The notes beneath the pieces were generated by a model. It worked only from the letters and a program-made list of their open reading frames with translations. It was not told the origin of the DNA and did no database searches. This document shows, one piece after another, positions 1-64,000 of a stretch of DNA of 64,000 bases. The number at the start of each line of letters is the position of its first letter. Positions within the stretch are counted from its first letter, which is position 1. Source of the stretch: Octopus vulgaris (taxonomy: Eukaryota); assembly GCA_951406725.2 (NCBI GenBank), contig OX597816.1, positions 49,166,001 through 49,230,000 of the forward strand. The letters are read 5' to 3'. Position numbers and translations under genes: made by a program.

Positions 1-655
1 TCCCGACACGGAATGTCAGTGCCAACGATATGTCCAAGATGTGGGCTGGGCAATGAAACCGTCCAGCATGCTTTTGTACATTGTCAGGAGCTGTCAGGCT
101 TGATGATTTACGTCGAACACGTGTTGTCGCATCTGGGAAGAGTGCAGCTATCGGCTGAATCTATAACAAAGATTGTACTGCCAACTGGACTCTCGAAGGA
201 AGGTGAGGTATGTTTTTTTCTGTACAGTTGCTGTGCTGAAAGAATGTGTGTGGAAGACTAGAATGTAAAGACTAGTGACAGGATCCTTTATCTCTGGCCC
301 TGGTTTGCTACAATACTTCAGATGTCATCTGAAGAGCAAGATAGGGCTGGAGAAGAGAACCCTGTCGCGAAGTGTGTTTGAGGAAAGCTAGAAGGCTGTA
401 TTAAGAAAGGTGGGGGTCTTGTAACCTTACTTAATCTGCATTGGGAGAAAAAAAGGAAAGGGTAGCCGCTGGGCCTTTTAGGCAACCGGGCATAATCTCC
501 TCCCCAAAAGGTGGAAAAAAGGACTATATAATATAACATTCATCTTTTCATTAAAATTTTAAAACAAAGTTCATTCGAACCTGCACTAACTTCATTTGTA
601 TATGCTGTCCTGTGCTGAATCATCTATATGTGACATTATTGTCTTAATAAAAAAA
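1..655 (+). mobile_element. 3' end of an L1/Tx1-like LINE (ORF2 C-terminal zinc-binding region, 3' UTR, A-tail)
   Basis: ORF 13..261 contains CPRCGLGNETVQHAFVHC, a zf-RVT-type CxxC..H..C motif found after the RT of L1/Tx1 ORF2. The frame is disrupted downstream. The element ends at AATAAAAAAA near 646-655. Confidence 0.75.
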
Positions 656-671
656 TCAGCTTGCAAGCCAT

Positions 672-716
672 GCTACTCCAGACTGATGACTCAGAAACTA
701 GTCTCTGGGTTGTAGC
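672..716 (+). ncRNA. Minimal type I hammerhead ribozyme (Penelope-type, no helix II)
   Basis: ccaga-CTGATGA-ctca-GAAA-ctag-TC-tctgg. Stem I is CCAGA/TCTGG, extended by GCTAC/GTAGC. The core is intact, stem III is the palindrome ACTAGT, and the cleavage triplet is GUC. Confidence 0.75.
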
Positions 717-848
717 TTTGCTGGGTGAAGGTGCTTATCTCCAGGAAATCTGTCAAAGCCGACAAGAAGCGGTGCTTCCTAGGGCTAAGTACCAGTAGTA
801 GTGTTCCCTTTCATAGGACTGTCACATTAGATCGACAACATACCACCA

Positions 849-893
<45 letters not shown>

Positions 894-989
894 AGAAGGA
901 ATAGCTAAGAATTTTTGACTGCTATTTCTAAACTTCGGTATGTGGTGAAGCAAATCTCTGCTGAACCCTAATTATAAAGTATTATATAT

Positions 990-1021
<32 letters not shown>

Positions 1022-1029
1022 GCACATGT

Positions 1030-1394
1030 CTGTGTGACTGTGTCTGTGTTTGTCCACCACCGCTTCACAATCGGCGCTGGTGTGTTTACCCTTCCTTAAC
1101 TTAACGGTTCGGTAAAGGGATCCGATAGAATAAGTATCTGGCTTAAAACGTACTGAGGTCAATTCATTCGACCAAAAGATTCTCCTAGGTTGTACCCCAG
1201 CATAGCTGCAGTCTAATGACTGGAAAAGACCCCCCCAAAATGTATTATGGTTGTGTGGTAGAAAGATTGCTTGCCAAGCGTATGGTTTCGGTTCAATCCC
1301 ACTGCATGGCATCTTGGGCAAATACTTTCTACTTAATGAGGGCCGACAAATCTTTGATTGGATTTGATTGACAGGAACTGAAAGAAGCCCATCG

Positions 1395-1398
<4 letters not shown>
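1030..1398 (+). mobile_element. SINE family A fragments (3' half followed by the 5' half of another copy)
   Basis: Similar to the full copy at 11349-11815 (tgtgtttgtcc...gatagaataagta; ggttcaatcccactg...ttgggcaa). Confidence 0.7.
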
Positions 1399-1453
<55 letters not shown>

Positions 1454-2854
1454 TTCGATGCATGTAAACAAAGTTTGCTTCTTTTTAGAAGCGTTGATAT
1501 GTTTTGAAATATACAGATATGAAAATAATTTATTCTCCAACAGAATAATGTTGAACAGCATGCCCAAAAGAGAATATCCTTATATAGCTGACAAATTATT
1601 CTGTAATATAAGGATAATCTATCCTAAACATGCTATGCAGCACTGTTCTGCGTTTGAGTAAAATTAATTCCTTATCTCTGTGAATATCTCTGAGCCAGGC
1701 TAGACTTGAAAAAGGGTGCATAAATATAAAAATAATGAATGGAAGTAAATAAATAAATTACAACAAATCTTCTTCAACATCTTCCTCAATACCGAGATTA
1801 AACATTTGAGTTAAGCTATTAATTTGAAAAATAGCAATAAACTTCCATGACATGACTTCTAATGGCAGCTCCTGAGCATTAAATTCATTGCTAAATTTTC
1901 TTTGAAAATATTTGACTTAATTGATTGTTCATTGGGTAAATAAATTTGAACAATTTTCACGCTTACTCAATGCTAATATTATTCGTAATGAATCTCTCAA
2001 GGCCATACGTAATAAAACAGACAAAAATTACAAGGGAAATATTTGAAGATAATTAAGTTATGCAAAAAAAACCCGTCTATAGTGTATTGTCTACTCAGTG
2101 TCCATTTTAATTAAATAAGGAATTTTATAGATTTTTTCCTTGTTCAGACTGTTATTGTTATTTAGTACACGTCAGACTTCATGGAGTACACCTTCAATTA
2201 AACGTGCTTCGGCTACAACCATCCCGAATTTTATAATTTCCTATCGTATCTAGGACGAAATTTATTCGTTGCAAAGATGATATTTTAAAAGAAATAGGAC
2301 TATTACTTTTAGCAGACTGCCCGAGTACAGGATACCTCATTGGCTGTTGCTTTCACCCTGCCTCGTATGATTACAATTCAGTTATTCCCTACCCTTCTTG
2401 ATGCACTAAATATTGATCCTTTGTTTCAAAATTGTAACGCCACCCTTTAATTTTTTAGAGCTAAATATTCCGCATTAAAGTGAAATACATACCAACAATG
2501 GAAAAGTGTCTATGTGGTGGACTGACTTATCAGGTTTACCCGCCAAATTTGTCTTCAGTCTCATAATTATCCTCTTAAAACATGATACAATCTACAATGC
2601 AGTTAGAAGTCTTGTTCACTTTCATAGGATGGGCATGGCTGGAATACATTTAATCATAGATATAAACACAGAAATGACCTGGGTCCGGACAATAATAAAA
2701 AATACAACTCTTCAAGTAAATGTTCTAAATTTATTTGCTAAAATGGAATTTAGTTACAATTTTACACATTTATCAATAGAAAATCTAAAAATTATTTTTG
2801 TAGACATAGTTACAGAATTTCGAAATGTGATATAAAAATTTTCTCCCTTTCTTG

Positions 2855-2895
<41 letters not shown>

Positions 2896-3429
2896 TATAT
2901 ACATATTCGCGCACACACATATGTGGAATATTTAGAAATAGATTCTAATATAATATGAAAAAAATTCAGTTTTAGCAAATAAAATATTGCATATCCTTAC
3001 CTAAGGGTTAGAATAACAAAAGTCATAACCAACTTTTTTAGTTACATTTTATATAACTGATTTATGAAGCAGCAACTAAATTTAAAAAATTCCAACAACT
3101 AAATGCGTGGGAATATTTAGTTTCCTAAATTCACAAACTGAGATCGAATTATACCACCATCCTATATATATTTATTGTCTTTCTGTCCCATGAACCACTG
3201 ATGTTTTTGATCACTTAAAATAGAATATTCTTGCTTCACTTGCCGAACAAACCATGCTGTATGTCTCGAACGTCGTGAATAAATAAGCTAATACATGAAC
3301 GCTGTTTAGAAAATGGGCCAATATGAAAATCTTAAACTTTTGTTCATTCTCCTTTTTATTGAAACCGTGTCTCTGAATTAAGCAAATGACCACCTATTTA
3401 AAGGATGAGGTTTGTTGAATGCATTCAAA

Positions 3430-4960
3430 ATCAGTAACTATTTGATCGATCAAGAAGAATGAAAAGAAGAGCTGACAGCTTCAGGAATTAAATTCAGAAC
3501 TTAAACAACCGGAATAAATACCATGAGTCATTTTTCCGACGCTCCAGCAAAAAATACTGGTTTCAAATTTTGGCACAAGGCCCGCAACTAGTGCATATTA
3601 CATGGACTCCGGTGCTCAACCGTTACTTATTTTTATCGACGCTGCAAAGATGAAACACCAAAAATCTTATATTTTTCATTTCTTATACTAGTTCCATTTA
3701 ATAACTGTTTATCATGTCTCTGCTTTTCGTAATTTAAAATATATTCTACGGAAGCAACTGTTGAGTTAAATGTCGGACAAACAACAGTGGAATTTGAACT
3801 AAGATGCATAAAGACAGGCGGAATACAGTTAAGTATTTTAGCCAGGCGCAGTAATGATTCTTATTTCTTTATTGCTCACAAGGGGCTAAACACAGAGGGT
3901 ACAAACAAGGACAGACAAAAGGATTAAGTCGATAAGATCGACCAGTATGCAACTGGTACTTAATTTATCGACTCCGAAAGGATGAAAGGCAAAGTCGACC
4001 CCGGCGTAATTTGAACTCAGAACGCAAAGACAGTCGAAATACCGCTAAGCATTTCGCTCGACGTGCTAACAATTCTGCCACCTCGCCGCCTTAGAATCGA
4101 ATAATATTGGTTTCAAATTTTGAGGCAAGCCCAGAATTTCGGGGGCAGGGGAGTAAGTCTATTTTATCGACTCCAGTGCTCAACTATTACTTATTTTTAT
4201 CGACGCTGCAAGGATGAAACACACAGTCAGCCTCGGCGGAATTTGAACTAGCAACATATGGGCGGACGGAATGCGGAGAATCATTTTGACCGGGTGCAGT
4301 AATGTTCCTAGCATCTCGCTGCCTTAGGAGCGAATAATAATCCTTTCTGCTATATGCACAAGGCCTGAAAGTTTGGGGGAAGGGGCAAGTCGATTAGATC
4401 GATTCCACTACTCAACTGGTACTTAACTTATCGACTCCGAAAGGATGAAAGACAAAGTCGACCTCGGCGGAATTTGAACTCAGAACGTAGCGGCAGACGA
4501 AATACCGCTAAGCATTTCTCCCGGCATGCTAGCTATTCCTATTTCTTTATTGCCCACAAGGGGCTAAACATAGAGGGGACAAACAAGGACAGATAAAGAG
4601 AATAAGTCAATTACATCGACCCCAGCGCGTAACTGGTACTTAATTTATCACCACCGAAAGGATGAAAGGCGAAGTCGACCTCGGCGGAATTTGAACTCAG
4701 AGCGTAACGGCAGACGAAATACCAATTTCTTTACTGCCCACAACTGGCTACATACAGAGGGGACAAACAAGGACAGACAAAGGGAATAAGTCGATTACAT
4801 CGACCCCAGTGCGTAACTGGTACTTATTTAATCGACCCCGAAAAGATGAACGGGAAAGTCGACGTCGGAGGAATTTGAACACGGAACGTAACGGCAGACC
4901 AAATACGGCTACCCATTTCACCCGGCGTGCTAACGTTTCTGCAAGCTCGCCGCATTCCTT
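3430..4960 (-). mobile_element. Head-to-tail array of SINE family B copies (tRNA head plus Meta/MESC-like core)
   Basis: Repeated gaaaggatgaaaggcaaagtcgacctcggcggaatttgaactc core, which contains a B-box-like gagttcaaattcc on the minus strand. About 7 units of varying divergence. Confidence 0.85.
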
Positions 4961-6388
4961 AGGATCGAATAGTAATAACATGAAGTTGTCTGCCACGATA
5001 CATACGTTGGTAAATCATTGCCAGTTTCCTATTTAATAAACGAAAGCTATAAGACAAATGGTTATTTACGTTGGTTTCACATGCTGATAATGTAAGATTT
5101 TATCTCTTATAGACACAAATACGCATACACTTATATATCAGCTCTATATATACGTACAAACACACACATATACTCATATATAATATAATTTAAATATACG
5201 TATAGATACGTTTATAGGCATAGTTACATAAAAATACACACACATGTATATTTATGTATGCAGATATGTATATAAAAATATATTTATAAACACTCATTGC
5301 GATGAATATAAAAACGTATCAGATCGCTTGCCAAAGAGCAAATTAGGTGTCAACCTTTGCAGTTTTAATGAATGGAAATTATATGTTCATTAATCGTTAT
5401 TTACTATAGAGACGTCGAATTTTGCTTTTCTTGGCAGATTACTCTGTAATTAGACGTAAATGATCAGATTCATACGATTTATTGTTTGTGATTTGTTTCA
5501 TGCGCATTATGGCTGCGTCTTACCAAAATATGCTTCCCTACATTGTCATCATATACAAGGGTACACAAAGATAAGTGTGTGGCTTACTATTCACAAGAGT
5601 ATACACACACACACACACACGTTTGCATTAATGTTTGTTTCCTTGTGAAATTGTACACACAATAATATATATATATATAAACATACATGTAATGAAACAT
5701 AAAATGAAGGATCACTAAATACATTTAAGTAGAGCATTGCAATAATATGTTTTAACAAATAAAATGCTGAGACACAATGTCAACCTTTCTTTGTGTAAAA
5801 TTAAATTATACACACACACACGTAAACATTCACATGCAAAGACACATATTTACACGTAAACATTCACATGCAAACACACATAGTTACACACATATATGTG
5901 TATAACTAACGTTGGAGTCAGTTAATGTCGAGTTCCTTATTTAACGGCTTAATAATTGACAACATTGCACAAAATAAAGTTTTAAATTACTTGTTGATTA
6001 TATGCTACTTGTTCACGTATCAACTCATGTCTATATAGGCTATTAACATCTCACAGACATTATCATCTTTTCACCTATCCTAATACAGGTAGACACTGCA
6101 TTCAGTAACTTCAACACACTGCATTTATAATTACAAAACTTCTCATAAATTACATTTATTCAGTATACCACATTCCATTTTTTCTTACTTATTACCTACA
6201 TCATTGGATTTATAGGTCTATAGATTTATAGGTCTCTCTCTCCAGCCTCACCCTTTGTGATATATAAACACAATGTAAAATTACATTGATGGATCTCTTA
6301 GCACGTTTTAGTAGAGTACATATTCATTAACAATGATAAGGAAAATGTTGAAAGGAATTTCGAAATTCCAGCTCGTCTCTTTCATCAG

Positions 6389-6432
6389 ACAGTCCAATGA
6401 AGACAAGCGTGTCGAAACTTCGAAGTCACTGT
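6389..6432 (+). ncRNA. Degenerate type I hammerhead motif (Penelope pLTR-like)
   Basis: acagt-CCAATGA-a-GACA-agcg-TGTC-GAAA-CTTCGAAG-TC-actgt. All three stems pair and stem III is palindromic, but the core differs from CUGANGA at 2 positions. Confidence 0.6.
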
Positions 6433-6510
6433 TAAGTTTATTACTCATATAAGTCAAATGACTGAAACATGTAAAACAATAAAACAATAAATCTATACAT
6501 ACACACATGC

Positions 6511-6576
<66 letters not shown>

Positions 6577-6607
6577 GCGCATTATGGCTGCGTCTTACCA
6601 AAATATG

Positions 6608-6652
<45 letters not shown>

Positions 6653-6653
6653 G

Positions 6654-6715
<62 letters not shown>

Positions 6716-6784
6716 TTATATATATGCATGTGTATATATATATATTCATGCGCATTATGGCTGCGTCTTACCAAAATATGTTTG

Positions 6785-6871
<87 letters not shown>

Positions 6872-6968
6872 GGATATGGGATAAACTTTTTCCGAAAAAA
6901 TTTCGTCAAGCAGCACATTAAAATACCTTTAAAGTTTAAACTTTTATAAACAACTTATAACTTAGAAG

Positions 6969-7054
<86 letters not shown>

Positions 7055-7055
7055 C

Positions 7056-7416
7056 TCGGAGGACTTACGATCAGAACAAGAAGCAGAGGAGGTCGCTCAA
7101 ATGGACCTTGTCTCAAGCTAACATCCAGCTATCCCCATGGGAACAGATTGCCATGGATAGGACAGCTTGGAGGACTGCTATTTCCAATGGAGCCAGCTCC
7201 TTCGAGCAGAACAGACAACAGAATGAGGAGGCAAAATGCAGGAGAAGAAAGGAGCGTCTTCAACATCCTCGACCTGCACCGAACATCCGGTGCGAGTTCT
7301 GCCCACGACTCTTTCACCATCGACTTCGACTCCAAAGTCACCTTTGGCACAAACATCAGCCGAGGAGAGTGGATGGAAACTGATGAACCCAATGCTCGAA
7401 TACGAGCTGGAGCCGC

Positions 7417-7418
<2 letters not shown>
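7056..7418 (+). mobile_element. 5'-truncated RTE-clade LINE 3' end
   Basis: ORF 7108..7383 has WEQIAMDRTAWRTAI...CEFCPRLFHHRLRLQSHLWHKH, resembling an RTE C-terminus with a C2H2 finger. A short 3' UTR follows. The fragment lies between (TATC)n and (TA)n. Confidence 0.75.
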
Positions 7419-7464
<46 letters not shown>

Positions 7465-8279
7465 TCATATTATATACATACTCATAATTTATACTCATAC
7501 TATATATATGAGAGGAAGGGAGGAAAGAGAGTGTAATATTTTTATATTAAAGAAGTGTAACCCCACAGCAGTGCAATTATTCGATATGTTGCCATATCTT
7601 GTCAGTAACTGTATATCAAAAATCTGTTGCGGCCGAACTCAGCTGAAAACATAAAACAGTAACGCAGTAATATGACAGGGAGAAAACTTCTAAAAGAAAT
7701 AAATAAGAAAAGGAAATTCCTTTCACTTAAGACATCTATCAGACTTATAATGCATAAATTTAAAATGGATGAGCTATTTAATTGAATACTTGGTAACATT
7801 CCGGAGTCGAACGGAAACTGTGAATATATTAATATGACAAAAATATTATGACTGTTGACATACAGAAAAAAGTAACACTGAGAAATTCAATAGACGAGGC
7901 AGAGAAAATGATTCCACAAATAAAAATTATATAAAAAAGTTATACTTACTAATATATGAAAGCAAAAGTCGGTTAATTTGTTGTAAGGCCAGGACAAGAA
8001 ATATTTATTGGAGGCAAAAATATTATACATATAAAAAGCAACCGAAATTTGACTTTGAAGAAAGCTTGCTAATTCCGTCCGCTTATAGGAATCGGTGAAA
8101 CAAGCACAGAATTAGCAGGAAAGATTTTTCAAAGTATATAAGACTCTATTCTTTCTATCAAGTTGAATAAATCTTGATACAATATTAAAAAGAAAAACAT
8201 TAATAAAGATGAAAATATTGATAACAAGGATGAATTGATTCTATTTGCATAAGTCATATATAAATTGAAATTTAGCGTT

Positions 8280-8612
8280 ATATATACGCATTATATATAT
8301 ATATGTATGTGTGTGTGTATGTGTGTGTGTATGTATGTGTATAAATGTATGTATATATATGTATATATATAAATATATGTATATATATATATACACACAT
8401 ACATGTATATATATATATATGTATACATGTATCTATATCTAGATCTATCTACCAATATACATACATGTATATGTATGCATGCATATATATTTATACATAT
8501 ATATATATATATAGATACATATATATATTTATATTTATATATATAAATAATATATATACATATATATATATATATTCGTAATAACATAGTATACATGTTG
8601 TTATGAATACGG

Positions 8613-8665
<53 letters not shown>

Positions 8666-8898
8666 CAAATACAGTATACAAATATGTGTGTGTGTGCGTG
8701 TGTGTATGCAAAAACAGAAACACAGACATATATGTATTTGCACACTTAGATAATAACTCACAAAATGAGACCGATGCGAAAAGTGTCTAAGCCATAGTTT
8801 ATTAGTTCCATAAGTGGACAGGGTTTATACAATGGCCTCCCCTAATTACCAGCTGTACTGTCTTGAAATGTAAAAGAAAGTAGAAATTACATGCTTTG

Positions 8899-8980
<82 letters not shown>

Positions 8981-9700
8981 CTATCGATATGTTTATGAAA
9001 ACATCTGAATGGCATTCTTGTGTTCATTGCGGCAACTTTCATCTGTTTTGGTTCATATATTTAGCTGCTTTTGTTTGTGTCGCACGCACACACACAGACA
9101 AATGCACACATATGTACACACATACATATGCACACACTTATGCAGATATGTTGGTGTACTGTATATATGTGTGTGTGTGTGTGTGTGTGCGTAATGTTAA
9201 GTCAAAGACGAAGCAGAAAGAACAGCATAGAAAGATTGGTGCGACGAATTATGTATTTTGTCTATACATAATAACCCACACACGCACACACACACACATA
9301 TATATATACATTTATCTGCGTGTATATATGTATATATATCTTCATACATATATACATACGTACACACACACACATATATATGTATATATATGAAAATATA
9401 TATATATGTACCTATATATTTCAATACAAATATGCATATATATATCTACACACATATATTTATCTATCTATATATATATATATTAATATATTATATATAT
9501 ATATATATACATATATATTAATATATTATATATATATATCAATGTATAAATATGTATACATATATATATTTATATTTAGATAAACATATGTGTGTAGATA
9601 TATATATATATATATTAATATATGATATATATATTAATGTATAAATATGTATATATATATACATATATATATATACACATTTATTGATATACATATGCAT

Positions 9701-9748
<48 letters not shown>

Positions 9749-9780
9749 GCGTTGATATACGCACACACCCACACACACAC
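8280..9780. repeat. Compound (TA)n/(CA)n/(TATG)n microsatellite field
   Basis: Directly visible. It generates the spurious YI/HT/CV-rich ORFs. Confidence 0.9.
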
Positions 9781-11348
9781 GTATAAACCGCATAACCATA
9801 CATATCATTATGTGTAACCACTCAAAACACATCCATATATTTGACATCAAATATTAGATTTTTTTTCCTGTTTCCTTCGCGGAAGCAACGTATATATTTG
9901 TAAACTAGACAGAAAATATTCCATTATCATCAAATTTATTGAATGTTGTCATGATTACAATGAGTGACCAAAGCAATATTAAAAGAACCATTGCGACCAA
10001 TGATTTATTCAGTTTTTCTTTTATGGTCGGGTCAGATCTTCTTTCTATGAGCTTCAAGCCCGACATTATCTCGTCTGTAAATGGTCATTGGTAAGGATAA
10101 TGTAGAGCGGACGGTCAGAACAGTCGACATTGTACTAGTTGAGGTATCGTGGTAAATAAGCGATTACGCAAATCAATATTAACCCAATATCTGAGAGTCT
10201 CGCAATACACCTATGAACCCTGCTTCTTATGACCACCATTGCACATTGTATTCAACGTAGTGCAGTGACTGATTTCATTATCATCAAACAAAATTAACGT
10301 ATATGAAGATTATGAGTTATTCTTCTCGCATCGTAGTTACTCTTCATCGTTTTCACAGATACACCGTTACAATTATGTGTGGGAAGTTTTATAATTTATA
10401 TAATTGCAACTTTATTTGAAACTTATGAATAGCTAATTTGTTGGTCTGTGGAGAATTCCTCAAAGACAAATATGAAAAGTAGTCATTAATGTTGAATGTG
10501 AGTGACCTGAATGATTAATTACAATAACTATTTGCTAAATGGCCCTTTATTGCTTTTGGCTGTTGATTACATTAGGCTATCATCAAAAGACAATCTTGAT
10601 TGATTTTTGCTGTGTAGTTAAGTAAAACTTTCAACAATTAATTATGAAAAATAGCTAATGTTATCTACTATGGTTGTTGACACTTTTGGTAGTCTGGAAG
10701 GAAGAGATATTCTACATGAATTCGTAATGTAAAATGTCGGAGTCACGTTGTAAGGGGCAATTATACCGGAAGAATGGACGAGGAAAATTTATGCGAGTCA
10801 GAATTCTGCCCTTTGGTATACATGTTTGTGAATAAGTAATTAAGTTCATAACTCAAATTAGGTGAAGAGAACAGGTTGGAAATTCCACAGTTATAAGGAC
10901 ACCATACTGTTGCGCAAACACATAAACGTACGTACATGCATGCACACAAACACATGCACACACATATACTTACACGCAACCATGCGCTCAAGCGTGTACG
11001 TACAATCACTGACACGCATAAACCTGTTGGCAAAAGTGACACTTTAGTGTCTGGTTCACGAACTTTCGTACACAGAAAGCACTTAGTTAACATAAACTCT
11101 TCTGGTTCTATTGCTTGGTTGCCAAAGGCCTTACACATTAGAATTAACGCAATCTCTACCACCGTTTTGGATGTTATCTCATAATTCATGAAAACTTCAT
11201 CATACAATTACTTGAACCTTTCATTATATACATTATTCGTTATGATTCAACAAGATTGTGGTAGCAAGGGTGTTTAAACAGCAACTATTGGCTGTTGAAA
11301 TACACGTGAGTTACAGAAGACGATAACACGCAATATAATTCTAAATAT

Positions 11349-11815
11349 AGGTGCAGGAGTGGCTGTGTGATAAGTAACTGGCTTACCAGCCACATGGTTT
11401 CGGGTTCATTCCTGCTGTGTGGCACTTTGGGCAAATGTCTTCTACTATAGCCTCGGGCCAAACAAAGCCTTGTGAGTGGATTTGGTAGAAAAAACTGAAA
11501 GAAGACCGTCGTATACACACACACACAACACACACACACATATATATGTGTGTGTGTGCGTGCGCGCGTGTGTGTATGAATGTGTGTGTGTGAGTGTGTG
11601 TGTTTCTGTGTCTGTGTTTGTCCCCCGAAAATCACTTGACAACCGATGCTGGTGTGTTTACGTCCCCGTAACTTAGCGGTTCGGCAAAAGAGACCGATAG
11701 AATAAGTAATAGGCTTCCAAAGAATAAGTCCTGGGGTCGGTTTGCTCGACTTAAGGCGGTGCTCCAGCATGGCCGTAGTCAAATGACTGAAACAAGTAAA
11801 AGAATAAAAGAGTAA
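11349..11815 (+). mobile_element. Full-length SINE family A (tRNA-derived head, CORE-like ttgggcaa segment, internal microsatellite)
   Basis: A-box-like tggctgtgtgataag, B-box-like gggttcattcc, central (CA)/(TG) tract and a gactgaaacaagtaaaaga tail. Many paralogues occur in the window. Confidence 0.85.
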
Positions 11816-12402
11816 AGAGTAAAGTGTATACAAAAAGGAAAAGAGAAACAATAGTCACTGAGTTTAGAGGTCTACTCATTTAGGGCCTAAAAATAGTAAC
11901 ATGTTGCTGTAGTAGGGTGGAAAATAGCGATCACTGTTTTGGAAAATGGGGCAACAGTCGAAGAAATAATGTTGCCGAGGATAAACATTGAAAATGGATA
12001 TACACCTTTATTGAACTAAGTATAAGAATTTCTTCTCGGAGAAGCAGGTGTTTAAATAATTTAAGTGATGTTCGTATTCTATCTGTGGAATGACATTAGA
12101 GTTAGAAGTGGAGAGAAATTTAGTCGGCCTGTTACAGATGGAGACGATAGGATGATTGAGATTATTCGGGTGGTTCCTTTTAAAACGAATGTTCCCGTTT
12201 TGTTTTTGTTGCTATTACTCACGTAAAATGTCTTTTTGTTGTGATGAATATAAAGCTTTCCAGTCAACGGAAAGCTTTATACTATAAACCCTCTAACATT
12301 CAATCAATTATTGTTTATTTGTATTCTTGCTCATCACCACAAATTCAACATTTTTTAATCCAAATTCTTACAACTTCGAATGGTATAAGCGGTATAATGT
12401 AA

Positions 12403-12637
12403 GTGAAGGCGGCGAGCTAACAGAAACGTTAGCACGCCGGATGAAATGCTTAGCGATATTTCGTCTGTCGTTACGTTGAGTTCAAATTCCGCCGAGGTTG
12501 CCTTTGCCTTTCATCCTTTCGGGGTCGATAAATTAAGTACCAGTTCCGCACTGGGGTCGATGTAATCGACTTAATACCTATATCTGTCCTTGTTTGTTTC
12601 CTCTATGTTTAACCCCTTGTGGGTAATAAAGAAATAA
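12403..12637 (+). mobile_element. Single SINE family B copy with target-site duplication
   Basis: Complete head-core-tail structure, flanked by the 11-bp TSD gtataatgtaa (12392-12402 and 12638-12648). Confidence 0.9.
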
Positions 12638-12719
12638 GTATAATGTAAAATCTCGGACCTGCTGTATATAACTGGCGTAAAGTAAGGTTTTGTAGATGAA
12701 GTTACTCTATATCGATCGC

Positions 12720-13000
12720 AGATAATCTTTCAACCTATTCCGTGCAGCCAGATGATCTACTGAGTCTAGCAACATTAAATATTACTTGGTGACATAATTA
12801 TCCCGTCTGTTATTTTCTTCTAATCAGCCCTTCCGAGTACAGTTTTTCACAGTTCTGATTTCTACAAGAAGTATAAGAAAATTACTTCATGCTTTTCTTT
12901 CTGTCCTGTGTGCAGTTTCTCCAATTCCACAGCATCCTTTCTTGGACTTCTATGGCTAACTGTGTTTTTCAATGTGTGGTACTATTAACTTTTACACCAT
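12720..13000 (-). pseudogene. Possible ancient RTE LINE C-terminal remnant
   Basis: Minus-strand translations (AIEVQERML..., EKLYSEGLIRRK) weakly resemble RTE C-terminal motifs. Many stops and frameshifts. Confidence 0.3.
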
Positions 13001-14540
13001 TTCACATTCATAAACAAGCTGGAAATAAGAGACTTTTTAGGTACACGGATCTGGACATGAACTCTGCACACTACAGAATCGTACAACATTATTACACAGC
13101 AAATTTTGTTGGGCAACAGAAGATATATTGTAGTACAAGATTGCAGACACCATAATAAATTCATAAAAAAAACCTCTTCTGAAACGCAAACAGAATAAAT
13201 ATATGATGACAAACTACGAGAGCAGATAGCATTTCAAGCACGGAAATATCAGTTCTAAATGTATAATATTTGAAGTCAACCAGAGGAAACAATGAAAATA
13301 ACGAATTAGCCAATGAAAAAGTAATGGCAATTTGGAGATGCCGGACTGAGAGAATATGATTAATTATTCGCAAAATTTACCGATACCACTGATACCACAC
13401 AAAACACAAGTTAATACATATATGAACACAATAGCAAAATTCGTGAAACCGGATTTATTAATGAAATAAACCAATATGGACGGGGAAGAGTAACAGCACA
13501 ACTATAATCAATAAGACAGCAGTGGGCTAAATGGTATAAAAAGACATTCTAGATAACCTAATATATTATTAAAATCGGCCAACAGAGACAAACACCCAAA
13601 GTATTAGGCAACGAAACGTAACAGGTAAATGAAAAAAAGAAGCAAAAAGAAACAAAAGATACACCAATGTAAAAATATTTAGAGTGGTGTACATTGACAG
13701 AAATAGAACGAACTTGCTTTTATATGAAGTCTATTTTAAATACTGAAGCTGAGTGGCGTGAAACTTGAGTTGTAAGGTAAAGAATGTGGCTAAAATAAAC
13801 AATATATAATCTATAGTATATTATGAATAGTCTCTTTCGGTTGTAGTTAGAAAGTGAGATATTTGCACATGTATGTATGTATGCATGCATATTCTTCTGT
13901 TTGTGTTTTTAATTTAAAGTAAATTTTGACCGGCCATCTACTTGATATCTACATTGTGAAGGAAAGCACCTTGGTGTATAAAAATGGGAATAAGAATAGA
14001 ATGTGAATATCGAAGCAAAATATAAATTTTTATACAAACAACATGACATGCCCTAAAAATAACCCCCCAACTTCCAGAAAGAGACAGGGCATACACTAAA
14101 TAACAATAAAAAAAGTAAAGAAACTGACCAGCTTAAATATACTACCAACTTACCCCTAATAAATACCGTTAGAAAAAGCTGACATACCAAATTACTAAGG
14201 TTTCGAACAGAGGCCTACACTTTGAACCTTTGCCCCTTACATTGTGAAAGTAGAGGATCAATTCCAATAAAAACAAACGACTAAAACTAATGACGCATTC
14301 CATACCTGCCAACAAAGCGAACACACCTAAGTATTCATACCAGCTTAAACAGTTCTACGTACATAAATAAATTCTTAACAATAATATAACCCCAAGTTTA
14401 ATCAATAAATATTTCTCCAAAAATTCTCTCCATCGTAACCCATCCTAAAATCAAATTACCATTCCGCTCAAACCCACATACAGAAGGAAAATTTCAAATC
14501 AACAGAGATTATGCAAAGCCAAAATTAATTTCAATGCATC

Positions 14541-14585
14541 ACAGTTCGACGAAGGCTTAATTGGCCAAAACTTCGAAGTCACTGT
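14541..14585 (+). ncRNA. Degenerate hammerhead motif, same family as 6389-6432
   Basis: acagt-TCGACGA-a-GGC-ttaattg-GCC-AAAA-CTTCGAAG-TC-actgt. Stems I and III are identical to the 6389 copy and stem II differs but still pairs. The core is mutated. Confidence 0.5.
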
Positions 14586-14830
14586 CAGTAATATTCTTGT
14601 TTAAGGATAATAAATTTGTATGCTACAAAAGCATAGAGTAACCCTTCAGATAAATGTAAAATTGTTTTTATTGTAACTGAAAATAAAAAGAAACATGCAA
14701 ATATATCATACATACATTTTGATATCCTTGCGCACAGATTAAGGACAGGCCGATAGACAGATTCCTGCACGCAATCACACACACTCACACACTTGTGTGC
14801 GTATGTATGTTGTATGTATGTATGTATGTA

Positions 14831-14887
<57 letters not shown>

Positions 14888-15293
14888 CGGAGGCAAAAAA
14901 AGATCATATGTAAACATTAACTTTGAAATTCAATCAGTGCATGGATATTTCAGTGTTGGACTGATCCCCAGAAAACAATGTACAGATACTATGCAGACTA
15001 GGAAACGAAAATCTGTACGAGAACATTAATAAATGTAATTACGATGTATAATAACTCTATTGCAAAAAAAAAATAAATAAATAAAATGAAAATTCTCAAT
15101 GAGGAACTATGTGTCAGAGAGAAAACCGAGAAAAAGGAAAGGGAAGCTTAGATTAAATGGCACTCTATATTTGGTAAACATGGAGAATAATAAAGAGGAA
15201 AAACTATTTCTATCCTGTAACAGCATATAAGCTTAACGAAGCATGACATTGCACGCTTTTTTAACCAACACTACTATATATGCATGTTTGTGA

Positions 15294-15347
<54 letters not shown>

Positions 15348-15684
15348 ACATGTTTGTGCGTTTATATGTATATATGTGTACATGTTTATATAAATATATA
15401 TTTTATATATAGATGTACCATAGCGTGTGTATTGTGTAACATAGGCTACTTTAGTTTACAAGTTGTAATTTTTGTATAGATGCAAATAAAACCTGCATAT
15501 CAGCAGGGGGAAGATCATTGCTGAACAGCTGTGCGATCGGAGATCTAATTCCAGTGGATGGTTCATTGTTTCTTACCTTCTGCTATAGAGTTGGACCGTC
15601 TTGGCGATTCTGAATTTGGGGATTAGACTCTTACCAGATCGACGTCCCTGTGATTGTGATCTCTTGAGCACCACCAGCAAAACA

Positions 15685-15858
15685 ATTTTTTTCCTCTGTC
15701 TTCCCTTCTCGGGATCTTTCCTTCCCCTTTGTTTCCGACGAAGAGCTCCGCTCGAAACGTTAAACCCTCCTTCCCTTCTTTCCTGAGCGTCAAATAATAC
15801 TTTAATTGTTCCACGTCCTCACGTTGCTGTGTTTTTTTCTGTGTTTTCTTGTTTGGAT

Positions 15859-15862
<4 letters not shown>
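15685..15862 (+). mobile_element. Penelope-pLTR-like short repeat carrying an HHR-like motif (15731-15765)
   Basis: gttt-CCGACGA-a-GAGC-tcc-GCTC-GAAA-CG-TT-aaac. A paralogue lies at 49217-49393. The element ends at (TA)n. Confidence 0.65.
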
Positions 15863-15909
<47 letters not shown>

Positions 15910-16153
15910 ATACACATATACATAGCAATGTATGTGTGTGTGTTTGTGTTGGTCCTCGAACAGCCTCTTAACTGCGATTAGTTTGCTTACGTACAAATAA
16001 TCTAAAGTTTCGGCATCGGTAACTGATAAAACCAATACAGAATTTAAGACAGCGTGGCATCTTGGGCAAGTGTCTTCTGCTATAGCAAATACTTACTGAT
16101 AAAAATATGAGAATAATATAAGGATAATAAAATATATATATAAATTTCCTATA

Positions 16154-16548
16154 CGGCTGTGTGGTAAGTAGCTTGCTAACCAACCACATGGTTCTGGGTT
16201 CAGTCCCACTGCGTGGCATCTTGGGCTAGTGTCTTCTGCTATAGCCTCGGGCCGACCAAAACATTGTGAGTGGATTTGGTAGACGGAAACTGAAAGAAGC
16301 CTGTCGTATATATGTATATATATATATAAGTATGTGTGTGTGTATGTTTGTGTGTCTGTGTTTGTCCCTCTAGAATTGCTTGACAACCGATGCTGGTGTG
16401 TTTACATTCCCGTCACTTAGCGTTTCGGCAAAATAGACCGATAGAATAAGTACTGGGCTTACAAAGAATAAGTCGCGGGGTGGATTTGCTCGACTAAAGG
16501 TGGTGCTCCAGCATGGCCGCAGTCAAATGACTGAAACAAGTAAAAGAG
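16154..16548 (+). mobile_element. SINE family A, near full length
   Basis: High similarity to 11349-11815. Confidence 0.85.
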
Positions 16549-16793
16549 TATACATTCATACACACATACATGCATACACACATATCTACATCGATACATA
16601 GATACATACATACATATATACATACATACATACATACATACATACATACATACATACATACATACATACATGCATGCATATATGCATACAGACATACATG
16701 CATGCATGAATGCATACACACACACACAGACATACATGCATATATACATACGTACTTACATGCATACATACATACATGATATTTCAATAGATA

Positions 16794-17160
16794 TGGTGGA
16801 GAGATGACAGAATTGGTAGCACGCCGGATAAAATTCTTAGCAGCATTTCATCCGTCTTTATGTTCTGAGTTCAAATTTCGCCGAGGTCGAATTTGTCTTT
16901 CATACTTTCGGGGTCGATAAAATAAGTACGCGTCAAACAGTGGTGTCGATATTATCAACTAGACACCTTCTCCAAAATTGCAAGCCTTGTGTCTATAATC
17001 GAAAGAACTATTATATATAACGGCTTAGTTACAGAGTCGTTAGCATGCGGAACAAAATATTTAGCAACATTTTCTTCATCTGTACGTTCTGAGTTCAAAT
17101 TCCACCGAGGTTGACTTCGCTATTCATTCTTTCGGTGATCGATAAATTAAATAGCAGTCA
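16794..17160 (+). mobile_element. Two diverged SINE family B copies
   Basis: gttctgagttcaaatt(t/c)c(g/a)ccgaggt...ttcgg(g/t)g..cgataaa cores. Confidence 0.7.
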
Positions 17161-17294
17161 AATCCTACTTTCTTTGGATTCACAGTCACTGATAGGGTTG
17201 TGGGGTTGGGATGCCTTGTGAAACACAGTGTATCTTGGATATTTTAAACATGGTGGATCTCAGCGCCGGTGAGGCTAAAATATATGTTGATTTC

Positions 17295-17475
17295 GAGAGA
17301 GAGAGAGAGAGAGATAGAGAGGAAAAGAGAGACAGAAAGAGAGAGACAGAAAGAGATAGAGAGAAATAGAGAAAGAGAGATGGACAGAGAGAGAGAGAGA
17401 GGGAGAGAGGGGATGACAGAAAGAGTTCGGGGTAGACTTATGATCAGATATGCGGAAAAAAAAGAGAGAGAGAAA
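17295..17475. repeat. Degenerate (GA)n microsatellite
   Basis: Directly visible. Confidence 0.9.
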
Positions 17476-17499
17476 GTTGTTAGACCTATGATAGAAATC

Positions 17500-19113
17500 G
17501 ACCAACCAGCCAAAAAGACGAGTCACCGACCTACCAAAAAACCAGCCAACCAACCGACAAACCAATCAAGCAGGCGATCCACCGATCAACCAGGCGATCC
17601 ACCGACCAACCAATCAAACAACAAACCAACCAGCCGACCAACCGACCAACCGGACAACCAGCCAAACAATCGACAAACCAACCAACCAGCCGACCCACCG
17701 ACCAACCGACCAACCAACCAGCCAGCAAACCCACGCCCAACCAACCAACCAGCCGACTCACGACCAACCGACCGACCAACCAACCAACCAACCAACCAAC
17801 CAACCAACCGACCCACCAACCAACCAACCAACCAACCAGCCAACCAACCGACACATCAACCAACCGACAAATCAACCAACCAGCCGACAAACGACCAACC
17901 GTCCAGCCGACCAGCCGACCCACTGACCAACCAGCCAACCAGCCAACCAACCGACAAACCAACTAGCCAGCCGACCCAACGACCAACCACCCAACCTACC
18001 AACAAATCAACCAACCAGCCAACCAACCGACAAACCAACCAACCACCCGACACACGACCAACCGACCAACCAACCAGCCGACCAACCGACTAACCAGCCA
18101 ACCAACCAGCCGACACACCGACCAACCAACCAACCAACCAACCAACCAACCAACAAGCCAACCAACCGACCAACTAACCAACCAGCCGACCCACGACCAT
18201 CCGACCAACCAGCAAACCACCCGACCCACGACCAATCGACCAACTAACCAACCAGCCGATTCACCGACAAACCAACCAGCCAGCCAACCAACCGACAAAC
18301 CAACCAACCAACCGACACACGACCAACCGACCAACCAACCAACCAGCCGACAAACGACCAACTGACCAACAAACCAACCAGCCGATTCACCGACCAACCA
18401 ACCAGCCAGGCAACCAACCGACCAACCAACCAACCGACAAACGACCAACTGACCAACAAACCAACCAGCCGATTCACCGACCAACCAACCAGCCAGGCAA
18501 CCAACCGACAAACCAACCAACCAGCTGACCCACGACCAACCGACCAACCGACCAACCGACCAACCGACCAACCAACCATCCAGCCGACCCACCGACCAAC
18601 CAACCAACCAACCAACCAACCAACCAGCCAGGCAACCAACCGACAAACCAACCAACCAGCTGACCCACGACCAACCGACCAACCGACAAAACAACCAACC
18701 AACCGACACACGACCAACCGACTAACCAACCAACCAGCCGACAAACGACCAACCGACCAACCAACCAACCAACAAGCCAACCCACCGACCAACCAGCCAA
18801 CCAGCCAACCTCACCGACAAACCAACTAACCAGCCGACCCACGACCAACCGACCAACCAGCCAGCCGACCCACGACCAACTGACCAACCAACCTACCAAC
18901 CAACCAGCCGACCCACCGCTCAACCAACCAACCAGCAAACCAACCGACCAACCAACCAACCAGCCGACCCACGACCAACCGACCAACCAACCAACCAACC
19001 AGCCGACACACGACCAACCGACCAACCAACCAACCAGCCGACACACGACCAGCCGACCAACCAACCAACCAGCCATCCGGCCAACCAGCCAACCGACCCA
19101 CTATCTAACCAAC
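17500..19113. repeat. ~1.6-kb degenerate (ACCA/ACCG/GCCA)n tetranucleotide satellite with higher-order duplications
   Basis: Directly visible. Longer blocks recur, for example ccagccgattcaccgac and aaccagccaggcaaccaaccgac. Confidence 0.9.
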
Positions 19114-19434
19114 TGTTATTTTTATATAAAGGTCACTTAATTAAAGATGGGTTGGTCACGACGTGGGACTACTTTATCTTACCCGCTTTTTACTGTTTTA
19201 TTTAATTATTATTAGTATTTATTATTAGTATTTATTATTGTTTATTACTGCTTTATATATTTATACACTTTTACATTGTTTAAGCTGTTGTTGTTGTTGT
19301 TGTTGTTGTAGTATTAAGTTTGTTGTGATAGTTATAAGACATATTTAAAAAAAAATACTTGGACCGGAAAAGATAGCATTGTTTATAATAAGTGTGTATG
19401 TACATAATACATACATATATATGTGCGTGTGTAT

Positions 19435-19491
<57 letters not shown>

Positions 19492-19639
19492 AGTGTGTGT
19501 TTGTGTGTGTAGGTAGGTAGGTTAATATATAAATGTATACACACACATATACATGTGTATGTATGTACGTATGTATGTAATGTATGTGTATGTATACATG
19601 TGTGCGTATACATGTATGTATATATTTATGTGTGTATAT

Positions 19640-19910
19640 CTTCCTGTTTGGGTTTGTCTCTCAAGACAGCTTGACAACCGGCGTTCACGTCCCCGTAACT
19701 TAGTGGTGCGGCAAAAAGAGACCCATAGAATGAGTAACAGACTTTAAAACAAATACTGGAATCGATTTATTCAATTAAACTATTCAAGGCGGTGCTCCAG
19801 CATGACCACAGTACAATAACTAAAACAAAACACGCATATATATATATATGTACGTATGTATATATGTATACATACACACACGCACACACATACGCGCGCA
19901 CGCACTCACG

Positions 19911-19951
<41 letters not shown>

Positions 19952-20235
19952 TCATACACATATACGAGACCAAAAGAATAAATAGTGCTAAACTTTATAA
20001 AAGAAAAAATACTGAAATAAAAAAAATGAAAAAAATATAAGGATAATAAAATATAGATAAATTTCCTATACGGCTGTGTGGTAAGTAGCTTGCTAACCAA
20101 CCACATGGTTCCGGGTTCAGTCCCACTGCGTGGCATCTTGGGCAAGTGTCTTCTGCTATAGCCTCGGGCCGACCAAAGCCGACCATATCCTTGCGAGTGG
20201 ATTTGGCAGTTCAGTGACTGAAATGAATAAAAGAA
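19640..20235 (+). mobile_element. SINE family A fragments (3' half 19640-19830; 5' half 20071-20235)
   Basis: Similarity to family A copies. Confidence 0.75.
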
Positions 20236-20887
20236 TGCATTTGATATATATAGGAATATGCGTATATCTATGCACCAAAATATATATAAATCAAATATAC
20301 GATATAATACTTGACGGAAAGTATAAATAACTGATACATAATTTTTTAAGGCATTACATTACGGATTTCCGGTTTTCTCTCACAATAAACAATTTTTTTT
20401 TTATTTCCGTGCCATTGAACTTATCCGATGAGTCGAAAAGATATAAATTTCCAGTGGTTGTTACACAAATGAGTTTAGATTAAAGAAAACAGAAAATGTG
20501 TGGGCAGCTCAAATCTACCGAGCTGAACAGATTTGTATCTACAGGTTTAAATATTGTCCATAGAGGCATAACCCGTAAATTATTCAAAATGAATTTAGAT
20601 TGTTAGACGTATTATCAAAGAGGTAATAAGATTCAAATGAAGTTAACACAGTTTTGTTTACAGACATTATAACACGTTGAAATGATACGAAAAATCATTA
20701 TAATTACATAAAACTCGAGGCTTCAAAACTGGTTGTCTCCTACGCACCACATTTAAACATATAGTTTCTTTTGTTTGCTGTATAATGTGGCATGCCAATG
20801 TTACCTTAAAATAAATTTTAAAATTGTTCTTCTGACACCTCATTCATAATTTTCTTGGAAATTTCTTTGGAAATAGCCCATCCTAAA

Positions 20888-22232
20888 TATTGGTTTCAAA
20901 CTTTGTCACAAGGCCAGCGATTTCGGGGAGAAGTGTTAAATTGATTTCATCGAAACAAATGTTCAACCGATACTTATTTTATCGACCCCTGTGGTCAACT
21001 GGTTCTATTTTTTTGTTGACCCTAATGGTCAATTAGTACTTATCTTATCATTCCCGAAAGGATGAAAAGCACAGGCGAACTCGGCGGCATTTGACCATAG
21101 AAGGTAAAGTCGGTACAAAAAAGACGCTAATTATTTTACCCGGCGCCGTAGCGATTCCGTCAACTCACTCACACTAAATATTCTTTTCTACTGTAGGCAC
21201 AAGGCCCGAAATTTTGGGGGAGGGAGTCAGTCGATTACCTCGACCCCAGTACGCGAATGGTACTTAATTTATCAATCCCGAAAGGATGAAAGGCAAAGTC
21301 GACCTAGGCGGAATTTGAACTCAGAACGTAACGGCAGACGAAACACCGCTAAGCATTTCACCTAGCGTGCTAACATTTCTTATTTCTTTATTGCCCACAA
21401 GGGGCTAAACATAGAGGAGACAAACAAGGACAGACAAACGGATTAAGTCGATTACATCGACACCAGTGCGTAACTGGTACATAATTTATAAACCCCGAAA
21501 GGATGAATGGCAAAGACGACCTCGGTGGAATTTGAACTCAGAACGTAACGGCAGACGAAATAAGGCTACGCATTTTTCCCGGCGTGCTAACGTTTCTCCC
21601 AGCTCGCCGCTTTAATATACATTTTTATATATGTATTTCTTTATTGCCCATAGGAGGCTAAACATAGAGGGGGCAAACAAGGACAGACAAGGGCTTTAAG
21701 TCGATTACATCAACCCCAGTGCATAACTGGTACTTATTTAATCGACCCCGAAAAGATGATAGGCAAAGTGGACCTCGGCGGAATTTGAACTCAGAACGTA
21801 ACGGCAAACGAAATACCTATTTCTTTACTACCCACAAGGGGCTAAATACAGATGAGACAAACAAGGACAGACAAAGGTATTAAGTCGATTATATCGACCC
21901 CAGTGCGTAACTGGTACTTAATTTATCGACCCCGAAAGGATGAAAGACAAAGTCGACCTAGGCGGAATTTGAACTCAGAACGTAACGGCAAACGAAATAC
22001 CTATTTCTTTACTACCCACAAGGGGCTAAATACAGATGAGACAAACAAGGACAGACAAAGGTATTAAGTCGATTATATCGACCCCAGTGCGTAACTGGTA
22101 CTTAATTTATCGACCCCGAAAGGATGAAAGACAAAGTCGACCTAGGCGGGATTTGAACTCAGAACGTAGCGGCAAACGAAATATTGCAAAGTTTTTCTCC
22201 CGGCATTCTAACGTTTCTGCCAGCTCGCCGCT
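20888..22232 (-). mobile_element. Head-to-tail array of SINE family B copies
   Basis: About 6 units. The two units spanning about 21817-22180 are near-identical (period ~184 bp). Confidence 0.9.
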
Positions 22233-22604
22233 TTCAACCACTCTAGATATTAGCAGCGGGCACGGACATTTTATATCTTCAGACGGAGAGTTGGAGAAAC
22301 CTGCGAAATATAATTAATATCACTAGTAATCTTAATGATATATATAGTCTCATATCTAGTAGTATAGTTAATTGTTGCTTAGTATACAAAGACATATAGC
22401 CACAGAAACATTTATATATGTTTAATTTAATACTGTGACATTTTAAGTTATAAGAAAGGTACATCATTTTACATATATTGCATAACTAGAATCTAGACAC
22501 ACGCGCCCACGCGTCTATGTATATATACATGTATGTGCATGTGTACGTGAATGTGTGTGAGTGTGAGTGTGTGTGAGTGTGTGTGTGTGAGTGTGTGTGT
22601 GTGT

Positions 22605-22635
<31 letters not shown>

Positions 22636-22691
22636 AGTGTGTGTGTGTGAGTTTGTGTGTGAGAGTATTGTGTAAATGTGTGCATGTGAGT

Positions 22692-22855
22692 TTGTGGCTA
22701 TGCGGTGAGAAGTTTGTTTCCCAACAACCTGGTTCCAGGCACAATCCCACTAAGTAACACATTAGATATGTTACTGTCTTCTACTATATTCTCCTGTGGC
22801 CGATGAAATCCTCGTGACTAGATTTGATAGGAAGAAACTGAAAAAGACCGTCATG
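22692..22855 (+). mobile_element. SINE family A 5' half, diverged
   Basis: tggctatgcggtgag...gaaactgaaaaagaccgtc. Confidence 0.6.
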
Positions 22856-22906
22856 TATATATAAATACAAATACATACATATATTATATATGTATATATA
22901 TATATA

Positions 22907-23200
22907 TCTTTCGTTATATATATAAAACTGAGAATGTGTGTCTGTCTGTCTGTGTGTTTCCCTAAAACTTGAGAACTACACAACCAATTTCATTCAAATT
23001 TTACACATGCCTTACTTAGGGTCCATGTAGTTTCATGGGCAAAACAAATGTTCAACTTCTTGCCTAGAGCGAGCCCATAGCAATATCATATCTTTTCCAC
23101 TATTTTAGTATTACGTGTTAAAAGTGAAACAAAAACATTTCTCTATTTTATGTCAGATGCCTTCACTTTAACAATAGAAATAATAATAACAATTGAATTA
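22907..23200 (+). mobile_element. Helitron-like non-autonomous element, 5' part
   Basis: The start tc...tatatataaaactgagaatgtgtgtctgtc...accaatttcattcaaattttacac resembles the 5' ends of the Helitrons at 25569 and 28040. No 3' end was found. Confidence 0.5.
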
Positions 23201-23339
23201 TATGTAGTAAGTAATAATTAAAATCAAACTAAAGTATAATATAATCGTAACATAACAAAAGTAAAAATAGCAATTGGTATAAAATTGCATCAATGATTTG
23301 AACTTGAATAAGTGGTTTCACAGGAATGAGAATAAATTA

Positions 23340-23760
23340 AAAATAAAATTAGTGTGCAGAAATGGAATAGTCCAGATGGATGATAAAAAATTAAATTAGA
23401 GAAAAGTCTATAAAGTATACAATGTAGGGAAAAAAGAAGATTTGAACACCTGGAGGAAAGCACCTTCGAAAAGTGTCTTAGTGCGACTTCAAAGGATATC
23501 TAACCAGAGGCGCTAAATTCGCCACAATAGAAGCAAGTTTCGAGTCAACGGAGCGGGCAAGAGAGTACTCGACTCGAACTTGCAAAGTGGAAATATTTTA
23601 TTTTAACCTTTATATCTGGGACGTAGGACGTCCCGGGTAAAAATTAAACCCCCCCCCACCAGAAGTAGAGGTAGGCTGGATTATAGCAACACTTCTATAC
23701 AAGAGGGAGGACAAGATACAATTGATTGAAATTACAAGAGACGGGCTAAAAATTCCAGTC
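23340..23760 (+). pseudogene. Decayed L1/Tx1-like ORF1 fragment
   Basis: Frameshifted translation YLTRGAKFATIEASFES...LYLGRRTSRVKI...EVGWIIATLL aligns by eye to YLTRERKFAMLELRLAS...IYLGRRASQVRV...DVTWLEATIL in the element at 41144-42347. Confidence 0.65.
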
Positions 23761-23931
23761 TGTTATATATTTTGAGTATTGTTATCACTAGCGATATCAA
23801 GATATAACTTTGTATTTTGTATTTTATGTGTAGATGTATATATATAGATGTACATGTAATATGTACACATATATATACACATATATACATGCACTGGCAC
23901 TATGACCCGGCAACGACTGGTCATAATGCTA

Positions 23932-23968
<37 letters not shown>

Positions 23969-24035
23969 TACATATACATATATACTTATATACACAAATA
24001 TATATGGATATATATATGTATATATTTATTAAGAG

Positions 24036-24072
<37 letters not shown>

Positions 24073-24581
24073 CTAGCAGTATCGTCCGGCGTTGCTCGGG
24101 TTTGTAAGGGAAATAACTATATAAGCATTTTTAGAGAGTTACTTCCCTTATAAATTCGGGCTTTCTTAGCCATTTTTGTTTTGTTGTCTTCAAGCCATGA
24201 AGTCGTTGTTCTAAAAGAACGCTGGTCTCCTTCACAACGCATTACGACGTTGATTTCTTTACACTCCCTTCCCCACAGCTTCACGAGGGAGGGAAGAAGG
24301 GGGAGAAGCAAACAGGTGCAGCTGTGAGCGTGGACGCCAACTCCGCCGCCATCGACACACGATGCATTTTATGCATTAAAATGGAATAAAAAATGATATT
24401 AAATTATTTTTTAAATCGTAGACTCATCGTTGACGCGCGCTAATAGTCAGACGGGCTCGATATGAATCACGACTATAAGATACCCGAATTTGGTTAAACT
24501 GCACCGCAAAATGTGGGAGGAGTTAGGAATCTAAATCGAAGGGGACAGACACTCACACAACTATAGTTTTATATATATAGA
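24073..24581 (-). mobile_element. Non-autonomous Helitron (~510 bp)
   Basis: The minus strand begins A|TC-TATATATATAAAAC and ends with the hairpin cccgagcaacgccgga plus CTAG|T. No TSD. Confidence 0.85.
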
Positions 24582-24589
24582 TATATATG

Positions 24590-24940
24590 GCTTGACAACT
24601 GATGTTAGTTTGTTTACGTCCTCGCAACTTAGTGCTTCAGCAAAATATACCGATAGAGTAAGTACCATAATTTAGATATAAGTACTGGAGTCAATTTATT
24701 TGATTAAAACTCAATGCGTTGCTCCATCATGGCCACTGTCCGTGTACTGAAACAGCAATTATAGTGGAGAGGATAAGTCGATTACGTTGACTCCAATGCT
24801 CAACTGGTACTTATTTTATCGACCTTGGGAGTATGATAAGCAAAGTCAACCTCCGGGGAATTTGAACTCGGAACGTAAGGACGTTTAAAATGCCAGTAAG
24901 CAGGTTGCTCGGCGTGTGAACAATGCTGCCATTTCGCTGA
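24590..24940. mobile_element. Diverged SINE A 3' half (+) and SINE B (-) fragments
   Basis: Family A motif gcttgacaac...gatagagtaagtac. Family B motif gcaaagtcaacctccggggaatttgaactc. Confidence 0.6.
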
Positions 24941-25065
24941 CTTAGTCATAACAACGTTTACAATATATGCAAACTTATACTTACGCTCACACATTCAGAG
25001 GCATCTTCTCTCTCTGTCGCTCTCTGTCTTTCTCCCCCCTCTCTGCCTATCTCTTCGTCTCTCTC

Positions 25066-25139
<74 letters not shown>

Positions 25140-25465
25140 CCTTCGTAACGCGGAGTAGACGAAACAGGGACAACTGAAGAAGGGGAATATTCCTTGTGTG
25201 GTGTGTCTTGTTTGAAAAAAAGTTCGTTTCCATGTTTATGTTTTTATGTTTTCGTGTCTCAAGGTGTTCAGCGTTTTTTTTTGTGTAATGTACCCATATA
25301 TGCATGTATATATACATATAGATGTAGGTATGTACATATATGTATGTATATATGCATATATTTATATATTATTTATATTATCATATGATCGAACGCCGCG
25401 CATCCTTTTCCAAGTAAGTTTTATCCATCCATCTATGTATGTATGTATGTATGTATGTATGTATG

Positions 25466-25505
<40 letters not shown>

Positions 25506-25568
25506 CCTCTATCTATCTGTCTATCTATCTATCCCCCCCCTCTCTCTCTCTCTCTATATATATATATA

Positions 25569-26074
25569 TCTATATGTATAAAACTCTAGTTGTGTGAGTG
25601 TCTGTCCCCTTCGATTTAGATTCCTAACTCCTCCCACATTTTGCGGTGCAGTTTAACCAAATTCGGGTATCTTATAGTCGTGATTCATATCGAGCCCGTC
25701 TGACTATTAGTGCGCGTCAACGATGAGTCTACGATTTTAAAAATAATTTAATATCATTTTTCATTCCATTTTAATGCATAAAATGCATCGTATGTCGATG
25801 GCGGCGGAGTTGGCGTCCACGCTCACAGCTGCACCTGTTTGCTTCTCCCCCTTCCCTCCCTCGTGAAGCTGTGGGGAAGGGAGTGTAAAGAAATCAACGT
25901 CGTAATGCGTTGTGAAGGAAACCAGCGTTCTTTTAGAACAACGACTTCATGGCTTGAAGACACCAAAACAAAAATGGCTAAGAAAGCCCGAATTTATAAG
26001 GGAAGTAACTCTCTAAAAATGCTTATATAGTTATTTCCCTTACAAACCCGAGCAACGCCGGGCGATACTGCCAG
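25569..26074 (+). mobile_element. Non-autonomous Helitron, same family as 24073-24581, inverted
   Basis: A|TC start, 3' hairpin cccgagcaacgccggg followed by CCAG|T (CTAG with one change). Near-identical to the reverse complement of 24073-24581. Confidence 0.85.
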
Positions 26075-26122
26075 TATATATATATATCTATATATCTATA
26101 TACATGTCTATATAGATATATC

Positions 26123-26216
<94 letters not shown>

Positions 26217-26246
26217 TAGATCTATATCTATATATCTATCTATCTA

Positions 26247-26285
<39 letters not shown>

Positions 26286-26297
26286 CTGTCTACCTAC

Positions 26298-26351
<54 letters not shown>

Positions 26352-26959
26352 GTTTATCTATCTATATGCATATATATGCATATCAGGCTCCTTAGTTTCC
26401 GTTTATGGAATTTCATTCATGATATGTTTACCAACCCGAGGTTACAATAGAATACATTTGCTCGAGATGCCATGCATTGTGATCGAATGCAAGCCACATG
26501 GTGGTACAACGAACGTCTTTACAACGTAGTTATGGTTGGTCCTTATTACGTTATCGTTTCATTTTTGTTACTTTCGGTACTCTTTCCGATTGATTAAGCA
26601 CGTGAATTACTGTATGGAATAAAATTTTATTGATGTCGAGTTTTTCCTTTTCAGAAAAGTTTCTGAAAGTTTTGCTGTAGAATACTTAACTAATGAATAG
26701 AAACAAGATTAAAGAGAAAAGTTTAGCTTTAGGATTACAATATTTTTCATATTTTCAATGAACAATCTGAATCTATTTACATTTCATTTGAGATTAAAGA
26801 AGAAATAATTTTATATACAGCATATCAATTCTTTTAAATTTAATTTTGAACTTTCATTCGTAAAACGATACAAAGATGAAAAACAAACGGAATGCATTTT
26901 CAATGAATCTATATGCATTAAATGAAGAGAAGGCGTAACTAGAATATTATTATCTTCAA

Positions 26960-27002
<43 letters not shown>

Positions 27003-27424
27003 ACACTTCAACACACACATATATGTGCAAAATTTGTATAAGCAAGCACAGAAATACACGCATATATATGTGCATATATTTATAAACACTATAATGAAAA
27101 ACTGCAAGATTTGATTATGTAATCTAACATACAGCTAAAATTTATTAAATTGTTATTCGTACCTACCAACCATTTCAATATAGGATGCTTCTTCAGTCAA
27201 ATATGAGTAACCGTTTGCTAAGTCTAAGTGACTGTCAACAACTTTAGCGCTTGTGACTATCAGCGAGTAACTGAAGCATACGGTAGAAGACCCAAGCAAT
27301 GAACAGATAAAATGTATGGTTACTGTATATACCAAAGCAATTTGTACTTAATTATGTCCAACAGCGCGCATATATTTTCCCACGGAAGATACACTCACAC
27401 ACACATACATATACACTCACACAC

Positions 27425-27494
<70 letters not shown>

Positions 27495-28040
27495 CGAGCA
27501 AAACGCCCCCGTCCAATGGACGGTGCTGAATCATATCTGCTGAATAAAAAAGCAATTAGTGTTTTCTTTTCATTAAAAAATAATTAAGCATGCCTTTATT
27601 ACAATAAAATTTTTGGTTTTGTGAAACGAAGTTAAAGCAAAAAAAAACCTTCTTTAGAAACCAAATAGTCTTACCTTCCTTCATGCCAAGTTTGAAGAAA
27701 ATATCTCTTTTGCATCTTCCTTTTTGGGTCACTTAAATATACTGCCTTTTGTGGCATTATTTCAAGCCCGTCGGCTCTTTTTGCGCAAACTGCACGTGTA
27801 TTTTTCTCGCGTACGCGTAGTATCGATCGCAACAGCTGATGTACTTGCGCGTAGAAATGCACGTTCCTACGGCTTTATCGATTGCATTCTCACCTGGAAT
27901 CAATTTTTGTAATTTTTTTCAAGACTTATCCACGCCCTGATACCGTCGGTATCTACATATCAAATTTGAGCGCAATCGGATGGAGGATGCCCGAGACCCT
28001 AGAAGACACACTCACACAGACAGAACGGATTTTATATAAC
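27495..28040 (-). mobile_element. Non-autonomous Helitron-like element (second family)
   Basis: Minus-strand 5' tatataaaatccgttctgtctgtgtgagtg and 3' hairpin CCGTCC-att-GGACGG followed by CTCG|T. Inserted in (TA)n. Confidence 0.65.
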
Positions 28041-28224
28041 ATGTATGTATGTATATATATATATATATATATATATTTGAGTAATTGAATGAATTATCTT
28101 ATTAAGGCTAATTCGAAAGATAACCGATACCTGGGTAGCAAATTCACATCAGAAAGAACACGGTTGAAGCTACGTCGCTAGGGCGTAGACTACGTGTCTT
28201 CGTGCGGAAATTTGTATGTTTATT

Positions 28225-28316
28225 TTAAAATTATAAGTATATGAAAGAATGGACTTGAACGAATAAAGGATATTTGTTAACTATTCGTTCAACTCCATTC
28301 TTTCATATACTTATAA

Positions 28317-28322
<6 letters not shown>
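28225..28322. repeat. Inverted repeat, ~41-bp arms
   Basis: ttaaaattataagtatatgaaagaatggacttgaacgaata / tattcgttcaactccattctttcatatacttataattttaa. Confidence 0.85.
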
Positions 28323-28353
<31 letters not shown>

Positions 28354-28843
28354 CTACAGACACACACATAAAAAGTATATATGAATGTGCGTGTTTGTGT
28401 CTGTTCGTGCTTTTTTTATGTGTGTCCCCGCGTGAATGTGTGAAATAAAATTTTACTTGTTACATTTCCATTACATTTCCAGCGACTTTTACAGTGCATG
28501 TGTTGATGTCGACCGGTATATTTCTATATTACCACTTATTGGCGTTCATTGTTATTCGAAGCATACATTCATGCAAACTACATCTAATTAATTTTCCATT
28601 TCAAGAAAGAGAAAATTACAATTTCGTTAGTTTTCATAATACTTCTCTCCTCCATAAATTTTTGCTTTCATTTTCAGGCTCCGTTTCAAAATTGCTTTCA
28701 TAATTCTCTTTCAGTCGTATGCAAACATAAAGATACACAGACATACATATTGCAAACATACAACAAGTACACTTATGCGCAACGCAAAGCGTGTTCCTCA
28801 GATCACAACTTGCTCTCTTTATTCTGTTTATATGTGTGTAAGG

Positions 28844-29255
28844 AGGCGGTGAGCTGGCAGAAACGCTAGCGCGCCGGGCGAAATGCTTAGCGGTATTTCG
28901 TCCGTCGTTACGTTCTGAGTTCAAATTCCGCCGAGATCGACTCTGCCTTTCATCCTTTCAGGGTCGATAAATTATGTACCAATTACGCACTGGGGTCGAT
29001 ATAATCGACTTAATCCGTTTGTCTGCCCTTGTTTGTTCTCTCTGTGTTTTGCCCCTTGTGGGTAGTAAAGAAATGGGTATTTCGTCTGTCGTTACGTTCT
29101 GAGTTCAAATTCCGCCGATGTCGACTTTGCCTTTCATCCTTTCGGGGTCGATAAAGTACCAGTTTCACACTGGGGTCGATGTAATCGATTTAATACCTGT
29201 GTCTGTCCTTGTTTGTCCTCTCTATGTTTAGCCCCTTGTGGGTAGTAAAGAAGTA
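28844..29255 (+). mobile_element. SINE family B dimer inside one TSD
   Basis: A full unit plus a 5'-truncated unit. TSD tatatgtgtgtaagg at 28829-28843 and 29256-29270. Confidence 0.9.
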
Positions 29256-29767
29256 TATATGTGTGTAAGGGACAACAAGAAAAACACCTACACTGTAGCT
29301 AACACTGCTAGAAGTAGCATCCAAAACACTCTCAAATCTTAGTCTACCGTCATGCAAAACAACATCACCTATTACTATAGCTCTAGGTTACTTTCACCTG
29401 CGATAACGAGCTAAACATCAACACACACACACAATGGAATGATATTCAATGGTAGTCCTACAAAGACGGCTCCCCAATTTCTTGGTGAGTTACCTGCACA
29501 AACGATTTGTTTGTAGTCATCAAATGAGTATGTTGTACATTAGCTCACTTTTCCATGAAATCGACGATGCCCGTACAGGTTCATGGTGTACCACACCTCA
29601 GGTGTCGAAGTGATCGCAAAACAAGGTAGGATGAAGTGATTTGTTCAAGAATGCAATAGGAGATCCGGTTCAGGATTTGAAACCACCATCCCCCTCGATC
29701 ATGAGTACAGCATCCTAACCACTTGGCCATGCGTATGTTTTCATATATATATATATATATATATATT

Positions 29768-29916
29768 GTATTACATACATATAAGAGGGAATTACCACTA
29801 TGTGGAAACCCTAATGCTAGAAGTAGATCCGCTATGGTCATTACCACTAAGAATTGTTCTCTTGAAAATTTAGGGTTTCCACATATTGGTAATTCCCTCT
29901 TATATGTTTGTAATAC
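29768..29916. repeat. Inverted repeat, 47-bp arms, adjacent to (TA)n
   Basis: gtattacatacatataagagggaattaccactatgtggaaaccctaa / ttagggtttccacatattggtaattccctcttatatgtttgtaatac (2 mismatches). Confidence 0.85.
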
Positions 29917-30004
29917 TATTTACTGAACCTCGGTTTTTTAATATGCTAGACCACTGGTGTTAAATTGATGTTACCAAATTAATATCCAATTTTTCACCGT
30001 AATT

Positions 30005-30053
<49 letters not shown>

Positions 30054-31979
30054 CACATTGTAAATGATCTTCCTATAGTTGTCGGTTTTGCAGTCATGGA
30101 CACAATGTGGCCTGAAGGGCTTACTGAGTGGCATGCTTAAACGAACAGTTACCTAGGAAATTTTTGTAGTGCGGCCCGCCTGATAATAAAACATGTCAGA
30201 TGAGGTCCACTTCTCAAAATAGGTTGCGGATACTTGCATTATAAGTTTTTACTGCAATGTAACATGTTACGTTTTGTGCCATATTAAATAAATTGCATAA
30301 CTAACTGCATGTTGGTTACAGTTATTGCTTTCTGAATTATTCTCTACTATACATAATAAAAATTTATTCTGGACCTTGTAAATTAATTTTCTGTACAAAT
30401 TCTGCACCAACAGAAATAAAAATGAACTGCAGAGAGAAGAATAAAAAAGAAAGCATTTAAATATATATATGCATTTTTGTCGGTTGTTGTTATGTTGTTT
30501 TTATTAAAATTTTAATCGTAAATGAAAAATGACATGCATATTATTTGCATTCTGAATGCAAACATAAACAATTAAGTGAGCACAAATAAACAAGAATTAA
30601 ATAAAATACAAATCTCTGTATGTTGCAAAGCTGCTTTAATAAATAGAAACAATCAAATCAAATATTTTCGGATGTCTAAAATTAGACCATTATCCAAACA
30701 GTTTTATTTATTGATTTGAAGAACAGTTTTTGACGCAAGTATTATTTTTTGAAAGCAGCAGTCTTTGTAATATTGAATTTGTATATTTCATTGCTCATGT
30801 GCGCTTACGTATAATTTTTTAAGTGTTTACATGCATTTTTGTCAGTTTGACCTTTTGGCATAAAAGAAGGTTATATAATAACATTGCTAATGCATTCGTT
30901 TCAAAATACATACCATAATATCAGGTGTCAGTTAAGTTGTCTCTAAATTAAAAAAGAAATATTTACCGAATATTTTTGCGGCAAGTACGAGTCGAATTTG
31001 AAACTGCCCCACTTTAATAATTTCTCCGAAATATCACATTGCTATTTTAGTCTTGTTTTTAACATCAACGCGTGAGAGTCTGCAAGGTAGAGGACATTTA
31101 GTTGAAACTTTGGTAGTTTATATCTACTGTATCACCGACACTGGTTGCATGTCTGTAAACACATACTGCCGTGTAGAAGATCTATTCGTCATTGTGGTAA
31201 TAATGAAATAAAATAATATTTAAAAAACGAGCCTTTCGTTCCACTGGGAAAAGGAGTCAATACTTCCTGCGGGTAAGATAGCGCAAACCAAAGAGAGGGT
31301 CTTTATGCATCAGTCTGATCTACGTAAATGGTAATAACAACTCTCCCTAATCACAACCAACCACCTTAGAAAAAAGGTGCATGCTTACTGCTGTGGTTTC
31401 CTGTGAATGATGTCTGAGGTAGAGACAGTATTTTCACGACTGGAAGTTCCAGTAAAAGCTGACATGCGCAATGAGATTTGATCAATAATAATAATGTAGA
31501 GAAGATACACTGCAATGGTCTTTAATAATCTGCTACATAACCTGAGATAGATTATCGTAATTCTATATCACAATATATCCGAAATCTTGTCAGATGGATG
31601 GATGTTTATGGAGATATGGTATACAAAATTTCTTTGCAAATTGCTTTTTTTGTTAAACAGTTGAGGTTTTTGCAAACTAAATAAATAAAACACGGGCTCA
31701 AAATCAACTTACAGGCCTACATCAAGTGCGTGGAGGTGGCAGTGCTTTTTCTGGGTCAAGACGCGGGCTGCTGGAAGACCCTCCTATGTCTAGCAACAGG
31801 ATTCAGCACCATGTCACACAAGTATGAGAACCCAGTGATGGCTGTCAGACAATTTCTGCGACCACATCACCCTAAACAACAAAACTCCTTGAAACACCAA
31901 AGATGAACTGAAGACAAGGATTATGGCAACATTCACCAACTTAAACAAGGAGACAACCCAGAAGAGTTGCAGGAGATTT

Positions 31980-32805
31980 CGAAGTTATATGAATGTGGAT
32001 TATGGAAAAGGCAAGAGAATACCAAAAGAAGCTGTACATGTGTTTCATCGATTACTCCAAAGCCTTTGACAGCATTGATCATGACAAGTTATGGAAAGTC
32101 TGGAGAAAATGGGAACACCTTTACAGCTTGTCCAGCTTATTAGATCACTCTATCAAAACCAAGAGGCTACAGTACGGACACCATATGGCGACAGTGATTG
32201 GTTTGAGATTGGAAAAGGCACTCGGCAAGGTTGCATCATGTCACCAGCAGCCTTCAACATGTACGCTGAGAAGGTCACGAGGAATGCAGGCCTGGAGGAT
32301 AGTAGCATTGGAGTGAGGATTGGAGGAAGAAATATTAATAACCTTCGCTATGCAAATGATACAACCCTGCTGGCGGAGAGTGGTAAGGATCTGGAGGATC
32401 TTGTCCTGCTGGTCAAGAAAGAGAGTGAGAAATTTGGGCTGTACCTCAATGTTAAGAAAACGAAGATCATGTCAACAGCAGCCACAACTCCTTTTCTACA
32501 AAATAAATCGAGATGGTGACTGCACTCCAGAAATAAGACGGCGGATAGTACTAGGCAGAGAGGCAATGGTCAGCATGAGCAGGGTCTGGAAGAGTAGAGA
32601 CATCAGACTCGCTACCAAATGCAGATTGGTGAATGCAATTGTCTTCCCAATAGCAACATATGGATGCGAGACCTGAACTCTAAAGAAAGCTGACCAGAAG
32701 AGAATTAATGCATTCGAGCTTTGGTGTTGGAGAAGACTTTTGCGGATTCCATGGACAGCGAGACTCACCAATGGAGAAGTTCTTAAGCAGATAAGGCCGA
32801 AAATG
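31980..32805 (+). pseudogene. RTE/BovB-type LINE reverse transcriptase fragment
   Basis: CFIDYSKAFD, GTRQGCIMSP, NNLRYAND (YADD mutated), IVFPIATYGCET, AFELWCWRRLLRIPWT. Frameshifted, and truncated by a SINE at about 32806. Confidence 0.92.
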
Positions 32806-33177
32806 GACTGGCGGTTGCACGGATGCGAAAGCTACGTTGTTATCCTCATTCAGTAAACGGTGGCTTTTAACGGATGGAGTGCTGAATCATCCTGGGGTAG
32901 AGAGGATTCGCAATCTAGACTAGGGTCTGAAAGTTTACCACACCATAGTGGGTTACACCATGGTTCCTCTGCTTTGTGGTAGAAGTAGGAAGAAAGAGTG
33001 AGAGAAAGTTGTGGTGAAAAAGTATAGCGGAGTTCACCACTCCCCACCTCCCGCCGGAGCCTCGTGGAGCTTAGGTGTTTTTGCTCAATAAATACTCACA
33101 ATGCCCGGTCTGGAAACCGAAACCGCGTTCTTACGACCGCTTGTCCGCTGCCCTAACCACTGGGCCATTGCGCCACC
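32806..33177 (-). mobile_element. SINE family C (tRNA-derived)
   Basis: Minus-strand head gtggcgcaatggcccagtggttagggcagcggac...gcggtttcggtttcc. Paralogues at 34401 and 38225. Confidence 0.85.
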
Positions 33178-33480
33178 ACTATTGCTGCTGTTGCAGCGGT
33201 GGTCCGCGTTGTAGAAGCTGTTATCATTCTTGACGCTGAAATCGTGGTCAGAGATTTGGTCGACATCGTAACCATCGTCGAAATCGTCGAGGTGTTGACG
33301 CCATGCTCGTCGTCATCATCATCCTCAGAAGCGGCAATTGAGAAACAAAGAGAAATAGCAGTACTAATGACATGTCGTAGAATTTCATATTCGAGACGCA
33401 AGATTTATTCATGACAGCAGAGGATCAAAGTCTTCCTCTTCACAAACGAAATTCATGTACAGTAAGTAGCATATTTTAAA

Positions 33481-33850
33481 TTCTTTTATTCTTTTACTGG
33501 TTTCAGTCATTTGACTGCGGCCATGCCAGAGCACCGCCTTTAGTCGAACAAACAGATCACATAATTATTATTTGTAAGCTTAGTACTTATTCTCTAAGTT
33601 TTTTGCTGCGCCGCTAAGTTACGGGGATGTAAATACATCAAAATCGGTTGTTAAGCGATGGTGAGGGGTGGGGTGGGGGGCAAACATAGACACTCACATA
33701 TACGATAGGCTTCTTTCAATTTCCGTCCACCAGATTTACTCCAAAGGCTTTGGTCAGCCCGAGGCTATAGAAGACGCTTGTCTAAGAGGCCACACTGTGG
33801 GACTGAACCCGGAATCATGTAGTTGGGAAGCAAGCTTCTGACCACACGAC
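33481..33850 (-). mobile_element. SINE family A
   Basis: Reverse complement of the family A head, core and tail. Confidence 0.8.
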
Positions 33851-34400
33851 CAGTCAAAAAACAAAAGAATCTGCAAATGTTTGAAAATGAACTATACACC
33901 TATTTATGTTACGTTGTCCAAGAAGAAGTTCATATAAAGGCATGACAACGTTTGGAATTCCTACGCAAAACTGTATGCAAGCATACTGATTTACCAACAA
34001 AAGGTAGACAGTAGGGACACATCAGAAAAAATCTCAGAGTATGAGAAAAAAATTCTGTAATATATTTATACATATAAAGAGAAATCTGTCAAGAATCTTA
34101 AGTTCTTTTTAGTAGATTATCACAAGATTGAAATAAATAAATCATACATATATAAAGATCTGGAAATAGTGATAACCTGAATATTCATACTGAAAATAGA
34201 AACAGTACTTATAATATGTGCCTCAGTGATGGTTGAGTAAGCTTGCTGACAAGTACATAACCTTCCCAGTTATTCAAAGAAGCACACTATACAGAAAATC
34301 TGCTTTCTGTACGTATGTTATGCAGAATACTAATATAATAGAAAGTACAATACCAAAACAAAACAATATACGTGCAGGCACAAGGCTGTCCTGGTTGTTT

Positions 34401-34920
34401 CTTCTTCTTCTTCTTCTTCTTCTTCTTCTTCTTCTTCTTCTTCCAATCAGGACTCACGCCATTAGCCACAAAGAATGATCTCTAATTCGAGCCTACTCTA
34501 AGCTACTAAGAATGCATGTGGCAACTTGAAGATCCACCCTCTACACGCGATAGACTGGCGGTTGCACGGGCGCGAAAGCTATGTTGTTGTCCTCATTCCG
34601 TAAACGGTGGCTTTTAAAGAGTGGAGAGCTGAACCATCCTGGGGTAGAGAGGATTCGCAATCTAGACTAGGTTCTGAAAGTTTACTACACCATAGTGGGT
34701 TACACCATGGTTTCTCTTCTTTGTGACAGAAGTAAGAAGAAAGAGTGAGAGAAAGTTGTGGTAACAGAGTACAGCGAGGTTCACCCCCTCCCCGCCGGAG
34801 CCTCGTAGAGCTTAGATGTTTTTGCTCAATAAACACTCACAATGCTCGATCTGGGAATCGGAGCCGCGTTCTTACGACCGCGAGTACGCTGCCCTAACCA
34901 CTGGGCCATTGCGCCTCCAC
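34401..34920 (-). mobile_element. Full-length SINE family C with (AAG)n tail
   Basis: tRNA-like head at the 34920 end, (CTT)n at 34401-34442, and an imperfect TSD cct(g/a)gttgtt. Confidence 0.85.
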
Positions 34921-35859
34921 CCTAGTTGTTGTTGCTTGTGGAGTAAAACCAAATATTAGAAATATGATTAAAAAAGAACTTTTTCTTTTTAACCAGTAGA
35001 ATCATTTATACATACTGTGTGTGAATGTATGTAGAATGTACTTTAATAGTAATAAAAAAAGCAATAGATTATTTTCTCTGCTGTAGTCATACTTTTAGTA
35101 GTCTTAATTCATACATAAGTCGGATGTAAGAATGAGCCTCGGCGGGATAAAAAAAAAATTGTTTTGCAAACTTCTCACATAAGCATATGTAAATGTACAT
35201 AAAACATTATATAAAAGTGAAGAGAAAGATAAAATAGTAAACAATGTATTGGAACATATTTACAAAATAATAAAATCCACAGTCATTAATTCAATATATA
35301 CATATGATAGAATCTTTCGTCGAAGTCGAGATATGTGTTCGGCTTTTGCTGAACGATCTGCACAAATGGATGCTTTTATTGTGTTCAAATTTATGTGCTG
35401 AACATTAACTCACTTCCTCCATCAGATCAACATTATTTAGGCAAGTGCACCTCGCGTCAGATGTCCAAGTAATCGCAGAACAATGTAAAATGAAGTGTTT
35501 TGATCAAGAACACAATGCACCACTGGGTCCAATAATTGAAATCACGATATTGCGATCGTGTGTGCGTTACAATACCCACTTTATAAATATGCCAAAAGTA
35601 AGCAGTGTTAGTCGTTATAGTAACCGACTAAGGGATAAAATATCTGAATTTACTATCGGTATCAGTTACCTGTGCTATCCCTTGGCATGGGTATGCAATC
35701 ACACTATGCTCGTAGGGTACACATAACAACAGAAGAAACAAAAGTTTATCATGAATGAACCACTGCACAGCTGTTCATTAGAACAGTTATATTCGTGAAA
35801 TATGTGCGGAGGACCTGCTTCCCAACACACTTCAGATAGGCAGTCCTAGGAAGATTGTC

Positions 35860-36300
35860 GAGATTGTGTCTCGTCTTAAATACCATTGTAGAAGGGTGAT
35901 TGCTACCTGAGCAGCGGGTGTCGAAGGAGAGTGTAGCGAGACCATTCATGCCTTTTCTATATGTCGGAATCACGACAAACTACAGGAATGCATAATTCAG
36001 TCGGTTCTTCTTGGAACCACAGTTTTCAGTAACTTGTGGAGGGCCTACCCCAACATTCGTGAAACTGGTAGTCATAATTTTTGACATAGAACACTGAGCC
36101 ACAGTAATGAGTTTATTACCTCGAAGGCTGTTACTCACATGCAAGATGTGGACAAAGTACATAGGTGTGTTTAAACAAGGGAATAAATGAGGCTGTGGGA
36201 CCCACCGTTTCATGGGAGACACGTAGCTCTGCGAGTTTATGTGTCACAAGAAACACTAAAAATTTAATTTGTTTGAGAAACCTGTAGAGTGTATCTGAGG
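35860..36300 (+). repeat. Unclassified ~440-bp repeat, copy 1
   Basis: Collinear similarity to 37157-37601 (gaatgcataattcagtcggttctt, gacatagaacactga, aaacaagggaataaatgaggctgt). Confidence 0.75.
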
Positions 36301-36859
36301 CTTCGATTTTGAATTTTCGCTACTGAAAATGTATAAATTGTCGTCCGTGCAATTTCTACTTTGTTTAATAAAAATTCGTTGTAATGTCCTGATAGTCAGA
36401 TATCATGGAGAAAATGCCTGCTTCCAAATACTATTTTCTGACGGATAAAAATTATCAAAACTTGAAACCTCTGTAATACTTTTGTAAAATGTTTCTAAAG
36501 CAAGAGAATAACAAAGTCAGATTCAATGTAAAAAAGTACATCTATATGCCAAATTTGAAAGTTTTCACTTAATCACTAAATTTCAAAACGTATGACAGCA
36601 ACAGGAAAGATCGAAGCTCGTTTCCTTCAATTTGAAGCAAAATCGACGGTGGACAAAGAACAATTGTACTCTTATATCTCTTACTGTGACCTTCAATTAC
36701 GTCTTATCTTGCATTGCAGCATCAGGCTATACACAGGTATATTTTTAATTACTTGACACAACGACAGATATGAAAATCAGATGCCCTGACAAATCTTTTG
36801 AAGCCATATCGCTCTCCACATCGTCCTACTATTTCTTAATCTGCTTATTTTAAGACATT

Positions 36860-37150
36860 GAAAGCCCCTAAACTTTTCGTGGAACTGAAGTGTGTTCCTT
36901 TCCTTTCAACTAGTACTTATTACTTCAGCCCTGAAAAGATGAAAGGCAAAGTCGACTTCGACGGTATTTGAACTTAGAACGCAAATAGCCTGAATAAATG
37001 CTGTTGAGAATTTTGCTCAGCGTGCTAACGCTTCTGATGAATCGCCGCCCGACTGACAGCCATAGTAATAGGTTAAAATTTCAATACAAAGCCAATAGTT
37101 TATAAAGGAGTAGGTATGTCGATTACATCGACTCGTGTTCAAATGGTAGT
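36860..37150 (-). mobile_element. Diverged SINE family B
   Basis: gaaaagatgaaaggcaaagtcgacttcgacggtatttgaact core. Confidence 0.7.
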
Positions 37151-37156
37151 CCTGTT

Positions 37157-37601
37157 GAGATTGTCTCGCGAAAATGGTTTCTTCTTAAATACAACTGCAG
37201 AAGTATGATTGCAGCGGGTTTTCAGAGAAGTGTGTCGCGTGACAAGCCATGTTTCCTTTATGTGCTGCCATGTCGGAATCGCGACACACTACACGAATGC
37301 ATAATTCAGTCGGTTCTTATGGAAACCAGAATTTTCTGTGACTTTAGCGGGCTTACTCTCACATTTTTAAAATTGAAGATTATGATTTTCGACATAGAAC
37401 ACTGAATCATAGCGTTGAGTCTATTACCTCGAATGATGTACCCACATGCAAAATGTGGACAAAGCACATAGGTGTGTGTAAACAAGGGAATAAATGAGGC
37501 TGTAGTATCCACCGTTTTATGGGTGACTCCCTGCGAGTTTATGTGGCACAGGAGATACGAAAATGAAAATTTGTTTGAGAAACTCTTAGAGTGTATCGGA
37601 G
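37157..37601 (+). repeat. Unclassified ~440-bp repeat, copy 2
   Basis: See 35860-36300. Confidence 0.75.
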
Positions 37602-38224
37602 ACTTTTGTTTCTGGTATTTTATCGGTCTCAAATGGATTAAAACAGGATTTGAACACAACTTAAAGATAACGAAGAAATACCGCAATGCATTTTCTTTAC
37701 CTGTCTAAGACATTTGCCAAACGAAAACTCTGCTGATTAGGATAGTAATACTAATAATGGTTTCCATTCTATTTTATGCCTAATAGCTTTAAGTTAGTTA
37801 TTAAAAATAAGTCACTTTGGTATAGCCTTAAGAGAGAAGGAGAACGACATTCATCTTTCATCGCTACATTGTGAATAGCTTCAATTTCTACAGAGCAAAC
37901 GGTTTCCTGTTCCAGAGTTTCTTCCGTATAGTTAAGTTGTGCAGTAATGACTGGAGAAATTGATCCTGGGAAAATACAAGAGTCTTCCTGCTTCTTCTGA
38001 GCTGGCAATCTTGCAGTGCATGTACAAATTATTGCAAATGGCTATTTGGTGTCAAATATAAAATAGTTAAAAATGTCTTAAGAGATGGTTTTCGTACTAA
38101 TATCTTAAGAGATCGATCCTCAGAGAACCCAGAGTCTTCTCCTCGTAAAACTGAATCTGCAAAAGGACAAAATTCCACCAGACAGTCCAGCAAAAGGCCA
38201 GAAGACGTGCACCAGGTCAACGAA

Positions 38225-38541
38225 CCTTTCCTTTCCTTTCGCCCTTTTCAAGCATAGCCAGGCTCATGGGTTCAGTTTCCCGGTTCCTGTGGCGTATGTG
38301 TTCCTCCCAGCTGAACAGGACGCCAGTCCATCGCAGCGTTACTCAAGAAACAGGAAGAGAGAGTGAGAGAAAGTTGCTGCGAATGAGTACAACAGGGGTC
38401 GCAACCACCCTCTGCCGGAGCCTCGTGGAGCTTTTAGGTGTTTTTGCTCAATAAACATACACAACACCCGGCCTGGGAATCGAAATCGCTATTCTCCGAC
38501 CGCGAGTCCGCTGCCCTAACCACTGGACCATTGCGCCTCCA
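38225..38541 (-). mobile_element. SINE family C variant with (GAAAG)n tail
   Basis: Same tRNA head and body as 34401-34920, with a different 3' tail. Confidence 0.8.
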
Positions 38542-38863
38542 CAGGACAATGAACACCCAATCCAAAATTCAATTCTTGTTACCAGCTACTTCACAAAACG
38601 GGCATCAAAACTGTTCTTTGCTCTCTCGACAGCCCAGACCTTGTCCCCTGTGACTTTTTGTTGTTTTTCAAGCTGAAAGAGATGAGGTGTGACAATTGTC
38701 ACAGACACATTCTCTTTAGAGGACTTCAATGGGACTTCGTGAAATGGTTGGAGCTCTACAAGTATATTGAAGTAAGAGCATCTTATTTTGAAGGAGCTTT
38801 ACGTCTTTGAAAGTAGTTAGTGTCTCACCTGAAAAAGACTCAAAACTTCTGGAATGCACCTTG
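38542..38863 (+). mobile_element. Mariner transposon 3' remnant
   Basis: Encodes SPDLVPCDFLLFFKLK (YSPDLAPCDF-like). Ends in the TIR-like ttctggaatgcaccttg followed by TA. Confidence 0.6.
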
Positions 38864-39469
38864 TATCTTTAGTACAGTATTCAAAGTGCCCTTCCTTCCT
38901 GCAGTTAGGTTTGATTGGAATTTCTTACATCCTCGATCGGAATTTCTTACATTGATGCTATTTTTCATCAATTCCAATGAATTCACAGCTGAACTAAAAT
39001 ATGGAAAAAATATCGAATTTATAAAGAAAAGGCTAAATATTCAAATAAACCTACAGCAAGTATTTTTTTTGAAAGTTTATAATGGAATGCAATTTTAAAT
39101 AGTTAACGTATTATTAAAGAAAGAGCTAAGCTAAGCAAAATTTACACTTAATAGTAGAAGAATTGATGTTTAATGTAATGCCTGTTGGTTATAGATAAGA
39201 AAAAAAGTTATAGAAAAACACATCATGGTACAAGGCATTTATTGTAATGTGTCCATCAACGAACGTACGATTAAGTATAAATGTAGTCTACTATAGAATA
39301 AATAAATTCAATTTCGGTGTCGTTTGAATGCAACTAATTGTAATATGATAAGAGAAGTTCCTGAAATAACAATAGAGATATTATATCAGTTGCTCCCGAT
39401 AATGTCTCTGTTTAAGCATAACACCGTAGGCTAAAGTGTCGCTATAAACGTTATTATGCGCGTGTATGA

Positions 39470-39537
<68 letters not shown>

Positions 39538-40602
39538 TTATATATAAGTGTGTGTATATACAAGAAAGAAAGAATTATAAACATAATAGACAGATTTTCT
39601 TGCGTATGTAAATATCTTATCTCATAAAGAGTGGAATATCAAATAAGAAATATAAACAAAGCATATTTCTACAGAATAAAATACATGATTCTATTGTCAT
39701 ATCCAGGCGATAATCTATAAGGAAATATTGAGGAAGAATTGATGCGCTGACTGTAATCAGATCGAGCATGAATATTAAGATATTAGAAGTGAAAATGCCC
39801 TCTCAAATTAGATAAACCGAAGGCAGACGACAGGAAATGGTGACATGGCGGAAAACTTATTCATGTTCGTTTTCGTTTCGATAAGTGTATGCATTTTTGA
39901 AATGTATACGTAATGAATATATGTGGTTGTGTTATATATTGCAAATGTGCATATGTTGTATATGATTGTAGTTTGTGATAGATAAACCGTTAGAAAGATC
40001 TACACACACACAAATACATAGATAGTGGGAGCAAAAAAGTACGTGCATTTGTGCGCATGTCTGCGTGTATTTGTATTTAAGACAGATTAAAATAGAGTAA
40101 TTGAAAAGCATTATTTGGTGCATGTTTGTCTGTTAATTTTCTTTTTGCGCGTGTGCGTAATTGTCAGAGTAACCTTTAATCAGCGAGACAACGATTTTAA
40201 TCAATTTCTGAAGAACTTCAGTAATTAATGGAAATCTTAATATGAATTATATTACACTAATCTTAAAAGAATTTACTTTCTGTTTGATGTAAAGCCGATT
40301 TAATGAAACTATATAAGTTAAGTAGAGAAGTATTAAATTAACTGGTAGGAGAAAAAATAGAACAGCTTGGAGAATACAGGTAATAAATATTAGGTTCCAC
40401 GAAGAATTGGACGTCTTGAAAGAAAAAAACAAAACAATGAAAAACTGACAGTTAAAAATGAAATTGTACAAATAGGTTTCAAAAAGTTTATAATGTAGAA
40501 CTGGGAAATTGTCGATATTGATCGATGCAATCGCAGCTTCGCACCTGTAAATTGAACCTAGTTTGAAAGTTAAGAGTATATCCTTACTAATGTCTGTCTT
40601 TC

Positions 40603-40679
<77 letters not shown>

Positions 40680-40975
40680 ATTAGAAGCATTTTCTTTTTT
40701 TATCGTTTAAAAAGAAATGTCTTGTTGAAAACGTGACTCGAATTCTTTTTCAAACTGTCAAAATCTTGAAGTGTATTTTTTTAAGAGCACTTTTCTATGT
40801 TTTAGTGCACTACTTAAGATGTATATTTGGTGGATGAATGGTTAGAATTTGTAATAAGAGAAAATGGTTAGGGGTATAAACTTACATCTTACATTCTGAT
40901 GCTAATTTTCTTACTCTTTGGAGTTTGTGAAATAAAGAGTTGTGCATGAAATTAGAACTGTGTCTCATGTAACGA

Positions 40976-42480
40976 AATTTTTTCGTTTGCAACCCACAAG
41001 AGGCTAAACACAGAGAGATAAATACAAACATATAAGTGGGAATAAAAAAAGACAAACGGATGGGGATAATGAATAAAGAAATGGGACGAAGCCGTTCGAC
41101 CCCACATCTGAACGACTTCATTTACTTTTTTTATATACAAATTTTACTTAAAATATACGTCGCTGAACTTTAACTTAGGCAGCAACTTAGTTGCGTCTGC
41201 TGTCACGCCCATGTCCAATATTTCTATCCCAGACTTTTCCATTAGTTTTACCTTCTCCTCCTGATACACTATGACGCTTCCAAAGTTTTTGGGTAAATCC
41301 TTCTCTCCTGCGTCCACCGACACAGGTAGGGTATTTGTGTTCATTAAATTGTTCTTCAGTTTTGCGTGTAAATTGTAAATTAGAGCAAAACACTTTTCGG
41401 GGGATGGGTGCTGGGAGGTTTCGGCACCTATATGTTTGTTTATTGTTTGTGTCAGGAGGGGCAAGGTTGGGGACTGCAGGGGGAGGATGTGACAGCTTGG
41501 GATCGGGTGGAGATTCACATTTTTCCCTCAGACATTTTCTCCCTTCTTTGCTTTGTTGTCCGTTCTTGTTCATTTTCCTTCTTTGGCTCCTCTTCACTTG
41601 TAGCCGTCTTTTCCGGAGGTGCGATTTTTTCTTTTCGTGCCTTTGATGCCTTTTCACTGGGTGGAGAGCATTCTGATTTAATGTGGCCTTTTCGCCACAT
41701 TTAAAACACTTTGGCGTCCTGCTCTCCACCATGACTCTCAACTTCATGTCCCCACCAACTGTAATGGTCTCTACTATCCTTTCTAAATCTTCCGGGATGG
41801 CCTGGATCAGAATTTCGAAGTCCTGGCCTTTGCCAATTCCTTCTCAGTACTCTTTTTGCCTGGAGGACCATAATCCGGTCCTCCATACCAAGTAGGATGG
41901 TTGCTTCAAGCCAGGTAACATCCAACTCCGGAGGATCTCATCTACCCTTACCTGAGAAGCACGTCTTCCTAGATAAATGGGTGGAAGGACCACCTCTTTC
42001 ATCTTGAGTAGAGTGACGGCATGCTGTCTGGCCACAGCCTCGGACGCCAACCGCAGCTCTAACATTGCGAACTTCCTCTCTCTAGTTAGGTATTCAACCT
42101 CTTTACATATGGGCTGCAGAGCCTTTTCCACTTCAGCTCTCGTAGTTACCTCTATCCAATAGAGTTTTATGTTGTATGTTCTATACAACCCCGTTCTTTT
42201 GGCTGCCTTTTCGGTAGTTTGTGTGGGAGGGGATAACTTAACATCATTCCCAAGCCTTTTCATCATTTTTTTGAATTTTTTAATTCCCTCCACATACACA
42301 TCTTCAAACCTCCGGCTTACCGCCTCTGCGAAATTCATCTTTTTCATGCTTTTATATATTTCATCTAGATATCTTATATCTCCTTCTCAGACGACGACAG
42401 GTCTGAGTAGCTAATTCTCTCTATTTTTCCGAGCCGCCTTCTTCAGTCAAGGGGTACAGCGTCAACAAAACTGCCGTAGG
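40976..42480 (-). mobile_element. L1/Tx1-like element with ORF1 only (gag-like CCHC knuckle), followed directly by a 3' tail
   Basis: Frameshifted ORF pieces at 41844..42347, 41187..41747, 41515..41700 and 41144..41518, which join to give CFKCGEKGHIKSEC. No endonuclease or RT lies between ORF1 and the tail at 40976-41140. Confidence 0.7.
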
Positions 42481-43924
42481 CAGCAGAAACAAGTACAACA
42501 ATTAATAACAAATAGAACTCAATACACTGTGACTAACATTTCGAACGTATTCCATAAATGGGAGGTAGCCCATGTAACGGAATATACACTAAAAGCTAGA
42601 GTTTCAATTTGCTTGCGGCCAAAGTCTACTAAAAGTAAGTGAAATATACATAAAAAGAAACAATTTTATGAAATGTTAAGCCTTTCCATTTTTTAATACA
42701 AGTAACGGGTGTTTTAACACCACCGTTTCGAATCCCTGCCCTCTGTGTTCAAATCCCATTGCACTGGTAGTTCTTGTTTTACGAAATACCCTTACAGAGC
42801 GGTTGATTGGCTGTACTGCATGAAAGTCGAAACGGATGTAATTTTTTTCTCATTAAATTCATATCACACCAAGATCTACATGCGTAGTAGATTTAATCTA
42901 TGGCTCGGTGTAATATGCCAGCTGACGCCATGATTGTCTTTAGCAAAATTCACTTCTTTACATGCTTTCGGACGAGATCTCTGACCGAGCAATATTACAT
43001 TTCACATTGCCACTACTTTCGGAGACCCTGTGAGGTGTTATGGGTACTGTTTTACCTTCTGACTAAAAGGTAAATAAGGAAGTATGTCGCTGGGTTGTTC
43101 TGACCGGCATTCTCTTCAATAAAGACAACTGATGTGATATGTAGTATAGATGTGAAATGTAATTTATCTCATTGCTTGATAGGGAGGACAAGGAACTGAT
43201 GTGCATATGGTGAAAAGAAATGTGGCTACGCTATTAAGGTATTTCTTGGGACCAGTGTGACTAGCGTGGTTTAATATCCTTGTCAACTAGCTGAACGTTA
43301 ACAGAAAAACAAATATCAGGCTTTGAGAAAACTCCAAGGAGAGGACTTCTTGGAATCAGAGGTAGAAAGATATGTGAGTGTATGGCAGAAGCACGAAAAT
43401 AGCGGACTTCCAAGAGCAGGAACCACTGTAACAGAGATAGAAAAATCAGAGTGGAGACAGAATATGCACGAGTAAGTGACTGGAGTGGGAAGGTGAACTA
43501 ATTTATGCCACTCTGTCTGGTGGCCCTCTTCCGATACACTCTATTTAGAACATGATTTGTATTTTTTCCAGTAAGGAACTTTACATTCTGGAACTCAGGT
43601 TCCTTTGCATTACACAAGGCACACAAACAGACACCATCCCATATATATATATCAAGGGTTGTATAGAAATAACATAACAAAGGGAGAAATTGACGTAAGC
43701 ATAAACACTAAAAATTAAACAGAAGCATAATACATGGAAAATTTGAAGCTGATTCTTCATCCGTCAATGTCCAAGACATTTTAGTCGTTTCGCGCTTTTA
43801 ACTTTGATTCCACTCCGTCTTGGCAGCGCCAAAGCAGAAAAGATCTGGGAATATTTAACAAGGACAAAAACAAGTAAGACAAGCTAAACAAATATTATTT
43901 CTTCTACTCGAAGTAAGGTCAGTA

Positions 43925-43959
<35 letters not shown>

Positions 43960-43964
<5 letters not shown>

Positions 43965-44188
43965 GAAATGAAGAAAATGCTGACAAATAATTGAAGTAAT
44001 TTAAGTAATTTAATTAGGTGAAAGTTCTTTTTACCGGTTGCGCATTTGTTATGCTTATCAAAATATGCTTATCAAAATATCATATTTTGATAAGCATAAC
44101 AAATGCGCAACCGGTAAAAAGAACTTTCACCTAATTAAATTACTTAAATTACTTCAATTATTTGTCAGCATTTTCTTCATTTCCTTTT
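43960..44188. repeat. Perfect inverted repeat (108-bp arms) of a pLTR-like element with a variant HHR motif
   Basis: Arms 43960-44067 and 44081-44188. A dispersed paralogue lies at 60301-60457. Flanked by (TA)n. Confidence 0.85.
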
Positions 44189-44226
44189 TTATATATCACC
44201 ACTCGTGTTCGACATCTCCTTTTTTT

Positions 44227-44272
<46 letters not shown>

Positions 44273-44274
<2 letters not shown>

Positions 44275-44415
44275 GGGTGTCCAAAAAGTTTCGCTTGATT
44301 CGTATTTTGAAAACCATTGTAGGTTTTTCAATTAAGTGTATTCTATAGAACATTACAATACAATGACACAAGGCACAATAAAATAAAAATGTAGTGAAAC
44401 TTCCTGGACACCCTA
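44273..44415. mobile_element. Tc1/mariner-type MITE
   Basis: TIRs cagggtgtccaaaaagtttcgct / agtgaaacttcctggacacccta, in a TA-rich context. Confidence 0.65.
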
Positions 44416-44435
44416 TATATACATACATACATACA

Positions 44436-44506
<71 letters not shown>

Positions 44507-44551
44507 ATGTGTGTGTACGTGAATGAGTATGCATGCATATATATATATAAT

Positions 44552-44624
44552 AAATATAAATTAGAGATAAAACCACTATTAGGCAACTCAAACAGTGATA
44601 TACATAAACCAATACACAAATAAC

Positions 44625-44665
<41 letters not shown>

Positions 44666-45054
44666 TATTTTTTTTAATATATAACTTATAACTAGATCTC
44701 AAAAAGTATAAAATGAATGAAAATATATAATATAATATATAAAAACACTACCTACGTTTCATGGCTATAATTAAATTCGAATTGCAGTTAAGTTTAAATT
44801 CAATTGAAATAAATTTGATTTAAAATCATAGCCAATCTTCAGGTTATTTCAATTGAATTTAATTATAGAAATGAAATGTACGTAGTGTTTTTACATTTTA
44901 TATTATATTTTATCATTCATTTTATACTTTTTGAGATCTTGTAATAAGTTATATATTTAAAAAAAAGTTATATATATATTAGTTATTTATGTATTGGTTT
45001 ATGTCTATCACTGTTTGAGTTGCATAATAGTGGTTTTATCTCTAATTTATATTT
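44552..45054. repeat. Diverged fold-back (~230-bp arms) with an HHR-like motif on the minus strand at 44750-44845
   Basis: Arms share aattagagataaaaccactatt...gatctcaaaaagtataaaatgaatga. The minus strand reads CTGAAGA-t-TGGCTAT...ATAGCCA-t-GAAA-CG-TA. Confidence 0.75.
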
Positions 45055-45148
45055 TATCATATCTATTTATACTGTGAGATTTGATTTAATACTAAATTGA
45101 ATTTTCCCCTGTAAGCTTGGAGTTATACTCCCTAATATTATTATATAT

Positions 45149-45182
45149 TACAGCTAATGATTTGCATACCGTAAGAGTTTAA

Positions 45183-45230
<48 letters not shown>

Positions 45231-45264
45231 TTAAACTCTTACGGTATGCAAATCATTAGCTGTA
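45149..45264. repeat. Perfect 34-bp inverted repeat enclosing (TA)n
   Basis: tacagctaatgatttgcataccgtaagagtttaa / ttaaactcttacggtatgcaaatcattagctgta. Confidence 0.85.
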
Positions 45265-45450
45265 GTTTTCTGTTGCTAAAAGATTTCTTGAGTACTTGAT
45301 GAGAAACCAATAGGGTTAAATAGAGAAAGACTTCATCATTTTTATATTCTCTCAATCTAGGGATAAACAGCAAACTTTACTCTGGACGCACAAATCACAT
45401 TTTATGTCATTAGCACTGTCTCGTAAAAATAAGAGACATTTGTCCCTTAC

Positions 45451-45549
45451 ATGAATTTTAGCAATCATAAGACAGGAAATAATCATTACACCATATGCTG
45501 ATTGAATCATGCCATTTGGAATACCTTTCATCATATCAAATAATCCAAG
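45451..45549 (-). CDS. Candidate 99-bp internal coding exon of an unidentified host gene
   Basis: Acceptor cttctctttatttgtcag| and donor |gtaagg. Only frame 0 is open (LGLFDMMKGIPNGMIQSAYGVMIISCLMIAKIH). No homologue recognised. Confidence 0.3.
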
Positions 45550-46589
45550 CTGACAAATAAAGAGAAGTAGCACGTATCAATATGTATAGTAAAGAAAAAC
45601 AATATTTTTCGGACATGACCAGCGCCATCTTATCAACATGATAATCCCCTGGCAAATCAATGCGCTGGATTATATGGTATTTATTTATTGACCGTTGACC
45701 ACAGCATGCATAAATCAGAATTTGGTTTATGTACCGGTTTTCCTCACGTCCATACATTAAGACGGCAACGGGCAGGACCAAATATAGTTTGGACTATAGC
45801 CGTGTCAAATCTGGTTTGCAGCCACATCTTTTTCAAGGCTGTCGACATTAGCAGAATATGTGACATCACATATAAAAATTCTTGCTTCATTATTTGAGTT
45901 ACGCGCAATAAAATTTAGAATAAAAAAAATAGAACAAATTTAATTTTTTTTTGTGCTTCCAAACAAATTAATGGTTCATATTAATACGAAGGAATTGAGA
46001 TTACTTGGTGAAAATAAAAGATTCCCCTAGTGCAAGATTTCAAACGTTAACTGTTTTCACTTTCGTAAATGAATGGAGAAAGTGAGACAGTAGTTTCTCA
46101 CATATAGTTTAAGTGAATAACCGATTCTAAGAAACATGGGAATAACAAAAACTCGTATAATTGACCGCTGAGGATAGCAGGTAAACTGGCTTATGCTAAC
46201 TTTAAATGAAGCTACTATCATTATTATTCAGCCTCACTAAAATTGTTTTATCTCTCCACTACCTGCCGTATCATAAATGGAATAGCTCAAATTTTAACAT
46301 TAACACTTTAACGAATCTTTCATAATAACAGGTGAGGTTATTGGTTTCTAAATGAAAATCAATTTCTTTCTCTAGCCAAGCACGATTATACTTTCATTTT
46401 TTAAAAATTATTTTTTTCGGCACGACATAAAAAATATACTTTAGTAATTACCTCAGCCTCCAAAATTCTTTTACGAACCTAGAGTAGAGAATAAATACTT
46501 CTAATGCAAAGTACATAAATAAAAACAAAGACTTAATAAATTAGTAGAAGCTCGAATTAAATAAATGGTGAAAGGATACTGAGAAAAAT

Positions 46590-47660
46590 ACAATTCTTTC
46601 TACTATGGGCAAAACGTCTGAAATTTTGGGGGAGGTGGTTAATCGATTACATCGACTCCAGTAGAAGGCTGGTACGTATTTTACTGACATCGAAAGAATG
46701 AAAGGCAAATTCGGCGGAATGCGAACTGGAAATGGCGTGATAAATATTCTGCCGACTCGTCTCCGCATTGAAAATAATGGTAAAGAAAAATTAGATGACG
46801 CCAGAGTTAGTCTACAAACATTTGCCCGTTCAATACTATACAGTCGTATTTCGTTTACATAAGCAGCCAGTGGTCTCTATGTGGTCACTCAACCTTCGAG
46901 TAATAGCAGCGAAGTAACAGATAATTTAGATAATATAAATTGAATACAGTATGTCAGAATAAAGATAACGTGCCTCATGACTAAAACTTACTTAATCATT
47001 GGCCTTCGCAAGCAAAGTTAACCTGGGGCTAAATAACAACATGAGGTCACAATTGCTAATAATAGGCCTCACTAAACAATAACCTCACCTGCTGTATATG
47101 AAGGATTCGCAAATGACTTAACGTAAAATCTTGGTATATTACATGTATGATACGGCAGATAGTTAAGAGTTAAAACATTTTTGGTACATATAGCAACACT
47201 AGTAGTCAATATATAACAAAAATAAGGCGGTGAGCTGGCAGAATCGTTAGCACGCTGGGCAAAATGCTTAGCGGCATCTCGTCTGTCTTTATATTCTGAG
47301 TTGAAATACTTCAAAGGTTGACTTTGCCTTTCATCGTTTTGAAGTCGATAAAATAAGTACCAGTTGAATACTGGAGTCGACGTAATCGACTTAGCCTCTC
47401 CTCAAAATCGCTGGCCTTGTATCAAAGTTTGAAATCAATATATAGTAAAAGTAAGATGGTGAGTTGGCAGAACCGTTAGAACTGCCGACAAAATACTTGG
47501 CGACATTTCGTCCGTCTTTTCATTATGAGTTAAAATTCCGTCGAGGTTTTGTCTTTCATCCCTCTCGGGGTCGATAAGATAAATATACGTAAAGCACTGG
47601 GGTCGATGAAATATACTTCCTCCTCCACCAAAATTACTGTCCTTGCGCAAACGCAAAACC
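46590..47660. mobile_element. Diverged SINE family B copies (46590-46770 minus; 47224-47660 plus)
   Basis: aaggcggtgagctggcagaatcgttagc head and gactttgcctttcatc core. Confidence 0.75.
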
Positions 47661-48397
47661 AATATATAAAAAAAGTAGATTAATTGGCAAAGATATAAAT
47701 GTGCCCTTCGGTATTTGGCCAGGGATATTGTGATCTGCGATCAAGTCTTTCGGATGTTAAATTTTCCTTTCAATGACTCGGGGTCAATATAAAAACCAGG
47801 CTAGGCCAGGGCAGTGGATGGACAGGATCGTTAACGTACCAGATGGTATTTATTGCCCCATGTGTTACGGCTTTTTTGCTTTCTGCGTTCAAATCCACCC
47901 AAATCACAAAATAATGGTGAGATTTCTTTAAGGATTTAGGGATACAGAAAGCAACCAAACAACAACAACAAGACAAACAGAAAAACGATGGAAATATAAC
48001 AATCTGTTGAAGGATGGAGACAATGATTCAAGTGATGAACTGAGAAGGAAAGAAAAAAATTTAAATAACGCCGGTCATTGCATCAACGCTGATCACGTGA
48101 TAATGTAAACCTTTACATCTTTCATTTTCTTCATTTACACTCATGAAGCCTACTTCTGTTTAGCTGATTTTCTCTTCCATATCCGCCCAACTAAGTTCGT
48201 ACTTATAGACGGCTTTCTAAATTGGAGCCACCTACACCGAATAAAGAAATTAGAACTAAAGTTTTCATTTATATGTGCATTACTTGGTGAATACATATAT
48301 ATAGTGTGATTGTGTTAGTGTTCTTCGACACATAAGCGCACAAACACTCACACTCACACACACATGCATAATCTGTCTTTCTCTCCCCTCTCTGTGT

Positions 48398-48452
<55 letters not shown>

Positions 48453-49216
48453 TGAATATACACAAACATTCAAATATGTGTCTATGTGTGCATGTCTCTG
48501 TATGCAACTAGAGAGAACGAGAGAAAAATAATAAAGAATCCAACATAAGGAGTACACACACATACACACTCACACAAGCACACACACACACAATCCTTGA
48601 GATATCAGATGAAAAAAACAAGATCATTTTTGATCAAAGACCATGGAAAACAATGGAAAACCATGTGTATAAACAAAAACACAAAAAAAAAACGGGAAAA
48701 CATTACAATGAAATTGGAAAATAAAGATATTGATGTAATACACAGAGATATATAAAAAAGTGGTTGAATACAAACTCGAACAAATTAAATGTTAAAATAA
48801 CCTTTAAACAAAAATAAATGGATAACATGAATAAGACAAATAACGAGTTGTCTTTAAAGTAGACTTTGGAAATGTACCAGTCCCTAATGTCTTTCAGTAA
48901 TGATTGAAATGCTTTATGGAACGTTTTTCTCTTTTATTCTAATGCCAAACTAAAGTCTTTCAGTGTAAGTAGGAGTCGTTCTGATAGTTTAAAGACAACC
49001 CAGTATTGTTTTGTTTCCATCCAGAGTTGTTTATTTGTTTTTCACGAAAATTGTGCCTGATCAATATTGACATCGTAAGCGTAAGATTGTGTGCAGTGAG
49101 TTTCTCGGCGTTATATATTATTGGAATCGTGTTTTTATCGTTGGTGTACGTATGCTTGAATATATATATATATATATACATCCTTTTCAGTATGTTGACC
49201 TCGTGAAGACCACTTG

Positions 49217-49393
49217 CATTTTTTTCCCTCTGTCCTCCCACCTCGGGATCTTTCTTTCTCCTATGTTTCCGACGTAGAGCTCCGCTCGAAACGTCATACC
49301 TCCTTCTTCCCGTTTTTCCTGAGCGCCCAATAATACTTTAATTGTTCCACATCCTCGCGTTGTTGTCTTTTTGTTTTCTTGTTTGGATTAACT
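49217..49393 (+). mobile_element. Penelope-pLTR-like repeat with HHR-like motif (49265-49299), paralogue of 15685-15862
   Basis: gttt-CCGACGT-a-GAGC-tcc-GCTC-GAAA-CG-TC-atac. Confidence 0.65.
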
Positions 49394-49598
49394 TTATATA
49401 TATATATATATATGCAAACACACACACACACAAACATTTTCTTTATTTGCTTGATCTTGTCTTTGGACTACAATCATATTGTGTCGTCCCCGTGAAGTGT
49501 TTTCAAATCGACCGGGTACTTTCTTTTGCGTTTGTTACGTATTTGTGTTTGTATGCAGGTGTGTATGTGCGTACACACACACACACACACATACACGT

Positions 49599-49636
<38 letters not shown>

Positions 49637-50044
49637 CTATACACTCACACGAGTATGCTCCAAGACCATTTCATTTCACAAGATCGATACACTTGTTTGA
49701 TCCATGACGTGTGTGAAGGTCGGAACCAATGGTATAGTCATACACACCGAACATCGAGCCTGCAGCAGGCAATGCCAAGCTAAAGCACTGAAACTTTTCT
49801 CCCCTAACCCTAGAAACAGATATATATCTATCAGCGTAACAGTGTATATATGATATAACCAATAACCTACAATTGATAATGAATGAAGCCAGTTGATTAT
49901 TAGCTTTGGCACGCCACTTGAACGTAAACTTGTCCCCCTACAAGCTTTGTTTCGTTGGCGATGATTACTCAAATGTTTTATTAGAGCATTTCAGTAAAAT
50001 TATATTAATGTGTCCAACTGATTAACATTTCTTTTTATTTATTT

Positions 50045-50132
50045 ATGCAGCTGAGGATAGTCCTGCACTTAAATTGCTGTGATGATTGCATTGTTCTATT
50101 AAATGGAGCCGCTTGAAACGGTCGTACTGCAT
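50045..50132 (+). ncRNA. Type I hammerhead ribozyme with a long, poorly paired helix II region
   Basis: atgcag-CTGAGGA-(57 nt)-GAAA-CGGTCG-TA-ctgcat. Perfect 6-bp stem I, intact core, near-palindromic stem III and a GUA triplet. Confidence 0.65.
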
Positions 50133-50699
50133 CACCTCTTGATATCCTGCTTATATATATATATCAAGGGCCAGTTTTTATTGCGGGTATCGGGTCTCAG
50201 AACTCAAATTGCTGGAACAGACGCCACAAGTTTTTTTCTTCCGGGAGCCTAACTGTTATATATAACTTTGTTGATTTCATCAAATTGTGGTTTTGACATT
50301 GAAAATAGCATACCTGTGAGTGTGTATGTGCGTGCGCGCGCATGTTTGTGTGCGTGTGGTTGTGTGTGTGGTGGTGGTGGTGTGTACATGTGCGTTAGTG
50401 AATACACCGGTGTAATTTTGACGGCTTTTGTTTATCACATGATGAATGATATTACAGCACAAATTTCTTTCATTACATTTATTTTGAGCGTTTTTTAATA
50501 ATGTTTAGAAATTGGAAAAGGGAAGACGAATACCAGAAATTTGTTTATGCTTAAACTGTCGAATGTTATTTCTGAGTGACAGCTCTATGTGGAAAATTGG
50601 AAGTTAAGTAGGTTGCGCTATCAGCTTTGTCAGTGTGTGCAAATGAGAACAGCCAATAACAAAATTCGCATTGTCAGTGGATTTCGAAGCACGACGTAC

Positions 50700-50788
<89 letters not shown>

Positions 50789-50906
50789 AATCAAGGAACG
50801 GCCATAATAGGCCATTCACCCACTAGAAATAACAGCCAAAAGCTTTAACCGCAAAATAACATTAATTCCGTAAACCAGGAGAAAATTGAAAAACTTTTAC
50901 CCTGTA

Positions 50907-51013
50907 ATTTCTTAGACGATGCACCGTTTCATCTACCGTTTAATGGTAAACTAACCTGATTAAATTAAATCAAGCCAATCCACCATAGGCCCTTAGACTC
51001 ATCAGTAAGAAAT
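50907..51013 (-). ncRNA. Intact type I hammerhead ribozyme (mirror copy)
   Basis: Reverse complement of 51443-51549. Confidence 0.9.
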
Positions 51014-51442
51014 AGCCAAGTCGGAACAGATATTTTTCACGAGGCATTCCTCTTGCTACCTCGGCAATATCTGACCTAAAATCTTCAAATCGTCGCACTC
51101 GCGCCAAATTTATCGGCAGCAAATAAATATAAGCCACCGATTCCATTACGGAACTAACCAGAAAATTCATAATTAATCAATATAGGGTGGCAAAAAAATT
51201 TTGTAGAATTCTTTTGCCACCAACGGCCAACGTTGGTGGCAAAAGAATTCTACAAAATTTTTTTGCCACCCTATATTGATTAATTATGAATTTTCTGGTT
51301 AGTTCCGTAATGGAATCGGTGGCTTATATTTATTTGCTGCCGATAAATTTGGCGCGAGTGCGACGATTTGAAGATTTTAGGTCAGATATTGCCGAGGTAG
51401 CAAGAGGAATGCCTCGTGAAAAATATCTGTTCCGACTTGGCT

Positions 51443-51549
51443 ATTTCTTACTGATGAGTCTAAGGGCCTATGGTGGATTGGCTTGATTTAATTTAATCAG
51501 GTTAGTTTACCATTAAACGGTAGATGAAACGGTGCATCGTCTAAGAAAT
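51443..51549 (+). ncRNA. Intact type I hammerhead ribozyme
   Basis: Stem I atttctta/taagaaat (8 bp). CTGATGA at 51451-57. Helix II gtcta/tagat capped by a long G-U-rich hairpin. GAAA at 51526-29. Stem III acggtgcatcgt. Predicted cleavage after GUC at 51541. Confidence 0.9.
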
Positions 51550-51770
51550 TACAGGGTAAAAGTTTTTCAATTTTCTCCTGGTTTACGGAATTAATGTTAT
51601 TTTGCGGTTAAAGCTTTTGGCTGTTATTTCTAGTGGGTGAATGGCCTATTATGGCCGTTCCTTGATTGTGATGTTGAACGTAAAAATGGTTTATGACTAT
51701 TTAATTTTTTTCCCACTAGGCCGTTGGTGGCAAAAGAATTCTACAAAATTTTTTTGCCACCCTATATTGA

Positions 51771-51811
<41 letters not shown>

Positions 51812-52230
51812 TGTGTATATATATAAGCATTTTGCCCACTGTGCTAACCTTTCTGCAAGCTTGCCGCCTTACATGCAAGTGGGAATAATAAAGTCAAATC
51901 TTTCACAACATCGATGTATGGTTTGAAATTATTTAATTCACACAGACAGACAGACAGACATACACACACACACACACACACTCCCACGTGTGTTTTACTT
52001 ACGGTGGTAGCATTAGGATTTTGATTTCTGGACCAGGAAATGCATTACGTTCTTGAGTAAAACGTTTCGTTTTACATTGCTGCAGTCTACTCACCTGGCA
52101 AAAATGAGTTATTTTGCGACGGACTACTGTCACGTCCAGGAAGAAATATATACGTCACAATATCTGGGGAAATGTTCTTATGAGCCTATTGCTCACTAGC
52201 TATCTTTAATCTTTTTTTTGTGCGTGTATA

Positions 52231-53140
52231 CGTGGTGGTATCAAAACGTTCCCAGACTAGTTATGTAGTCCGCCAACAGATGGTAGAAGACGGTTGCATG
52301 CATAGTGTGAGGTAGCAGTGATCTCCATGAGGCAGTGACCTCCATGAGGCAGTGGCATTCATGAGGCACTGTGCCGAATGACATTGCTGTGTCTCCTTCA
52401 CGAGTTGGCAAATTTGGGTTTTTGTGATCACGTGCATGATGCAGTTTGCGACTTTTGTTATGGACCGGAAGTTAGAACAAAGGGCCAACGGGAAAGGTTG
52501 CGTTAGACTCGAGAAGTTCGCTACAGAGACATTGCGCATGCTTCGGCAAGCTTTCAGCAACGAGGCAATAGATCGTATGCGATGTTTCGAGTACCACAGG
52601 CGCTTCAAAAGCGGAGGAACATCCGTGGAGGTCTTAGAGCGATCTGAAAGACCTCACACGACTCCCGGAAATGTGGGGAAACTTCATTAGCTTGTGCATG
52701 CGGTTTTTCGGAGGACAATCAAAGACATTGCTGATGTTGCTCTGTGGTAGTGGTGCGGGCAAGCAATGCTAACATCTGGATTCTCCATAACGACAATATA
52801 CCCTCTCGCCGAGCTCTCCTCACTCGTAATTTTCTCTCCACACCCAATCTATTCGCCAGATTAAAGAATCTGCGGACTTCCATTTCTTCTCCAACATGAA
52901 AATGCAACTCAAAGGTCGCCGCTTAACACCGTTGTCGAGATCCAGATCGAATCGTAGGAGGTCCTCGACTCGCTTACGGAAAACGATTTCTAGGACGGAT
53001 CCCAAAAATTGCAGGATAGCTGCGGCCAGTGCATTGTTGTACAAGGTAACTATTTCGAAGGAGATGATGTTAAAACTTAGGTAAATAAATTATTCTTTAT
53101 TAAGCATAACTTAGTCCGGGGACTTTTTGATACCACCACG
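52231..53140 (+). mobile_element. Internally deleted mariner transposon
   Basis: TA|cgtggtggtatcaaaa ... ttttgataccaccacg|TA TIRs with TA TSD. N-terminal MDRKLEQRAN...ETLRMLRQAF...RRFKSGG and C-terminal WILHNDN...FFSNMKMQLKGRR. A 17-bp tandem repeat lies near 52323-52370. Confidence 0.9.
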
Positions 53141-53149
53141 TATTTATGT

Positions 53150-53372
53150 ATGTGGCCGTGTCTTTGTGTTTTTCCTCCCTACCGCTTCAGCACAGGTGTT
53201 GGTTTGCCTGTGTCCCTATAAATTACCGGCTTAGCAAAAACATCACGGAATTTTTCTAGAAGTCACTATTTCCTGTACTGAGGCCATTTGTGCGACTAAA
53301 TATTCAAGATGGTGTTGCCGCATGAACGTAATCGAATGACAGAAACGAGCAAAACAGTAAAAATAAAAGAAT
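53150..53372 (+). mobile_element. SINE family A 3' half, diverged
   Basis: tgtgtttttcctccc...ggtgttgccgcatg...aatgacagaaac. Confidence 0.55.
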
Positions 53373-53711
53373 GCAAGTACAGACAAATACATGCTTTGGG
53401 CTTAAGGGCAAATCGAAGAGTTGATCTCTCGATCTGTTATCGCTTCGGTTTTCGACAATAACATCTGTTAATTCTCCTACATGCTTTCCGCTATTAACAA
53501 TGGTAAACGTAGTTTGCAGCACAAAGGTCGGATTATGAATACGGCATTGATTTAAAAGTGATAAGTCACGCGTCTGAATCGACAGAAATTATATTTTTGC
53601 ATCATGAATATGAATTGTTGGAATGTAATAATTAATAATGCACATATAAGATGAATGCACTTAAAGGTAGTTAACTTATAAAATACAGAGAATACATAAA
53701 TGCTGATATAA

Positions 53712-53760
<49 letters not shown>

Positions 53761-54315
53761 CTTTATTCCTATATATCTATCGGTCGATCGATCTGTAAGC
53801 ATACACACATGCATATGTCTCTGTGTGTATGTGTTTATGAATATGATTATCTAAGAGCAATGAATATATGTTTATTATGTTAGACAGATATAGTTAAGTT
53901 TATTTTGAGTGCAATGTCGAATACAGCTACATAAACACATACCTACATATATACATTTAATTCCTTTTCCTTTATAGAAAGTTACCAGTGAGGCAATGTT
54001 GGTCTGTCAGTTTTTATAGAGCAAAAACCCGAAAGTTATTAATATTGATAATAAAAATAAACTTTTATTGATGTCATTAGCAGAGTTAATTTATTCCGAA
54101 TTTATAGCTTCATCTGTAGTGCCTCATAAACAATGAACTACAAAAGTGTCTATTGATTTTTAACTCGATTTTGTTGGAACACATGCAGAGTTAGAAATAT
54201 ACTAATGGTTTCTCTCCAATAATTGCCACATTTCTTAAGAGTTAGTTCTATTTTGTTTTAACAAAACAATAATTGTAGGGAATATTTTCAACTGAAATAC
54301 ACACACATTGCATGC

Positions 54316-54351
<36 letters not shown>

Positions 54352-54442
54352 TTAAATAGACATACACACGTATACATGTATATATATATAGAATATACAT
54401 ATATATATATATACATACATACATACATACATACATACATAC

Positions 54443-54490
<48 letters not shown>

Positions 54491-54686
54491 GTATATATAT
54501 TTATTCATTTATATATATGTACCTGTATCTAGACATGCGATAAATAGTTGGTTAGAATAAGTAACTCCAAATTAAAGAACTCAATACCAAGTTAAAGTGT
54601 ACAGTAAAAAATATTTTTATAGCCGCTTACTTAAATATCTGCTACCAAAACTCAAAGTCAACATTATTTTTAATATTACCCCATCC

Positions 54687-54900
54687 AAGCTGGTGAGCTG
54701 GCAGAAACGTTAGCACGCCGGGCGAAATGGTTTGTGCTATTTCGTCTGTCGATACGTTCTGAGTTCAAATTCAACCGATGTCGACTTTAATTTTCATCCT
54801 TTCGGGTTCAATAAGTTAAGTAGCAGTTGCTACTGGCGTCGCTCTAATCGACTAGCCCCATAAAAATTTCGGGACTTGTGCCTAAGAGCAGAAAAGAATA
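54687..54900 (+). mobile_element. SINE family B (short-tail type)
   Basis: Head and core followed by the ttcgggacttgtgcctaagagcagaaaagaa tail. Confidence 0.85.
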
Positions 54901-55280
54901 TTAACCCATTCATATATACATACATTTTACGGGTGTACGTACACATGGTACGTAGTTGTCAATAATTCCTGCCAGTTGTGCGATTTTCTTGACTGGATAT
55001 GCGTATATATGTTTTTATTCTTCCACCCTATATCATTCCCAGCTGTACGAATTACTCACAGCCTACCTGTACATCATAGCTAAACAATTACTACTTGTGC
55101 AGTGCTATTTCTCTGCCTTCACAAAATTGCTGTAGTTCTATGCGGTAAATTTATCACCAGAGTTAAAGAAGATTGTATCAGATATAAGCCAGTTTGAAGC
55201 ATATTGAATACTCTCCGAGAAAACACTATCCTTTTGTAATGAAAATATCCCATGGATACAAACTGCAATATCTTATAGTC

Positions 55281-55686
55281 TAAGGCGTGAGCTGGCCGAA
55301 ACGTTAGCACACCGGGCGAAATGCGTAGCTGTATTTCGTCTGCCATTACGTTCTGAGTTCAAATTCCGCCGAGGTCGACTTTGCCTTTAATCCTTTCGGG
55401 ATATTTAAATTAAGTACCAGTTGCGCACTGGGGTTGATGTAATCGACTTAATCCGTTTGTCTGTCCTTGTTTGTCCTCTCTGTGTAGCGCCTTGTGTGTA
55501 GTAAAGAAATAGGTATTTTGTATGTCTTTACGTTCTGAGATAAAATTCTGCCGAGGTCGACTTTGCCTTTCATCGTTTCGGGGTCGATGAATTAAGTACC
55601 AGTTGCATACTGAAGTCAAGCTAATTGACTGGCCCCCTCCCCTAAAATTTTGGCTCTTGTGCCAAGAGTATAAAAGAAAAGAATAA
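55281..55686 (+). mobile_element. SINE family B dimer inside one TSD
   Basis: A long-tail unit joined at aaagaaatag|gtattttg to a truncated short-tail unit. TSD cttatagtc at 55272-80 and 55687-95. Confidence 0.85.
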
Positions 55687-55744
55687 CTTATAGTCACCGT
55701 ATATACACATATATACATGTAATGGATATATATATTTACCACCG

Positions 55745-55788
<44 letters not shown>

Positions 55789-56606
55789 TCCAGCTAAATT
55801 TGAACTCAGAATGTAAGGAGGGATGAAACGTCCGGCGTGCTAACGATGCTACCAGCATTGTTATGCTGTATGATATAACATTGACAAAGGCATGAGTAAT
55901 ATGCCATCAAACTTTCGCTGAATTTACATCTTTGTCAAATAATTAGTCACAAAGAGGAGTTAAGCTCACCCTAGCTATTCCGTTGGCCGGTTTCGAATTC
56001 TAGTTGGAACTAACCGATTTTAACGCTATCAATAATACTTTTCAGGTGGCATTTTATATTCCTTTATATAAATTTTATGGACTTGAGTCAAAGTAATAAA
56101 ATATAAAAATGAATAGATATTCTTTGCTTTCAGACATTTTTATGTATGGTGTTTCAATAAATCCTGTGAAAATTATATAAACCTCCACATTAGTAGAAAC
56201 TTATTCTCTTAAATGCTTTATGGTTAAAAATTCAAGAATATTTTTAGTGCATCGACAAAATATAATAACCTTATGAACCGGTTCTATGTTTGTATTTCAA
56301 TATCATGAACACGCATCAATATAAATTAAAATATACACCATATATACAGAGGCATGCACACATTCACACACGTGCAACAGAAGCATAAGTATATATCTAC
56401 ATGCTATATTAGTATACAGACACACTGTCCAAAACTGTACAAAAATACAAAGGGTAGAGGTAGGTGATGGAAAAACGAAGTGTATTATTTTGACTCTAAG
56501 GAAAAATAGGAGCATCTTTGAGGTTTCGAGCTCACACTCTTTTACGGAAAGGAACGAGGAAAGTGGGTGCTGATGTATGTATGCATGTGTGTGTAGTAGT
56601 AGGAAA

Positions 56607-56640
<34 letters not shown>

Positions 56641-58035
56641 GAGAGGGAGAGAAAGAGGGAGAGAGAGAAGCATATAAAAGTTCATGTAACATACTCACAC
56701 ATTAGATATGCTTGAATGACAAGCGTATCTTCCCCACAGGTATATTTATTTTGACTATGCGCATACACTTAGATTCTTAGTATTGTCTTCCCTACCTTAG
56801 TCGCTTCTGAATATGGCAAAAGGAAAGCAAAAAAAAAAAAAAAGATTGTGACGTTAATGGCTCTCTCGGGTGCATAACTGTTGTAAGCGAAGTGAAATAA
56901 CTTCTACTGGGAATCGAAACCAGGTCGATACTTGCCGGAGACGTATCGTTCGTTCTATGGTGCTTACCATTATCTATTTTATGAGACTGAACAAAATTCC
57001 ACTCTATTGACTAATTATTGTAGCTGAAAACAAGTCATGTCTGAGAGGACCTACAATCCAATAGGAAATTTATTCTTTGATTTCTGTTTATACTAAAAAT
57101 ATCAAAGTGGTGAATAACAAAGATCGGATATTGTACACTAAATACTATTCAAGTTTGTAAAATGTGCAGTATAAAAGAAAGAGAAATGAAGAAAAAAATA
57201 TGCTTAAAATAGATGAATAAAAATTCTTCTGTTATCGTTAAAACGAAGAATATAGAAGAATCTTAAAGAAGAAAGGAAAATATACCGAATAATCTCTTTT
57301 TATTTGCCAGCTTGTTTCTCGATGTTTCGAAACTGTTGATATCTTATTGTATTGATAATAGAAAGAAAAAGATAGAGAAAAAAAGGAATAGTTTATAACT
57401 TTAAATAGTTTGCTCTTTGTTTGTTCTTAAGAAATTAATACATGTATATAAGTGATCGATTCTATTGATATGCAAAGTTAGATCGATAGATCACAGATAA
57501 AATGTTGAAAAGAATAACTAATAAATAATATTAATAAATAGATAGTTAGTCAGTTTTGAGGGGAAAGAAAAAAAAAACACTTAACTAAAGTGAGGGAAAA
57601 TGAGGGAAGAAAAGAATAGAAAGGAAGAAAGTGACAGAGGGGAAAATCGTTTTCAGAGATATATGAATGGGTTGTGAAGCACAGTGACAGAGAGGTATTG
57701 AACGGTCTGTAAGAATTTGATGGAATGATGATGGAAGTTCAACGATCTCGATCTATCTATATATCATACCCTCAAGAATTAACTATCTGTCAATTATCGC
57801 TTGTTTATCTAAAATACTTTTGTATGCAAGAATACTATCACAGTCTATTACTGTCTTTCTGTCACCAACAAACTCACGAAGGAGCTTAGATACATACGTT
57901 TCTTCAACCACATACATACGTATATACATATAAACATCTACTTATCTATCTAGCTAGGTATCTGTTGTTCTGCTTGCCAGTGTGTCTGTGTGTCAGTCTG
58001 TCAGTCTATCTATCATTTATATATACTATGCATGC

Positions 58036-58095
<60 letters not shown>

Positions 58096-58892
58096 CTTAT
58101 AAGAGTGTGTGCGTGCGTGTGTGTATATGTGTGCGTGTGTGTGAGTGTGTGTGCACATCCAATTCTTAATATTTTGTTCTAGTCCGGATACTAAAGTTCA
58201 ACTTTATTAATACCTAACTGACCACAGCCGTACCGTAAGCCAACAAATACACTTAAGAACAATCAGTAGCATCCGACTCTGCGTAGACTTTGTGACTGTC
58301 AGAGAACGTTTCGGCTCCTTAGAAAAGCGAAGAGTGATGGAGGATTTAATAAATCAAGATGAAAAACAACGTTGACGCCAAAGTCATCAAGCACACAGAT
58401 ACCCATACTTCATCCTTCATCAGACAACACAAATATGTAAAAAACGTTCCTCACAAATAAGGTGTAGCAATGCAGAATTCCATTTTATTTGCTGCCGACA
58501 AAAAACTGCGCTTGCGTGGTGGATTTGAAAAATTATAATATATAAGCACGGGGCACATGCTGGATTGCCTCATATTTATATGTTTAATCTAGGCGTACCT
58601 GTTGATAAAGACTTCGCCTAGTAAATTATTTTATTTGCTAATTTAAAGTCAGAAACCATGGTCCAGGAAATACTTGGTAAATCATATTATTCTCACGACA
58701 CCATCCTAGGCACAGGTGCGGCAGCATGGGTATGATGCTCGTTTTTTTAACCACATACTTTTTGGTTCAGTCACATTGCGAGGTACTAAAGGGGAATCAG
58801 CTCTACTATAATGAGGAGCCGACTAAGGACACGTCAGTGAATTTGTTAGATAAAAAGTGTGTGGAATCTGGTCATGTATATGTAGGTATATG

Positions 58893-60139
58893 TTAGGTTG
58901 TTTCACATGAAATGTCGTATTTGAAAGGTAACAATAAAATGTTTCAGAAGTGTTAGAGAACTGATTTATTTAATCAACGTATGATCCATGTTCATTTATG
59001 CCGTTTATCCAACGTTTCTCTATGTCATATATTCCATCTTAAAAAAGAAAATTCATCCTTTGCTGTGATAAACTGTCCGAATGCTTCAATTACCTCTCTA
59101 TTTAAGAATGTTTTATTACTTGTGAAAATCTCAGAATGCTTAAATAAGTGATGATCAGGAGGTGAGATATCAGGGGAACAGGGAGAATGTTGCAAAATCT
59201 CATAATTCAGGTTTTGCAACTTTTGGACCGTAGTTTGAGGAGTGTGAGGACGTGCATTGTCGTGGAGCAAAATTGGGCCATCACTGTTCACTAGACTGGG
59301 ATGCTTCTTTTTCAAATTCTCATGCATACAATCAATTTCCTGGCAATACGATGTCATTGTTACTATTTTTTCTTGTTTCAAAAATGAATAATGAATAATT
59401 CCCTTCACAGACCACCATACAGTGACCACTAACTTTTTAGGGTGCAATGGTGGGTCTGGGTAGTGTTTAGATGACTCTCCTGCACCTGGTCACTGTCCTG
59501 TTCTCCTGCTGTTGTCAAGGAATATCCATTTCTCACCACAGGTAATGATTTGATGCAAAAATGGTCTTTTTCCAGTCGAGAAAGTAATAAGGAGCACACT
59601 TCGAGGCGTCTGTTTTATTTTGAATCTCATTCGGCTGATGTGGAACAAACCTATCCGTTTTCTTGTCACTTCCAATTTTTTACAGGTGTGCAAAAGAAAT
59701 TGTGCGAGCTTTGGAGTTCTCAGGAAAGTTTTCGAACGTTTGTTCTCGGATTTTGTTCAATCAATGCATTTAATCCATCATGCCGAATAACTGATTTTGG
59801 CATACTCTTAGTTTATTTTCAAGGCTATCATCTCCTGAACGAGAGCTTTGGAACCATCTATGAACAGTTCTGATGTCAACAAATCCATTACCAAAGACCC
59901 GCTTGATATTTCGTAAAGCTTCTGCGGCAAAGTGACCCAGTTCGTACTCATACGAAAAGATCACTCAACATAGTTTAACTGTTATCATTTTCATAAGGTC
60001 TTTGGGAACGAATTTTGTATACCAATATTGATGGGAAAGAAAACGAGTTAAAATTAAAAGCATGGTGCACATAAGTGAGTATGTAAATCACTTAAATAAC
60101 AAGTAATTAAAATGCAACATTTCATGTGAAACAACCTAA
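58893..60139 (-). mobile_element. Full-length decayed mariner transposon (~1.25 kb)
   Basis: TIR ttaggttgtttcacatgaaatg at both ends. Frameshifted transposase with IITCGEKWI, HPKKLVVTVWWS, ILLHDNARPH and SPDISPPDHHLF. Confidence 0.95.
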
Positions 60140-60300
60140 TATATATATGAAGACAGGATGAAGGATATTAGAGAGAGGGAGAGACGGGGTGAGAAGAATG
60201 GGCGAATGAGAAGTATATGAGAGAGAGGGTGAGGTGACGAGAGGAGAGGTAGATGTGAGAGGGAAAGGAAAGAGAAATGAGAAAAGATATATATATATAT

Positions 60301-60457
60301 TTAAAAAAGGAGATGTGGAACACGAGTTGTGATATATAAAAAAAGGAAATGAAGAAAATGCTGACAAAATAATTTAAGTAAGGGAGTAGTGTATTTAATT
60401 AGGTGAAAGTTCTTTTTACTGGTTGCGCATTTGTTATGCTTATCAAAAGATATTTTG
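60301..60457 (-). mobile_element. Paralogue of the 43960-44230 pLTR-like element
   Basis: Shares aaggaaatgaagaaaatgctgacaaa...aattaggtgaaagttctttttac.ggttgcgcatttgttatgcttatcaaaa. Confidence 0.75.
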
Positions 60458-60497
60458 AGTGAGATAGAGTTCCTTTCTGGTTGATTTTTTTCTCTTA

Positions 60498-60552
<55 letters not shown>

Positions 60553-60571
60553 CAAAAACATCTGTTCAGCC

Positions 60572-61070
60572 GTTTGTAACGTTATACCGTAAAGGAAAAT
60601 TATAGTCGTCAACTAAATTTGACTAATGCTGGGAATAACACCAACATTGCTAGAAATAAGAGCTAAAATTCTCCAATGCTGTTGCAAAGCACATAACATA
60701 TACTCTAATAGAGGCTGCAATTACCCCGAACACCGAACCAAAAATTCCTTAGACTGACCTGCCAATTTCGCCTATTTCCTTACTCATCTTTAGTAAGGCC
60801 AACCCGTTCGCTTGATTCCGTGCTATTAAAGTATATTAGAGTATAAATAATTCCCCATAAAAATCTATGGATGACTTAGCAGATCGCTAATGTGTATACA
60901 AAAAATTAATAAGAACAGCTGTTTCCAACTTTATACTGGTAAAGTAAAATTATAGCTGTCAACTAAACTTGACTAGGGGCGTGAATAACACCTGCATTGC
61001 TAGAAATAGGAAGTAAAATGCACCAATGCTGTTACAAAAGACATAACATATACTCTGACAGGAGCTGCGA
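60572..61070 (+). repeat. Diverged local duplication of ~150 bp (60572-60720 / 60920-61070)
   Basis: Shared aaaattatag..gtcaactaaa.ttgacta, gaataacacc..cattgctagaaata and ccaatgctgtt.caaa..acataacatatactct. Confidence 0.7.
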
Positions 61071-61138
61071 TATATTTTACTTGCTTCAGTAATTAGACTG
61101 GTGCACTACCTTGAATATTTCTTTTTTAATCCTGGGCC

Positions 61139-61226
<88 letters not shown>

Positions 61227-61248
61227 TATTATTATTATTATTATTATT

Positions 61249-61780
61249 GAGTGAGATAGCAGTGCATGCCATCAAAGTGACACTGGAGAAAAAATATACG
61301 AAGCCCAGTATACCCATCATGACTACCCGTCTGATAACGGTACACTAAGCACATGCACCACAACCATTTGTGCGCGACATGGTGATCTCATATCAAGATA
61401 AACAGCACATGACCTTGCAGGTGGGGCCCAGTTAGAATTTTCTTCTGTCGAGTAACCCATCCCGCTCAAAAGGTCCCTGAATAAGGGCTGTTTAAGGATG
61501 TTGAACGTAACACCCATGTTTCCAGAGGTCAATTATTCAATCCCTCTCAACACATGGCTATGATGCTCCCCCACTACTTCTGCTCGTGATCAGAGATGCA
61601 CATATCGTCAGCCACTAAGGAACATGCTCAACTGGTTAAGGTCAAACAACTGACAAGCAAATCTGTGGTATTGAGCAGAATTTTTGCTGTAACCCGTCTT
61701 TTATACCAATACAAAACAATGTACATGATAACACTTCCAATCAGAAGCCACGAGAGCCACTGCCCGGTTCTGCATCAGGG

Positions 61781-61782
<2 letters not shown>
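61249..61782 (-). mobile_element. Non-coding ~530-bp element embedded in (TAA)n
   Basis: A more GC-rich island bounded on both sides by (TTA)n, with no convincing ORF. Orientation and family are inferred. Confidence 0.5.
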
Positions 61783-61828
<46 letters not shown>

Positions 61829-61844
61829 GATTATTATTACTCTA

Positions 61845-62010
61845 GAGCAGCGAGCCACCAGAATCGTTAGCATGCCTGACAAAATGCTTAGCGGCATTTC
61901 GTTATGTTTTCGTTCCTATTTCGAATTCCGTGAAGGTCGATATTTCCTTTCATCTTTTCGGGTGCGATAAAATAAGTACCAGTTGAGTACTGAGACCGAT
62001 GTAATCCACT
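61845..62010 (+). mobile_element. Diverged SINE family B
   Basis: gcgagccaccagaatcgttagc head and cctttcatcttttcgggtgcgataaaataagtacc core. Confidence 0.7.
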
Positions 62011-62959
62011 ATCCCGAATTTTAAAATAAAAAATACACATCTTGTTAATCCAGCTACCTAAGGATTCCTGTTCGAAATCATTATTCCGCCGTTTATGAAA
62101 AGGAAAATAAAACCGTTTGTTAATTGTCTTTTGAGCACATAATGCTTAAACAAGCAACACTTGTAAAGAAGAGAGCAAGGCAGATAAAACTCAAGAGAGA
62201 TAACCAACGTTACATTAATTCGATGTCAAGCAAACGTTATTGGTTTACTAAATATCCGCTGGTCTACTTCTAAATGCTGATCAGATGTATTAATTGAAAT
62301 GCAGACATTCAAATACATACATGTGTATTTGTTGGAGGTTTTCCAGGTTTTCGAGAGATAGTTTTTTACAAGAGAATACATTGAAATATTTTTAAACCTG
62401 TTAATACAGTGTCTGAATTTGGAGAATATTCCCCATTTGATGTCGAAACTGGGCCCTTCGTCTTTACGTTTCCAGATTAAAGCCGAAATAGTTGTTGAAT
62501 GTCTCTTATCAGGTTACTTAAAATTCGAAAGATGGCTGTAATATCTAGATGTAAATTTTTCTTCCACGGCTCTGATATAATGTTTGATATCCGTGCCACC
62601 ATTGTCGTGGTTCGCTTAAACTTGTGCTTCATACCCAAAGTAAGATATATCACATTCCTTTCCTAGAGAACATTTAGATTTCTCTCTACATGTGCATCCG
62701 GGTCAGATTTGAGTCATCCGTTGCTTATTGATACATGACTTAACATTAGGAGCAGAAGAAAAGGTAATTTTTAACGTGTGTCAGTTAAAGATACTTTTCT
62801 ATCTATAGGTTCTGGGGAAGTGGTTATTTATTAAGTTCAAGAATTTTCTACCAGTAAATCCAGTATCCCGTATGGTCTTATTATAAAATAGGGCAGCTTT
62901 TCGGATATTTCTTCTTCAGAAGAAGAATAGGCATATATATATATATATATATATATATG

Positions 62960-63140
62960 TTTTATTTATATGTGAAACCGTTAATTCAGACACGTTTATT
63001 TTTCTCCGTTTTCTCTCCTCCTTCCTTTCTGTGGAACAGCGTAAGATCGAAATGTGAAAGACTTTTCAGTTTTTCCTGAGCATCAAACTAAAGAACCGCA
63101 ATTGTTGTTCTCTCACCTACCTCCGTGTTTTGATTTGAAC
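62960..63140 (+). mobile_element. Decayed pLTR-like repeat related to the 15685/49217 family
   Basis: cttt-CTGTGGA-acagcgtaagatc-GAAA-tgtg-aaag, followed by ttcctgagcatcaaa as in the 15781 copy. Confidence 0.45.
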
Positions 63141-64000
63141 CATATATATACATAAATATATGTATGTATGTATGAATTTATGTATACATATGTATATATT
63201 CTCCCCATTATCAGTTAGAGGAACTTTCTAGTAAATTATTAATGTCGTGAATATGCATCTCCTTCATGGGATATAGATGCTGTAAACTTTTCTTTTGTGT
63301 GTTGATAATAAACGTTAAATGGATCTCTGAAGTTTGAGAAAATACTGATATTAACATTTGATCTGTGGAGTGAGTGCAGTCTATTGAATCGACTCCACCG
63401 TTTGCTTATGTATTTTCATGGACCGAAGACAAGGCAAGATAAACGAGACCTCAATAAAATTTGAATTCAAAACGAGTCATCATATAAATATATACCGTCT
63501 TAAAATGCTTCAGCTTATTTCCATTTATAATTCGTTTAGGTTTAATAATATGTATATTAATGTGAGAGATTTTTCTACCCTGCTTTATTTAAAATCACAT
63601 CAAGTTTATCTCTTCATTCATTCAATTGGCTACTTACTTGTGCTTGAAACCTCTCAAGTGAATCGAGAGAAGTAATTTATAATCTCGCGAAGCGAAGAAA
63701 AAAATTAAAAAGCCGTCGGAAACGGAGAATGAGAAAGTTAAGATATGTGTGTGTGTGTGAGCGAGGAGAGAAAGAGACTTAATTAGATAAAACTTTTTGT
63801 GAAATTTATTATATATTTTATGTAAAATCTTGTGCTGCAAGGATATTACATGTATCTTCACATTTATGGCTTGAATCTACAACTAAAGATTTCCTCTCTT
63901 AACACATTTCCCAAACATAAAACCTAGTAGCATCGACATTATCAACAATACTCAGATTTATACAACGTATAAATCGAAAAATTCTGAATGTAATGTTGGA

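Follow-up and report, generated by a model that had tools for sequence, protein, structure and literature searches.

The 64-kb stretch of Octopus vulgaris DNA analysed here (the window) contains an insert of 995 bp (50784-51778) between (TA)n tracts. Two arms of 442 nt each, 50784-51225 and 51231-51672, are 100% complementary around the spacer GCCAA, and the right arm is 106 nt longer. The insert contains 1.1 units of a 491-nt repeat on the plus strand, and no stop-to-stop frame of 85 aa or more was found in 50784-51778. Its features are as follows.

50700-50785, no strand: left (TA)n target tract of 43 units; AT is common to the tract and the element end
50784-51228, minus: inverted arm without tail, unit 489-491 followed by 1-442; stops at the fixed 'short' end (position 442)
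50907-51013, minus: hammerhead motif of the inverted arm, identical to that of the right arm; core at 51005
51226-51230, no strand: joint GCCAA, read directly, with GCC templated (unit 489-491)
51231-51721, plus: full 491-nt retrozyme unit, 37% GC
51235-51270, plus: start-of-unit hairpin (unit 5-40), the 5' base of which is where each arm begins
51373, plus: G at unit 143, private to this locus and carried by each arm (51083 in the mirror arm)
51443-51549, plus: type I hammerhead motif, CUGAUGA at 51451, predicted cut after 51541 (unit 311)
51673-51778, plus: one-sided 106-nt tail, unit 443-491 plus 1-57; stops at the fixed 'long' end (position 57)
51776-51825, no strand: right (TA)n target tract, following the tail

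The original prediction had described a perfect 442-bp palindrome with a 5-nt spacer, and the arms are indeed exact reverse complements, of a length and perfection far beyond chance. The run-on of the left arm past the unit start, which it had also reported, was confirmed, as GCC (51226-51228) matches the trinucleotide immediately preceding the unit start (51719-51721). On the other hand, the placement of the palindrome inside a (TA)n tract is correct for the 995-bp insert as a whole, which sits in the microsatellite, but not for the palindrome itself, of which only the left arm adjoins (TA)n. The presence of (TA)n on both flanks makes a target-site duplication unreadable. The two arms start 3 bases apart, at the foot of the unit 5-40 hairpin, and the computed fold of the unit is stronger than that of shuffled sequences (z -5.8). 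The AA of the joint would fit a short re-copy of unit 2-6 closing on the CG/AACGTT palindrome. Of 384 unit readings, in which overlapping loci are counted more than once, 2 have G at position 143, and this locus is the source of both.

In a motif-and-stem scan of both strands of the window, exactly two type I hammerhead cores were found, at 51451 (plus) and 51005 (minus). They are identical and outward-facing, one in each arm, and correspond to the two back-to-back hammerheads that had been predicted. The motif is composed of an 8-bp stem I, CUGAUGA, a stem II with a long inserted hairpin, GAAA, a short stem III, a UGCA loop and GUC. No Rfam hammerhead match was obtained, either at gathering score in the window or at E<=10 in 50700-51850; our guess is that the hairpin of about 55 nt inserted in stem II is responsible. 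The microRNA-like Rfam matches at the palindrome loop were rejected as hairpin noise. Both core motifs are kept in 400 of 407 extracted family copies, and changes between subfamilies are confined to tolerated sites, namely the free core position (all four bases), GUC/GUA and the UGCA/UAUA loop. Across 33 variants, 97% of the cells pair; covariation is thin, with double-sided changes at two pairs, no more than shuffles give for that measure. In the computed minimum-energy fold of the motif stem III is not formed, and the ribozyme fold is about 6 kcal/mol costlier. A weak, palindrome-capped stem III has been reported to function as a dimer (PMC4209133), and the costly stem III of the window motif is in line with this report.

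Considering that the window copy has one hammerhead per strand, unit-length RNA could not be released from it, and this copy is probably a dead end. It lacks the two consecutive hammerhead units by which Li et al. define 'active' copies, and many sister arrays have them.

The repeat family, its ends and its joints

A DNA search of the same genome (2.8 Gb in 227 contigs), in which 40 of 997 candidates were scored, gave at least 234 family matches, and full-length units were 97-100% identical. The family has hundreds of copies in the genome, dispersed over many contigs and often arranged in head-to-tail arrays, such as one of about 18 units at 17.47-17.48 Mb (G000:C10:17474891-17483680) that ends at the 442 site. 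Among the matches listed, the closest other copies are about 99.6% identical to the window copy, which supports the earlier view of a very recent insertion.

For a comparison of insertions, the first 60 loci of two end-junction lists and 120 further stretches were taken, yielding 163 distinct insertions on contigs 1-4, each anchored on one fixed end. Ten short loci replaced by longer ones and seven duplicate or incomplete loci were left out, and so were L001-L030, which had been picked for length and are hence biased. An inverted structure was present in 139 of the 163 insertions and absent from 24, and since inverted copies have two chances of being sampled, the true inverted share is nearer three quarters by hand arithmetic. 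TA repeats were also present at the unanchored end, which lies within 22 nt of a TA run in 154 of 162 cases. The original prediction had considered long perfect palindromes unstable. The palindrome is not exceptional in kind within the family, in which the inverted form is usual and persists in numbers, and in which 15 of the 53 inverted insertions compared have no substitution between the arms. Both arms carry a full hammerhead in 50 of 127 inverted insertions, and back-to-back hammerheads are accordingly routine in this family. The window copy is the extreme of the family, with long arms, a near-symmetric joint and no mismatch: it is the longest mismatch-free, short-loop palindrome, and the next best among the 163 other sampled insertions has arms of 152 nt.

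Divergence was 1.1% between units within a locus, 1.4% between the arms of one locus and 5.4% between loci. The units and arms of a locus thus share one haplotype, which fits copying from a single circle or a uniform multimer and supports the tandem or circular template that had been suggested.

The 3' ends of the family are fixed at unit 442 and unit 57, which lie 106 nt apart on the tandem, and each is fused to TA repeats. Exact junctions of the 442 end with (AT)3 were found at 418 places in the genome and those of the 57 end with a TA run at 670, and the reversed control gave 0 in both cases. Among the 127 two-ended inverted insertions, 126 pair a 57 end with a 442 end, where 66 would be expected if the ends were independent; same-type pairs comprise one 442/442 insertion (L199) and no 57/57 insertion. 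The remaining 12 of the 139 inverted insertions have a non-canonical far end (8), consist of a short remnant only (3) or are cut off (1). The window copy and these 126 sisters combine an inverted copy with a one-sided tail, in agreement with the Penelope-type inverted insertion proposed earlier. The 106-nt tail on one side and the two fixed ends, which that proposal did not mention, carry mechanistic information.

In the 126 insertions, the longer arm can be of either type. The 442 arm lies inside the 57 arm in 69, the reverse is found in 17 and neither arm is nested in 40; in 12 of the 126 the arms share no sequence at all. The 127 joints show microhomology (63), inserted bases (53) or a blunt junction (11). 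Near-symmetric joints, in which the arms start within 10 nt of each other, number 30 of 127 against 7.6 expected and, outside the ribozyme zone, 23 of 108 against 4.7 expected. In 29 of these 30 the tailed arm exceeds the other in length, and in 25 the tail alone accounts for the difference between the arms; the window copy belongs to this symmetric class. Arm stops at unit 485-5, the zone of the window joint, number 12 (a rate of 0.0035 vs 0.0022 overall), a weak excess noticed post hoc. A register test for priming on a single RNA had 4 usable sites, 2 of them in the expected register, with 4 of 8 shared sites coming from one locus with two insertions.

The arm 5' ends are also heaped near the predicted ribozyme cut. 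At unit 312-341, a range picked after the first loci had been seen and in which most stops lie 4-25 nt inside the cut, 63 stops were counted, which corresponds to 0.0069 per base traversed vs 0.0018 elsewhere (3.8-fold). Each arm type shows the excess, with 30 stops against 8 upstream and 7 downstream in one and 33 against 5 and 11 in the other. The two types reach the predicted cut after 131 and 237 nt, and one locus (L017) joins unit 312 to unit 312. The pile-up just inside the predicted cut suggests that the hammerhead may cleave in vivo; pausing of the reverse transcriptase at RNA structure could contribute. The predicted cut is crossed by 169 of 223 arms, and most templates were therefore uncut or re-ligated there. 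In a lizard Penelope-like system, the reaction was reported to proceed in vitro without ribozyme cutting, with no RNA read terminating at the site (PMC11167929), and 8 of 9 frog retrozymes were reported to show no cleavage in vitro (Li, Clavereau and Pollet 2026, bioRxiv 10.64898/2026.07.22.740005).

Origin of the palindrome

The palindrome is a copy of a 491-nt non-coding hammerhead repeat, a non-LTR retrozyme. We consider it probable that a Penelope-like enzyme cut a (TA)n tract and that both ends of the cut target primed reverse transcription, using two fixed positions within the RNA that are separated by 106 nt. What can be read directly in the genome is the family and its insertion into (TA)n, the pair of fixed ends with one of them on each arm, and the surplus of arms starting at the predicted cut. 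In the proposed course of events, arrays would be transcribed and the hammerhead would cleave the RNA, at least part of which would be re-ligated into circles or would serve in multimeric form. A Penelope-like protein with reverse transcriptase and GIY-YIG domains would be supplied in trans, and one target end would prime at unit 57 and the other at unit 442. Microhomology would then link the 3' ends of the two cDNAs, so that the arms lie head to head and one side bears a tail. If the template point at which they stop is the same for both, here unit 489 and unit 1, the product would be a perfect palindrome with a tiny loop. A fuller version of this model, which we put forward tentatively and with somewhat more doubt than confidence, is that the enzyme is dimeric, that each (TA)n end primes its own fixed site on one ribozyme-processed and often circular RNA, that tail, inversion and palindrome are one obligate outcome, and that hammerhead cutting is used in vivo.

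The same element and enzyme could also have made the palindrome by snap-back, or self-priming. In this case, a cDNA begun at the 57 site would have halted at the hairpin near unit 1 and folded back on a 2-bp CG; copying would then have run back to unit 442, where the endonuclease resolved it. This would explain the symmetric class, including the window copy, equally well. The arms at this locus start within 3 nt of each other and have a private base in common, symmetric joints are enriched 4-fold with a longer tailed arm in 29 of 30, and in four cases where the tailed arm is several units longer the short arm is its inner part. Self-priming has been proposed for head-to-head palindromes of Penelope (PMC3846280), and tails have been proposed to arise by endonuclease resolution (PMC8557442). 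The window locus alone cannot decide between the two routes, since cDNAs running to a shared break in one RNA and snap-back of one cDNA give a symmetric joint alike. However, the 40 non-nested and the 12 disjoint inverted insertions obey the same end rule and are not makeable by snap-back, so that a second route would be needed. In the 12 insertions with disjoint arms, the arms are not copies of each other, and from this we infer that each target end primed on the RNA, which simple snap-back cannot explain. A shared break in one RNA template, moreover, would yield symmetric joints as well. Accordingly, snap-back appears unlikely to us as the origin of the palindrome, and priming from both target ends is preferred because this one mechanism covers all insertions.

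We regard two further explanations as very improbable. A fold-back artefact of library or assembly, or the homogenisation of real arms by assembly polishing, would account for the perfect identity, including one base found at no other locus, and for the fact that this is the longest mismatch-free palindrome of the sample. Against this, the mirror stops exactly at a family end that recurs at 418 places, the two flanks are not alike, and just one side has a tail, as in 126 other insertions. Contigs of two public runs from separate studies carry at least 15 other family joints of left arm to right arm, and each of the 4 runs compared has contigs over the left flank. No contig spanning 51225-51231 was found in the runs X1, X2, X4 and X5 (about 80 and 76 in 100 of X1 and X5 covered), which gives no verdict because hairpins and single-copy or polymorphic joints drop out; public-run contigs break at (TA)n on both sides of the insert. 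Gene conversion between palindrome arms is known. Inversion after insertion, by recombination or replication fold-back in a tandem array, could thus have been followed by gene conversion that kept the arms identical and carried the private G143 to both of them, with no need for a young insertion. Such an inversion would not put the second outer end at a fixed (TA)n-fused site in 126 of 127 insertions, and the sister copies of about 99.6% identity, among the matches listed, indicate a young insertion anyway.

Relation to retrozymes and Penelope-like elements

Retrozymes, inverted copies, tails and back-to-back hammerheads have already been published. Judged from its sequence, the family has the features of non-LTR retrozymes, namely a type I hammerhead motif, tandem units, absence of coding capacity and a GC content below 50%. 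The metazoan non-LTR retrozymes described in PMC7229834 and bioRxiv 10.64898/2026.07.22.740005 are likewise non-coding, low-GC tandem repeats with one type I hammerhead per unit, highly self-paired and found in Penelope-rich genomes. The unit of 491 nt compares with 150-450 nt in Cervera and de la Pena 2020 (PMC7229834) and 51-972 nt in the preprint of Li et al. 2026. The long hairpin inside stem II is a difference from the retrozymes of these two sources, and inverted copies, tail and (TA)n targeting, which are present here, are not a topic of the text searched in these sources. No homology to the pLTR of a coding element was found in 70 GIY-YIG loci of this genome, most of them from one family and its relatives.

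The family's insertions carry the hallmarks described for Penelope-like elements (PMC8557442, PMC3846280) and were likely made by enzymes of Penelope-type retrotransposons. Endonuclease-bearing Penelope-like elements likewise have an inverted, 5'-truncated copy at the 5' end, a tail at one end only, palindromes at the joint and, in Naiad and Hydra, (TA)n targets (Craig et al. 2021, PMC8557442; Arkhipova et al. 2013, PMC3846280; Cervera and de la Pena 2014, PMC4209133). Paired hammerheads 100-700 bp apart on opposite strands are also reported in Penelope-like elements (PMC4209133), and non-autonomous head-to-tail derivatives like the present family have been described for Chlamys in these sources. 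In contrast to autonomous Penelope-like elements, the family has no ORF for reverse transcriptase and GIY-YIG endonuclease. Its tail of 106 nt exceeds the published 30-40 nt, and the tail of Penelope-like elements is described in these sources as optional or located at either end, unlike the rule seen here in 126 of 127 insertions.

A coding Penelope-like family is present in the same genome, with a 781-aa frame containing RVT_1, a C-terminal GIY-YIG domain and a CX4CXXC linker that resembles the Neptune/Nematis motif (PMC8557442). It is young, with at least 58 scored matches of 88-100% protein identity, many of them without stops, and a 38-nt tail. Its copies (L241-L259, for example L243:3442-5787) have TA-repeat targets and two ends 38 nt apart, and the short end is on the inverted arm in all three inverted copies among 19 family loci. 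A motif scan found no canonical hammerhead in this family, and tblastn of the 781-aa protein against the window gave no match. In the genome scan for GIY-YIG, 150 of 6136 candidates were scored, and a comparison of the 491-nt unit with the coding elements of 70 loci with GIY-YIG, mostly one family and its relatives, gave no significant DNA similarity. The 781-aa family is thus a parallel rather than a proven partner, as it has no sequence in common with the 491-nt unit. Two other leads to a partner were rejected. At L121, a coding copy lies 0.5 kb away from a sister insertion and proved to be a separate insertion with different ends; L121:336-4000 is a second Penelope-like family member, 46% identical and located between TA tracts. 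A further family, 78% identical, is represented by L219, where a hammerhead with a long stem II occurs in either orientation. A shared 18-nt motif (4828 places) belongs to old dispersed repeats and sister non-coding families, with an ORF match in 0 of 20 loci.

Other non-coding inserts were observed alongside the family. Sister (TA)n inserts, some of them palindromic, lie at L263:4450-4760, L218:2300-2900 and L297-L300; they have a common short motif 40-50 nt before the short end and CACCC or TACCC before the long end, and the tail at L263 is about 110 nt. These motifs are possibly common signals for one partner enzyme.

In twin priming by LINE-1, both target ends prime and the products are joined via microhomology, giving a head-to-head inversion; there the second site of priming is variable, and no overlap exists between the arms. 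In the present family, by contrast, each of the two sites is internal and has a fixed position, and palindromes result from the overlap that the arms usually show. Another comparable system is PAc Poseidon, a lizard Penelope-like enzyme that was reported to cut and extend both strands in vitro, with two internal reverse transcription starts bounding the tail (Frangieh et al. 2024, PMC11167929). It shares with the present family an AT-rich target and two internal start sites, and it is predicted to be a dimer. However, no difference in start site between its strands and no need for ribozyme cutting were seen (PMC11167929), whereas in the present family each target end has its own site and starts are over-represented at the cut. 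In the literature searched, with subscription papers and supplements outside the search, we found no statement of the one-end-per-arm rule, of twin priming for Penelope-like elements or of truncation at the hammerhead cut.

The formation of the inverted copy and the tail and the action of the hammerhead in vivo are stated as open questions for Penelope-like elements (PMC8557442, PMC11167929, PMC3846280). The family offers countable constraints, namely one fixed end per arm in 126 of 127 insertions, disjoint arms in 12 and starts heaped at the predicted cut, and a non-coding RNA this short, in which two start sites are defined, would be a simple substrate for tests. If the proposal is true, the family is a genomic record of the mechanism of Penelope integration.

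Possible read-through RNA and neighbouring repeats

In the computed fold, a read-through RNA of the palindrome would form a full hairpin in which the ribozyme is paired with its antisense, as had been expected. Ten public runs presumed to be RNA contained 0.18-0.23 of the sequence words, which speaks neither for nor against expression. In the copied templates no A>G excess was detected that would point to ADAR editing: the 39 locus-wide variants include 7 A>G and 9 T>C changes (p 0.80). Unit-private variants comprise A>G 9 vs T>C 16, and family-level sites, which are not polarised, comprise A/G 25 vs C/T 12. We consider that the palindrome itself is likely an inert by-product; many hairpin-encoding inserts could feed dsRNA pathways if they are read through.

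A Pfam search of 60 of the 117 window frames found no host exon, and the matches above the cut-off were transposon remnants only. Remnants of mariner-type transposases are located at 52382-53089 and 59028-59489 (the Mos1 HTH below the cut-off and Transposase_1 above it), and a reverse transcriptase fragment (RVT_1) at 31993-32516 is likely the remnant of a LINE. Tandem arrays of a SINE-like repeat of 184-232 nt occupy 3926-4906 and 21634-22183 of the window, and related copies are present at 54693-55630.

Follow-up and report, generated by a model that had tools for sequence, protein, structure and literature searches.

The window, i.e. the whole 64,000-nucleotide stretch of Octopus vulgaris DNA analyzed here, contains a 995 bp element (50784-51778) made of two arms arranged head to head between two (TA)n tracts, on which both outer ends border directly (Table 1). 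One arm is the direct copy described in a sequence-only reading of this DNA. As stated there, region 51231-51287 is repeated exactly at 51722-51778, with a spacing of 491. The other arm, which that reading missed, is a 442-nt inverted copy located 5 nt upstream of 51231 and 100% complementary to 51231-51672. The element does not start at 51231. Nor is terminal redundancy its defining trait: 5’ ends differ between copies and 3’ ends are fixed, and the 57-nt redundancy is only the combination of a random 5’ start and a fixed 3’ end. What had been read as 1.1 copies of a permuted circle is an insertion of two arms placed head to head, in which RT starts at two fixed sites, A and B. The site A module is internal within the window's direct arm.

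Table 1 Features of the two-armed element and of its borders (window coordinates).
Feature	Positions	Strand	Basis
(TA)n target, left flank	50700..50783	.	(TA)n flanks in most family insertions
Inverted arm (unit positions 1-442) with start site A at the outer 3’ end	50784..51225	-	complementarity and mapping
Hammerhead of the inverted arm, predicted cleavage at 50915	50907..51013	-	
Arm-arm junction, 5 nt	51226..51230	.	
Direct arm (a 491-nt unit and 57 nt more) with start site B at the outer 3’ end	51231..51778	+	
Type I hammerhead, predicted cleavage after C51541	51443..51549	+	motif, fold, covariation
Site A module, conserved hairpin and single-stranded U-rich stretch ending at 51672	51639..51672	+	unpaired probabilities
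106-nt "tail" between sites A and B, including the site B hairpin (51726-51761) and a single-stranded stretch	51673..51778	+	
(TA)n target, right flank, TSD unreadable in the window copy	51779..51807	.	

The unit has a GC content of 37%, and no stop-to-stop frame of at least 100 aa is found in the window element. Each strand carries a single hammerhead, so that no monomer can be released and the window copy is a dead-end product. A transcript through 50784-51672 would fold into a perfect hairpin of 442 bp, from which small RNAs against the family might arise. Further along the window, region 52382-52690 contains a mariner-type transposase fragment (Pfam HTH_48, E=0.00018, below the curated cut-off).

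The type I hammerhead proposed from the sequence is intact. Stem I is formed by 51443-51450 and 51542-51549, the CUGAUGA and GAAA motifs are at 51451 and 51526, and the GUC triplet is at 51539-51541. Stem I has 8 bp, stem II has 5 bp and a 19-bp hairpin extension, and stem III is palindromic. Across the family, 203 of 207 units keep an intact core. On its own, stem III has marginal stability (-0.2 kcal/mol), but the dimeric form is strong (-17.5), a behavior described for animal hammerheads (PMC4209133). A GGCU at 51438-51441 could pair with the conserved GGCC of the stem II internal loop (51465-51468); this candidate tertiary contact is retained in only some old copies. The Rfam covariance models gave no hammerhead match at gathering score, and none of the 53 matches at E<=10 is a hammerhead family. 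The length of stem II (68 nt) may be the reason. Matches to Rfam miRNA families were rejected as stemming from the central palindrome of the element.

Every helix listed in the sequence-only reading is found in the unit. Folded as a circle, the unit reaches -144.8 kcal/mol, with a z score of -5.7 on the plus strand versus -3.55 on the minus strand (100 shuffles each), and the fold contains 29 G-U wobble pairs on the plus strand versus 2 on the minus strand. Forcing the active ribozyme into this fold costs only 3.8 kcal/mol. Sites A and B each consist of a conserved hairpin followed by a single-stranded U-rich stretch. An alignment of 14 units, 90% of whose cells pair, shows changes on both sides in 17 of 155 pairs; stem I contributes 3 of these, stem II 4 and stem III 1. 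This level of covariation was reached by none of 500 shuffles, a count that is not a probability as the 14 sequences are related and belong to few groups; the structure used for the comparison also comes from one of these sequences. When the consensus was folded without guidance, the two end hairpins, the long-range helix, stems I and III and the extension of stem II all reappeared.

The genome (2.8 Gb in 227 contigs) was searched for tandem copies, as the earlier reading had suggested, and dispersed 490/491-bp arrays of up to about 18 units were found on many contigs. At least 204 matches to the unit were obtained with 40 of 1,047 candidates scored, and the long matches listed are 97-100% identical. 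A relaxed ribozyme pattern retrieved 2,123 units, versus 0 for the reversed control, which indicates several subfamilies. The family is young and non-coding. Older subfamilies have units of 474-489 nt that share 80-85% identity with that of the window. One array-forming subfamily with a 474-bp spacing and a different stem II (G000:C1:8313348-8314162 and 35672709-35674853) has identical ribozymes, which suggests that it is young as well. Canonical-looking hammerhead motifs are also seen in unrelated repeat families (L069, minus strand, ca 6369-6448 on that strand; L034; L073). Outside the assembly, the element is present in contigs from four public runs under three organism labels (4 of 23 listed); two of these runs are presumed to be RNA. 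Variants in these contigs include a cleavage triplet that reads GUA instead of GUC, an altered free core position and a palindromic loop with TATA in place of TGCA, each compatible with a hammerhead.

For the analysis of insertions, 59 loci were fetched. Four were dropped, one that overlaps locus L148 (L149) and three fragments (L033, L108 and L138), leaving 55 insertions and 95 arms in a sample biased toward close, long copies. TSDs of about 14-15 bp are readable in the four loci with non-TA letters (L015, L113, L143 and L173); pure (TA)n masks the TSD in most of the 42 loci scored.

These features are those of metazoan non-LTR retrozymes, as accessible in two accounts: AT-rich tandem units that do not code for protein, each containing a type I hammerhead with a palindromic stem III, dispersed as dimers to multimers, with TSDs larger than 4 bp and co-occurrence with Penelope-like elements, PLEs (PMC7229834; 10.64898/2026.07.22.740005). 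Every non-LTR retrozyme feature that can be examined in a sequence is present, and the element is a non-LTR retrozyme variant. At 474-491 nt, the units exceed the 150-450 bp given by Cervera and de la Pena (2020, PMC7229834) and fall within the 51-972 bp given by Li et al. (2026, 10.64898/2026.07.22.740005). The 19-bp stem II extension is a difference. Circles and cleavage were shown for published retrozymes, whereas the octopus element is known from its sequence. In line with the earlier proposal, the retrozyme reading is supported by the dispersed arrays, intact cores, covariation, TSDs, lack of an ORF in the arms and the monomer bottleneck described below; the anatomy is the part that was misread.

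That reading had kept open that the unit is the pLTR of a Penelope element. No PLE ORF or protein match lies inside the arms at any of 89 loci, and the unit is not homologous to any pLTR of the autonomous families identified here, so that this alternative is not supported. A broader version of this idea, in which truncated pLTRs or a satellite of an autonomous PLE were amplified by DNA recombination and the RNA structure is incidental, can draw on an architecture and a target identical to those of autonomous PLEs and on PLE ORF fragments in the flanks of 10 of the 89 loci, and local amplification from pLTRs was proposed by Li et al. (10.64898/2026.07.22.740005). Besides the empty arms and the lack of pLTR homology, dispersed insertions with TSDs, multimers in both arms of 20 of 38 insertions and compensatory changes across subfamilies argue against it, and we consider it very improbable.

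A search with Pfam GIY-YIG (150 of 6,136 candidates scored) identified two young autonomous families, N1 (L064:244-5460) and N2 (L243), together with older PLE families. Both have an upstream ORF1 and an intact RT with a C-terminal GIY-YIG domain (781 aa in N1, 775 aa in N2), a CxxC-type linker as in Neptune/Nematis and (TA)n targets. Their tails are about 40 nt (N1) and 33 nt (N2). With its full 4,271-bp tandem copies and many long two-armed copies, N2 shows the closest likeness to the retrozyme. No autonomous partner with a homologous pLTR is found among these families. Nhmmer searches of the fetched PLE loci with the unit or the family profile gave nothing below E=1, except a 53-nt stray piece (L033). 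Among the first 100 of the 2,123 ribozyme matches, inspected by eye, no same-strand pair lies 2-5 kb apart, and a pattern with the same stem III and a short stem II gave 0 matches. None of 18 N2 and 2 N1 pairs has a clean informative TSD to match a partner.

(TA)n tracts are landing sites common to PLEs and the retrozyme. An intact N2 ORF starts about 640 nt from retrozyme insertion L137, a proximity that may reflect the common target alone and that could also be counted for the pLTR or satellite explanation. One N1 end abuts retrozyme insertion L144. A further GC-rich PLE family, 29% identical to N1 (L142:251-2265), likewise shares the (TA)n tract at its end with a retrozyme insertion. The pLTRs of autonomous elements contain, by eye, minimal hammerhead-like motifs (L064:640-690 and L181:2200-2250) with changed core pairs: U3-A8 in N1, a pair already described (PMC4209133), and apparently A3-U8 in the L181 family.

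Mapping of the arms onto the unit revealed a simple rule. The 3’ ends of the arms are at unit position 442 (site A) or 57 (site B), 106 nt apart, and the 5’ ends are scattered. Among 94 arm ends, 29 are exactly at 442 and 35 exactly at 57. Of the 40 two-armed insertions, 38 have one arm ending at each site; none has two A ends and none two B ends. In the remaining two, one end is masked (L151) or odd, at unit 480 (L168). The choice between A and B is not independent in the two arms, since independence would give at most 50% of mixed insertions. One-armed insertions (n=15) end at B in 11 cases and at A in 4; one locus (L012) has a 13-nt inverted B stub. The two arms do not correlate in length (Spearman 0.12), and in 20 of 38 insertions both are multimers. 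The 42 arm-arm junctions show microhomology (20 cases, 1-11 nt), filler (16) or a blunt joint (6).

The rule extends beyond the young family. In older subfamilies, all 8 two-armed loci among 25 have one end of each kind (6 by script, 2 by eye). The autonomous elements follow it too: among the first 100 of 821 listed N1 ends, 8 of 8 head-to-head pairs read by eye associate one short arm with one tailed arm, a count that leaves out one tail-to-tail pair, and 18 of 18 readable N2 pairs (19 fetched) keep the rule. Exceptions are an old autonomous copy with a tail on both arms (L181) and one locus that ends beyond the tail (L068). An inverted arm could in principle be a fold-back of long reads or an assembly artefact, and the window arms are 100% identical over 442 nt. 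With flanks that are not mirrored, arms that end at different fixed sites, TSDs and the same pattern in four families, there is virtually no chance that this is the case.

The head-to-head inverted arm, one-sided tail and (TA)n target are Penelope-type insertion features, and all are present. EN+ Neptune/Nematis-type PLEs similarly show partial tandems, an adjacent inverted 5’-truncated copy, a tail at one end, a (TA)n bias and TSDs, according to the accessible descriptions (Craig et al. 2021; PMC3846280). The octopus element differs in having no RT or GIY-YIG ORF, a full hammerhead instead of minimal variants, and a tail of 106 nt versus 30-40 bp in published PLEs and about 33-60 nt in three autonomous families of this genome. 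In the PLE papers, as far as their available text goes, the tail is "optional" or "usually on one end", whereas nearly all readable copies of the octopus element carry it at one end and one only. For retrozymes, the text available from PMC7229834 and 10.64898/2026.07.22.740005 mentions neither two fixed 3’ ends nor inverted second arms. The view of animal retrozymes as non-autonomous PLE derivatives was already argued for vertebrates, with no mollusc sampled (Li et al., 10.64898/2026.07.22.740005). We consider it very likely that the octopus retrozyme is mobilized by a PLE. It would be a non-autonomous, non-coding element of the metazoan non-LTR retrozyme kind, moved in trans by a Penelope-like RT/GIY-YIG protein targeting (TA)n.

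Sequence variants indicate how many templates were used per insertion. Substitutions per site amount to 0.0033 within arms, 0.0029 between the arms of a locus and 0.0125 between loci. At diagnostic sites, 25 of 30 loci have two fully matching arms and the other 5 show a single difference; permuted arms agree on average in 4.1 and at most in 11, with 21 haplotypes in the sample. It is therefore likely, with little reserve, that both arms derive from one template. Twelve locus-private variants, spread over 10 of 43 loci, are fixed or nearly so across arrays. Counting arrays with 3 or more covering units, we find 93 fixed variants, 3 that are missing from one unit, 16 partial ones and 116 confined to a single unit. 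The latter recur between loci near chance (9 vs 6.4). No units with at least 2 unit-specific variants common to two loci were found, so that no unit pattern is inherited. Fixed variants without inherited unit patterns imply that new variants pass through a single unit, which matches what copying round a monomer circle would predict. In addition, 216 of 217 crossings of the cleavage junction are free of indels, which makes template jumping unlikely.

Some arrays depart from this scheme. Of the 16 partial variants, 4 are in the longest array (L148), and 5 of 104 minority variants occur in both arms, the other 99 being confined to one. Such variants indicate that some arrays were reshaped later or arose from mixed templates; some single-unit differences may be assembly errors. 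One may envisage twin priming on a linear, partly cleaved multimeric transcript, long arrays growing later by unequal exchange. Perfect junctions suit uncleaved multimers equally well. Three loci (L113, L137 and L146), in which both arms stop at 322-347, resemble copies of cleaved linear monomers, L148 has blocks of common variants, L159 has one variant in the same register in both arms, and the autonomous N2 also has full tandem copies. Yet a multimeric template does not readily account for locus-private variants fixed in all units and both arms with no unit-specific sets inherited between loci, nor for arrays of about 18 units despite a 5’ truncation expected to shorten them at each generation. 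We regard the linear template as improbable and a circular monomer as the probable one.

The 5’ ends bear a possible mark of ribozyme cleavage. None of 94 ends is in the 30 nt before the cleavage site (unit 281-310) and 20 are in the 30 nt after it (311-340), a clustering with a scan statistic of P=0.0006. The stop rate at 311-340 is 3.9 times the background, approximately one stop per ten passes. In one insertion (L179), both arms stop at 312. The pile-up extends over 311-340, with only 3 of 94 ends in 310-313, and has no sharp peak at 312. The best fit would be run-off at a cut template and subsequent trimming; pausing at the hairpin within 311-340, just downstream of the site, could produce the same pile-up.

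From these data, the following mechanism can be proposed. Tandem arrays would be transcribed, hammerheads would release 491-nt monomers, and these would be ligated into circles. The endonuclease would nick both strands about 14-15 bp apart, as judged from the TSDs. On a shared RNA, each 3’-OH would then prime its own cDNA, with one start at A and the second at B, 106 nt away. The pattern of ends is directly visible and the priming is our interpretation of it; such a pattern would be expected with a protein dimer seated on the two hairpin-plus-single-strand modules. Each RT would circle the monomer 0-18 times, often halting where the template was cut by the ribozyme. Finally, the cDNA ends would be joined through microhomology or short filler, as the junctions show, giving a head-to-head insertion with a tail on one arm only. 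As a whole, we find it reasonably probable that both ends of a staggered break serve a Penelope-type RT-endonuclease as primers for two cDNAs on a single RNA, probably a circular monomer.

Twin priming is known for L1, where priming by the opposite strand as well produces a 5’ inversion with a microhomology joint. The second L1 primer anneals at variable internal sites, whereas here the second start is fixed and both arms can be multimers.

A closer parallel is the Poseidon element of Anolis, PAc (Frangieh et al. 2024, PMC11167929). In the available text, the protein cuts and extends both strands in vitro at an AT-rich target, starts RT at two internal sites that delimit the tail, and is a predicted dimer. 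PAc differs in being autonomous, with start sites inside the ORF; in that text, the sites are not assigned to the two strands of a single event, and the term "circular" is absent. Extension of both strands from both tail borders in vitro makes paired priming the simplest account of the A and B ends. Some points temper this parallel, within what is available of each source: in vitro, the two strands showed no difference in start site and ribozyme cleavage was unnecessary for insertion (PMC11167929), and only 1 of 9 Xenopus retrozymes cleaved in vitro (Li et al., 10.64898/2026.07.22.740005). Moreover, uncorrelated arm lengths are not an obvious outcome of a synchronous RT pair.

Alternatively, a single TPRT event could be followed by fold-back self-priming, the first cDNA being copied into the inverted arm and its end being set by the endonuclease at the other tail border. 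This would also give one haplotype per insertion. Microhomology at 20 of 42 junctions, near-palindromic centers in some copies including that of the window, and 5’ positions within 25 nt of each other in 9 of 38 insertions (about 4 expected) are in its favor. Self-priming is the reading given in PMC3846280, and Craig et al. ascribe the tail to EN-mediated resolution, as far as these sources are available. However, the two 5’ positions are mostly unrelated, with a median distance of 102 nt. The A arm is much longer in 10 of 38 insertions and the B arm in 18; either arm being the longer one, the fold-back copy would have to be cut at B after a start at A and at A after a start at B. The confinement of 99 of 104 minority variants to one arm goes in the same direction, although such variants would tell little had they arisen after insertion. 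In vitro, RT starts on RNA at either border of the tail (PMC11167929, in its available text). The comparison of arm lengths and mirrored variants only weakens fold-back, which we hold to be unlikely, somewhat less so than the linear transcript. Priming of both arms on RNA is, in our view, the better supported of the possibilities, with a confidence close to that given to the circular template.

In the consulted portions of the literature, the origin of the tandem and inverted PLE insertions and of the one-sided tail is called unresolved (Craig et al. 2021; PMC11167929), and the genomic return of animal retrozyme circles is proposed only (Li et al., 10.64898/2026.07.22.740005). Our survey, which covered papers outside Repbase/Dfam and supplements, found no description of this family, of a 106-nt tail or of a counted one-of-each rule with single-template evidence; an earlier account may exist.

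The octopus element provides a counted rule for Penelope-type integration: one arm per start site, one template per insertion, and stops at the ribozyme cut. The one-arm-per-site rule holds in the resident autonomous elements too. The significance lies in this mechanistic readout more than in the element itself. With a short RNA and two intact candidate enzymes, N1 and N2, the question of Penelope integration can be tested directly. More generally, paired priming may be obligate in EN-bearing Penelope elements, a dimer holding one RNA at both tail borders and each break end being extended from one site; we give this idea slightly less than an even chance. If true, a ribozyme-made circle would lead to double rolling-circle reverse transcription, the tail, inverted arm and tandems would be explained in one step, and the 491-nt RNA would be a minimal template, reduced to two landing modules and a ribozyme.
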